A stretch of DNA of 64,000 bases from Folioceros fuciformis (taxonomy: Eukaryota): positions 1 through 64,000 of the forward strand of contig JBNGIO010005395.1 of assembly GCA_049999805.1 (NCBI GenBank), written 5' to 3'. The notes below the pieces were generated by a model. That model saw only the letters and a program-made list of their open reading frames with translations. It made no database searches and had not been told where the DNA came from. Below, in pieces: positions 1 through 64,000 of the stretch; the stretch's first letter is position 1; each line of letters opens with the position of its first letter. A program made the translations under genes and the position numbers.

Positions 1-23
1 ACTTGAAGCAAGAGCAAGCAGAC

Positions 24-566
24 ATGGGTGAACGGTGGGCGGGCGAGGCGGGGGGCGAGATACAGGTGCCCATCGACAGGGTGTGGGACCTGGTGTCGGA
101 TTTCTACTCCGTGAACTCGTGGGTGCCGCTGGTGTCGTGCACGGACGAGTCGGGGCGGTACGTCACGGAGGTGGGCTGCAGGCGCACGCTGCACCGGGTG
201 TCGCCAGACGAGAGCGATGAGGAGGGTGGGGACGACATGATGGCGGGGCTGGGCTCCGACCCGCACTTCAACCTCATGGTGCGCGAGCGGCTGCTTTCGC
301 TGGATCACAGCAACTACACCTTCACCTACACCATCGAGGAAAACAACCTAGGGCTCACCAACTACCACGGCGAGTGCCGCCTGTGGGAGGGCTCCTCCCC
401 CTCCTCCACCTACATCCGCTGGAGCTTCGAGCACGACCCCATCGACTGCCCCGACGCCCACGACCCCTCCCTACTCAAGGAGCAGCGCATCAGCATCATC
501 GAGAACATCCTCCACGCCTCCATCTCCATGCTCGAGAGCGCCCTCCGCAATTCTTTCAAGCACTAG
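24..566 (+). CDS. START/Bet v1 superfamily protein (polyketide cyclase/dehydrase, lachrymatory-factor-synthase-like), intronless, paralog 1
   Basis: ATG at 24; motifs PIDRVWDLVSDF...W.P, GCRRTL, VRERLLSLD..NYTFTY.I, ..IRWSF typical of Polyketide_cyc2. The PYL gate (SGLPA) and latch (HRL) are absent. Confidence 0.85.
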   Translation: MGERWAGEAGGEIQVPIDRVWDLVSDFYSVNSWVPLVSCTDESGRYVTEVGCRRTLHRVSPDESDEEGGDDMMAGLGSDPHFNLMVRERLLSLDHSNYTFTYTIEENNLGLTNYHGECRLWEGSSPSSTYIRWSFEHDPIDCPDAHDPSLLKEQRISIIENILHASISMLESALRNSFKH

Positions 567-1266
567 ACAGAGAAGAGAGGATGTCAGGCTCAATTCCTCC
601 CTCGGAGCCTGGCTGGCTGGCTGGCTTGCTGGCTGGTTGCTGCTTTCTTCTTCACGGGACTCAACTCCTCCTCACTCCTCATTCCTTAATCCTTAACCCT
701 TAATCCTCACTCACTCCTCACTCCTTACTACTACCACTTCACTGACCTCGGCCGTGAACCGCTCCCCCGGGCCCCCCATCTGTAAGACGGCATTTTCTGC
801 CTTCGCTGCTTCGCAAACTGGAAGCATTGCCGCAGCGGCTGTGCTGTTTCTCACAAAAATTATGGAGTGTAGTGTAGTGCAGTGTAGTCAATCACCTAGC
901 TAGCTACCGCCTTCACGTCATCAATCGCATGATTGTATACTTGCTGCACAATCTACTCCAATTTCGGATTTCGTCAAATGGCACTGTCAAAGGAATCTCT
1001 TTACTCGCTCTCACTTGCCAATGCCAATGCCATTTCGAATTGGAATTGAATGCCCAGCCCAGGCCTGAAATTCGCCCTCCCTTGCAAGCAATCTCTCTGC
1101 CGATAACAAGATTGCGTCAAATTGACCTTGCGTCGCCTCGTCTCGCCTTATCCCGTACCCAACGGAATCTCTCCTGCTCTGACTCAATCAAATCCGCTGC
1201 AGTGTAAGCGGTCGTCGAATCTGAAGAGGAAATTCCACTGTCTGAGATTCCACATTTTGCTGTTCA

Positions 1267-1418
1267 AGCACAGCCCAGCCCAGCAGAGCACACAGCACAG
1301 CCCAGCCCAGCAGAGCACACAGCACAGCCCAGCCCAGCCCAGCCCAGCCCAGCCCAGCACAGCACAGCACAACACAGCACAACACAGCACAGCACAGCAC
1401 AGCACAGCACAGCACAGC
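1267..1418. repeat. Pentanucleotide microsatellite (CAGCC/CAGCA)n
   Basis: Runs of cagcc and cagca are directly visible. Confidence 0.9.
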
Positions 1419-2753
1419 AAAGCACATTTTTCACGACACTGTGATGAGTCCGTGCACATAGTCATAGTCATGCCTCCTTTTCTTTCCCTTCCCCTTTCCC
1501 CGGGCCACTGCAGCCTCGAATCGAAACGGTTCGCAAAACGTCTCCACCTAAAATTGAAATCGTAATAGTATCGTTAGGTAGACTTTCTCAACAACTCCAT
1601 GCCATTGCGCTCCCCAAAACTGTGAATCCGACGAGCCAGCGAAGGAGGGAAGCGGCGCAGCGGGATGGATACATTCCGTGGCTCGTGGGTGGAAGAGAAG
1701 GTCCGGGCGCACAAAAACGCAATGCAAGCCAAGCCAAGCCAAGCCAAGCCAAGACAAAAGGCCCCTAGGAGACGCGAATCCTGTGAAGAGACCGTTGTGA
1801 AACGGAGTTGGGTAGTGGCTGGACACCGGGCACTGCACACTGGACACTGTTACCCATCGGAGCGATTCCCATAAAGATAACACACAGCCCGGTGCAAAGT
1901 GCAAGGTGTGCAAGGAGGCAGGCCACCGCGCCTGCACCGGTGCCACAGATGCGACCATCTTTTGAGACCTCCGCTCCCTACCCGCCGTTGACATCCACCG
2001 CCCACACGGCGCCCTCTCCTCTTGTTCTCCCTTACCTTGCATTTTGTTTGCACTTTTTTCCGCGAAAAGAAAACAAAATAAAATTGGAATACGGGAATAA
2101 AGCCACCACGCTTTGACTCTCCCTTTTTCCTTTTTCTCTCTTCAAAATCGCATTTTGTGCCTTTACACCCCTCACATCGAGCGAGCAAGCCCGCCAGCCA
2201 GCCAGCCAACTGACTCATGCTCCTGTGGGCGTATCAACAACCCACAATTTATGCTCCCGGATCAGGTAAAGCTACATCTCCACATGCATACATGGTTATG
2301 TGTTGTTTGATAAGCATGCATTCTGGGAATCGTTTTCACTTGGCATGCCTACCTTTGTCTGGTATGCATAACCATGCCATTGGGTCACTCCAAGTGTGGA
2401 TGTGGATCCTTGTACCTATATTTCCATTTCTTGGAAGCATCAAATATCAAACTTAACCACGCACCTCGACTTGAGTTGAGTTCACTCTTGCCATGATCAT
2501 GACGTCGGATTGTTTCTATATTTAGGCTGTATATTCTCTTGATGCCTTATTGACTTTTGTGACCTTTCTTTTTCTTTATTTTAATAATAAATATTCTTAA
2601 TAAAATATAGTTTTTGGAAAAAAAGAAAGCTGAGATCATTATAATCTTCAATGAAGCTGTACGCCCACAAATGTAAGCTTATGAGCACTGATTTTCATGA
2701 TACTTATGTTGTACAAAATTAGTTCAAAGATGGTACAAGATTGGTACAATTTG

Positions 2754-2803
2754 AAGAGAAGAGAAGAGAGAAGAGAAGAGAGAAGAGAAGAGAAGAGAGA
2801 AGA
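2754..2803. repeat. (GAGAA)n microsatellite
   Basis: Directly visible run. Confidence 0.9.
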
Positions 2804-3616
2804 GATTTGATGAAATGTGGGTGTGTTGCTTTTGTGAAAAAAACATGTATAATAAAACGATATAAAAGACACAATAATAGAAGGGCTCAAGATAGATTTC
2901 CCATGAACCAAGATGATCTCATAACAAACTATTTGGGCCTTGTGTTAATCTTTATGTATAGCATAACACGTAGGGAGTAAAATGACATATTTGAGTATAA
3001 TATATATTTTTATAAATAATAATTTAAGCATGAATTTTCCTCTATCATCGAGGCTGTAATCACCAAAAGTCATTGATTCCTACATGAAAGAATGTTTTAT
3101 TGTACTACTGTATGGAAGAACTCACATACAGAATAAATAGTAAGAAAATAGAATCATATTACCCATGAAAAATGCATGCTTTGTGCAAAAACTGTGTGTT
3201 GGTCACCTACTTGTGCACCCGTTTTAAGCAAGGAGCATGGGTACCTTATCCTTCCTTGCTCATCTTAAATATTGTGGCTTATGTTTAGTTAAATATTGAT
3301 GAAACTTGGGGTGGAGAAGGGAAGGGGATTGAAATGTGGAGTGAGAAATTCGGAGTAGGGTAATAAAGTTTAACCCTCCATCCTGTGCCCTATTGGGTAT
3401 TGGGCACACGCTGGGTTGAGGATTTGGAGGTGGACAACGCTGGAACTCTGGATTGGAACCTGTTGAACGCTACTGGTCCGCACTCGGATGCGGTAGGGAA
3501 GTAGTTGACGGTCGATTCCTGGCTTGGGGGTGGACATTCCCTGGATTGGGGCACCCGCATCGATGTGGGTGCCTGCCACTACCTGGCCAGACAGAGCGGG
3601 TAAACCAGTTGTCTGT

Positions 3617-3690
3617 CTGACCTGACCCTCACCCTGACCCTGACCCCGACCCCGACTCGGACTCGGACTCTGAGACCCTGATCCTGACCC
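3617..3690. repeat. Hexamer microsatellite (CCCTGA/CCCCGA/CTCGGA)n
   Basis: Directly visible; a shorter related tract lies near 11280 in the duplicated block. Confidence 0.75.
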
Positions 3691-4340
3691 CGGCAAGTTC
3701 TGGCCCTAGCCCTGCCGCGGTGGTTGCATCCAGCCTCCATGGATCCAGCTTGCTCTCCAGTCGGCCAGCTAAAGGCTTCATGTGTGTATTTTACTATAGT
3801 GGGGGAGGCGGAGGCTGCCAGACGGGCATGGGGCATGCATGCTGGACTTTGACTGCACGCAGGGGCTGGGGTTATTGCGGGCTCCAGCCTGCACCAAGGT
3901 AGATATGGCCACCTCCGCCAGCCAGCCTTGGGAAGGGTGTTGTCCGACGGCCGGGCCGCTTTCCCAGCCTGCAGGTTGGGAACCGATGTTGCAGACGATG
4001 ATTACCGTGCTAGCGCAACATTTGTGCATGCGGTTTCACGGAGCGAGGGATGGTGGCAGAGCCCTGAATTGGTGAGGCGGGATCTTGGTCAGTGCGGCGG
4101 TTAGCTCGGCACTTGCAGGCTTGCAGGCAGACTGCTCCAAGTTGCGGGCTGCTATGAAGCCCACACGATTTTGGGCTGGTCATTCCAGGGTTGCAAGCCC
4201 GTTATCATGTGATGCAGCACAGTTTGATGTAACCGAGGAACGACATCCGGTGCTCCGGCACCTCCGCCGCAGGCTCGCATGTCGCTACTTCCGGGTTGGG
4301 AATTTCATTCGGGATGAGGGAGGGAGGGAGCCGGCGGGCC

Positions 4341-4388
4341 AGGAGAGGAGAGGAGAGGAGAGGAGAGGAGAGGAGAGGGGAGGGGAGG
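4341..4388. repeat. (GGAGA)n microsatellite
   Basis: Directly visible run. Confidence 0.85.
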
Positions 4389-5232
4389 AATCTTTGCTGG
4401 AATTGGGAAGGAGAGCTTTATCAAGTCATATATATGCCTACACCGACGCCGTGCTCAATAACATTGTTGACAACGCGACACAGACAGACACATATACCAC
4501 CCTCACTCATTTATGTACCCTGATGTCAAGCCTGTCAATTGGTTGCTCAGGTGTCAGAATGGCGCTCGGTTCGGTACCTGTCTGTTGCGCAATGCTTATC
4601 AAGGCTGCTGTCCTGACTTGTGAAACGAAACGAAACGTGCATCTCTCAGTTCAGAATCTGCTTGTTTGACAGGATTAAGCAGACCATGTGTGTGTCGGCA
4701 GCCCCGCCTCTCATTGAAGTGATCTCGTGGTCAATGTGAATCCTGTGAAGTGGAATCGGATAGGCAAGCAAGCTGCTCGCGTGTTGATCCAGTTGCGTTT
4801 CATATTCAGCAGGGACGAGACACATTCTCTTGTCGCGGAGTCCTGAGCTATTAATAGGTGATAGATATATCATTTATTTTTGAAATAAAGTACGTACATA
4901 TTTATTTCTTTTACACATTTTTGTGATCTCAACAGCGTCGAAGTGGACACGCAGGGATATCACTTCAAGGATATCCGCTGCTGCTATGCCGTTTGCCGAC
5001 AACGGAGTCCACTGTGCTTGCCGTAAGGAGCTGTCAGACATTGCTTGCCGCAAGGCGCTGTAATGAAAATGAAAGGGACCATGCATCATCCGGATCCTCA
5101 TACTTGGACTCGTCCGAACATCACTCATGCTGTTTCTATATCTATTGTGTCACAATTTCTCTTCAATATAAGAGATCAAGATACTAATTGGGGTGAGATG
5201 TAAGAGATCAAGATACTAATTGGGTTATCTGA

Positions 5233-5994
5233 TGTCATGATCAAGGAACTTACCTAGGAAAAATTTATCTAGCTATTGTTTCATGGGGTAACACCTCCAT
5301 CAACGGGGTGGGGCAGAACCACACAGTTAGAAGCCAAAGCAAGGGTCAGTTTTAAACACCGGATACAGCACTAGGCCTCCAAGTAGCCCGCCCTCCTCTT
5401 CTAGAAGGACTCGCAGCGAGCACCCTTGCTGCTGCTCTTTATTCAAATCACGAGTCAACAAGAACATACAAACCTGAAGGGCTAGAGAGAACTCCCCATC
5501 TTTGCCTAAGCTAGGAGTTTAGCTCTCCCTTCTCTTGGCCTCCTCCCACAGGTCCTTCACAGCACCTTCCTAGTGCTCTCACTCTCACAGCCCAAGCAAT
5601 ACATGCTCTCAAGGCATAGCCCAAGCACCCAGTGCTCTCAAGGCTTTGAGGAGATACTGATCTCCACTCCAGATACTGATCTCCACTCCACTGTACTGAA
5701 CTTCCCTTAGCCCTTGGTTAGGTCCCTTTTATACACAAGCTCAAATCACTAACTTAGCAACTACTTACTTAAGCACTTACTTAAGCCTTAAGCTATTATT
5801 CACTACCACACACTTTTTCCTAGGGTTGCATGCTTCTCATGCTCTTAGTAACCTGCTATGCTAAACATGCCTTTGCATAGAGCTTACTTGCTTGGCACTC
5901 AAACCAGCATTGTTACTCATGGACTACATATAGAATTTCTCTCCTTATCTCAAGAGATAAAGTGAATATGCTTTCTTAGAGTAGGATACCGACA
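5233..5994 (-). mobile_element. Probable solo LTR
   Basis: TGTC...GACA termini; minus-strand TATAAAAG (~5725-5735) followed by AATAAA (~5440); lies inside a segment absent from the paralogous block at ~12.45 kb. No matching 5-bp TSD found. Confidence 0.45.
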
Positions 5995-6273
5995 GAATAG
6001 GGTCCATCTTTCGTAACTATGTGTATGCTAGGACAAGGCACGCTCTGGCAAGATGCTGAACATAATGGACTCCGGATCTGCGTGGATAGGACGACGACAA
6101 AGACGAGGTCCATCGTTCCAGAGTACATATGTGCTCACCAATGGTCGATATTGGAGCAATCTCATTGCATCGGTTGTGCTGCTGTCGATCGAGAGGCGAG
6201 CGGACGCCAACCTGCGAGTGTCGCACATTTGATCCATATCTCCGAGCCGGCACATTTTCGTCCCTGCGCGTCC

Positions 6274-6876
6274 ATGGCTTCCGAGTCCCTGAAGTTCTGG
6301 AGTAAGGATGTCGTGGGCCAAGTGAGGGCACCGATTGCTGTTGTGTGGGAGCTGTGCTCAGACTTCGTCCGGATCGATCGATGGTACCCAGGTGTGACCT
6401 CGACTCTGATCGCCGGGGAGCCCGGAAAGCCAGGCATGGTGCGGCTCCTTCAGCCGACCTCAAGCGACCAATCAACAACTTTCGCTAAGGAGCGGCTGCT
6501 TGTGTCGGACACGGCCAACCATCTCGTCACTTATGAGCTGCTCGAAAACAGCTGGAATCTGAAGGAGTACCAGGGGACTTTGAAGCTCACCCCCGGTGCT
6601 GATCCGAGTGTCACCGAAGTTTCTTGGTCTTATCAGATGGCGCCGACCAACGAGATGACGCCGGAGGCTGTCGCTTCCACACTGGGACTCATGTTTCAAA
6701 GCGGAATTGATAATCTGAAGTTGCTGCTGGAGAAGGAGAACGCGGATCCGGATGGCGCTGCTCAGAAAGCGAAGACCCCGACTGAAGAGCATCCTGCTCC
6801 GTCCGCGGAGGCGGGCAAGAGCCCGGGCGAGGACAGGGCCCGGCGCTTTGCTTCTGGAAAAGAAGAATTATTTTAA
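6274..6876 (+). CDS. START/Bet v1 polyketide-cyclase-like protein, paralog 2, with a hydrophilic C-terminal tail
   Basis: ATG at 6274 (MASESLKFW); APIAVVWELCSDF, GMVR, AKERLL, VSWSY, GIDNLK; aligns with the 13061 paralog. Confidence 0.85.
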   Translation: MASESLKFWSKDVVGQVRAPIAVVWELCSDFVRIDRWYPGVTSTLIAGEPGKPGMVRLLQPTSSDQSTTFAKERLLVSDTANHLVTYELLENSWNLKEYQGTLKLTPGADPSVTEVSWSYQMAPTNEMTPEAVASTLGLMFQSGIDNLKLLLEKENADPDGAAQKAKTPTEEHPAPSAEAGKSPGEDRARRFASGKEELF

Positions 6877-8869
6877 AAACAAAATGGCTTCGAGGGTCCA
6901 ACGCAACCATACCCTAAAATGTGGGATAACGGAAACCATGTTTTTAAGAATAATATCTTTCAAATCAGTTAGAAAAAACTGGATTTCCAGTTAGGGCTTT
7001 TAGTACTAGTTAGTTTAGTTTTGATATATTTATAAGGAAAATGAGTTATTTCGAAAAAGTTTGTTTTATTACTTTATTTTAATATAAAATATCTTGGGAA
7101 ATTAACAAAATAGAAAAGGCTTTAAACCCCCGACAAAAAGAGAGCCATTGACTGGAGCGGGAGAGATCGCGTTCACTGTGTATCCTTCAGTCGATGTCAG
7201 GGTATCCAGAGAAGAAGATGTCATTCCTTGATGCCTTTGTGAGTCGACCACCTTTAGAGCCACCTTGTTGTTGGTGTGATGAAGATGTTTGTGGCCAATG
7301 AGGTGCATATGTACGTGAGAGGGTGTGACCTGACTGACAGCCTGTGAGAGGCAGGTGCCATCACCACCATCCTCATCACCGGCTATGTTCATCCAAAACG
7401 AGGGAATAAATCATCGCTCATTGTCCGTGCCAGAATGCTTGGAGTCCACAGGTGTCCAGTCCAGATGTACAAGCGAGCAAGCATGAACACTTCACAGTAT
7501 CTGTACTTCACTTCCCAGGTTTGGTGAGTGGGAGACAGGGGGAAGCACAGACGAGGAGGGCCGGTCAAGGAGCTGTGAGTCCTGGTGTGACCCAAGGCCA
7601 TGACGATGATGAGCAGTACCAACATAAATTGAGGTGAGTGGGTACCTTTCCGCTGCTCACTTTCATTGATGGTCTTGTGGCTGCTCCATAAATGGCACTC
7701 ACCATCCCGCCTTGACCGCAGTCATGGTCGTCACCATCCCTGTTGCTGCAGAGAGACTGGATGCCTGGCTGACACGAGCCGGCGGGAGAGGGAGAAACGA
7801 AAAGGCAAGCTTGGTAGTACTTTTCAGCGATATTTGAACCAAAAATTCAATATGCCAGTGAAATTGTGCAGCATCGAGAGTGCTGCTGTTGTTGTAGTTT
7901 GGGCTTTCAATGTGCAGACATTTTCTGCTTGTCCTGCAAGACGACAGCGCTCTGACCTCGGTTTTCTTTGTCTCCACATGTTCTCGCATCCAGGCAAAGC
8001 TTGCCTTCCTTCTTGGGCCGCGAGCCTGCATGCGTATCGATTAAGGACAGGCCAGGCTGACACCAGGACCTCCATGAATACCTTCGCCTGACTGCCACCT
8101 GCCCGCACTGCCTGGGCCTGGCACTGCCTTTGCGCCCGGTTGAATCAGGCGTTTCACTGAATCCCTAATTGCCTATCCGGCCTGGATCTGCCACATCACC
8201 TTTGGCAGTCCGCCTGCGGCGACCACCGTTTGACGGGTTACGAGGAGCTGACTCCCTTTCAATCTGCACGGTGACTTCCGACCGACATAAATTCAGGGAC
8301 TGTCACCACATATATGGCCGTGCACAACTGCCCTGCCTTGACCACATACCGACGGCTTTGCTCTTAACCAGATCAGTGCGATTCATACACTACACAGGTA
8401 TGTATTTACGGGAGCCAGTGCGATAAGCCAGCTGGATTGCTTGAAATCATCAAACAAGAATGTGTACTGTGAAAGAGGTGAGAGTGACCACATTTCTCAC
8501 GTTGCACGTAGTCTACCACGCCAGGGAGGTCATGACGGCTTATGCTCCTGCCTGCTTCGATATCTGGTTTCCTCCAAAGAAAGTGAAGCGTTTTCATGGG
8601 TGCCAGTTGAAGCAACGAAGAAGGGCTGAGAACAGGCAGGTTGATCTTATCAACAATAGTTAACAACCACTCCCTTCACATACAGACTTCGGACATTAAG
8701 AAAGGGACTTGAACTAACTGCATAAGCAGCAATGTACATCTGACGTCCACCTCTTTGCTCATAAGACCAGTAGCCACCTAAACAACACACAATTGGAAAC
8801 GGGGAAAGCATCACAAATGCTTGTCTTTCACGTGAGGCAGCCTGCAACGAAACCTGGCCGTGACTTACT

Positions 8870-10570
8870 CTCATCATCAATCCTGACCAGTAGTTCTCAT
8901 CTCTTGCCCTTCGACATATTTCGTGCAACACCTGAAATAGACAGAGGAATAGCATGTGAGTGGACTAACAAAATGGAAGCAAAAGCTGCCATCTCAACTC
9001 AAGCCAGCAACGCGGATGGACCAGACGAAAGCAGCCAGCAGAGACAGCAGTGGAGCGGAATTGAGCACATTCCTACACAATCCACAAACTGAAGGCATTG
9101 AGAAACATCCTCATCCTTCTTCTTGTGGAAACGTGGGACAATTTCAATCCACCATTTAGGGTGGACCTCAATCACTTATGATGGTGAGGCAGGCATTGGG
9201 ATCACAACAACTTTGAACACTGATAGCTTACCACACTGGTTTGGAAGGTTTTAAATAGTGCTTGCATACCTGTCGCATGTATTCCTTTGCAGTGTGCACA
9301 AGTTCCTGATACCAAAAACCCAGTGCGGCTTCTTCTGACAGCAACATAAAAGCATATGTATGATAAGAGGAATCGTAACATGGATGCTCATCTTGAAAGT
9401 TCACAAATAGTGGAAGGGGAACCTACCTCTGCTCTGTAGGACCAGAGCTGGGACGTGTGTGAACCACTAAGGGATTCTTCATCGAAATGTAGGACCCATT
9501 CTTTTCACGCTAAGCCATAGAGAAGAAACCTGCAAGAGACACCCAACGGAAATCCAAGACACCATCAACGAATTGCAGCAGCATCCCAACTAGCAGGCAG
9601 AGATGCCTATCTGATGGAATAGCCTTGTTTGCAGAATCCACCTTGTTGCTGTCGATTGACACAACTATTTCCACTCTCTCCTGCAAAACTTCCTGCTGTT
9701 GCTTTCCCTTTCTCGTTTCATGCTGCCTCATACCAACACTGAATTAAGAAGTTGGTTTCCTTCCACGTGTAGTAGACCTACATCACACACTGAGGTGAGT
9801 CACTTCCACAGGTAGTCACAATTCACAATGCGCTAACCTTTCACCTTTCCAGACAGCAGACGTCACCCACCTTCAAGAGGTTGAGATGATCGCCCCCGTT
9901 GCCAAATGGAAGTTCATCCGTGCATTATCAGCATGCACGGATGGCGCTTGTCCTTCACACGGTAAATTGATGACGTTCCCATTGACAAAAGTGCAGATAT
10001 GCTAGTGATCTCCTCAGGAAAATTGTGCGCATCAGGGGCAACTATCCCCTTTGAAAGCATGGGGTCCAGAGGAAACTCTGCCATCCACCTTCCTACTGTG
10101 GTTAGGTCACCCCGATCATGTGTAACAGCTGCTGAAAGGTCCTTAACAGAGTCTCTACCGGAGGAGGATCCATGAAGTCAAAGTTACGGAGATCATGAAT
10201 GCCAGTTCTTTCCAACATAAGAACTACATTCCCCCGGTTTGTCCGCTGAATCTCAGGTACAGCATTGGCATCAATTCCATTCTAGTAGGACCGTGCAGTA
10301 TCCTGTCGAAAACATTGTTCCCGGTGACGTCCGTCCTGCCCTGCCAGCTCTTTGCAGAGATGAAGCTTGTGGGATACGAATCACAAGCAATGTCTCCATT
10401 CCTGTTCGGGTCGGGACTGCAGCTTCTTTGCTAGCAAACCCAAGGATCAGTCACGTACATTATCCACTCAGCGCTGAGCCATCAATGTCTCAGCAATGTC
10501 CGTAGCTAGGACAACTTGTCGAGCTCCTTCTGGCCTCTCTCCGAACATCCTCGCCGATGTCCGAAGGAAG
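8870..10570 (-). pseudogene. Degraded duplicate of the 3' half of the DEAH helicase gene
   Basis: Exons and introns align collinearly with ~15110-16810 (e.g. 10170-10290 vs 16420-16540), with indels and stops; no 5' half. Confidence 0.9.
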
Positions 10571-10584
10571 TATGTGAGAAGCCG

Positions 10585-10750
10585 TGAGCTTCACGGTCTG
10601 CGAGCGTCCGCTGACGGAGGATTCCAGCAACTACACATTCACCTACACGATGAGGACAACAACCTAGAGCTCACCAACTACGACGGCGAGTGCCGCCTCT
10701 TGGACGGCTCCTCGCCGTCAGTCTGCTGGAGTTTCGAGCACGACCCATCT
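10585..10750 (+). pseudogene. Fragment of START paralog 1
   Basis: cagcaactacacattcacctacac...ctcaccaactacgacggcgagtgccgcct...ggagtttcgagcacgaccc matches ~270-445, with a frameshift and deletion. Confidence 0.85.
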
Positions 10751-11757
10751 ACTGGCCAACAGCCACGGCGCCACAACCTTTCCCTTGTCACCTGCTTGTT
10801 CAATCACAAAATTGGGTACTGGCTTCACAACAGAGTTCATTTTCAAATTCCATCACACAACATCTTCTGGATTCTGTCAGGTGTCGATACGAATGTGTCG
10901 GGGCTTCAAATTTGCTCGAGGCATGTTCACAGCACATTGCATCCTTGCTGTTCCAAGGCTCACGCAGACTAATTCATCGAAACTCCGTACGTCACCTGCA
11001 GGGGAGTTGAAGTTCGACAGTTGCTCTCCCATCCATCTACTGTGGATCCATGGTGGCCGTGTGTATTTGGACACCACGTCAGCCTCGTGCGGTGTTAAAA
11101 TGACACGTCTCCACGGACCATGGCAAGTGCACATGTACTGCAATGTACGACATCAGCACACCAGAATCTGCATCCGTGTGTCTCGGCGGCCTTCTTCAGG
11201 CCGGTGAGAGGGACGACGTGCCAGACCCCGCGTGTCAACCAGGTGTTCGCCTGACCCTTGGGCCTCACTGTGGCCGGCCTGACCCTCACCCTCCGGCTTG
11301 TTGTGTGACTGCGCCTAGTCCAGTGTTCATTTATGTATTGGGATAGCCACTGGAGCCGCGCATGACGCATGGCTTGAGTGACGGACGTCAGGTCGGGTGT
11401 AGTGGCGGCTGCAAGGGTTTCTTTCGCACCACCGCAACGCTACAGCGACGTCGGCCAGCCAGCATTGGGACGGGTGTTGTCCGACGGCCGGGCGGCTTCT
11501 CCCATCGAGAACCGATGTAGCACACTCTGATAACCGTGCCAGCAGCCACAGTGTAAAGTTCTGTTCCACAGAGAGGGGGATTCGGGCAGAGACCTAAACC
11601 GGTCATCAGGAGCCCAAATGCGTTGCAGGAATCTGGTCACTGCGGCGGTTAGGTTGGCACCTGCAGGTTGTTTAGGCGAGCTACTCATCCAAGTGTCGGA
11701 TGATCTTAAGCTCGACTGATTTCCCTGATTCTAGGGCGGCAAGGCGTTGTCAAGATT

Positions 11758-11848
11758 TGCAACGTGTCTCCATGCTACTTTGCAGCGTGTCTCCATGCTA
11801 CTTTGCAACATGTCGCCATGCTACTTTGCAACGTGTCTCTATGCTACT
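11758..11848. repeat. 23-bp tandem repeat, about 4 copies (tgcaacgtgtctccatgctactt)
   Basis: Directly visible; no spacers between units. Confidence 0.9.
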
Positions 11849-13060
11849 AGCTAGTGTTGGCAAGTACACTTTGTCGTAAGAGGCTCTCATCGCCTCCGTC
11901 ACAGGTTCTAGTAATGCCAGGTTCTAGTAAGTTCACGTTCATTGCAGAACAGGGCGGACCCGGGATGGGGAGATCGTAGGGAAAGGAAGAGTAATGTACA
12001 CCAGTAGACAGGGTTGACACATGGACATGTGTGTACCACTATCTTAAGGCAAACCTGACACTCCGTTTTTCAAGTGTAATGAAACCGCTTGTCAAAGCTT
12101 GTGTCCTGCGGACTGTGCTTCTGTCCTGCAGACCGTGCCTCTGTCATTTCATTTCTCCTGGTTTCTCACGTTCACATGAACAACATATACGCATGTTGAC
12201 ACCGGCCTGCCCATGGAAATGCATCCTGTGGAGTGCCAAGGAGAGGAGCCGCAAGCTTCACCAAAATCTTGCTCTCTACCTCATGAAGTTACATTGCTTC
12301 CTCATGCTCGCGTGCCAAGCCCTGTCTTGATAGGTTGATAAGGATATCCGTCATGTGCTATGGTGAGTTCCTGCCGACAACGCGGTCTGCTGCACTGCCG
12401 TGAGGGCTGTGAGAGAAGCAACGCTCGTCCAAGCAGATGAATGAAAGCGAGGATGTATTAGCCGCATCACCTCACAGTAGTACGTTAGGACTCTCCAAGC
12501 TGCGCCAAGATGGTGAAGGTAGAGTGGACAATAAGAGCTCGGAAGCATGAGCCGCTTAATCGTGTCGGATTAATGTTGCATGTGTGCTCACCACTGGTGC
12601 CTGTTTGAGCAATTGTAGATCTGCGGCTGCTGTAAAACGAGTGTCGTCGAGCAGGTTGCTGCTGAGCCCGTGCACACAGGGCTGGCGCTCATTCATCCCT
12701 GTGAGACTGTAGTTTGTAGCTGTTACTTGCGAAGTGTCGTGAAGGCTTGTTCGGTTTGTGTTTGAAACGGGTAGCTGATGTGAATGGTTTCTCTGGAGGC
12801 ACCCCGTCTGCTTTCCCATCCAGACGTGAAAATTGAACTGCAGCCATATAGTAGGCGGGAGAGATGATGTAGTGGGAGGAGAATTGCTAAAAGGTACTGT
12901 ACACGTGACCGCGATTGATTGACAGAATGTGAAAGGGCTGTGCGGTAATAGGCTACATATCCTCCAATTTTCCGTCACTCGCGTGTTGAGTGTCATCTTT
13001 ACTGTTTACACTAACCCTTCCCTGTTGTGGCACACTGTGTTCTTGGCTTTGGCTTTGGAA

Positions 13061-13531
13061 ATGGTGAAGGAGAGCAAGAAATGGACGCTGACAGTCACCG
13101 GTGAGGTGAAGGCTCCCATCGACAAGGTGTGGGAGTTGACGTCTGATTTCGCGGGGCTTGGACGATGGATTCCATACCTGCATTCGACTCTGGTTTCTGG
13201 ACGACACGGAGAGGTGGGGCTTGTACGGCGAGTATGGCGGAAGGATGGTAGTGCCTACGCGGTCGAGCAGCTGGTGAACTTGGACCATGAGAAGCATTAC
13301 TACAAGTATAGGGTGCTGGAGACCACCCTGAGTCTCAAGGACTACGAGGCGGAGTTTCAGTTGACCCCTGGATCTGAGCCATCCACTACTGTTATCACCT
13401 GGTCATATGAGACAGTGCCCTATTCCGAGACTACGGAGGAGTCGGTTGCAGCGCTAGTGGGAACTTTCTTTCGCTTTGGCATCGATAACATCAAGAAGAT
13501 GCTAACTGGAGTTGAGGCTGAGGGCAAGTAA
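13061..13531 (+). CDS. START/Bet v1 polyketide-cyclase-like protein, paralog 3
   Basis: ATG at 13061 (MVKESKKW); APIDKVWELTSDF, GLVRR, ITWSY, GIDNIK; intronless, 156 aa. Confidence 0.87.
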   Translation: MVKESKKWTLTVTGEVKAPIDKVWELTSDFAGLGRWIPYLHSTLVSGRHGEVGLVRRVWRKDGSAYAVEQLVNLDHEKHYYKYRVLETTLSLKDYEAEFQLTPGSEPSTTVITWSYETVPYSETTEESVAALVGTFFRFGIDNIKKMLTGVEAEGK

Positions 13532-15115
13532 CATCCGAGGTGGGCCATTGACGGCAGCTGGACTGGATGACATCCTCCACGGGGTTTAGGGCTACAAGCC
13601 AATCGTGTTATTCCTTGCTGCCTTGTGTGAGGACCACCTTGTTGTCGGCCTGCTTTCATGACGATCTCGATGTGCTCTGTACATAAAGTGAGGCTGTTAA
13701 CGTGATCTGACAGGTTGTGAAAGGCAGGTGCCATGAACATCATTCTCATCACAGGCTATGCGTCGTTCTCTAGACCACATAAAATACTCTCCGTCGTCTT
13801 TGCCAGAATGCTTGGAGTCCACAGGTGTCCAGCATGTGTACTTCACAGGCTTGGGAAGGGGGTTGGGGGGGGGGGCACAGACGCCGAACGTCAGTCACGC
13901 AGGTGTGTCACCCTTTGCGATAATGAGCAGACCAAACATGAATTGAGGTGAGTGCCACCTTGTTGCTGCTCACTCCTCATCGATGGTCACGTTGGTATTC
14001 TATGTGGGCATTTATCATACAGCCTTGACCGCAATCCTGGTTGTCCCCGTGCAAGTTACCCCGAGACACCTGCAACCCGGATGCCTGGCATTCACGAGCC
14101 GGCGGGAGAGGGGAAAGGGGCTGAGGCTCGTCGGTGAAGCTGAGGCGTTTCACGTGCGAACATGATCGGTTAGTCGTACAAGACGACAGTGTTGTGACCT
14201 CGGCTTCGTTGATCTACGCAGGTCCTCGCTTCCAGGGAAACCTTTTTCCTTAATCTTTGGGCAGCGAGCCAACATACACATCGATTCACGGTGGACTAGC
14301 ACCTGCGTCCAGTCCCTCCTTGAATGACCTTCACCTATATCAACAAAAGTCACCTAGATAGTTGACTGACTGTCGCGTTGATCAGAGCTTAAGCCGCCCG
14401 AGTCTGCGCCTGGGCTGGTCGAATTCGCAGCCCAAACATATGGGAGATCGCGTTCGGGAGTCCGCCTGCGATAGCCATTGCCGGGTTACGAGGAACTGAC
14501 TCCCTTCAAACACCTGCACGGTGACCTGCGACCGACATAGATTCAGGGACGGCCACCAAATAGACACTGCATGTACAAGTACATACGGTCATGTCCAATT
14601 GACCTTCACACATCGACGACTTCGCTCTCGACCAGACCAGCGCAAGGAAGCCCATTCACCACACACAGAATATGTAAGCAAGTGCGATCAGCTAACTGTG
14701 GCTGGATAACTTAAAATCATCAAACAAACATAATCCGAAAGGAGTGAAAACTGACAACGTTTCCCATGCTCTAGTCTGCCACGCCGGCGGGGTTGCTCGC
14801 CTCCAGATTTGCTGTCCTCCAAAGCGAGTTAAAAAATTTCAAGGGTGTTGCTGAAACGAACGCCTGAGCACAAGTACCGATTATCGACAACAGTTCACAA
14901 CCACGTCTTCCACAACAAGCGTCAAACAGTAACACGGACTTACACAGGCACAGATACATAACGCAATGTAAACCGGAGGTCCAGCTGCTGCAGATGCGGT
15001 GTTCGCAAACCCGACAGTCACCACCACCTGCGCAACGCACGGTTGGAAGTGGCAGTTGCATCGCAACGCCAGTTTTTCAGAGCAAGTTACGAAAGTTAAG
15101 TGACTTACTGTACCA

Positions 15116-20474
<5,359 letters not shown>

Positions 20475-20750
20475 CTTTAACCCACGTCCACGTTCAAGGA
20501 AAACGACGGGCTTCGAGCTGTGTGGAGGACAAGTTGAGCAGATTACATCTGATACTGCCAATGTCTCATCGCTTTCCCAGCAACTCGAAGCGCAAGGGTG
20601 AAGGATAAAGGGTGCTGCTTCAGAACGACTTAAATCGTTCTACGCTTGGAGATGAGCCGTTTAGCCTCTGAATGGTTTGTGGGTGCCAGACTCCGTTCAA
20701 GTTGACACCGTACCTCGCGCGAATGTCCTGACCTGAACCCTGAGACAGCG

Positions 20751-21787
<1,037 letters not shown>

Positions 21788-22477
21788 TGAGCCACTTTGT
21801 CTCTTAGGTGGATTGGAACATGATCCCACCAAAGCTCTCTCGGCAGAGATCCAATGAGCAACTCCAGCCACATGTTCGGTGGTGTCAAGTATTTTGTCTT
21901 GCGTGACATGTTGGTGCACTGACTGGACCCTGGCATCCGGTAGGACTCACTGGAATATTGTATCGTTCCACATTACCCATGGTGGGTGTTCGAGTATGAA
22001 CCTACTTCCATTCACATTCGCACATGTGCAAGGGAAGAACCTGCACAGCGACAGACGGACCCATCCGCAGGTCTCTAAACGTGCTGTGGAGCAGGGTACC
22101 GTAAACTACTGTTCTGGGTAAGCTCGTCTGGAAGCTTCTTCTGGCTGAAACAAAGTAAGAAGGCAGCTTGGTCAGCACGAAAGACTAGAAAAACATGTTA
22201 AAGACGTAAAGAGATGCCAATTCCCAGTAATAGGGTTAGTGTAAGTAGCGGACCGGGGAAACTCTAATCGATCAATCGTGAAGTAACGTCCGTTCATTTC
22301 CCGCTAGTTGACGAGGCGTCTGCAGCATTGACTGGATGAAGGATTTGGCATCTGGAACAGACGAGGCGGTCCAACGACATTAACTGTCACTAGTCCCAGG
22401 GACCGCGACAGCAGCAACATGCATTTGCAGCCGCAGGCGTTGATGGCTAAGTAGCGAGGCCGGAGCAGCAGGCCGCG

Positions 22478-24030
22478 ATGGATCCCAGGAACCAGTACAG
22501 GCCCGGAGGGGGGCCGGGCCCGGGAGGGCGCAAACAGGAATCGTATGTGCAACTGGACCTGGATCACGATGTGCAGGGGCAGCGGTCCTCGGGCCGGGAC
22601 ATGGATGGATACGGAGCTGAGAGCTCCAGGGGGGGAGCCTCGCCTCCGCACTACGATCAGATTCAGCAGCAGGGTGGCATACAGTCTCCGGCTGCGCTGC
22701 AGAACATCCTTGAGGGCACCGTCAGGATGGTGTCCATGCTCAACTTCATGAAGGTACAGGTCGAGTGGAGGCGGCGGCAGGAGGAGGAGGAAGCTCGGAA
22801 GGAGGAGCAGGGATTTCCTGACAAGCTTGGCTATGGCAGGTGGAGTTAGGGGAGACGCAGGACCTCAAGAACAAGGAGCAGATGAGGGCAGCAGGCGCCG
22901 AGTGCCTGGGGACATTGCTGTTCGTCTACCTCGGCTGCGGCTCAGTTGTCGCCTCAGGCAGGTGACATAGATCTGGGAGCGGCATGGTAGCAATGGCAAT
23001 GGCCACATGGGCCACTATGCGTGGCGCCAGGGTTTCATTGCTTGCTTGCATAGTGGATGCGTTTGTCTGCGCAGGGATGCTGGCGGCGGGGATGACTCCG
23101 GCCAGGCTGCTGGTGATTGCGCTTGCGCACGGCTTGGCCATCGCGTTTCTGGCGGGGGCGACGGGGGCCATCTCCGGGGGCCATCTCAACCCGGCCGTGA
23201 CTGTGGCGTTTGTGGTGGCCGGGAAGGAAACCCTGGTGAGGGCCGGGATGTACATCGGAGCGCAGCTGTTCGGAGCGATTATAGGCGCGTTCCTGCTCAA
23301 ATGCTCCACGCCTGACTACTGGGAAGGGTCGCTGGGATCGCACGACCTGGCCAATGGGATCTACGGGTCGCAAGGGTTCCTCATGGAGGTCCTGCTCACC
23401 TTCGTGCTCGTGTTTGTCATCTTCGGGGTTGCTGTGGATCGGCGGGGACCAGGTTAGGCTATAATTCACTCTTAGACTGGTTTGATTGAGCAAGCAGAAT
23501 CCTACCTGCTGCAATTGATGTGAGCTTCGGCTCACGGGCCATGGATGCGTGACAATGTGTGCCCGATCTAGGCAATCTCAATGAAAAGTTGGCTTGCAGG
23601 TGTGATTGCACCTATTCCTATCGGCTTTGCTGTTGTGGTGGACCATTTGGTTGGAGTGCCTTACACCGGGGCCTCCATGAATCCCGCCAGGAGTTTTGGT
23701 CCGGCTTTCGTGTCTGGCCAGTATGGTGCCGCCCACTGGATCTACTGGTTTGGGCCCTGTCTGGGTGCTGCATTTGCCTCCGCAACTTACAGGTGAAGTG
23801 TTTTGCTTTTATGCTTTTCCTGCTTTGCTGCACATGGCATTGCACACAGGTTTTGCAAACATCCGGCTTTGAGTTGGTACGTAGTTCCTGACCAGGGAAT
23901 CCTCACCTGCATGCATGTGTCTTCCTTCAGATACGCCTTTCTGGAACCCGCTCTGGCTGAGGCTGAGGTTAGGGAGGCTGCTCTGGCGGCATCGAATTCT
24001 TCCCGACCTTCTCGGTCCTCGAGGTCTTGA
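22478..24030 (+). CDS. Aquaporin, hybrid intrinsic protein (HIP) type, 5 exons
   Basis: Exons 22478-22753, 22840-22957, 23075-23452, 23600-23792, 23931-24030; NPA boxes GGHLNPAVT and GASMNPARSFG; ar/R residues H (ALAHG), H (VVDHL), A, R. Confidence 0.88.
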
Positions 24031-24039
24031 CATGCGGGG

Positions 24040-24332
24040 CAGGAGGCACTATCTAACCTCCTCTTCACCCTCTTCGTCATCAGAGGACCGATGCCGCCTG
24101 CGTTCATCCTGATTTCGATGCCGTTCTCAGCAGATAATCCAGCACGTCGTCAGCTCCTCTCCTCACCCAATGCCAAGAATTTCAAGAGACCTTGGGGTGG
24201 GGACCCAAGAAGAATCAACACTCGAAGAGCACAGGAGCTGCGAACGTACTGACCTCATCGGTCCTCATCAGCCCCAGCCTGTCTTGGCATCCCTCCCCTT
24301 CCGAAACTGCCTTCGCCTCTGATGCACGTCCA
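24040..24332 (-). pseudogene. Degraded copy of the first two coding exons of the DEAH helicase gene
   Basis: atctaacctcctctt...gatgccgcct.cgtt.atcct and gtcagctcctctcctc match ~20215-20345; cgaaactgcctt...cacgtcca matches ~20450-20490. Confidence 0.75.
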
Positions 24333-24584
24333 GGTTGGATTGGGGTGATAGAACAATTGGGTTTCCACACAACGTTGAACCAAGTTTAAGAAGCGTAGAG
24401 GTAGTTGCTGTTTCCCAGACGCTTGAGTCCGCGGGAATATCGTATGAGCTAGGGCCCGTAGATGAAGGTCCTAGACAATCAATCTGGGCAGCAGGGTTGA
24501 AGATGGCCCTGTGAATTTCTATGACATTAGAGCATTTGCCTGGCAACTCGATGAAACGCCTCGTCCTGGACCGGCAGCCCGGAG

Positions 24585-25170
24585 AAATGGAGTAGCCCGT
24601 GAGCAGAAGTGGATTCCGCACAGTTCAGCGTCGGCTTCGCGAAACGAAAAAGCCCTTGCACGATGGGAAGGATTACCAGGGTAGGGGCTTGCTGTCAGAT
24701 GTTAGATCTGGGATTGTTCGACAGATGCGTGATATAGTTGAAGGCGGGGAAGTAGTTGGATATGGCAGCAGTGATACTAATTAGTCCAGAATCACTGAAT
24801 TTCTCGACAGAACGAGCGAACCTTCCCTGACTCAGCTGCTCGTCGGCAAGGTGGGGTAACCTAACAGCTCAAATCATGCTCTTGTAAGGCATTGCCAAAA
24901 AAGGACACGAGGAGACGGAGACCAGCGACATGGCGAACCGGCAACGGCAGGCCCGAGACTCTGAGCAACAGCCCGAGGAGAACTTTGTGAGCTGTGATTC
25001 TTGTATGCCAAGTGGAGCCTTGCATCGTGTGCGCTGCAGCACTATCCTTCCTTGGCATGCTTTGCTCTTGCATCCAAAGGGACTGACCCTGGACCTGGTC
25101 CAGAGTGAGAGCCTCGCGGGTGAGGAAAGCACAGACACAGACTGACTGACATGACCAGACCTTCGTGCAG
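24585..25170 (+). pseudogene. Degraded TAD2/ADAT2 duplicate
   Basis: gaagtggattc, aagcccttgca, gaagxcggggaagtxgtxggatatggcagca and gtggagccttgcatxxtgtgcgctgcagcact match 20785-21356; stops and frameshifts present; 3' exons missing. Confidence 0.85.
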
Positions 25171-25427
25171 CTACAAGGAAGGTCTGACAGACTGACAGGT
25201 TTGGCTGGCAATCTAATAAGTTCTTAGTTTCAAAACAAGAACAGCTCTAAAACAATGTAAAACATTAGGTCTCCATCAAGAAATTCATAACTATAAATTG
25301 ACTCAATCCTAAAACTACTATGACTTTCAGCCAGATAGTCTGGGTTCGGATCCTAAATATGCACTAGAACTGTTATGCAAAACCATTTTGAATATTTATT
25401 TACTTCACATTATTATACTTGAAAAAA

Positions 25428-27102
25428 TTAATACTTATAGTCCTTCACATGTAGAGATTCTGAAGCTGCACCTCCAGCTGTAGGATCCGGAACATATTTG
25501 CCCAACGCAGCTTCAGAATTAGCCTTACATCTAGCTAACAAGGCCTTCTGGGCATCATATATGTTGTCCTTCTTCCCACCCCATGCTTTCAGAGTGCTTT
25601 GCTGCAAAGCTCTTCCATACGAAAAGGTTAAGGTCCAAGGTTTGACGCCATTATATTTGTTGATGGCATTTAAATTGATGGTGGCTTCTTCCTCACTCTG
25701 ACCTCCAGAGAGGAAGACAATCCCGGGGACAGCTGGAGGCACGGTTCTCTGAAGAGCAGTCACTGTGCATTTTGCAATCACATCAGGATGGACCTTCTTA
25801 GCCTCCGAGCCCGGGGTGACCATGTTAGGTTTCAAAAGGGTTCCCTCTAAAAGCACATGCTGCTCATTCAACGCCTTGTAGCAAGCAGCCAACACCCTTT
25901 CAGTAACCTCCTGACATTTTGCAATATCATGAGATCCATCAACCAAAATTTCAGGCTCCACAATTGGAACCAGGCCGTTCTCCTGGCAGATGATGGCATA
26001 TCTAGCCAGACCCTGCGCGTTCTGCTGTATGGCAAGCTCCGACGGCTCGTTAGGGCCGATTTTCAAGACCGCTCTCCATTTTGCAAATCTTGCACCGGCT
26101 TGGTAGTAGGTTGCGCAACGTTCTGCGAGACCGTCTAATCCTTGAGTGGTTGTCTCTCCATTGGTCCCTGCTAGCTCGACTGTGCCTTTATCCACCTTGA
26201 TCCCAGGGATCACTCCACCTTCTTCCATCACTTTGACGAACAGCTTTCCTGTGGAGGTTTTCTGATACAGAGTTTCCTCATACAAAATTATACCACTCAG
26301 ATAGGGCAAAACCCCGGGTGCTGTAAATAATAATTCTCGATACGCTTGTCTGTTAGCTTCAATGTTTTCAACATTTATAGCTGCAAATCGCTTGCCAATA
26401 GTCCCCGTGCTTTCATCCGCTGCAAGAATGCCCTTACCTGGTGTTGCTATATACTTGGCATTTTTTATCAGCTCCTCTGTAAATTTTAAAAATGTGGTGT
26501 TAGTACAAAATCATCACATTTCCACAAAGGGAGGTCAAATGATAATCACATAACCATGATAATTTTTTTCTTTTATTTTTTTCTTGCCTAAGAGGTCCTT
26601 AAGGAGCTTGCTTTTCACCTATTATAGAGATGAAGAGCTTTTCGTGTTTGATTGGAAACGAAATCTTGTTACAAATGTGATCAAGGAAGGGATTAGGGAG
26701 AGCCAAGTATTGCATTTGGTAAGTTGGGTTGAGTCAAAGTCCGAGTCTCACCACACTTAGCACAATTGCAGGCCATTGGAAATCTCACTCTCAAAACTCA
26801 CTCAAGGAATCCTTACCACTTATTTTGGATATTAAAGTGTTTACTTAACTAGGGAGGGAGATACACTTTCCTATTTTCAATGATCTCAAAATCAAGAAAC
26901 TGTAGATAAGCGATCTGGTTAGCATACGTGTTAGAAAAGAAAATGAATTGAACAAGATGATGATTTGAAATCAAAGAAGATGAACAAAACAGGTTGATAT
27001 GTGTGCTTTCAATTAACTTGAATTGAATTGCTTTAAGTTTGTGCCCTCCAATCTAGTTGAGAAAACCCTGTGATTCAACCTTTATATTTATGATACTGAA
27101 TA

Positions 27103-27137
<35 letters not shown>

Positions 27138-27230
27138 ACCTTTGTCCTCAAAGTATGATAGATAAATACTAAAAGACTGTATTTATGATGCAAGATACGT
27201 ACCTGTGTACTTGTTGGTGAAAGCAGACAT
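25428..27230 (-). CDS. FBA: Fructose-bisphosphate aldolase class I, cytosolic type; exons 27230-27203 and 26476-25428
   Basis: [69 protein letters not shown]-terminal KDYKY; no transit peptide. Confidence 0.96.
27106..27133. repeat. (TA)n microsatellite in the aldolase intron
   Basis: Directly visible. Confidence 0.9.
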
Positions 27231-28059
27231 CTTTTCGAAAATAAAAGGCTTCAAGAAGGCTTACTCTTCTCTTGTGAAGCCTGCAACAAGAATATTTCAA
27301 ACAAAATAACTCAAGCTGTGATCTTTTCAAAAAAAGAAAAGAAAAAAAAAGGGACCAAATGAATAACAAAGGTAATAGTGGAAGGAGCACACCGGGAAAC
27401 TCCAACGGATCAAGTTAGAAGAAGACAGAGTTCTCAAAGCCCTTGTAAAGTCCTGAAAAGAATTATCCCTAAATTGAAGGACCGTGAACAGGAATGGCAA
27501 TCGACGCGACCTTTAATCTCGCGCTTTAATTGCAGACTTCAATACCAGGCTTTATTTTATACTGATATATTTCAATCGATTTCTTATCAGATATTTGTGT
27601 GCGATATTGGTGTATAAAGTGTCATCACAAAGACGCAGCCTGTGCCAGGCTTGCACAGAGGAGGGAAAACGAGGCGGAATCCTGGTTGGGGACTCTGGAA
27701 GCGGGACAAGATTTCTGGCATGGAACTTTCTTTATTCCTTTGGGGCAGAAGCGATACACCTTACGGTGTACAAAACTTTGCCACAGAAAGAATGACGAGA
27801 CTCCTCGAATGTCAATCTCATGCGTCCGTATGTTACAGCATTGTACAGGCTGCACATCTAGCTACTTGCACGCAAATGCGGTCAAGCAGCCTCATTCCGC
27901 TTCACTCATTCGGCGAGGGGCCCACGAGCTAGACGCAACCTCACTCAGACAGCATCAGACAGCACCTCCTCAAAAAAGGCCCCAGAAAATCTAGCTACGA
28001 AGATGTCATCAAACAAGCCTGTCCTTCACCCTTTCCACGCTGATGCATTACCACAAGAC

Positions 28060-31000
28060 TCAACGCAATTTGGCTGACCTCGTTGCTTCCGATGTGTCAA
28101 GTTTTACCAGTTTCACATTCTGGTATACACGTCTCAGCTCCTTCATCGCCTCTTCCTCAATCTGAATGCACCGCAAGGATGAGGGACTCTCCTCATCCGG
28201 CTTATACCATCTACTCGGGTTCTCCATGGAAGTTCCTGGGGAATGGTCTGTACTCACGACAGATCCGCTACTTCCAACATGTGTGGATCCAAAAGGACTG
28301 ATCGACTGAGGACTACCCCAGGGATTGTTGCTCCGCTGGATCCCTTTACCTTTCCGCTGAACAATAAACAAATCCGTCAAAGACTGAACGGACAGTGACG
28401 TAAATTCCAGAGACACTCAAACATGCAAATAGCACACATCACCTGCTCCAGCTGGATGTCACGTAAAGATCGCACTGACTGCCCAGGAGAAGCACCTGAC
28501 CATGGCGGAGTACTTGACTCCGCAAGGCTCTTCGGAGTTGCCGGAGAAGTAACCACAGCGATAGGTTCAGATGCACGGACAAATGGAGTCCATTGCACCC
28601 TCTTGCTCCCACTCTTCAACTCTTCGTGCAGGTTGTCGCTACTCCCAATGCGGTTTAGGCCCCCACTCTTGACTCCCTTGACAGGTTGTGAATATTTTGG
28701 CGTTATGGGGCTCTGCATCCCTGCTTCTACTGCCAGCTCTGCTGTCTGACTCGTCTGTATTTCTAGCAGTGAATCTGATACCTTGGCAGCTTTGGCTCCT
28801 CCCCAGGCAGGACAATCGGCTCGTACAACTATCCGTTTCGGAGGAGCTTCCAATGCACCACTCAAAAACATGGACAGTCCTCCTTTTTTCGTTTTCTTCT
28901 TTGTAGCTGCTAATCCAGGAACAGCTTTGGGAAGGTGATGTGTAAACTCAGGTGAAAAATCTGAAAGTCAACACACCAAGGAATTGCAATGAGTTGATGA
29001 ATAAGTAGACATGGTCACACGCAACTTGCACACAGGTCCTTGCCTAGAGCGTTTGTGCTTCTCTGGTTATCGAAGGTAAGAAATCCACGACGTGTATCCT
29101 GAGATGCTGATTGCAACCTTGTTTTGGCCTCACACCAGTTATCCGATAGTAGAAGGTCCTACGTCCGGGCAACGAGAGGGTAAGCAGAATTCAGGCTTGT
29201 CAAACAAGACCGTAGAGTGCAAGAATCAGAACCACCTCACACTCACCTCAGTACTCACGGATGGTATTTCAGGTTGTGCCACCGATGTCACTGGCGTGAT
29301 TACATCTTCTTCACGTTTTGAAGGTGGTGTCAACTTCTTCGCCTTCTTTTTGCTTGCTTTTCGATGTGACTGAGAAGCATGTGTCTTCTGCTTAATGGCA
29401 TGCTCCGCAGGCTCGATTTCCCCAGTTTCCTTCTGTTTCTGAATCGGCCTGGGGAGGATACCTGACTCCAGAGAAGCAAGAGCTTCCTCCAAATGCTGCT
29501 TTGTTTGAAGCTTGGCATACTGCTGACTATCAAGTGCCTGACCCTTGGAAAGTTTCAGTTCAAGTCCTTCGATCTGCTGCAATTTCTTCCGCACGGCTCT
29601 CATCTGTTTCTGAATATCCTCATCTGCAACATTCGCCAAGTGGTTGACCTCCTCACTGATTCTCAAATCTTCTGCTGAAAGCCCAGAAGTGCTGTGAGGA
29701 AGCATTCCTCGCACTCGAGCACTTATATCACAGCTTTCCTCTTCACTATCAATAACAGCTGGAAGAGTAGCAGTATGTGTCGGTAGTCGACGATGACTCC
29801 AGGGCTGCAGGGAACTGGCATCCAATGATTTCTCGAGTTCAGCCAGCAGTGCTGGTCTCAATTGACCGAACACAGACGCTGACATGGTGAGAACGTAACT
29901 GAGATTGTGTAGTAACATATCCTGGTCCACAAGAAAACACACAGCTCAAACCAACATCTGAGCCTGCTATTGTGGAAGAGCCTTGGAGTCCTATCCAGAA
30001 AGGGTAACCTCTGCATGCAGATCATGATGCATACCTCACAAAAGCTCCGCAGCTTCTCTGCTTCAAGCGCCTCAGCAATTTCGAAGACATGCAATGCGTT
30101 CTTTGGTTCAACTATAGACTCGATGATAACTTCTTGGCACAATTCCTTAAGGCTAGGCACGACTGAAGCCACCTTTTTCACCGGAGACTCTGGCAAGAAC
30201 TCAAACTCTTCGGAGACTTCTGTATCCTCACCACTTTCTTCACCTGCTTGATGGACGCTCTTGACTTCAAGCGTCGGCTCAGGCGGATAAACAGGGACAA
30301 ACAATGATGCTACGACGAGTGAATGATTTTCACCCACTGACAAGGTTGTGGCATGCTTGATTCCATGCACACGCATTGGCGCAGGTGGACTTTCCCCTTT
30401 ACTGTCCTCTCCATCCCAGATGAAAACGCTGCCATCCCCAGTAACCACAGACGTCCTGTACTTGCCAGCTGCAATTGCAACAGCTTGATGTCCAGACATA
30501 GCGAACAGCTGCCACATCAGCATAGGAATATTAGCTTCAAGACAAACCACAGGACTCCTCGACCACTAGTACCTTTCGAATAGTTCAAGTAACTTGCGTA
30601 CCTGATGACTTTTGAGATTTTGATCTCCCGAAGACCAATAGAAAACTGTGCCATCTTCAGATATAGCTGATGTATGCGTCGTTCCTGCTGCTATGGAAAC
30701 TACATGCAGTCGCTCTACACGATGAAACTTCAGAGGTATAAGACCACTTTTCTTAGTGTTGCGGGTGATTTGTACGCGCCTGGGTGTAACCATCTTGTAG
30801 CCCCATGTGTACACCTACACAAGATTCTGCATCTCAGTTTGACTTGGTGGGTGCCATACTACTAACAAGCTCACCAGAAAAAGTAAAGTAACACTTACTT
30901 CCCCTTCACTTCCAAGAACAACAGTATGATACTTCGAAGCAGAAATGGACGTCATCGTTTTCCCCTTCAAATAGTCCACACATCGAGGGGCACAATTATA

Positions 31001-32466
31001 GGAAGAATTTGACGTCCCATATCCTAATTGCCCTTCAGTGTTGCAGCCCCAAGTCCACACCTCCCCGGTTTCGGTCACAACTGCACTATGCTTGTTAGCG
31101 GCGGCCACTTTCACCACCCTCGCTTTCAGTGTGCTGACTCGTCGAGGCGTTGGCTGTGTGTCCACAGCAGGATAGCCAAGTTGACCCTCTGCAACCAAGG
31201 AGAAGTGAGCGTTAGCAAGCAAGAACAGGACAACGTAGTGAACCGGAAGAAACAACCATCACATTAAAGCTACACCTCGGTTCGATCCCCAAGTATAGAC
31301 TTCCCCGTTGTCGGTAGCTACGATCGTATGATGCTTCGCTGCAGCTATGGCAGTAACGCAGCGCGCACCCAGCCCACTGATTACGTGCTGAGGAGTGATG
31401 ACCGCCATTTGCCCACTTCACACACACAACCTTCAAAATGTCAGCAAAACGGTAGAGACGGTACGAAATCTGGCGTGATGTCCTTGTCACAGTTTGTGTT
31501 CTCTTCCCTTAAAACCCACGGTTGAGTGGTACCTGTGGATGTCAAAATCCGGGTGCCCCAACCGACCACCTCTCCCAAAGCCCCAGGAATAAACGTCTCC
31601 ACTGGCAGTGAGAGCAACAGAGTGGAATTTGGCCGCCGCCACAGACTTCACATCTAGTCCTCCTAACGTATCCACTTTGAACGGCTTTCTCTGAATCCCA
31701 GACGTGCCCGTCCCAAGCTGATAATTGAATCCATTCCCCCAACTGTACACTTCAGTGGCACTCTCTGAAGCAGCAGCACAGGCGTTGATGGTTAAGCACA
31801 AGACCACCAGCGACCACAAACACAGATTCCCAACCACCACTAATTCTATGGATGTAAAGGAAGAAAGGGTAAGGTCAATCATCCCATACCTCCACCCTTG
31901 GATCCTTTAATACTCTGCTGAACAGGACCTGAAACCATGTCCACGGGGACCCGCCCCTTAGTATCCTCTACAGTAAAAGAAGCTCCAGCTTCGATCAAGA
32001 CTCCCGACACAGCCAGGTGTCCAAAGTGGAAAGCCCTGTGCAGGCTTGTCCAACCAGATTCTCCATCCTGAGATGAGAAGATGCGGGAAATCTCGAAGTC
32101 AGCGAAGAGATCGGAGACATGCAAGGCTATCCACCTTCGGCCAAAATTGCTACAGAGAGACAAACAGGATGAAAGAGCCTCTGGCTCGAGAGGCAATCAG
32201 CGCACCCTGGCATCTGGATTGGCGCCGGCAGCAAGTAACCTTTTAACAATAGGGACGTGGTTCCTCCACACTGCAATATGAAGCGCGGTGGAACCGAAAG
32301 AATTTCTCGCATCAACACTGCCATTCATCCTCTTCAATGCTGCCAGAGCCACCTCCACATCGTGGACTGAGCCATCTCTGGCAGCTGCCAGGAGCTCCTT
32401 GGACGGGGTTCGGCTCCTGGAACTCCCATGCTTGGACGGCGTACCAACAACAGCTGAGGTCTCCAT
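28060..32466 (-). CDS. Ankyrin-repeat plus RCC1-repeat protein (IBTK-like, At3g03790-like), multi-exon
   Basis: ANK motifs GSTALHIAVWRNH and GESGWTSLHRAFHFGH; RCC1 blades VYSWGNGFNYQLG, VYSWGFGRGGRLGH, WTWGCNTEGQLGY; LSMFLSGAL, SLRDIQ, LRCIQIEEEAMKELRRVY. Start at 32466 is inferred. Confidence 0.9.
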
Positions 32467-33668
32467 TTCCAATGCAAAGCCTGAGCTCACTACTGGCGCA
32501 GCTCAGATCACGAAACCCCACCCTGAACCCAACCGACACAAACCCGAGCTCTCCCTGAGCTGCGCTGCTGCCGTCACCTCACCCCGATCTCGTCAGCTCA
32601 CAATCCCGTGTTACGCCGATGCACTACCACATCCGTCTTCATCCACCTCTCCGCCCAAGTAACAAGTCAGCACCAGCAGCCACTGGCACGACCCCATGAA
32701 CCTCCCCGGACACACTACATTCCCCAAAAAGGAGCAGCTACTGCGACTCCACGGAATTAACAGGAGCATTAGCTCAATCTTTCAAGTCTCCCACACCAAT
32801 TTCGGTCTGGGCAACATCGCACGCTGGACGCAGGCCACGATTCTGCATCCCCCCGGCACACCCCACACCACGGCCGAACGAGCGTCAGAACCCTAGACTC
32901 CGGCAACCGAACTCGACCCAAACACGCACACGCAGCGCGTGACCCCGCTCCACCTTGCAGATCCAAAAATCCACTCCACCAGCTCCACCACGGACCCCGC
33001 AGCCGGCACCGTGACTCCCGATTCGCGATCAAGAACAGCACAGGAAGCAAAGCCGGCGCTTCCAGCTCCGAGTCGCACCGGCAGAGATGGACGCTGATTC
33101 CCGTGCGGGGCAAGACTGCGAAAGGGAGAGGAACGTGGGGAAAGGGCCTTTCCTTATCTAGAGGCAATCAGAGTGCTAAAGGCAAGCACCTCGGCACCTT
33201 GCCAAAGGAATATCACTCCAAGACCGCACCTTCCTACTGCCACAGTCGCATATTACTTCTACATACTACTGTCCTGTCCGTCCACGACCACGTGGCCTCT
33301 CTTGCTCTTCAACTGACTTGGCTTCGTCACGTCATTGCCTCATTGCCTCTCCTCCACACGACACGTTCCTACCTGCCGTTTTTTGCACTCAAAAACCACG
33401 AACTTCTTCCATCTCCTCCCACAGTTTTTCTCTTTCCGCGTTTGCATTTTTTTTAATTATGATATTTTAAACACAGCCGAATCCACTCACCCACGCATGG
33501 CAAACACCATACCCAAAAGCCACCAAGAAAAACAAAATAATTCAAAAATTAAAGTAGTCTACCAAAGTATCTCCAACAACCAACTATTATGCAACATTTA
33601 ACCAAATATCATCCTGTTAACTTGAGTAAAGATTAATTTTTATACAAACAAGAAATCTAAAATTCAAA

Positions 33669-35975
33669 CTAAACTATTGGAATCTCCTTAACTTTAAAAG
33701 ACGTGCCTCCTGATATGTTGTCTAGCATGTTTGTGGGATGAGGAGTTTGGAATGCAAAAAGGTGGATTTGATACCTTCTAATTTGTTTCAGCATTAATTT
33801 GGAAAGAGGTAACCACGTCGGAACTAAAGATGTTGGGACCACGAATCCATTGAAAAGAGATGCATCGCAAATTTGAAGAGACTTCTTAATATGAACTAAA
33901 GCACGACCGGTCTCAAGTGAGTTGAGCGACACACAGTTTTCGATGCACGATCGAAGTAAATCAAAATACTCCGTGCATCCAAAGATGCCTCCGGACTGCA
34001 AACCAGAATGACGAGACATGAGAATATAAATTTATTTATCGAATAAGGATGTAGATTTGTGGGCATTACCTCCACCACTTGTCGGATTTTGTTGAGTATA
34101 AACAGCTCTTTATCGCTTGGCTCTCTTTGATTTGAGAACGACATATCTATCAACTCTTCATACCATCTATGTTTTTCTAACGCTTTTCGAAAAGTTTCAC
34201 CCTTTCGAGGACTAGCGGGCCCCCACTCTGCGTTTCGAGCGGAAATAGAACCCTGTCGAAAATTGTTCTGCTGTTAGATTATGATGTATCGTTGAATTGT
34301 AATTTTAACATGTTCATTAGTCGTGCAAGCAAGAAAGGGTTTAAAAACTTACATTCAAAGTGGAGTAACGGTGGGAGTATGTGTAATATCGAACTATGTT
34401 CAACGATTTGAGTTCGTGGAGAAGATGCAAGTTAAGTGTGTTTTGTACAGATGTTGTGTCTGTTTGTCTGTTTAAAATAATACCAAGTTGCTCTAGGCTG
34501 CTATCCTCACATGCTTTAGAAGGCATGTCATTAAATGATCTATGAGTGATGAAGCCTTGTGATAATATTTTAGCTGCTAATTTATCTCTTTCTGAGGGCC
34601 ATGAATAAACCTCTGATAAGTGATGTTCGGAGGAAGTAGATCTGAGGTAAAACAAATTTTAATATGAATATGAGGGTGTTGAAATGAGCATTTGTGTTCT
34701 TTCTCTCCTATAACACATCCATTTATAAGAAGGAGGCTTACCTGGTTGATGTGGATGTTGTTGGTCCTCGAGCACTACCTGCTTCTTTGTAACGTGCTAA
34801 GATGTTAGCATTAGCTTCTAAGTGTTGAGCATTACTATAGCCAGAAAGAATACTAAGTCGTAATGGTGGAATGTATGGTCTGTTTCCTTTTTTATTTTCC
34901 ACTTTCATCTTCTTCTTTCCTTTCTGCATGTCTTGAGGGTGTGACCTTATTCCTGCTAAAAAATACTGACCATTCCTGCATTTAACTGGTTGTTCCACAA
35001 ATATACAATCAGATTATTTAAATATTTTATTTATAATTATATGTAATATCAATTTTATTTATTCAATATTTTATATCTTTGGAGTAGATGGGACTTTCCA
35101 TCTTTTTTTCAATCATAGAAAATACACTCTTTACACCTATGAGAATAGAAGGTGTTACTATCTAGAATGTGTTTATGTGAGATTACCAATGTTCAATATA
35201 ATAGTAAGCAACAACACTCTCCATGGAAGTTAGTGTGATTGTAGCACAATTTTTGTTCAAACATACCTGACATTTTTAAGTCGTTCTTGAGATTTTAAGA
35301 TTTCATGGTTGAGAGCATTGAATCCACTAGAAGCATGAGCACCAAGTGCATTGAAAGGTGCACCACACCAACGTTCCCCATTCCAATAGCTTCCTTTGAA
35401 TCTCATAGGTAAGACTATAGCTTGTTTTGGAGCTTCTGTTACATCTTCCAATTCCATCCAAGGTTTTGCAACTTGTAGATACTCTGGAGAAGGTTTATAG
35501 AATTGATACTTTTTGGGTAGTCGTGATCGATCCCTTCTCAAATCAGGTGTGCCTTTAGTGTCAACATAAAGCTTGAGTTAAGGTTTACTTTGAGATCAAA
35601 CAACAAGGTACATGAATGCGAGACAATTTTGATATGGGATGATGCATCGTTACCTAAAGGTCGATATGGAGCTACTCTGGCAGAACATAATCCTTTCTCT
35701 TTGAGATGGGGTAGTTGTAGTTGGTGTTCTATGTTAGGGACTGACCATTCGTCATTTCGAGGTATGTACCCATATTCTTGTGCAGCATATTGTATCCATG
35801 CTTCTGTTAACAACGGGTTTCCATCTAAGCCTGATATAAGCCCATGATCTGAGGTTGAGTCACTGGAAGATGCTGCTGTGGACAAAGCTCGTTCATCCAA
35901 GCTCGTTGTTACTTTACTCTTTGGATTTCTTTGATATGAGTCAAGATGAACAAGACCTTCTGCAATTTCTTCCAT
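33669..35975 (-). other. AT-rich spliced orphan gene or decayed gene of unknown family
   Basis: Consecutive minus-strand ORFs bounded by canonical donors (gtatgt ~35267, gtaagc ~34741, gtaagt ~34353) and acceptors; phase conflicts near the 3' end; no recognisable domain. Confidence 0.4.
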
Positions 35976-36632
35976 TGTTTGGAAAGTTCTTTTTTTATTT
36001 TGATGTTATTTGCTTGGTTTTGCCCATTCCAGCCCAAGATTGGCTATGGGAGCCTTGAGTGCGATGTAGGGGAAGAAGGAAGAGGCAGATTTGTGTAGGA
36101 GGAGGAAGGAAACGTGGTGGGTGGCCTGCACTTGGAGGGACGTTTTTTAGGGATTTGACGCCGAAACTGTGAGTCGAATTGATTTGTGTTATGTAGAGTA
36201 GTACCTAGCCCGAAATGCAAATCCGGTGTGGTTGTACCGGAGAGAAAAAGGTGGGCGGTTGGCACCCCATCTAGGCTGGGTCCTGGATCCTGGTGTCCCG
36301 GAGCGGGGAGCTTCAACTGCCGCTTTCAGGGGTGAGGGACACTCCGTGTTCACGGTAACCACACGATCGACGCTCCGGGTCCGGTTGGCCGTCCGCCCAA
36401 AGGCTCTGAGGGTGCCTAGAATTGTGCGATCCATAGCCGGCCCTGCAGCAAGCTCGGAACGCAGTGCAGGCTCAGCAAGGCCAGTTGGTGGGAGAGGGAG
36501 GGGCAGCTGGAGAGGACAGCCCGGGAGAATGGCGTGGGAGGGAGATGCGGTAGAGCATGGTGGGGCAGGCCGCAGGAGTGTGGCATGAAGGAATCGCAGG
36601 TGCGGGTTTCGGTAATCGGGCGTTTGCCGCAG

Positions 36633-39600
36633 ATGAGCGAGGCGAGGCGGGAGCGGGTGCAGGTGGTGGTTCGCTGCCGCCCGCTCTCGGACCGGGAGAT
36701 CGCCGACGGTCGGCAGAGCTGCGTGCACGTAGACCCCCACCGATGCACGGTGCAAGTTCGGGGTGGGCGGCCCGGGGAGCAGACCACCAAGCTCTTCACC
36801 TTCGACAGGACGTACGACCCTTCCTGCACGCAGCGCCAGCTTTACGACGATGTTGCACACCCCATTGTGCACAGTGTCATGTGCGGATACAACGGCACGG
36901 TGTTGGCCTACGGCCAGACTGCTTCTGGGAAGACCTTCACCATGGAAGGCTTGGAAGATCCATCCGGTAAGCCTGTGATTAGGGTTGCCATGGCTGAAGC
37001 ATGCATGCCGCTCATGGCTGCGGCATCGTGTGCAGAGATGCAAGGCATCATTCCGAATGCGTTTGAGGACATCTTTGCGCATATACAGCAGAGTCAGAGC
37101 TCAGATCACTTCCTAGTTCGGGCTTCGTATCTGGAGATCTACAATGAGGAGATTCGGGATTTGTTAGCTCCGGCAGGCACACATTCCAAGTTGGAGCTGA
37201 AGGAGAGCGCGGATGCTGGAGTGTACGTGAAGCACCTCACTTCTCTCACTGTGCACAGCGTGCCTGACATCCGTCGCCTTCTGATGGTTTCATATCTACT
37301 CCATCCCATCTTCTCCTGGTTGAGGAGGGCAGAAAGGGAGTCCAGCACTGTAGCTCTACAAAAACGTGCAATTAGGAGGTAGATGCATTCTGGCTGCTAG
37401 AGTGTCAGCGAACCCCCGGGCCCTTTCGTCTTCTCAAGGTGGACCTTTGTTGTTGGATGGAAAGAACCTCGTTTCGTTTTAGGGAATGCGGAGTGTGAGA
37501 ATTGCTACTACCCGGAGTTAGATGTTTGCATGGGGCAGGATGATAGGCAACCCAAGTCACTCTGTTTCATTGGAAGTTGCTGCTTGATGACTGCAGCCTT
37601 CTTAAATCACTGTTTCCTGCTTCAGGTGGGCAAGAAAAACAGGTCGGTTGGAGCAACGTTGATGAACCAAGATTCGTCTCGTTCACATTCAATATTCTCC
37701 GTCACTGTGGAGGCCAGTGCACGCCCTACGTCTGATTTGGATGGAGCGATGCATATTCGTGTTGGAAAGCTGAATCTTGTAAGTCCTGTCACGCTCTTCG
37801 ATTTTGCCCAGGTTTTGGACCCCCTTGGATGCTGACTGTCGAGGTAACGAAGCAGGTTGATCTGGCTGGGAGCGAGAGGTTGAACAAGACTGGAGCAACA
37901 GGGGAGAGGTTTAGAGAGCTGACCAATATTAATTGGTCTCTTTCAGCCTTAGGGAATGTCATTTCAGCTTTGGTGGATGGCAAAAGCTCTCATATTCCTT
38001 ACAGAGACTCCAAGTTGACCAGATTGCTTCAGGACTCACTTGGTGGAAACACCAGAACTGTCATGATAGCAAATATCGGCCCTGCTGATTACAACTATGA
38101 GGAGTCCATCAGTACGTTAAGATATGCTAATCGGGCCAAGAGCATAAAGAATAAGCCACGCATCAACGAAGATCCTAAAGATGCCATCCTTCGGGAATTC
38201 CAGGAGGAAATTGCGAGGTCTGGTCTCGTAAATCTAGTACATCACTGCGTTTTCTGCAGAGCACAAGAGGACAGCTGAGTGGCTAGGTTGTTGAGGTGAT
38301 GATTGGCACTTTAGGCATGCCTGTATGATGATGTTCTACATGATGTACACAGGCTTAAAGCACAGTTGGAGGCCACCAGCAGTGCGGGCGACGAAGCAGC
38401 AGCTGGTCAGGCCCTCCCCACGGAACGTGATAGTGCTGTAAGCCCTGAGCTTCTACAGCAAATCAAGGAGCAGATGCGCCGTGATATAGAACTCGAGACC
38501 TGCCTACGACAATCCATGAGTGAACAAGCAATGGCCTGCATCAAGGCTGACCTAGAGCGTAAGGCAAGACTACTTGAACCCAGGGTTCTTCATATGCTAC
38601 ATGAACTGATGTCTCTTTGGTCGAGCTGTTTGGTATCGGAAGCGATTCAAATAAGTCATGAGCTAGTCATTTGCCTGATGAAATGGGTGTGCGATTGGCT
38701 GTGATATGGACTCTATTGCTGTTGTGTTGTATCGAATTGTCCTCTGACGTGGTTTCTCTCCTCTATCTCATCCTACTTCCATTTTCTGGCTTGCTGGTGC
38801 TGACTTTTTCTGATTGGTTCGGTTCCTGTCACTTTGTTGTCCAATCTTTCACATCACCATCCCGCTCCCTCCTTCTTCCTGTTCCTTCACTTTTACAACT
38901 GCTTCTCCTGGGTGATCTGAAAGACAGATGATGGCTCGCATTGGTGCAATAATACCGACCTTTTTGCTGAATGCTAGTCCTGGCAGAAGCATCCACACAT
39001 GCCACAGATGCTCCGCAGCAGGCTCTTGTTGTACACTGTCAAGAGCTGCTGCACCGCCTCTATTGGAACAGCAAAGTCTTGCACAGCCTGGAAAAGAGCA
39101 TACAGCTCGATTCTCAGCTGCTGCGGCCGCTTTGCATGCTTTAGAACTGTCACTCCTGTGTGAAGATGACTCCGATTTTGTCCGACAAGGCCAGGAAGCC
39201 CTAGCAACAGCTTGCCTTTGTTTCTCTAAAGCTTCTGTTGCTGCTGCCCTTCCTGGTTCCCAGGTCAGCAGGGTTGGGACTAGGGAAGAGAGAAGAGTAG
39301 ATCCCTCCACAGCCAAAATTACTGAAGATAGTATCAGCAGAGATGAAGGTCCAGAACAGGAGAATTATCTTCCTGACACTCGGCCCCAGCCCGTCTCTGC
39401 TTTGGTGGGCCAATTGCTCGAAGCGATGGAAGCACATGTTCAGAGGAAGACTGAGGGTAACAGCATGGCATATACGAGGGGACTCGTGAGAGAGACTGAG
39501 GATACTGTTTCCCTCCCCTTTTCCACGTGCAACTCCCTTCTCGCCCTCCTCTCCCCTTTCCAGTCCTCTACTTCCTCTCTCCCTCCTTTCGTTGTTGCGC

Positions 39601-42019
39601 AGGAGCCCGAGCTTTCAGGTCAAACTTCGCCACATTTCGCAAGCGATAAGGCAATGCATATGTATGCGCACTTATATCCCTATGCGGGTTTCTTCGTAGA
39701 CGGGGTCACAGATGCTGGCATCCAGGTCGAAACATTGAAAAGTCCCACCTCGGATAAGGAATCACAAGTTGATGGCAATCAACCGGAATACTCTTCGTCT
39801 CCTAATGCCTGCACATTTTCAGGAGACGACGAGCAGATCAGATATAGCTCTGTGATATCGACTGTCGATGCTTCCTGTCCAGGAACTTATTTCCAGCATT
39901 CTAATGCCGTTCAGTTTAGCAACAGTGATCCTCACTTCTCAGGGTGCTTTTCCGCGCAGTACGGTGCAACGATTTCTGAGAGGGATGTACTTGAGATGTT
40001 AAGGGACATGCAGTGTGAAGGAAACTTGTCAGGAGCTTCTATGCCAGCCAAATTCATTTTTGATGACGGAGATCCTTGTCTGAATTTAGATGGGTTACCC
40101 CTGGGCGACCGAAACATGTTTTTCAGACGAGCTTCTCGCATAGAAACGATGCTGAATGTCAGCCCGCTTGAGATGCGTCAGCAGTTGCATATCCACCTGC
40201 GGATGTAGCATCAGGGGTTTTCCTTTCATGTCACATTTAAGCTGTTAAGATAGTCTGAACATAGGACTCACAGGCCAGGACAGTGACAGGAGAACTTGGA
40301 CAATTTGTTTTTTAACGATCGGTTATGTCACTGTCATTCATGAATTATGAAAGAATATATCATGCCTTATTGTTTTAACTTTTCTGCTGTTTCTGCAACA
40401 AAATTTGGCAAGTTGCATGTGTACTGATCTTGTGAGTCCGAAGTGGTTGTTGGCGTTGTTGCTGATTGGTTTTCCAGTGACTTTGTCGTCCCTTGCTAAT
40501 GACGTAGAGGTACCTAGCGTCCTCTGCACCTGATGATGATGAGGGCATGGGGACGTATGAAGGATTGCAGGCTCAACTGGAGATAGAAGCCTTGAAAGCA
40601 GAAAAGGAAAGAACAGAAGATGAAAAGCACAGGATATCTGGGCTCCTCCAACAGCAGCACAAGGAACTGCAGTCGCACTACCAGGTAACTATATGCTTTG
40701 TGCAAAGCGAGCCTCTTCTACACGCTAGAACATGACAGCGAAATGAACAGAACACAACGCTTCCCAGGCTTTGGCCAAAGAGAAAGAGGATAGGGACCTG
40801 TTAACGATCAAGCTCAAGGCCCTAGAAGAGAAACTAGTCCATGGAGAAGCCACAGACAATGCGAAGTTGATGGAGAAGGCCAGGCAACAGGAGCAAGAGC
40901 TTGCTCTTCGTGAGCAGCAGCTTCAGGAGCAGCAATACCGTGACGAAGAACGACGGAGAAAGATAGCGGAACTAGAAGTAAGGTCTCTCTTCAGAGGCAA
41001 TCCAGTGTGGTCAAAAGGCAGCATTACGATTTTGGTTGTGACAGGCGCCTGCTTATGTGCTGTGGCCCACTCATCTGAACATTCAGCAGACGTGAAACTG
41101 TAGGAAGCGCAGCTCATGGCTGAGGAGAAATGTAGCACCATGGAAGAGGACGTGGAAGTAAAAACCCGGAAGCTACGGAAGCTGATGGCACGCTACCTCC
41201 AAAGCAAGCAGGAAGTTTCAACTCTCCGAACAGAACTGCAAGACACGATTCATGAGTTCCAGCGAGAGAGGACAGATCTGTTTTTGTCACTGCGGTCTTT
41301 AGACCAGCAGCTCCAACTTAAGACTTTCATCATCGAGGTTATCACATAATTTGCAACCTCACCTCGCCCCTTTCCAGGTGTTCTTTTCATTTCTAATCTA
41401 TCACCGCAAAAAACTCTCCACTGCTGTTACACAATGTGAATGACCGCAGAACTTCATCCCAGTCGACGAAGTCCAAAAGATTACCAGACGAGTACACTGG
41501 GACGAGGAATCGGAGTCGTGGGTATTACACAGTATGTTATTGTCCATGCCATCTCCGACCGGATCAAGATCTTTCCTTACAGATGGCGTCAACCTCAAGC
41601 AGCCCCTGCAGCGACCCCCTTCGGCCACAGGAAGAAGCAGGCCCATCTGCCGCCAAGCTGCTGAAGCCATTTCGAAGGGCGACAGAGATCCTCGCTACTT
41701 GTAAGCCACGTTGCCCTTCAGCTTCACTGAGCGGGCAAAGCATGTGACACTCCTGGCCTGAGCCGTAAGCATCTAATGCTACAGGGTGGACAACATTTTG
41801 AAGTTGGAGCTAGACATGCCAGAGAGATCCACATACGACTACGATAACGCTGAAGACAGAGCAAGGGCAGAGGCAGATGCTGCCCTCGTGCTCAGCGCGT
41901 TCGATGACGATGGGCCGTATTTCTCGTACGAGTCCACCACACCTCCTGTTCGTCCGAAGTCCGCCCGCAGCAGGCATCATCCCCGACCCAGGACTGCTGG
42001 TGGATACCCAGGCAGGTAG
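36633..42019 (+). CDS. Kinesin-2 family motor (KIF3/FLA8/FLA10-like, intraflagellar transport), multi-exon
   Basis: [78 protein letters not shown]; kinesin-2 neck [28 protein letters not shown]; coiled coil; tail [13 protein letters not shown]. Confidence 0.92.
38928..40208 (+). CDS. 426-codon ORF nested in a kinesin-2 intron (alternative terminal exon or nested gene), unknown product
   Basis: Uninterrupted 1281-bp ORF preceded by a pyrimidine-rich tract and CAG|ATG; no recognised domain. Confidence 0.55.
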   Translation: MMARIGAIIPTFLLNASPGRSIHTCHRCSAAGSCCTLSRAAAPPLLEQQSLAQPGKEHTARFSAAAAALHALELSLLCEDDSDFVRQGQEALATACLCFSKASVAAALPGSQVSRVGTREERRVDPSTAKITEDSISRDEGPEQENYLPDTRPQPVSALVGQLLEAMEAHVQRKTEGNSMAYTRGLVRETEDTVSLPFSTCNSLLALLSPFQSSTSSLPPFVVAQEPELSGQTSPHFASDKAMHMYAHLYPYAGFFVDGVTDAGIQVETLKSPTSDKESQVDGNQPEYSSSPNACTFSGDDEQIRYSSVISTVDASCPGTYFQHSNAVQFSNSDPHFSGCFSAQYGATISERDVLEMLRDMQCEGNLSGASMPAKFIFDDGDPCLNLDGLPLGDRNMFFRRASRIETMLNVSPLEMRQQLHIHLRM

Positions 42020-42621
42020 GCCTTGGTCCCTTCAAAATGAAGACCCGGGCTCGAATTGTGACAGTGCGGGCATATCCACGAACAGGTGTTTAATGTCCTC
42101 CTCCCGATCTTTTTACTTTAGAGCAACTCTGTTCTTTGGTACGTCTCTCTTTAGTGCGAGTTGCCCTTCAAACAAAATTGTTACAATTTCTATAAGCCAG
42201 TTCTTCAGTTCATAGAAGATCACCGTCTTGCCAGACCCAAGACTCACAATTTTAGGGCACCTATGCCATTCTCCTGCCGCAAACACTCCACTCAGTAGTA
42301 AACCAACCATCCGAGAATACCCAATCACCGCAGATGATTCAACTCGTTCCATACGATCCACAGTCGCATCTTGCAAAACCTTAGCTACTTTGCAAGAAGG
42401 ACGTACGGAATCACAAATCAAAATCCCCCTCACACTTCTCGCAAGGATTTCCTCCTGCGATGCTAGACAGTTTCCGGCACAACTGACGTCACGACGATGC
42501 TTCGTCACCGTACGCAAACTTGCCACAACCCTACTTCAGCATCTACGCGCACTGCAAGGGCAAAGAGGTCCGGGGGACCGCCCAACCCTGAAGCTAAAAG
42601 TCACAGGAAATAATGACCTAC

Positions 42622-42850
42622 ACATGTGTGCTGCATGGTCTGTCCCAAAGAGTAATTGCGGCGACGCCACTCTCTAGGGCAATGGAATATGCTGCACTCA
42701 AACTTGGAGGCATAAAGAAACCCTAGAGTCTCAGACTGCCATCGTCAAGCAAGCTTTGATTTCTGACGTTCATGCTGAGCCTTACGGCACAAGAGCCGCC
42801 CCAATGCATGTAGGTCAGATCTGTCAAGCGTCTCATCCTCTACCAAATCA
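42622..42850 (-). ncRNA. Putative U17/snR30-type H/ACA snoRNA, copy A (intact motifs)
   Basis: Minus-strand 3' hairpin GUGCAGC-AUAUUCCAU...AGACCAU-GCAGCAC-ACA-UGU; lower stem GUGCAGCAU/AUGCAGCAC, upper stem CCUAGAGAGU/ACUCUUUGGG. 5' end approximate. Confidence 0.72.
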
Positions 42851-42917
42851 CGCACACCTGACGTAGCAACTGGGAACAGGTTAACCCTAAATCCAAAAAA
42901 CGAAAGCAACCAAAAAC

Positions 42918-43140
42918 GAACGTAACCTAAGTGGTCTGTCCCAGAGAGTTATGGGAGCGAGGTCGCTCTCCAGGGCGACGAACTTAGCAGTATCAGAATT
43001 CAGAGGCACACGAGGAGCGTCAACTTTACCAGAACTTTCAACAAACGGACTCTACTTTAGGCGTTTACGCTGAGCGGTACTGCTCAACAAGCTGCCGCTT
43101 TGCAAGAATATGACACCTATCACTATCTTTCGTCAGTAAG
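42918..43140 (-). ncRNA. Divergent U17/snR30-like copy B (m1 altered, ACA to ACG)
   Basis: Aligns with the other units; keeps AGACCA and both stems. Confidence 0.4.
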
Positions 43141-43178
43141 ATACATCTGAACCTATCCTGGGAATAACAACCAAGCAA

Positions 43179-43445
43179 AACAGTGCGCCGAATGGACGCT
43201 CCCAACGAGTCGTTGTTGCGACGCTGCCCTCCAGGACATTGGAATATCCGGCAACCGGTTCGGAAGCATGGAAGGAGTGAGAACTCCTCCAATGCCATCA
43301 ACAAACAACCACGTTCAAGCTGAGCTATACGGCACAGACAGCCGCGTCTACGCATGGAGGTGACATCTGAGCTATACGGCACAGACAGCCGCGTCTACGC
43401 ATGGAGGTGACATCTGCCAGAAGTGCCATCCTCCGTCAATCACAG
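43179..43445 (-). ncRNA. U17/snR30-like copy C, probably degenerate (m2 changed to GUCCAU, ACA to ACU, ~50-bp internal duplication)
   Basis: Very similar to copy D; direct repeat ctgagctatacggcacagacagccgcgtctacgcatggaggtgacatctg at ~43320-43417. Confidence 0.45.
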
Positions 43446-43499
43446 ACACCTGAACCTAAGCGGACAAATAACAACCCAACAACAACACCCAACAAGAAC

Positions 43500-43728
43500 T
43501 ATTGTGCGCCGCATGGTCGCTCCCAAAGAGTCATGGCAGCGACGCTGCCCTCCAGGGCGATGGAATATGTGGCTACTCGGTTCGGAGGCAAACGAGGAGC
43601 GAGAACTCCTCCAATGCCATCGACAAACAGACTATCTATGACGTTCATGCTGAGCTTTACGGCACGACAGCCGCCTCTGTGCATGCAGGTGACATCTGCC
43701 AGGAGTGCCATCCGCCGTCAGTCATCGG
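43500..43728 (-). ncRNA. Putative U17/snR30-type H/ACA snoRNA, copy D (intact motifs)
   Basis: GCCAC-AUAUUCCAU...CGACCAU-GCGGCGC-ACA-AUA; 5' hairpin ACGGCGGAUGGC/GCUGUCGUGCCGU; U/G-rich spacer follows the 3' end. Confidence 0.7.
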
Positions 43729-44171
43729 GCCAGACAGAACGCGGCGAGGCAAACGTTCAACTCACCCCTACCGCAACTCCAACTCATCTTGCCGAAGGTA
43801 AGCGGCAAGCGAAACGGAAAGCCAAGCACGAGAGTGCCATAACGAAGATTGGCAGCTCGAGCGGCTTATGTAGTGTCCAGCAACATGCCCTAACCCTAAT
43901 TTGGTAGGGAGCGCACATGTTGTTGTTCCTTTCTTCACCCTAACCGGTCGGCGTCCTTTGCGGCTGTCCCTGCTGCCATCGAGTTTTGGTAGTATAAAAC
44001 GTTCCATACACGTCAAAGATTGACAGAAATCTTGAGTTTCGTCACTGACAGGACGACAGACCAAGTGTATGTACGTACGTACGTACAAACAATATGCACA
44101 CAGCGGGAAGGAGAAGAATCGAGGATTTGGCGAGAGCAGGAACTGCAAATGCAAAGGTGAGTCTGCCGAGT

Positions 44172-47100
44172 TCACGGCGAGCTTTGATGGAGTCTGACAA
44201 GGGAAGCGTAGGATCCAGCATTGCGCTTGAGAGTGTCGTGGGAACCGAGCTCCAAGATTTTGCCATCGCTGATGACGGCGATGACGTCGGCATTCCTGAC
44301 TGTAGAAAGGCGATGAGCCACCACGATGGTGGACCTGGCGACCATGATCCGCTCCAGAGCCTCCTGCACCAGCTGCTCGGACTCGGAGTCGAGAGCGCTG
44401 GTGGCCTCGTCCAGCAGGAGGACCTTGGGGTTCTTGAGGATCACTCTGGCAATGGCGATGCGCTGCTTCTGGCCGCCGGACAGGTGACGGCCCCGCTCTC
44501 CCGCAGGAGTGTGGTAGCCCTGGGGCAGGCTGGCTACGAAGTTGTGGGCGTTGGCGGCCCTTGCTGCGGCCTCGATGTCCTCGTCCGCCACCTGGCCCTG
44601 CTTCCCGTACGCTATGTTCTCCCGGATGGAGATGTTGAAGAGGGCAGGGTCCTGGCTCACCAGCCCCAGCTGCTGCCTCAGCCACTTTAGTCGCAGCTTC
44701 CTGATGTCCACTCCGTCCAGCAGAACGTGGCCCAGGTCGGGGTCGTAGAACCTCTCCATCAGCGAGATTACTGTGGACTTGCCGCTGCCGCTTTCGCCCA
44801 CCAGAGCTACTGTCTGGCCAGGGAAAGAAGGATCCAGAGCATGGAAACGAGGTGAGCATTGGCATGGGCATGGGCAGGTGAGAGGCAAGAGAGCATGCAA
44901 GGGCAGGTGTTGTTGGAGGAGGCTTACTTGGCCTGGTTTCACTGTGAGGCAAAAATCTTGGAAGACCTGCACATCCGGGCGGGTCGGGTAGCTGAAGGAG
45001 ATGTGATGGAATTCGATGTGCCCTTTCACGTCTTTCAATATGCTTCCTGAGGTGTCGGAGGAGTCGATTTTGGAGCTCCTGTCGAGCAAGGCGAAGATAG
45101 AGTTTGCCGCTGTCTTTGCTCTTGCTATATCAGGGGCCAGCCCCATGGACTGCGCAACACCGAAGGCCGTGCAAACGATGGAGAAGAACACCTGTGCAGC
45201 AAGGTGTTTGTGTGTGAGACAGGTGTGTGAGCGCATGACCTGGTGGTGGTGTCAGGAGTGTGGTGGTCTTACGGTAAACATTTGGTTGAAAGTGGTCTTC
45301 CCTTCCCGCACAAGATGGGCACTCAGCCAAAAGATGAAGGCATTGCAGCCGTAGGTGGAGAAGCTGGAAATGGCAAGACCACTTCCACTGATCAAACCTT
45401 GGCGGATACCGCCTGCCAACGGTATTTTACACTTGCTCTGGTACAGGGAAGACACCTTGTCTTCAGCACAGAAGGAGGCCACGGTTCTGATGCTACTCAC
45501 GGCTTCATTCGCCAGTATGCTAGCGTCCTCGTACATAGCCTGGCATGTTATGAACATTAGCCCAGGAGGAATGGAGAGAGGGCACTTGTTGTGAGCGTGT
45601 GGAGGGATGTCACCTTGGAGTCCTTGCTGTGGCCCTTGAGAAGCTTGACTTGCATGTAGGTGCCGAGTCCCAAAAGGGGCAAGATGGCCAACATGGAGCT
45701 GGAGAGCAAGAAGTTGGAGAGAAAAGCAATGAGAAGACCTGTAAGCACAGCAGCTGCACTTTCCACATAAGTTGACAGAGCATCTCCAACCATGCTTCTC
45801 ATCCGTGCTGCGTCTTGGGACAGCCGAGCTCCAATGGAACCCCTGCCACCAGCAAACTAGAGATCGTGACCTGCAATCCTTGTTGACACCGGAGGATGGG
45901 GAATCTTTGTTAGGAGACTAACCCCGAGCTCTCTTTCTCGTCAAACCAGCCAACTTCTTGCTGCAGTATCTTCTCGAAGATCAACAACCTAATCCGACGC
46001 ACGAGTCCATTGCCAGCCACCGCAAATGAAAACATTTGTATGGGGCACACGAGAAAGTTTCCGCATGCAAGGACCACCAGCATGATTGCCCAGAAGCTTG
46101 CATCCTTCTTCATGTGATGAGGATCGTTTCCAAAGAAGGAGATTATGAGACGGCTGAAGATAAGCCCACACGTCGGCAACAAAGCCCCATGTACAGCAGC
46201 CGCCGCCGAACCTATCACGAACATGGGTGTCTCCGGTCTATTCAGAGCAGCAAGGCGGAGGAAGTATCTCCTCTTGGCGACAACTGTCGGCCCGGCCTCC
46301 AGATCATTGTCGGACGCAAAGTCAGCCCCAGCAGGGAGAGCTCTTGAGCAGCTGCTCAAGATAATGTTGGAGGCACTGTTGGTGCGGGTGTGGCTGTGGG
46401 AAAGGTTGCTGCTGGTTCTGCTTAACACAACATCTGCACCAGCCACGATAGTTTCCGCTTCATCACCGACGTCGTCGTCTCCAGGAGGTTCTTCCTGCAC
46501 ATTTTGATGATGAGCAAGCTGGCTGTAAGCGCCATCACTTCTGCTCAGAAGCTCAGCATGTGTCCCTGTGCAACCGTGGATGGGAACTCAGGCCAAGTGT
46601 CCAGTCTGTAAACTAGATGGAATGTTCAGAACAGAGGAAGGTGGTTACCGACCCTGTTCAACGATGGCTCCCTGATGCATCACAGCGATGTGGTCCGCAG
46701 TCCTTATGGTGGTGAATCTGTGGGCCACTATCAAGGTGGTGCGGTCGCACATGATCCTTTCCAGAGCCTGTTGAACCACCCTCTCGGAAGCAGCATCCAG
46801 AGCACTGGTGGCTTCATCCAGGAGCAGGATCCGAGGATTTTTCAAGATAACCCTTGCAATAGCTATCCTCTGCTTCTGTCCTCCAGACAGTTGGACTCCA
46901 TTTTCTCCCACCTGCGTGTTGTAACCCTGCACGTACACGCATAATATTGCTTCTTTTAGCACCGGAGCAAGAGAAGAAAGCATAATTCCATCCCTTCCCA
47001 CGGAGTCCACCGGAAAATTCACCTGTGGCATTTTGTCGATGAAGGTTGCAGCGTTGGCAAGCCTGGCCGCAGCCATGATCTCCTCACCAGTGGCGCCATC

Positions 47101-49524
47101 CTTCCCGTAGGCAATGTTCTCCCCGATGGTAGTCCCGAAGAGAACAGCCTCCTGACTGACCAACCCGATCTGCTGGCGCAACCATCCCACGTTCATGGTC
47201 TTGATATCGATAGCATCCAGGAGCACCTCGCCTCCTTGCGGATCGTAGAACCTCTCAATCAGCTGAATGACAGTGGACTTGCCGCTGCCACTGCCCCCCA
47301 CCAAAGCAGCGGTGCAGCCGGCGGGAATCTGAAACGAAAGCTTGGAGAAGACGGCAACCTCAGGCCGAGCCGGGTACGAAAAGTCCACATCGCGCAACCG
47401 GATGTCGCCCCTGACGCTGGCAACCGAGATCCCGGCCGGGTCGGCCGCGTCGATCTCAGGCCTGCGGTTGATGAGCTCGAAGAGCTTGTAAGCGGCCGCC
47501 TGCCCTCCTGCGAAGGTGCTGAAGCAGAGGGACGCCTGGCCCAGGGCGCTGCCAACAACGTGGTCTTTGAGCTTAGTTCAGGGTCATTATTCCCGCAGCC
47601 CATGGATGGGCAGTCCAATCGCAAATGCAAAGCACTAGTCCAATTTCCCTTCCCTCTGAGGCTCGCTCACCTACCACCGATGACGATAGAGAAGAAGACG
47701 GTGATGATGGTGCCGCCGGTAGCGCTTCCATTGACAGCCAACCTGGAGCCGTACCAGAGGGACAGGGCGAAGGAGCCGTAGGCGAAGAAGCCGACCAAGC
47801 CAGCCCCGAAGCCCGACGCCAGGCCCTGCCGCACGCCCACCTTGTACGCCTTCCTCAGCGCCCTGTCGTAGGCGCCCACCGTCCGCTTCTCGCCCGTGAA
47901 GGACATCACCTACAACACCATCTCTGCGACGCTGCAATCAGCTCAAGTTCCTGCTGCCCTTGCAAGCCCCCAGAGCTGCGGATGCTTCATGGCTGGCAGA
48001 GAATGCCTACCGTTCTGATGGCCCCAATCACCTCCACCACCACCCTGCCCGCATCACTGTAGGAGGCCTGCCCGGAGGTGTTGAGCTTGGAGATCTGCGA
48101 CGCCGTGGTGGCCCCAAACGTGACGATGAGCGGAATGGTGGCCAGCAACACCAGGCTCAGCTTCCAGCTCTTGGCGAAGGCCAGCGCCATGCCGCCCACG
48201 AACGTGGTCATGTACTCGATCACCTTGCCCACCTGTGCCGGCGTCAGTTAAGTTGGTTAACCTGGTCACCCACCCACCCCCCACTCCCCTGTCCGGGGCC
48301 TGGGACTCTACCGTTGTTTACCTTTTCCCCCGTTGCCCGCTGGATGGAGGCCGTGTCCCCGGACATCCTGCCAAGAACCTCCCCACTCGTGAGCTCCCTG
48401 TCGAAGAAGGACACGTCCTGCCGAAGCAGCGCCTTCAGGTACTCGCTCCTGATGCGAGCCGCCTGCCTCTCGCCCGAGCACATCCAAAACGCCACCTCTG
48501 CCGGATGCACAACATCATCCAACATGTCTGCCTCATCCACAGTGACTCTTAAGCCCTACGAGCAAAATGCGGGTGATTGGGCATACCACAATATCCGCCG
48601 ATTGCAGCTGCCATGGCCACAAACACGTAGTGCACAGTTGCCTGCACCGCACGACATGGAGCAATTCAATCAAGCTCAGCTGGAAGGAAATCATGTTGCA
48701 ACACGCAACGACGTTCACACTGCACCCAGCGACGGCCGATCGTGCTCACATACCTTGGAGATTTTTGCGACCAGGGCATGGCCGTCGATGGGGGTCTTGG
48801 CCTTCACGTCTCCGAAGGCGTCGGTGACGGTCCCAAACACAAGCACCACCATGATCTGGCTGAGCCCGTTGATGACAGCCCCGGCGGATCCCAAGGCCAT
48901 GAGCGCGAAATCCAGGCTGTCCGCGAAGGCGAACAGGCGGTAGAAGGGGGCGGAGCCAGGAGAAGGTGCGGCCTCGAGCTTGGACGCCAGCCGCTTCGGG
49001 GCGGCCACGTCGTGCAAGCCGGGGAAGGGGCCATTCAGAGTGCTCAGAGCCAGGCCCAGCGCCCCCAGGAGCTTGCTTTTGGGGGACTTGGCAGAATTGA
49101 TGCCCTCGCCATCGGATGCGGCATCCGTTTGCAACAGCACCGGCTTGATGGACCGGATCTCGCTCAACACCTGCTCCACCAGCGGGGTGTGCGAGATTTC
49201 AATGTCGATGAAGCTGCCGTTCGTAGTGTCGGTGTCGTCCCCGCTGCTGCTGTTGGAACCAGAACCATGCTCCTGCTGCTGTCGCTTCTCCCTCGGCTTC
49301 CCGCAACTGTCCAGGACCAGAGCGTCTTCTCCTCCTGAGACCCACTCGTCGGGCTTCCTGCAACTGTCCACAACCACTAGCGCGTCTTCTGCTACTGGAA
49401 CCTCCTCGTCGGCCAGAGGCTGCGATTCTGCTGCGACCGCGTACTGCTGGATGTGAGTTTCGAGTGTCAAAGCTTGGTTGCTGCTGTTGTCACGCTCGGC
49501 ACCAGCCCCATTACCATCATTCAT
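44172..49524 (-). CDS. Full-length ABCB (P-glycoprotein/MDR) transporter, multi-exon
   Basis: TMD1 ([25 protein letters not shown]), NBD1 ([33 protein letters not shown]), TMD2, NBD2 ([17 protein letters not shown]); includes a 55-nt exon at ~48587-48641. Start at 49524 is inferred. Confidence 0.95.
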
Positions 49525-50012
49525 CTTCCTTGAGCGAAGGGATCCGAGAAGCACTACAAAATGCGCATCCTCGTAGGCACGAGCATTCTGGCGATGGTGA
49601 GGCAAGGGATCAATGCCGCTTGCGGGACGGAATAGCGGGTGGCACTTCCGGGGCCGGTTTGCGCTTCACGAACGAGAATAGGGATTCCAAGATGAGGTAC
49701 AACATGGAGACGACGGACATGGTGCAAAGGACGTAGGTGAGCAGATCCGTTGAAGTCCATTCCATCTTCCCCTGTGCCACCATTGTTGCTCACCGCCACT
49801 TCCTTGAGAAGTGTAGCGACATATCCGTCGCCTTCCCTACGGCTTCGCTTCAGCCTAACCGAATCCTTCCAGAAGACGCATGCCACCTGGCTCTCGTTAA
49901 CGGGCAGGGAACTTAAGGAGCGCGGTCCATAACAAACAACAACCGGTATACGGCAAGAAATGTGCGGGTACCGTTTCTCCAATCACAAGCCCATGTAAGC
50001 AATGGATGGCTA

Positions 50013-52248
50013 TCATACAGAAGTCCAATGCCTGAACTTGCAAATTCCTCGCCGTTTCTCTGCGAAGCAATCGCGCACAGATTGCAACATGGCAGCCACT
50101 GCCGGAACCCTGCACAGCTCTTCACGGGATCCCTGCGCACTCACAATTATTTCACAAAGCGTCAAAATTTGTGGGTTGCTTATTTGCAGAAATACCCGAG
50201 ATATGTGTGTTCCTACCAGTTCTGAGAGTCGTTCCTCTAAGCCGCCAGCGTCAGGATTGCTGTTCATGAAAAGTTTGATGTATGCGCTCCTTATGGCTCG
50301 GACCTGGGGTGAACCACCCAAGTTCAGAAGCCCATAACTCGGGGCGAACTGCTGTAACCCGCTTTACGAAACGAGGTCTCACCTCCGTATCTGAGAATCC
50401 ACATCGTCTGAGGCCCTCCAGATTCAGTCCCCGTAACTCTGCTCTGTCTCCTGCCACCATCATGTACATCGGTACGTCCCGATCAACCTGAAACAACACT
50501 CGGCCTTTGAAAATCGGAGCCATTTGCCCCTAAAACACGAGACTGACAACCATTCAACAAGTACGATCAACCGAGCAGCTACTGCAGTCACCATGGAGCC
50601 ACCCGCCAAAAAAGAGTACGACGCTATGTGACAGAATTGATGCACAGCCACAGCGCCACCTGTGTGGACAAAGTCCTGCACTTGAAAGCGAGTAAACCGT
50701 GATTCAGACTTGGGCACTCGTTACTTTGCGCAACAATCTGAAGTTGGGCAGGTCAGTTTAAAAAGCAGACCTCCAGCACGACGTGGCCACCTAAGAGAGT
50801 GCCGTTGGCTAGGATGTTCCGGTTGCCCATTTTGCAATCGTGAGCGATGTGTGAGGTCCCCATGATAAGGTTGTCACTCCCGATTATCTGCGAGCCGTGA
50901 TGGTGGTCACCCTCACCCGTCCACAACACCAAACGAGATCCGTGATCGAGAAAAGGAATTGGCTCACTTACTGTGGAGTCATTTGGTTTGGACGAACGAT
51001 GTATACTGACATACTCTCTGACATCATTGTTGTGTCCCATAATTAGAGAGCAGTCATCACCTTCCTGCATAGTAAACAGCCTTTCGATGAGCAGAGACCA
51101 GCATAGGCCCAGCGACAGGCTCAAGACCCTTTCCGGACAACTCCTGCATGAATCCAAAACAAAAAGGAGAAAAATATCTCGGCGTTTCGGCAGCTTCGTC
51201 CTGGAGGTTATCAATACTATTAGGAAACCATTTGCCCACGCTGTCCCGGAGCAGATGAGAAACTGCAACCCTGTGTGATTTTAATGTGGACCGAAACACC
51301 TGCCTCACCTTGTACTTCAAGTCTTGGCATTTGACGCCAACCACAGCATGATAACCAATGGAGTTGTTATTACCAATGGCCGTATGACCAGGGATATCTG
51401 CACCAACAACAGCACCACTGACATACAGCATTGAAAACCATGTTACATAAGTAAGCGAGCCGGACTGACTTCAGAGCCAGCTTGAGAGCAATGGCAGCGC
51501 CATGACAGATAACAAACGGCATCCAACAGCTCGTGGACGGACTGCTCATCAATCTGCCACTTACGTGTATATCACACACCGCTCCCCAAGCTCCGTTTCC
51601 CCGAAAATGTGACTGTTTGCGTGCATGACGCATCCATCTCCAAGCCTGGCCTCAGGCCCCACTGTACAGAAGGGTCCTACCACAACTCCCTGCATCCCAA
51701 TCAACATCCCCGTCAGCCACAACAAGGCCATCAGCCGCTAAACCGCAGCACCACGAAAATGCCAGACCCAACCTGCCCCAAAATGGCATCCGGATGCACA
51801 ATTGCTGTAGGATGAATTTCTGGCCGTCCCGGGAGCAGGCTGGTTGCTGCGTGACTGATCACTCCCGACTCCTTGGACGCAGGATTCCGCCTTCGCCTCC
51901 CAGCAACCTCACCTTCCCTGCTCTCGGGCAGGTCGGAGTCTGAAATATTTCGACCTCCTGCCCGTTCAATACACCCACCTCTACACTGCAATGCGCAACA
52001 ATTCCTACACTCCAAATCCAGCTCTCACCAGCTGATGCCCGCGCCCCCCGCCGAAGCCTGCCGGGCACCAGCCTGCCGCTGCCAGTGCTACAGCTCCTGG
52101 GCGCAGCTGCGTTGAGCCGAATCCAGTACTTCCGGAAAAATACCACTAGCGGCCTGGCTTTGGCGCGGCCGTAGCCCTCGCTCACCTGGTGCTTCCCTGT
52201 CAAAATCCTGGCCAAGCTGCGATTCGGCGTGCAGCACGCGCCCGACAT
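50013..52248 (-). CDS. LpxA: Acyl-ACP--UDP-N-acetylglucosamine O-acyltransferase (LpxA), probably mitochondrial, multi-exon
   Basis: IHPTAIVHPDAILG, VVGVKCQDLKYK, REYVSIHRSS, SHIAHDCKMG, AVHQFCHI, GDRAELRGLNLEGLRRCGFS, RRGICKF. Start codon uncertain. Confidence 0.9.
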
Positions 52249-52756
52249 TGCACCGGCTCTCACCGCTGCACGCCAGCCTTCAAGCTGAGCCAAATCAGCC
52301 GCTGCAGCCGAGAGCCAGCATGTGTCAGAGCGGCAATTTCAGGCTCTCCTACATTCGAATTAGACCATCTTGCTTCTTCACCGATCCGAGACGATACCGT
52401 GGGTTTTTAGGGCTCCAGGCCATGGAGCGTGATTCGCGCTGCTGTGTAGCGTGAGCGTGGTAGATCTCCTATGTGGTGGATAGCGTCATGGTGCTGTTCT
52501 TGACTGGCACCACATGTTCGCGCGCGAATGCGTTCAGAACCTGCGGAAATGAGGAAAGGCATCGGTGTGGGTGGCCGGTGGGTGTCCTGGATCCTCCGTG
52601 ACCGCAATTCCAGTCCTCTGAGACGTCTCAAGCAATGGTTGAGACGTGGGTACGCCGTCTGCCCGGCTGTCGAGCAGTGGAATTGTGCGGCTGGTCCCCG
52701 TGAGTACTGCGTGCTCTTGTGATGGTATTGCAGGTGTTGCCGGCTCTCAAATTATC

Positions 52757-55357
52757 ATGTTTTCTGGCTTGCAGTGCAGCCAGGGGCGTGGCAGGCTTTG
52801 GGGGACAGGGTTGTGGACGACCTCTCCCAGAGAGGTGGATCGCTGGATGAGGTAATCCAGGCGCCTTCGGATTTGTTCTCTTATGGAGGTGCTTGGGCTT
52901 CATGGGTTCTGAGGCGGTGCGTGAATCTGTACAGCTGGGGAATTGGAATGCTTATTTTGCGGATTTCATTCGGAGAACAGAAAGGAACTCCACGTGGATT
53001 GGGTCGGAAAATGCAGGAAGCTTGCTGGCATCACGACTTGCTGGACTTGGGGCATTCCATCGGCCTGGTTTCGACCCTGGTGGGTTGCGAGAGGGCTCTG
53101 GCAGGTTTTCTTCCAGCTTATTTGTTTCTTAGTAATTTTCGGCAGCTGTGTTGTGTTGTAGCGTGAGTCGAAGGAACGGCTGAGTTAACGTGACGGCTCT
53201 CACCATTGCAGAGGTGCCATTGAGGAAGAAGTGCTAGTGCCTGAAGCTTGGAATGAGCTGTGCGAAGAGAAGGGTCTGTATTGGGCCGTTGAAGTGTTAG
53301 ACATCCTGGTTCAGCAATTCGGATCTGAAGTTCCTGCATCTTTCTTCTATTGTGTTCTCAAAGGGTGCATCGCGCAGAAGGATTTGGCTGTTGGCAAACG
53401 TGCGCATGCCCTTGCTCATACTAGTGGGTACGAGTCCAATAGTTTCTTGGCCAACCATATAATCCGGATGTACTCTTCCCATGGCAAACTGGAGGAGGCA
53501 ATGCTAGTGTTTGATAGGGTGGCTGTGCCCAGCATTTTCATGTGGTTTTCAGTTATATCAGTACATGCTGAGCAGGGACTTCCAGCACAAGCCCTCAAAC
53601 TGTATGGACGGATGCAACAGGCGTCAGTGAAGCCGAATAACTACGTGTTTGTGGCGGCCCTCAAGGCATGTGTGAATGCACGAGATTTGGCATCTGGCAA
53701 GAAAGTGCATGCTGATGTCTTGGGACAGTTACTTGAGGCCAATGTTTTTGTAGGCAGCAGCCTGGTGGACATGTATGTCAAATGTGGTAGCCTAGAGGAT
53801 GCTCAGGCAGTGTTTGACAGACTACCTGCCAAGAATGTGGTGACATGGAATGCCTTGCTTGGTGGATATGCAGATCGAGGGCTCTGTCACGAAGCCCTTG
53901 TTCTACATGCTAAGATGCAGGAAGAAGGCCAAACCGCAGCTAATCGTGTCACATATATGTCCCTTCTGAAGGCCTGTGGCAGCATCGGAGCACTGCATGA
54001 GGGCAGGCAACTTCATTCCGAAATTCGAGGGTCGGAGGTGGAGGCCGATGTTACGGTTGGAAACTGCCTGGTGGATATGTATGCTAAATGTGGCAGCCTA
54101 GAAGATGCTCGCAGAGTATTTGACAGTATGCCGACAAGAGATGTAGTCACGTGGACATCTATGATCGGAGGATATGCTGAGCATGGGCTCGGGCAAGAAG
54201 CCCTGAATATTTACAGCTGTATGCAAGTGGATGGCATCACACCAGCCAACCGCGTGACCTTTCTATGCCTTCTGAGAGCATGCGCTGATGTGGGAGCATT
54301 GCATCAGGGGAAGCTGCTTCACTGTCAAATACAAGAGCAAGGTCTGGAAGCGGATGTGGTTGTTGGTGGTAGCCTAGTAGACATGTATGCAAAATGTGGC
54401 AGCTTAGAGAATGCACGCAAAGTGTTTGACAGACTACCCAGACGAAATGTGGTGACGTGGACTGCGTTGTTGAATGGCTACGGCCAAGCTAATGATAGCC
54501 AAATGGCAATGCAGTGTTTCCAAGCGATGCAGAGGCATGGGGTTGAGCCTGATGAGTTCACTTTCACATGTCTTCTTGTGGCTTGCAGTCATGAAGGCCT
54601 TGTGTCTGAGGGTCAGCAGTTTTTCAGGATGATGGTGGAACAGGGCATTAGGCCCAATGTGTATCACTTTAATTGTATGGTTGATCTTCTTGGACGGGCT
54701 GGGCGGTTACATGAGGCAGAACAGACGTTGCGATCTATGCCATATCACGATGACGTTGTAGGGTGGTTATCTTTGCTAAATGCCTGCAAAACTCATGGTG
54801 ATGTAGATTGTGGAAGGCGATGTTTTGACCATATTACCCAGACTGATCCTCAGAATTCAGCTGCCTATGTGCTGTTGGGTGACATATATTCCAAGGCTGG
54901 TAGGTGGAGGGATGTGGCAAGGATAGAATACTTGAGGAAGTCTGTAGGCGCTTACAAAATGCCCGCGAGGGCATGGATTGAGGTTAACGACAAGGTTCAT
55001 ACCTTCGTTGTCGGAGAAGACAGAGACGATGTTACCCTCAGGATCAGGAGTGCGAATTTGCGGTTGGAGCAGGATAATGGCGGTGAACCACGCACAGACT
55101 TGGTGCTGAAGCAAGATTACAACGAGAAGGAAGATCCCTTGTGTGGTCATGCCGAGAAACTGGCATTGGCGTTTGGTCTGCTGAATACTCCACATGGCCA
55201 AACTTTGATAGTTACTAAGAATCTCCGAATGTGCAACAATTGTCATGATGGCACCAAGATCATGTCTAAAATTGAGAAACGTGAGATAATCGTCAGAGAT
55301 GCACATCGCGTACACCATTTTGTTGATGGATTCTGTTCTTGTGGAGATAGACATTGA
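52757..55357 (+). CDS. PLS-class PPR protein with E1/E2 and a DYW:KP-type (DRH-ending) deaminase-like domain; probable exons 52757-52851 and 53212-55357
   Basis: 14 P/L/S motifs, E1/E2, PARAWIEV, LCGHAEKLALAFGL, KNLRMCNNCH, HHFVDGFCSCGDRH. The 5' exon is inferred from splice phase. Confidence 0.93.
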
Positions 55358-55526
55358 CTCCAGAATGACGGGGTTCTGCGGCATGCGGGCCTGTTGTCCT
55401 CGATGATTAGAAATGAGCTCCTCTTTCAAACTTCCTGTCGACGTCCCGTGCTCCGTCTATCTGGGAAATCAGATAACTTCTGATGTCTTATAAGGTTTTC
55501 CTTGATGATGCGGGATTTGTATAATA

Positions 55527-58045
55527 CAGTCAGACCCCTCTAATTGGGAACAATTGGGAGTAGCAAACCCCTCTAATTGGGAACAATTGGGAGTAGCAAA
55601 AATCCTCCCATTTAGAGGGTTCCGTTTAGGCATGTTCATCTTTTTAAAAAAATAAAAATATTTAAAAAAATAAAAAATCTTTTAATTAAAATTTGAAAGA
55701 GCTTAAAAGTTTCCAAAAAATCTAAAATGTTTCCTCATACTACATGACAAGTTGCCAATGACTAGTAATACGTTTTTCCAACTAGAATGCAACTTCAAAG
55801 CATTATATGGCATCTCTTCCAAAAATATCTTCGCTATCCTCATAGCATTATCTACAACATCTTTTGTCATACACGGTCTTGGCGCTGACGCTGTATCATT
55901 CTCCTCACCCTCCTCATTGACAGGTGGAGGGATTAATGCTTGCCATATTTCGTCCCCTGTAGGAATATACGTAGTCTCCAATTCTTCATCCTCCTCAAAG
56001 TTTAGATACTCTTTAGCTGTCATCGTTGGATATCCAACATCAGCAATTCATGTCATATCCTCAAATGTTAATAATGCTAAGCTTCGCATGGACTATTGTA
56101 GCTCTTCTACCTGCGGTTTCAATGAATTAGAGTGATTTTGAGGATCCGACAATGGATCCTCTGGATCATATGGTGAGCTGTTTAGATCCAAATTCTCACA
56201 GAACCGAGCATCTTGTGCACGCAATTCCGCATCCAAAGTGCTATACCTCCAACCATTGCGTATGGTATGAGGACTCACAAATGAAGTCCAAGCTCTTACC
56301 AGCATAACCACTACTTGATATACATCGATAGTTGTAGCCGCATTGTCTATGATCTGGTTGTATTGGTACGAAATCATCAACTTACAATACTGAGCCTTGA
56401 AAGAACAGATGATCCCCTTGGTCCAAAAGTTGATATACGCTTGTCACATTGGGTGGAAAGAAAACCATCTTTGTAATTTACAATTGAGCTGCATTACCAA
56501 ACCGANNNNNNNNNNNNNNNNNNNNNNNNNNNNNNNNNNNNNNNNNNNNNNNNNNNNNNNNNNNNNNNNNNNNNNNNNNNNNNNNNNNNNNNNNNNNNNN
56601 NNNNNTATACGCTTGTCACATTGGGTGGAAAGAAAACCATCTTTGTAATTTACAATTGAGCTGCATTACCAAACCGATGCCCAAGACAATTATCCACTAT
56701 AAGTAACACTCTAGTTCGCCCTGATGCAACCATCCTCTGGTCAAGATCTAGCAAAAACTTCTCAAATAGCTCTATTATCATCCATGCCTTTTGCTTTACA
56801 TATCAGATAATATTCAAATTCTCGGGATTTTGAATATTCGTGACAGAGAAAGCACGAGGCCTAAGATATCTGTAAATCACAAGAGGTGGCAACTTGCAAG
56901 ATCCATCAACATTTGTTGTCAGTCCAATTGTCAACCGGTCCTTAAACTGCTCCCCTCCTGCAATACGCATTGTTGCAAGTGTCCTGTTCGACGGTGCTCT
57001 AAAGAAAAGACCAGTCTCATCTATGTTAAAAACATTTGCAGCTCCATAATCAAGAACTTGAAGTTACAGCTCTCTAAGAGCTGCCTTCACTGCTTCTATA
57101 TTGTCAACACTCCCTGCCTCTCCATATATGACAACTGATTTAAAATTATACCTTTCCTTCTAGTGAGCAACCCAACCTCTATGGTATGTTATTTTTGGTT
57201 TCTCATCTTTAGGAATCTTTTCGTGGAATTTGGAAGCCATCTCATGGAGCAAGTCATCTGAAATTGTGGCACCTTGAGCTTGGATTACAAGAGCCCAAAC
57301 GTGTACTACATGGTCAACCTGTGGGCATACGGCTGGTCTATCCCTCATTCCTGCCATATTAGTTATTGGACCAATGGCAAGGTCCAACCATTTGTCTTTG
57401 TTTTTCACAATCCTAGACAATGCACTTTTATAAGCTGCTATTGAAAACTTCTCTGTTGTCCATCTAGTCAACTCCCTAAGAGTGCAAGATTGTTGGACAT
57501 AATATTCGTAAACCTCTTTCCTTTGTTGCTTTGTTAGGGTAGCATGCTTGCGCAGTGGCTTGGGCAATATCGTTCCTACACGTTAAAGAGAATGGGTAAG
57601 AAACATATATAAACTATCTTACAACAAGACAACAACTTACAACACCATAAGAAAACTTGTACAATGAAGCAACTTATGTACTAGGAACAATACTACTAAT
57701 CACAAAGCATAGTGTACAGAACTACTACATATATAGGCTCAATGTCGATGACAATCTCGATGACTGTCTATGTTTTATGATATAATCTCAATAGCCTTTA
57801 ACTTGACATAATCTCAATAACTTATGATTTAATCTCGATAAAATAATTTCTTCAACTTCTTTTTTAAAATATGTATTTTCCCTTTTACAGAGGTGTACTT
57901 ACATTGAATGTTTGGGAGACATGTTCCCATTTACAAATTAGAGAGTTTCCCATTTAGCATGTAGCACATTGAAGGGAGTAAGCTCGGGCGTTCCATTTAA
58001 AGAGGGTTCTCATTTATAGGGGTCCCAATTAGAGGGGTCTGACTG
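55527..58045 (-). mobile_element. pogo/Tigger (Tc1-mariner superfamily) DNA transposon with a disrupted transposase
   Basis: 23-bp perfect TIRs cagtcagacccctctaattggga; TA target duplication on both sides; HTH/CENP-B-like ORF 57160-57567 and DDE_1 fragments (FNIDETGLF, AWMI, PLDQGII) with stops and frameshifts. Confidence 0.92.
56506..56605. other. Assembly gap (100 N) with duplicated flanks
   Basis: About 70 bp before the gap recurs immediately after it. Confidence 0.95.
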
Positions 58046-58979
58046 TAAAATGAACCTTGGAATGGAGTTATAACCTTACAGAAAGATGAAAGCTTGTGAA
58101 TTCTGTAATGGTGCTTGACTTTAATATGGCATAAGACCAACGTGTCTAAATTAACACACTTCTCATGTTTCTAAGGGCCATATGTTTTTGCCAGTATGTA
58201 GATTAATCAAACACAACTCAATGTTTAGATTTATGTAGGTAAATCATTATGGGTAGACAACTCAAAGTCTAGATTTGTGTAGGTAAGTCATTAAGAGGTT
58301 AAACAACGTTAGTCATCAAGCATGAATCTCTTTGTTGATGGCTATGTGGGCCGTGGGCCACATAGCCATCAATTAGCTTTGATTAAGGTAGCCTAAAGAA
58401 ACTTTTCATAAGCATTATGGTCAAGTATTGCCAAGCTCTTTATGGACTCAACATGCGGATATATTGTAGTGGAAATACGGTTTTGATCTTGAAAGAAATC
58501 TTCTTGAAGGTTTGGTCAAGATGTCTTTGTTGGCCTCTTACAAAGTGTTCTTGCATGGGGACCCAAAGCAAAACATAATAATATGTAGAAATGTAAAAGG
58601 AGTAATATTATTCACCATGAGAAATCCAAAGAAACTTAATAAATAGTTCATCAAATACATCAAGACAAATGATAGGACCCTTTTATTGTTAAAAAAGAGA
58701 TGGAAAGTCTCATCTACTCCAAAGATTGAGGGAACAATCTAAGTGGAGCCAAAGGCTAAAAAGGTACTAGACCCTTCAAATATCATTTTCAAAAACTACC
58801 TACGACTTCCAAAATGTCATAAACCCTTGACCTGCGCTTGTTGTTGTATTAAAAACCGCGTTGGCCAATGCTCTTTACAAAGCAATGGATACGTGTTGTC
58901 GGAAGAAGGCCACCACGGAGGAAAGACGGAGAACACCATTCCTAAGACTTTATAAACCTTAGCGCACTCCTTAATAAAC

Positions 58980-59112
58980 CTTGAAATGTCTTTGCCAATA
59001 GTCCTCCTTGAAATGTTCTTGCCAATAGTCTTCCTTGAAATGTCCTTGCCAATAGTCCTCCTTGAAATGTCTTTGCCAATAGTTCTGCTTGAAATGTCCT
59101 TGCCAATAGTCC
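58980..59112. repeat. 27-bp tandem repeat, about 5 copies (cttgaaatgtctttgccaatagtcctc)
   Basis: Directly visible; no unique spacers. Confidence 0.9.
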
Positions 59113-59489
59113 TATGAGTCTTAAGAGCAAACCCTAAACCCTTCATAGAAATGAGCCATGTCATGTTAGCAAGCTTATGTTCCATGTTGGTTCATAAAAT
59201 CCCCTTGCGAAGTGAAGATTAAGCAATACTTTGACATCTACATTTTACATACTCTTTTCTCCCCCTCGCCTCCTCTACCCATCCCCTAAGTAATTAATAC
59301 CAATCCCCGTCCTCTAGACCAAATAAAGGAAACTCATCCTTATATCTACAAGCGTATGGAATATAAAGAGAAGACAAGCATTGATACACCTACAGAAACT
59401 AGACAAGAATTGTAATTAATCGAACCCTAAAATCTTAAAGAGTACTACCTCACCAATTAGAATCTCTCACCTTAGTTCTTTCTACCCTC

Positions 59490-59660
59490 TTAGCACTCAA
59501 CTTGTGTCATATTCCTCATAGCACTCAACTTGTGTTAAATTTCTCTTAGCACTCAACTTGTGTCATGTTCCTCATAGCACTCAACTTGTGTTAAATTTCT
59601 CTTAGCACTCAACTTGTGTCATGTTCCTCTTAGTAGTCAACTTGTGTCATATACCTCTTA
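59490..59660. repeat. 28-29 bp tandem repeat, about 6 copies (tagcactcaacttgtgtcatattcctc), with alternating variants
   Basis: Directly visible. Confidence 0.9.
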
Positions 59661-59949
59661 CACTCAGATTAGGTCAGATTCTTTTAGCACTCATAATTAA
59701 GTATGATCGTGATGTGCATCAACTCAAAGTTTCCACAATATTTCTCTATGCCACACTAAAGGAGACAATTTTCCTAGAGTAATCTTGTATGAAGGTGCCA
59801 TGAGACCTTTCGTAGTATATGTAGATTGCTTGAGGGCATAGATGGCCTCAAGTAATCACCAACCGAATTTTACCAAATAATAGATGATCTTCTAAAAAAT
59901 GTCCTTATGAAGACCGAAGGTAACCGAAACCTATGCCTAATATGAGAGG

Positions 59950-60950
59950 AATAGCAATTTCTTGTGCTTGCTCTCTATATTGATGATTGTATCATGTTGA
60001 CAAATGATTCAACAAAACTGTTAGTGGACGTTAAGACAATGCTCTCTGCAAAGTTTTAGATGAGAGACTCATAAGACCCTTGCAATTTTTCTTCAGGGTA
60101 CAAATCCAACAGGACAAAAAAGTAGCTATATTGACCCCCTTGCAATTTAAGTACATCTTCAATATTTAGAACAAGTTCCAACTTTCATATGCATACCCTG
60201 TTCCAACCTTGCTTTCAACTAAAGTCAGACTCACCTTTGCTGATTGTCCTATGATCGAAGGAAACAAGAGGACATGACCATGGTGCCTTTCTTAAGCACT
60301 CTCAACAGTTTAATCTAACTTCATTGTTGAATGTGCTACAATATTTGTCATGCTACATTGATCATCGCACAATTCATATCTAACTATTGCAGACCATACT
60401 TGATGTTTGTGAACAAGATCTACAGATATCTAAAGGGCATTTGGTCCACTTGGTATTATTTACAAGAGTGGACCAGCTGACAGTGTGCTCAACTTAAAGG
60501 GTTGGATAGAGATGTAGTGGGCACTCAATAGCGATGCTTGTCCAAATGTTGTCTTGCTCATTGCAATGTATGTCTTCACCCTCCGTGGATCAACAATCTA
60601 ATGGTTATGTAAGAAGCTTGCCACTATTAATTTATCAAGAGTCGAAAGAGAGTTCGGGGCTCTCTCTAAGGCAAGTAAGATAGTTGTTCGCTGTAGGCAT
60701 ATCTTAGAAGGTCTTGGTCATGCCCAAGTGAGCATACATTGTAATAACACAACAACCATTGTACTTACAAAAGGTGATAGAATCTATACTAGAACCAAGC
60801 ACTTGGAAGTAGCCTGGCCATTTCATCACACACCTGGCTGTTAAAGGCATGGTTAAGCTAGTCTACGTCCTAATAGAATACCTTGTTGACCTACTTACAA
60901 AATTGTTAGCTAGGACTCGACATTAGACTCTCATAGCCTCCTTAGGTTTG
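59950..60950 (+). mobile_element. Decayed Ty1/Copia RT-RNase H relic
   Basis: Remnant motifs LYIDD (YVDD), FFFRVQI (FLGIEI), IYRYLKG, HCNNTTTI (CDNxSAI), RTKHLEV (RTKHID), DLLTK; many stops and frameshifts. Confidence 0.8.
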
Positions 60951-62115
60951 ATAACACAATATGTAGTCCTTCGAGCTCATAACATGGGCAAGATGGCTTG
61001 AACTGAGTGAGAGTAATAATCAATTGACTAGACTGGCTCACAACATGTCTTGGTTGAGCCTCATCACTATGTGGCGAATTTGTTGCTCTACTGACGTTAC
61101 CTCATGCATGTTTCCGTGTGAATAATAAATTGTCATGATAATGTATGCATACATTTTGTAGTACATAAGTACCATGGCTTGCAAGGCGCGTGGGTGGTTT
61201 GTTGCCGCCAAACCCGGCCCGTTCACCCCAAGAAGAAACAAAAGAAGAGGAAGACAACAAAGGGCTTGTCCGGATGGAGATCGAGGAGATTGGGTGGGCT
61301 GGACATCGGGATGCCCACAGCGTGACAGAGAATGACATCTGCATCCTAAGGAGAGAGAAGGAAGTGACACGCCGACTGTACACGTATATATGGACGTATA
61401 TCCAGATGGGTAATGCAAGAAGAAAAGGAAGGAAAGCAGATGGTTAGGCGACGCATTGGACACAACTACAACTACAACTACAGCCTGGAGGAGGAGTTGA
61501 CCGCGGCACCCGTGGAGGTGGGCGGTGGACGAGGCCGGGCCAGGAAATGTTTGGAAGCAAACAGTTGGGTAAACAAAATGTGTGGAAATCGTGGGGGTGT
61601 GGTATAAAAATTCCGGCTGCAGGAGTGGGGGGCTGTGGGGGTGCCGGTGCGTTGAGCACGTTGTTGTGTGGTACGAGGTGAAGAACTCGTATGGCGGAGC
61701 CTCCATTCCGGCGGACTCTGCGGTACGCCGCGCGCAGGTCCTGACGCACACAAGACACTGCACTCTCCCCCGTCCTGTGGGCCGGAAGTCGGGACGCGAC
61801 CGGGCAAAGGGAGAGGGAGGAGGAGAGGGGAGAGGGAGAGTCTGCAGGCCAGCCAGCCAACCAGCCAGCCAGCCTACCGTCCGTCTGGATCTGTTCTGTT
61901 CGGTGCGCGGGGGCTTGTCGTCGATCCTGCTCGGCTATGGCCGCGCCACTCTCGCACTGGCGGTCTGGCTCGCACTCGGGGGCGGCCTCGGGGTAGCGCA
62001 GCGCGGGAATTCGGTAGCTCCGCTGCAAGATCCGTAGAGCCTGCCATGCTGGGATTCCGACTCTCTTCTTGGAGCGGCAGGGGCAGCGGGCTCGGGCTCG
62101 GGCTCGGGCTGGGGC

Positions 62116-62215
62116 NNNNNNNNNNNNNNNNNNNNNNNNNNNNNNNNNNNNNNNNNNNNNNNNNNNNNNNNNNNNNNNNNNNNNNNNNNNNNNNNNNNNN
62201 NNNNNNNNNNNNNNN
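62116..62215. other. Assembly gap (100 N)
   Basis: N run in a GC-rich region. Confidence 0.97.
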
Positions 62216-62402
62216 CTTGAGGCGCGGGCCCGGGATTCCGGCCCGGTGCGGGACGGCGGCAGGGGAGCATGAGCGTGCGTAGCGTGGGAGGCGGATCTCG
62301 GCATTGGTGCCGCGGGGCAGGACTGGGGCAGGGGGTTAGGGTTGGATCGCAGATCTAAGGGCGCCTAGCGCGGCTCGGCTGGCCCCGGATCGCGCTACCA
62401 TC

Positions 62403-64000
<1,598 letters not shown>

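What the first reader, a model, noticed from the sequence alone, without database searches (positions are those of the whole stretch)
42622..43728. Tandem array of four U17/snR30-like H/ACA snoRNA genes between kinesin-2 and ABCB
Seen: four diverged ~230-nt units with a ~300-bp period on the minus strand, separated by U/G-rich spacers, with no conserved ORF. In copies A and D the 3' hairpin has AUAUUCCAU on the 5' side of an internal loop and (A/C)GACCAU on the 3' side, then exactly 7 nt, then ACA. The stems differ in sequence between copies but still pair. Established: yeast snR30 and vertebrate U17 are defined by m1 (AUAUUCCUA) and m2 (AAACCAU) in this position. They pair with expansion segment 6 of 18S rRNA to enable pre-rRNA processing rather than guiding pseudouridylation. 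Inference: UAUUCCAU is complementary to the AUGGAAUA tract of ES6, and AGACCA predicts a UGGUCU target in this organism. As far as I recall, the plant U17/snR30 ortholog is poorly annotated. The length and apparent four-hairpin layout resemble the 236-nt land-plant ncRNA HID1, which raises the possibility that HID1-type RNAs are the plant U17. I could not place a canonical H box consistently.
Basis: partly seen in the sequence, partly recalled or inferred. Interest (0 to 1): 0.92.

Follow-up and report, generated by a model that had tools for sequence, protein, structure and literature searches.

The report
Candidate plant U17/snR30 snoRNA gene cluster
Four tandem copies of a ~230-nt small nucleolar RNA gene, two apparently intact and two decayed, look like the plant version of U17/snR30, an RNA needed to make 18S ribosomal RNA that the plant papers I could search say has not been found.

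Summary
Four diverged ~230-nt units (mean period 292 bp) lie head to tail on the minus strand at 42622-43730, separated by U/G-rich spacers. They sit between a kinesin gene (+) and the 3' end of an ABCB gene (-). Copies A and D carry AUAUUCCAT ... (A/C)GACCAT + 7 nt + ACA in a 3' hairpin; this composite occurs 2 times in the window and in 0 of 100 shuffles. Rfam SNORA73 (U17) is the only family hit in the whole window. It scores 26 bits (E 5e-4) on the 3' hairpin of A and 11.9 bits on D, far below the gathering score of 74. Copies B and C have lost the ACA box (ACG, ACU) and look like pseudogenes.

Spliced RNA contigs of one run cover the array more deeply than either neighbouring gene. Two other organisms' RNA contigs keep only the m1-to-m2 and m2-to-ACA stretches.

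m1 pairs 8/8 with the ES6 rm1 site of a plant-type 18S proxy. m2 fits the proxies only 5/6, and the host's own 18S could not be obtained.

Best reading: a plant U17/snR30 orthologue cluster (0.72). The HID1 link could not be tested by sequence. Two papers together imply that HID1 is AtsnoR158a, a 226-nt orphan H/ACA snoRNA, which keeps the idea alive.

The parts
43500..43730 (-). Copy D, apparently intact U17/snR30-like unit (231 nt; 5' end uncertain)
   Evidence: SNORA73 is the top Rfam hit on its 3' hairpin, 11.9 bits, E 0.31. Composite motif match.
43560..43568 (-). m1-like box AUAUUCCAU of copy D
43513..43519 (-). m2-like box CGACCAU of copy D, followed by 7 nt and the ACA box at 43503-43505
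43175..43450 (-). Copy C, decayed. It has a 47-nt internal tandem duplication (43320-43416), m2 reads CGUCCAU, and the ACA position reads ACU (43182-43184).
   Evidence: No SNORA73 hit.
42918..43146 (-). Copy B, decayed. m1 is replaced (CUAAGUUCG), and the ACA position reads ACG (42921-42923).
   Evidence: No SNORA73 hit.
42622..42850 (-). Copy A, apparently intact U17/snR30-like unit (229 nt; 5' end uncertain)
   Evidence: SNORA73 20.1 bits, E 0.025. 3' hairpin alone 26 bits, E 5e-4. 3' hairpin fold z -2.43, with 1 of 200 shuffles folding as well.
42682..42690 (-). m1-like box AUAUUCCAU of copy A
42635..42641 (-). m2-like box AGACCAU of copy A, followed by 7 nt and the ACA box at 42625-42627
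43451..43499 (-). D-C spacer, 51% U and 33% G. The other spacers are at 43147-43179 and 42851-42921.
41477..43349 (.). Stretch covered without any difference by one 1873-nt RNA contig of run X1 (depth 22.8). It merges the kinesin 3' end with copies A, B and part of C, and it breaks inside the 47-nt duplication. Strand is not shown.
   Evidence: tables 2 and 8. The kinesin last exon at 41444-41704 is read.
44172..45251 (-). Last large exon of the upstream ABCB gene, on the same strand as the array. Its RNA contig ends at 44043.
   Evidence: Pfam ABC_tran 1.3e-32

Best explanation
This is a homotypic tandem cluster of box H/ACA snoRNA genes, and I read it as the plant orthologue of U17/snR30. 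Each unit folds into a conserved 5' hairpin, a short hinge with a degenerate H-like box, a variable internal hairpin, and a conserved 3' hairpin followed by ACA. This is the same layout described for snR30/U17. Copies A and D are apparently intact. Copies B and C have lost the ACA box and one or both motifs and are probably pseudogenes.

Shown: the sequence anatomy; the partial match to the SNORA73 model; RNA coverage of the locus; cross-species retention of the 3' hairpin; and m1 complementarity to the ES6 rm1 site in 18S proxies.

Inferred: the array is transcribed from the minus strand as one precursor and trimmed to RNAs of about 205-230 nt ending 3 nt after ACA. [quoted passage not shown] The m1 and m2 strands of the 3'-hairpin loop would pair transiently with two sites about 28 nt apart in ES6 of pre-18S rRNA. 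The RNP would then act as a folding chaperone that permits the early cleavages yielding 18S rRNA, without guiding pseudouridylation.
For: (1) ATATTCC N40-60 ACCAT N7 ACA matches 2 times (A and D) in the window and in 0 of 100 shuffles.
[quoted passage not shown] A and D have exactly 7.
(3) Rfam RF00045 SNORA73 is the only hit among 4227 families at E<=1 over the whole window. On a 1.7-kb search the 3' hairpin of A scores 26 bits, E 5e-4, with m1, upper stem, m2, basal stem and ACA aligned. For D it is again the top family (11.9 bits, E 0.31).
(4) m1 keeps the 7 letters shared by all 14 entries of Table 1 in PMC7601244.
(5) UAUUCCAU is the exact complement of AUGGAAUA, which occurs once in the L076 locus, at the ES6 rm1 position. 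With seed-plant AUGGGAUA, 66 of 66 stretches allow 8 pairs including one G.U.
(6) Compared with the canonical AAACCA, the A-to-G change at m2 position 2 is the change needed opposite the C of plant UGGCCU. AGACCA fits 5/6 where the canonical motif would fit 4/6.
(7) Run X1 holds spliced RNA (4 joints with GT..AG or CT..AC ends). It covers the array at depth 16-31 per bin, against 3.7-9.6 for the kinesin contigs and 5.7-6.4 for the ABCB contigs.
(8) Contigs of two other organisms match only 43511-43568/9 (m1 to m2 of D, 5 differences) and 42625-42656 (upper stem through ACA of A, 2 differences). The X2 contigs diverge right after the ACA.
(9) The consensus fold of the four copies gives three hairpins. 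A-D identity is 48/58 in hairpin 1, 27/49 in hairpin 2 and 10/11 over m1. This matches the 'variable 5' domain, conserved 3' domain' picture of U17.
Against: The Rfam scores (20-26 and 11.9 bits) are far below the gathering score of 74. In the untargeted whole-window scan the E-value is only 0.88, and nothing passes at gathering.

m2 is AGACCAU or CGACCAU, whereas AAACCAU is invariant in 14 of 14 listed species. Against every 18S proxy I could get, m2 pairs only 5/6 with a central A.C mismatch: 65 of 66 seed-plant-type stretches and 2 of 2 metagenome contigs read UGGCCU. The host's own 18S is unknown.

There is no canonical ANANNA H box in D. Covariation in the 3' hairpin is not significant: 3 of 21 pairs change on both sides, and 215 of 500 shuffles do as well. 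Whole-unit folds are not unusual (z -1.87 and -1.13).

An 8-mer complement to 18S is not rare by itself, at about 6 chance hits per unit. RNA contigs show neither strand, ends nor a discrete small RNA, and the covering contig is merged with the kinesin 3' end. Two of the four copies are decayed.
Confidence: 0.72

Rival explanations
1. It is a lineage-specific orphan or pseudouridylation-guide H/ACA snoRNA family that is not orthologous to U17/snR30. On this reading the m1/m2 resemblance is partial convergence.
For: Rfam scores are a third or less of the gathering score. m2 departs from the motif that is invariant in 14 of 14 species. m2 mismatches all 18S proxies at the centre. The distance from the upper-stem base to ACA (about 16 nt) also fits an ordinary guide pocket (read by eye).
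Against: The alignment to SNORA73 extends beyond m1/m2 into the upper stem and basal stem. The 7-nt spacing is exact in both intact copies. At the rm1 site the two 18S letters left unpaired 5' of the m1 helix in the proxy are G and C, not a U, so no pseudouridylation target is formed there (read by eye). 25S targets could not be screened.
Confidence: 0.14
2. It is a decaying tandem repeat of former snoRNA genes, with none of the four copies functional. The functional U17 would lie elsewhere in the genome.
For: B and C have lost ACA (ACG, ACU), and C carries a 47-nt duplication. D scores only 11.9 bits. The rest of the genome could not be searched.
Against: A and D keep m1 (9/9 identical to each other), the m2 core, the 7-nt spacing and ACA, despite only 73.6% overall identity. 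Other organisms' RNA contigs retain exactly these parts. RNA depth over the array exceeds that of both neighbours.
Confidence: 0.08
3. The repeats are not RNA genes of their own. They would be part of a long 3' UTR or read-through of the kinesin (+) or ABCB (-) transcript, or a satellite or transposon fragment that is transcribed passively.
For: The 1873-nt RNA contig is continuous with the last kinesin exon. The strand is not shown. No snRNA-type upstream element lies near the array, and telo-box-like matches in the window are at chance level: 15 found against 11.35 expected.
Against: Contig depth is 22.8, against 3.7-9.6 for the other kinesin contigs and 5.7-6.4 for ABCB. There are no copies elsewhere in the 64 kb. 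Cross-species matches are confined to the 3' hairpin and stop at ACA. There is a specific match to an H/ACA family model on the minus strand only.
Confidence: 0.06

Closest known systems
Vertebrate U17 (SNORA73, Rfam RF00045) and yeast snR30
   Same: Both are box H/ACA RNAs of about 200-230 nt (vertebrate size class). Both have a 5' hairpin, an internal hairpin and a 3' hairpin. m1 sits on the 5' strand and m2 on the 3' strand of the 3'-hairpin loop, exactly 7 nt before ACA. The upper stem and basal stem align to the Rfam consensus.
   Different: m1 ends in AU instead of UA/UU/UG. m2 is AGACCAU or CGACCAU instead of the invariant AAACCAU. There is no canonical H box. The genes lie in a homotypic tandem cluster rather than in introns or as a single gene (gene organisation of the known members is from recall). 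The score is far below Rfam's gathering threshold.
Trypanosoma brucei snR30
   Same: It is a precedent for a family member whose recognition motif departs from the consensus, with base-pairing kept by changes in 18S (PMC2664660, passage read).
   Different: There it is m1 that is altered and the compensation in 18S is documented. Here it is m2 that is altered, and compensation in the host 18S is only predicted.
Arabidopsis AtsnoR158a/b, which I infer to be HID1 (AT2G35747)
   Same: It is a 226-nt orphan box H/ACA snoRNA with two gene copies in polycistronic clusters (PMC2875012 Table 1). HID1 is annotated as a snoRNA in Araport11. HID1 is said to be conserved to moss through two structured snoRNA-like domains. 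Here too two of the three hairpins are conserved.
   Different: No sequence comparison was possible. The Arabidopsis clusters hold C/D snoRNAs (snoR39BY, snoR21, snoR149), whereas no C/D family was detected here. HID1 is described as a chromatin-associated regulator of PIF3, not as an rRNA-processing factor.
Plant polycistronic snoRNA gene clusters
   Same: Several snoRNA units lie head to tail with short U-rich spacers, and RNA covers the spacers too. This organisation is described for plant snoRNAs in PMC7464842.
   Different: All four units are copies of one snoRNA, and half of them are decayed.

Membership tests
U17/snR30 (Rfam RF00045 SNORA73) | Score at or above Rfam's gathering threshold (74 bits) | tested here: not met
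   0 matches at gathering. Copy A scores 20.1 bits full length and 26 bits on the 3' hairpin. D scores 11.9 bits. B and C have no hit.
U17/snR30 (Rfam RF00045 SNORA73) | [quoted passage not shown] | tested here: met
   AUAUUCCAU in A and D. The first 7 letters are identical to all 14 entries of Table 1 in PMC7601244, and the last two differ.
U17/snR30 (Rfam RF00045 SNORA73) | m2 element AAACCAU on the 3' strand of the same loop | tested here: inconclusive
   AGACCAU (A, 6/7) and CGACCAU (D, 5/7). The literal motif is invariant in 14 of 14 listed species. The T. brucei case shows that pairing capacity, not the letters, defines the family.
U17/snR30 (Rfam RF00045 SNORA73) | m1/m2 element exactly 7 nt upstream of the ACA box | tested here: met
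   7 nt in both A and D. The rule is quoted from PMC2664660.
U17/snR30 (Rfam RF00045 SNORA73) | m1 complementary to rm1 in ES6 of the organism's own 18S | tested here: inconclusive
   The host's own 18S is not available. On proxies, m1 pairs 8/8 with L076, where the site is unique in the locus, and 8 pairs with one G.U in 66 of 66 seed-plant-type stretches.
U17/snR30 (Rfam RF00045 SNORA73) | m2 complementary to rm2 in ES6 of the organism's own 18S | tested here: inconclusive
   The host's own 18S is not available. The proxies read UGGCCU in 65 of 66 stretches and 2 of 2 contigs. That gives 5/6 pairs with a central A.C for copy A and 4/6 for copy D.
U17/snR30 (Rfam RF00045 SNORA73) | H box (ANANNA) in the hinge after the 5' hairpin | tested here: not met
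   The hexamers directly after hairpin 1 are AGAAAU (A) and AUAGAU (D). A also has AAAUCA two letters on; D has no canonical hexamer. PMC7601244 notes that the U17 H box is dispensable for RNP formation in vitro.
U17/snR30 (Rfam RF00045 SNORA73) | Stable RNA bound by the H/ACA core proteins and required for 18S processing | not testable with these tools
   Only assembled RNA contigs were available, which show coverage but no ends, strand or size.
HID1 / AtsnoR158 (land-plant orphan H/ACA RNA) | Sequence similarity to Arabidopsis HID1/snoR158 or its moss homologue | not tested
   No HID1 sequence could be obtained. PMC4104870 is not held, supplements are closed, and no plant genome is searchable here.
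HID1 / AtsnoR158 (land-plant orphan H/ACA RNA) | Long (about 226-nt) box H/ACA RNA without a pseudouridylation target | tested here: met
   The units are 229-231 nt with an ACA box. No guide-type target forms at the rm1 site of the proxy, though 25S was not screened.
HID1 / AtsnoR158 (land-plant orphan H/ACA RNA) | Clustered with C/D snoRNAs snoR39BY, snoR21 and snoR149 | tested here: not met
   No C/D snoRNA family lies within 41000-44100 at a credible E-value, and none in the whole window at E<=1. Whether Rfam holds models of these three was not checked.

The most novel reading that the evidence does not exclude
These units and Arabidopsis HID1 (= AtsnoR158a, a 226-nt orphan box H/ACA snoRNA) would be the same gene family, and that family would be the long-missing plant U17/snR30. 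In seed plants its m1/m2 boxes would have drifted together with the changed ES6 sites (GGGAUA and UGGCCU in the 18S stretches), which would explain why motif searches failed. The photomorphogenesis phenotype of hid1 would then be a secondary effect of partial loss of an 18S-processing snoRNA, buffered by the snoR158b paralogue.
Probability: 0.35. Interest if true: 0.88.

Novelty: new member of a known kind. Interest (0 to 1): 0.68.

Why it matters
[quoted passage not shown] The 2020 snR30/U17 review lists no plant. The main text of the 2016 plant snoRNA family census never mentions U17, snR30 or SNORA73.

A plant sequence with recognisable m1/m2 boxes gives a seed for covariance-model searches across land plants. 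It also makes a sharp prediction about ES6 pairing. Finally, it offers a concrete test of whether the well-known 'lncRNA' HID1 is in fact this rRNA-processing snoRNA.

Tried and rejected
**Genome and own 18S.** No whole genome is held for the window and no relatives search is possible. So genome-wide copy number and the host's own 18S could not be examined.

**Sequencing runs.** No RNA holder is listed for the stretch. The three runs are only guessed to be RNA. I infer that X1 is RNA from its 4 spliced joints. Parts of the stretch without contig cover in X2 and X3 say nothing.

**18S proxies.** The plant-type 18S motif gave 0 hits in viral contigs. It gave 74 contaminant contigs in prokaryote assemblies, all of seed-plant type. 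The single metagenome scan gave only 2 contigs, one of which lacks the rm1 part. This spent the scan that could otherwise have looked for U17 homologues.

**Organism identity.** The search for homologous proteins on the ABCB exon did not narrow it down. The best named hits were angiosperm ABCB proteins at about 55-60% identity.

**Promoter motifs.** The snRNA-type upstream element matched 54 times against 53 expected, with none next to the array. The telo-box matched 15 times against 11.35 expected. Two one-mismatch copies lie at 42882-42890 and 43891-43899, but this is at chance level. I do not use either as evidence.

**Other complementarities.** Extra 8-mer complementarities to 18S occur at chance frequency, about 6 per unit.

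**Earlier findings.** Nothing by place, by sequence or by words.

**Papers.** Four papers were not held: the HID1 paper, Atzorn 2004 and the Chlamydomonas snoRNA paper. PMC6095000 gave nothing on HID1 structure. The 'snoR158' hit in a fungal genome paper was a locus tag. Supplementary tables of PMC2875012, which should hold the snoR158 sequence, are closed.

**Searches for a published plant U17.** These were. I saw listings only, except for the passages cited elsewhere in this report, and none reports a plant U17.
Full report
**Setting.** The window is 49.3% G+C. It encodes a 722-aa intron-less PPR protein with a DYW deaminase domain (53189-55357 +), a kinesin motor (36420-37382 +) and a full ABCB-type transporter on the minus strand (44172-47577). 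The kinesin reading frame continues through GT..AG introns. Its last exon starts at 41444 and encodes [24 protein letters not shown]... up to a stop at 41704. That this is a kinesin-2 tail motif is my recollection, not a test. The ABCB frame stops at 44172 and its RNA contig ends at 44043. The array therefore lies in a 2.5-kb gap. It is on the same strand as, and downstream of, ABCB, and it is convergent with the kinesin.

**The observation.** The minus strand, the direct-repeat families and the alignment show four head-to-tail units:
- D at 43500-43730
- C at 43175-43450
- B at 42918-43146
- A at 42622-42850

The total is 875 bp over three periods, a mean of 292 bp. C contains an exact 47-nt tandem duplication at 43320-43416. 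By blastn, A-D are 73.6% identical, C-D 80.6% and B-D 70.4%, and no further copy exists in the 64 kb. The spacers are 69-84% U+G. No frame is open in all four units, and 4 of 4 overlapping or flanking ORFs have no Pfam match. The composite ATATTCC N40-60 ACCAT N7 ACA occurs exactly twice, in A and D, each spanning 66 nt, and in 0 of 100 shuffles. At the ACA position the four copies read ACA (A), ACA (D), ACU (C) and ACG (B). B has also lost m1, and C has CGUCCAU for m2. So there are two apparently intact genes and two decayed ones.

**Structure.** RNAalifold on the four copies gives three hairpins plus a conserved leader of about 27 nt. These are hairpin 1, a 14-column hinge, hairpin 2, a 6-nt linker, and the 3' hairpin followed by ACA.

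| Region | A-D identity |
|---|---|
| Hairpin 1 | 48/58 |
| Hairpin 2 | 27/49 |
| m1 loop strand | 10/11 |
| Upper part of the 3' hairpin | 29/36 |
| m2 strand | 7/9 |

For a hand-drawn U17-type 3' hairpin (8-bp basal stem, loop, 8-bp and 5-bp upper stems), 84.5% of cells pair, against 37-46% when the partners are slid. Only 3 of 21 pairs change on both sides, and 215 of 500 shuffles do as well. The structure is therefore compatible, but covariation does not prove it.

The 3' hairpin of A folds better than all but 1 of 200 shuffles (z -2.43); D gives z -1.41. Whole units are unremarkable (z -1.87 and -1.13). There is no canonical H box. AGAAAU (A) and AUAGAU (D) directly follow hairpin 1.

**Family test.** At gathering thresholds Rfam finds nothing in the window. 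With E-value thresholds the only hit in the entire window at E<=1 is SNORA73 on copy A (20.1 bits, E 0.88; E 0.025 on 1.8 kb). On a 1.7-kb search the 3' hairpin alone scores 26 bits, E 5e-4. The alignment is gap-poor and covers the basal stem, m1, the upper stem, m2 and ACA. For D the same family is again the top hit, at only 11.9 bits, E 0.31. B and C give no hit. Even so, they remain far below the curated threshold of 74 bits.

From the literature:
- Table 1 of PMC7601244 gives m1 as AUAUUCCU+A/U/G and m2 as AAACCAU in 14 of 14 species, none of them a plant.
- PMC2664660 states that the element lies invariantly 7 nt upstream of ACA.
- The same paper states that m1 and m2 form 6-bp helices with rm1 (GGAAU...) and rm2 in ES6, and that T. 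brucei keeps pairing through compensatory changes.

**18S pairing.** The host's own 18S was out of reach, so I used proxies. A 20-nt plant 18S motif found 74 contaminant contigs in prokaryote assemblies. Of these, 66 stretches reach far enough upstream. All 66 read GCAUGGGAUAAC at rm1, and 65 of 66 read UGGCCU at rm2; one reads UGACCU. One metagenome scan returned two contigs of a different, non-seed-like type. L076 reads GCAUGGAAUAAC and UGGCCU, and L075 covers only the rm2 part, which reads UGGCCU. In L076, AUGGAAUA occurs once in 6.4 kb, at 18S position of about 787. UGGCCU follows 28 nt later.

So m1 (UAUUCCAU) pairs 8/8 with the L076 type, and with one G.U wobble with the seed-plant type. 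m2 of copy A (AGACCA) pairs 5/6 with a central A.C mismatch, and copy D (CGACCA) pairs 4/6. The canonical AAACCA would pair 4/6. The A-to-G change at m2 position 2 is therefore the change the plant rm2 requires, but the second change is missing. An 8-mer complement to 18S is not significant by itself, since there are about 6 chance hits per unit. What counts is that it falls on the orthologous site in both intact copies.

**Expression and conservation.** No run is on record as RNA. However, X1's contigs skip four intervals with GT..AG or CT..AC ends in the flanking genes, so X1 holds spliced RNA. One 1873-nt contig covers 41477-43349 with 0 differences at depth 22.8. It starts inside the last kinesin exon and ends inside C's 47-nt duplication, where an assembler would be expected to break (my inference). 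Bins over the rest of the array have depth 16-31. The kinesin contigs have 3.7-9.6 and the ABCB contigs 5.7-6.4. The array is therefore transcribed above its neighbours' level. Strand, ends and size are not shown.

Runs X2 and X3 come from other organisms of the same study. They match only 43511-43568/9 (m1 through m2 of D, 5 differences in 58-59 nt) and 42625-42656 (upper stem through ACA of A, 2 differences in 32 nt). The X2 contigs continue with unrelated letters beyond the ACA (tables 7 and 8). That is the conservation pattern expected of a U17-type 3' domain.

**HID1.** I could not obtain any HID1 sequence, but two papers can be joined.
- PMC8053127 describes the hid1 T-DNA line as disrupting a polycistronic cluster made of HID1 plus SnoR39BYa, SnoR21.1 and SnoR149.
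- PMC2875012 Table 1 lists AtsnoR158a/b as 226-nt box H/ACA RNAs with unknown target, two copies on chromosome 2. Their clusters are snoR158a/snoR39BYa/snoR21a/snoR149 and snoR158b/snoR39BY/snoR21b. The paper counts snoR158 among the orphan snoRNAs with orthologues in other plants.

My inference is that HID1 is snoR158a. Araport11 annotates AT2G35747 as a snoRNA. A 2023 review says HID1 conservation, reaching moss, is driven by two structured snoRNA-like domains. A long, conserved, orphan H/ACA RNA with a paralogue is what a plant U17 should look like. The only other Arabidopsis orphan of that size in that table is snoR159 (225 nt).

**Novelty.**
- PMC7601244 has 0 occurrences of 'plant' or 'Arabidopsis'.
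- The main text of PMC5122169 has 0 occurrences of U17, snR30 or SNORA73.
- My searches listed no paper that reports a plant U17.

Supplementary files and subscription journals were not visible, so an existing report cannot be excluded.

**Verdict.** This is a real tandem cluster and most likely the plant U17/snR30 orthologue, with two intact and two decayed copies (confidence 0.72). The weakest link is m2-rm2 pairing, which needs the host's 18S.

Noticed in passing
window 42747-42756 (copy A hinge, minus strand): AAGCUUGCUU in the hinge of copy A is a perfect 10-nt complement to positions 758-767 of the L076 18S proxy, about 20 nt upstream of rm1. It is not conserved in copy D, and such matches are frequent by chance.
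   Followed up: partly
window 43264-43272 (copy C, hairpin 2, minus strand): UUCCAUGCU in the decayed copy C is a 9-nt complement to the rm1 region (AGCAUGGAA) of the 18S proxy. This is a second rm1-complementary stretch in a copy that has lost its ACA.
   Followed up: no
L076 4806-4815 and L075 (18S ES6 hairpin between rm1 and rm2): The two non-seed-type 18S contigs carry UGGUC in the small hairpin between rm1 and rm2, a perfect 5-bp partner for the GACCA core of m2. Seed-plant-type sequences mostly read CGGUC or CGAUC there. It could be an alternative m2 site, but this is untested.
   Followed up: partly
window 42882-42890 and 43891-43899: One-mismatch telo-box-like motifs (TAACCCTAA on the + strand) lie about 35 nt upstream of copy A and about 165 nt upstream of copy D. 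The number of such matches in the window is at chance level.
   Followed up: yes
L001-L074 (prokaryote genome assemblies): 74 contigs in assemblies labelled as bacteria or MAGs carry seed-plant-type 18S rDNA. This is evidently plant contamination of those assemblies.
   Followed up: no
window 53189-55357 (+): An intron-less 722-aa PPR protein with E motif and DYW deaminase domain, the organellar RNA-editing factor type.
   Followed up: no
window 44446-44689: High-depth contigs of run X3 (213 and 259) match the ABC ATPase part of the ABCB gene at 90-95% likeness. They probably come from other ABC genes of that organism.
   Followed up: no
window 44067-44086: A (GTAC)5 microsatellite lies just downstream of the ABCB stop codon. 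It produced a chance mir-297 hit.
   Followed up: no
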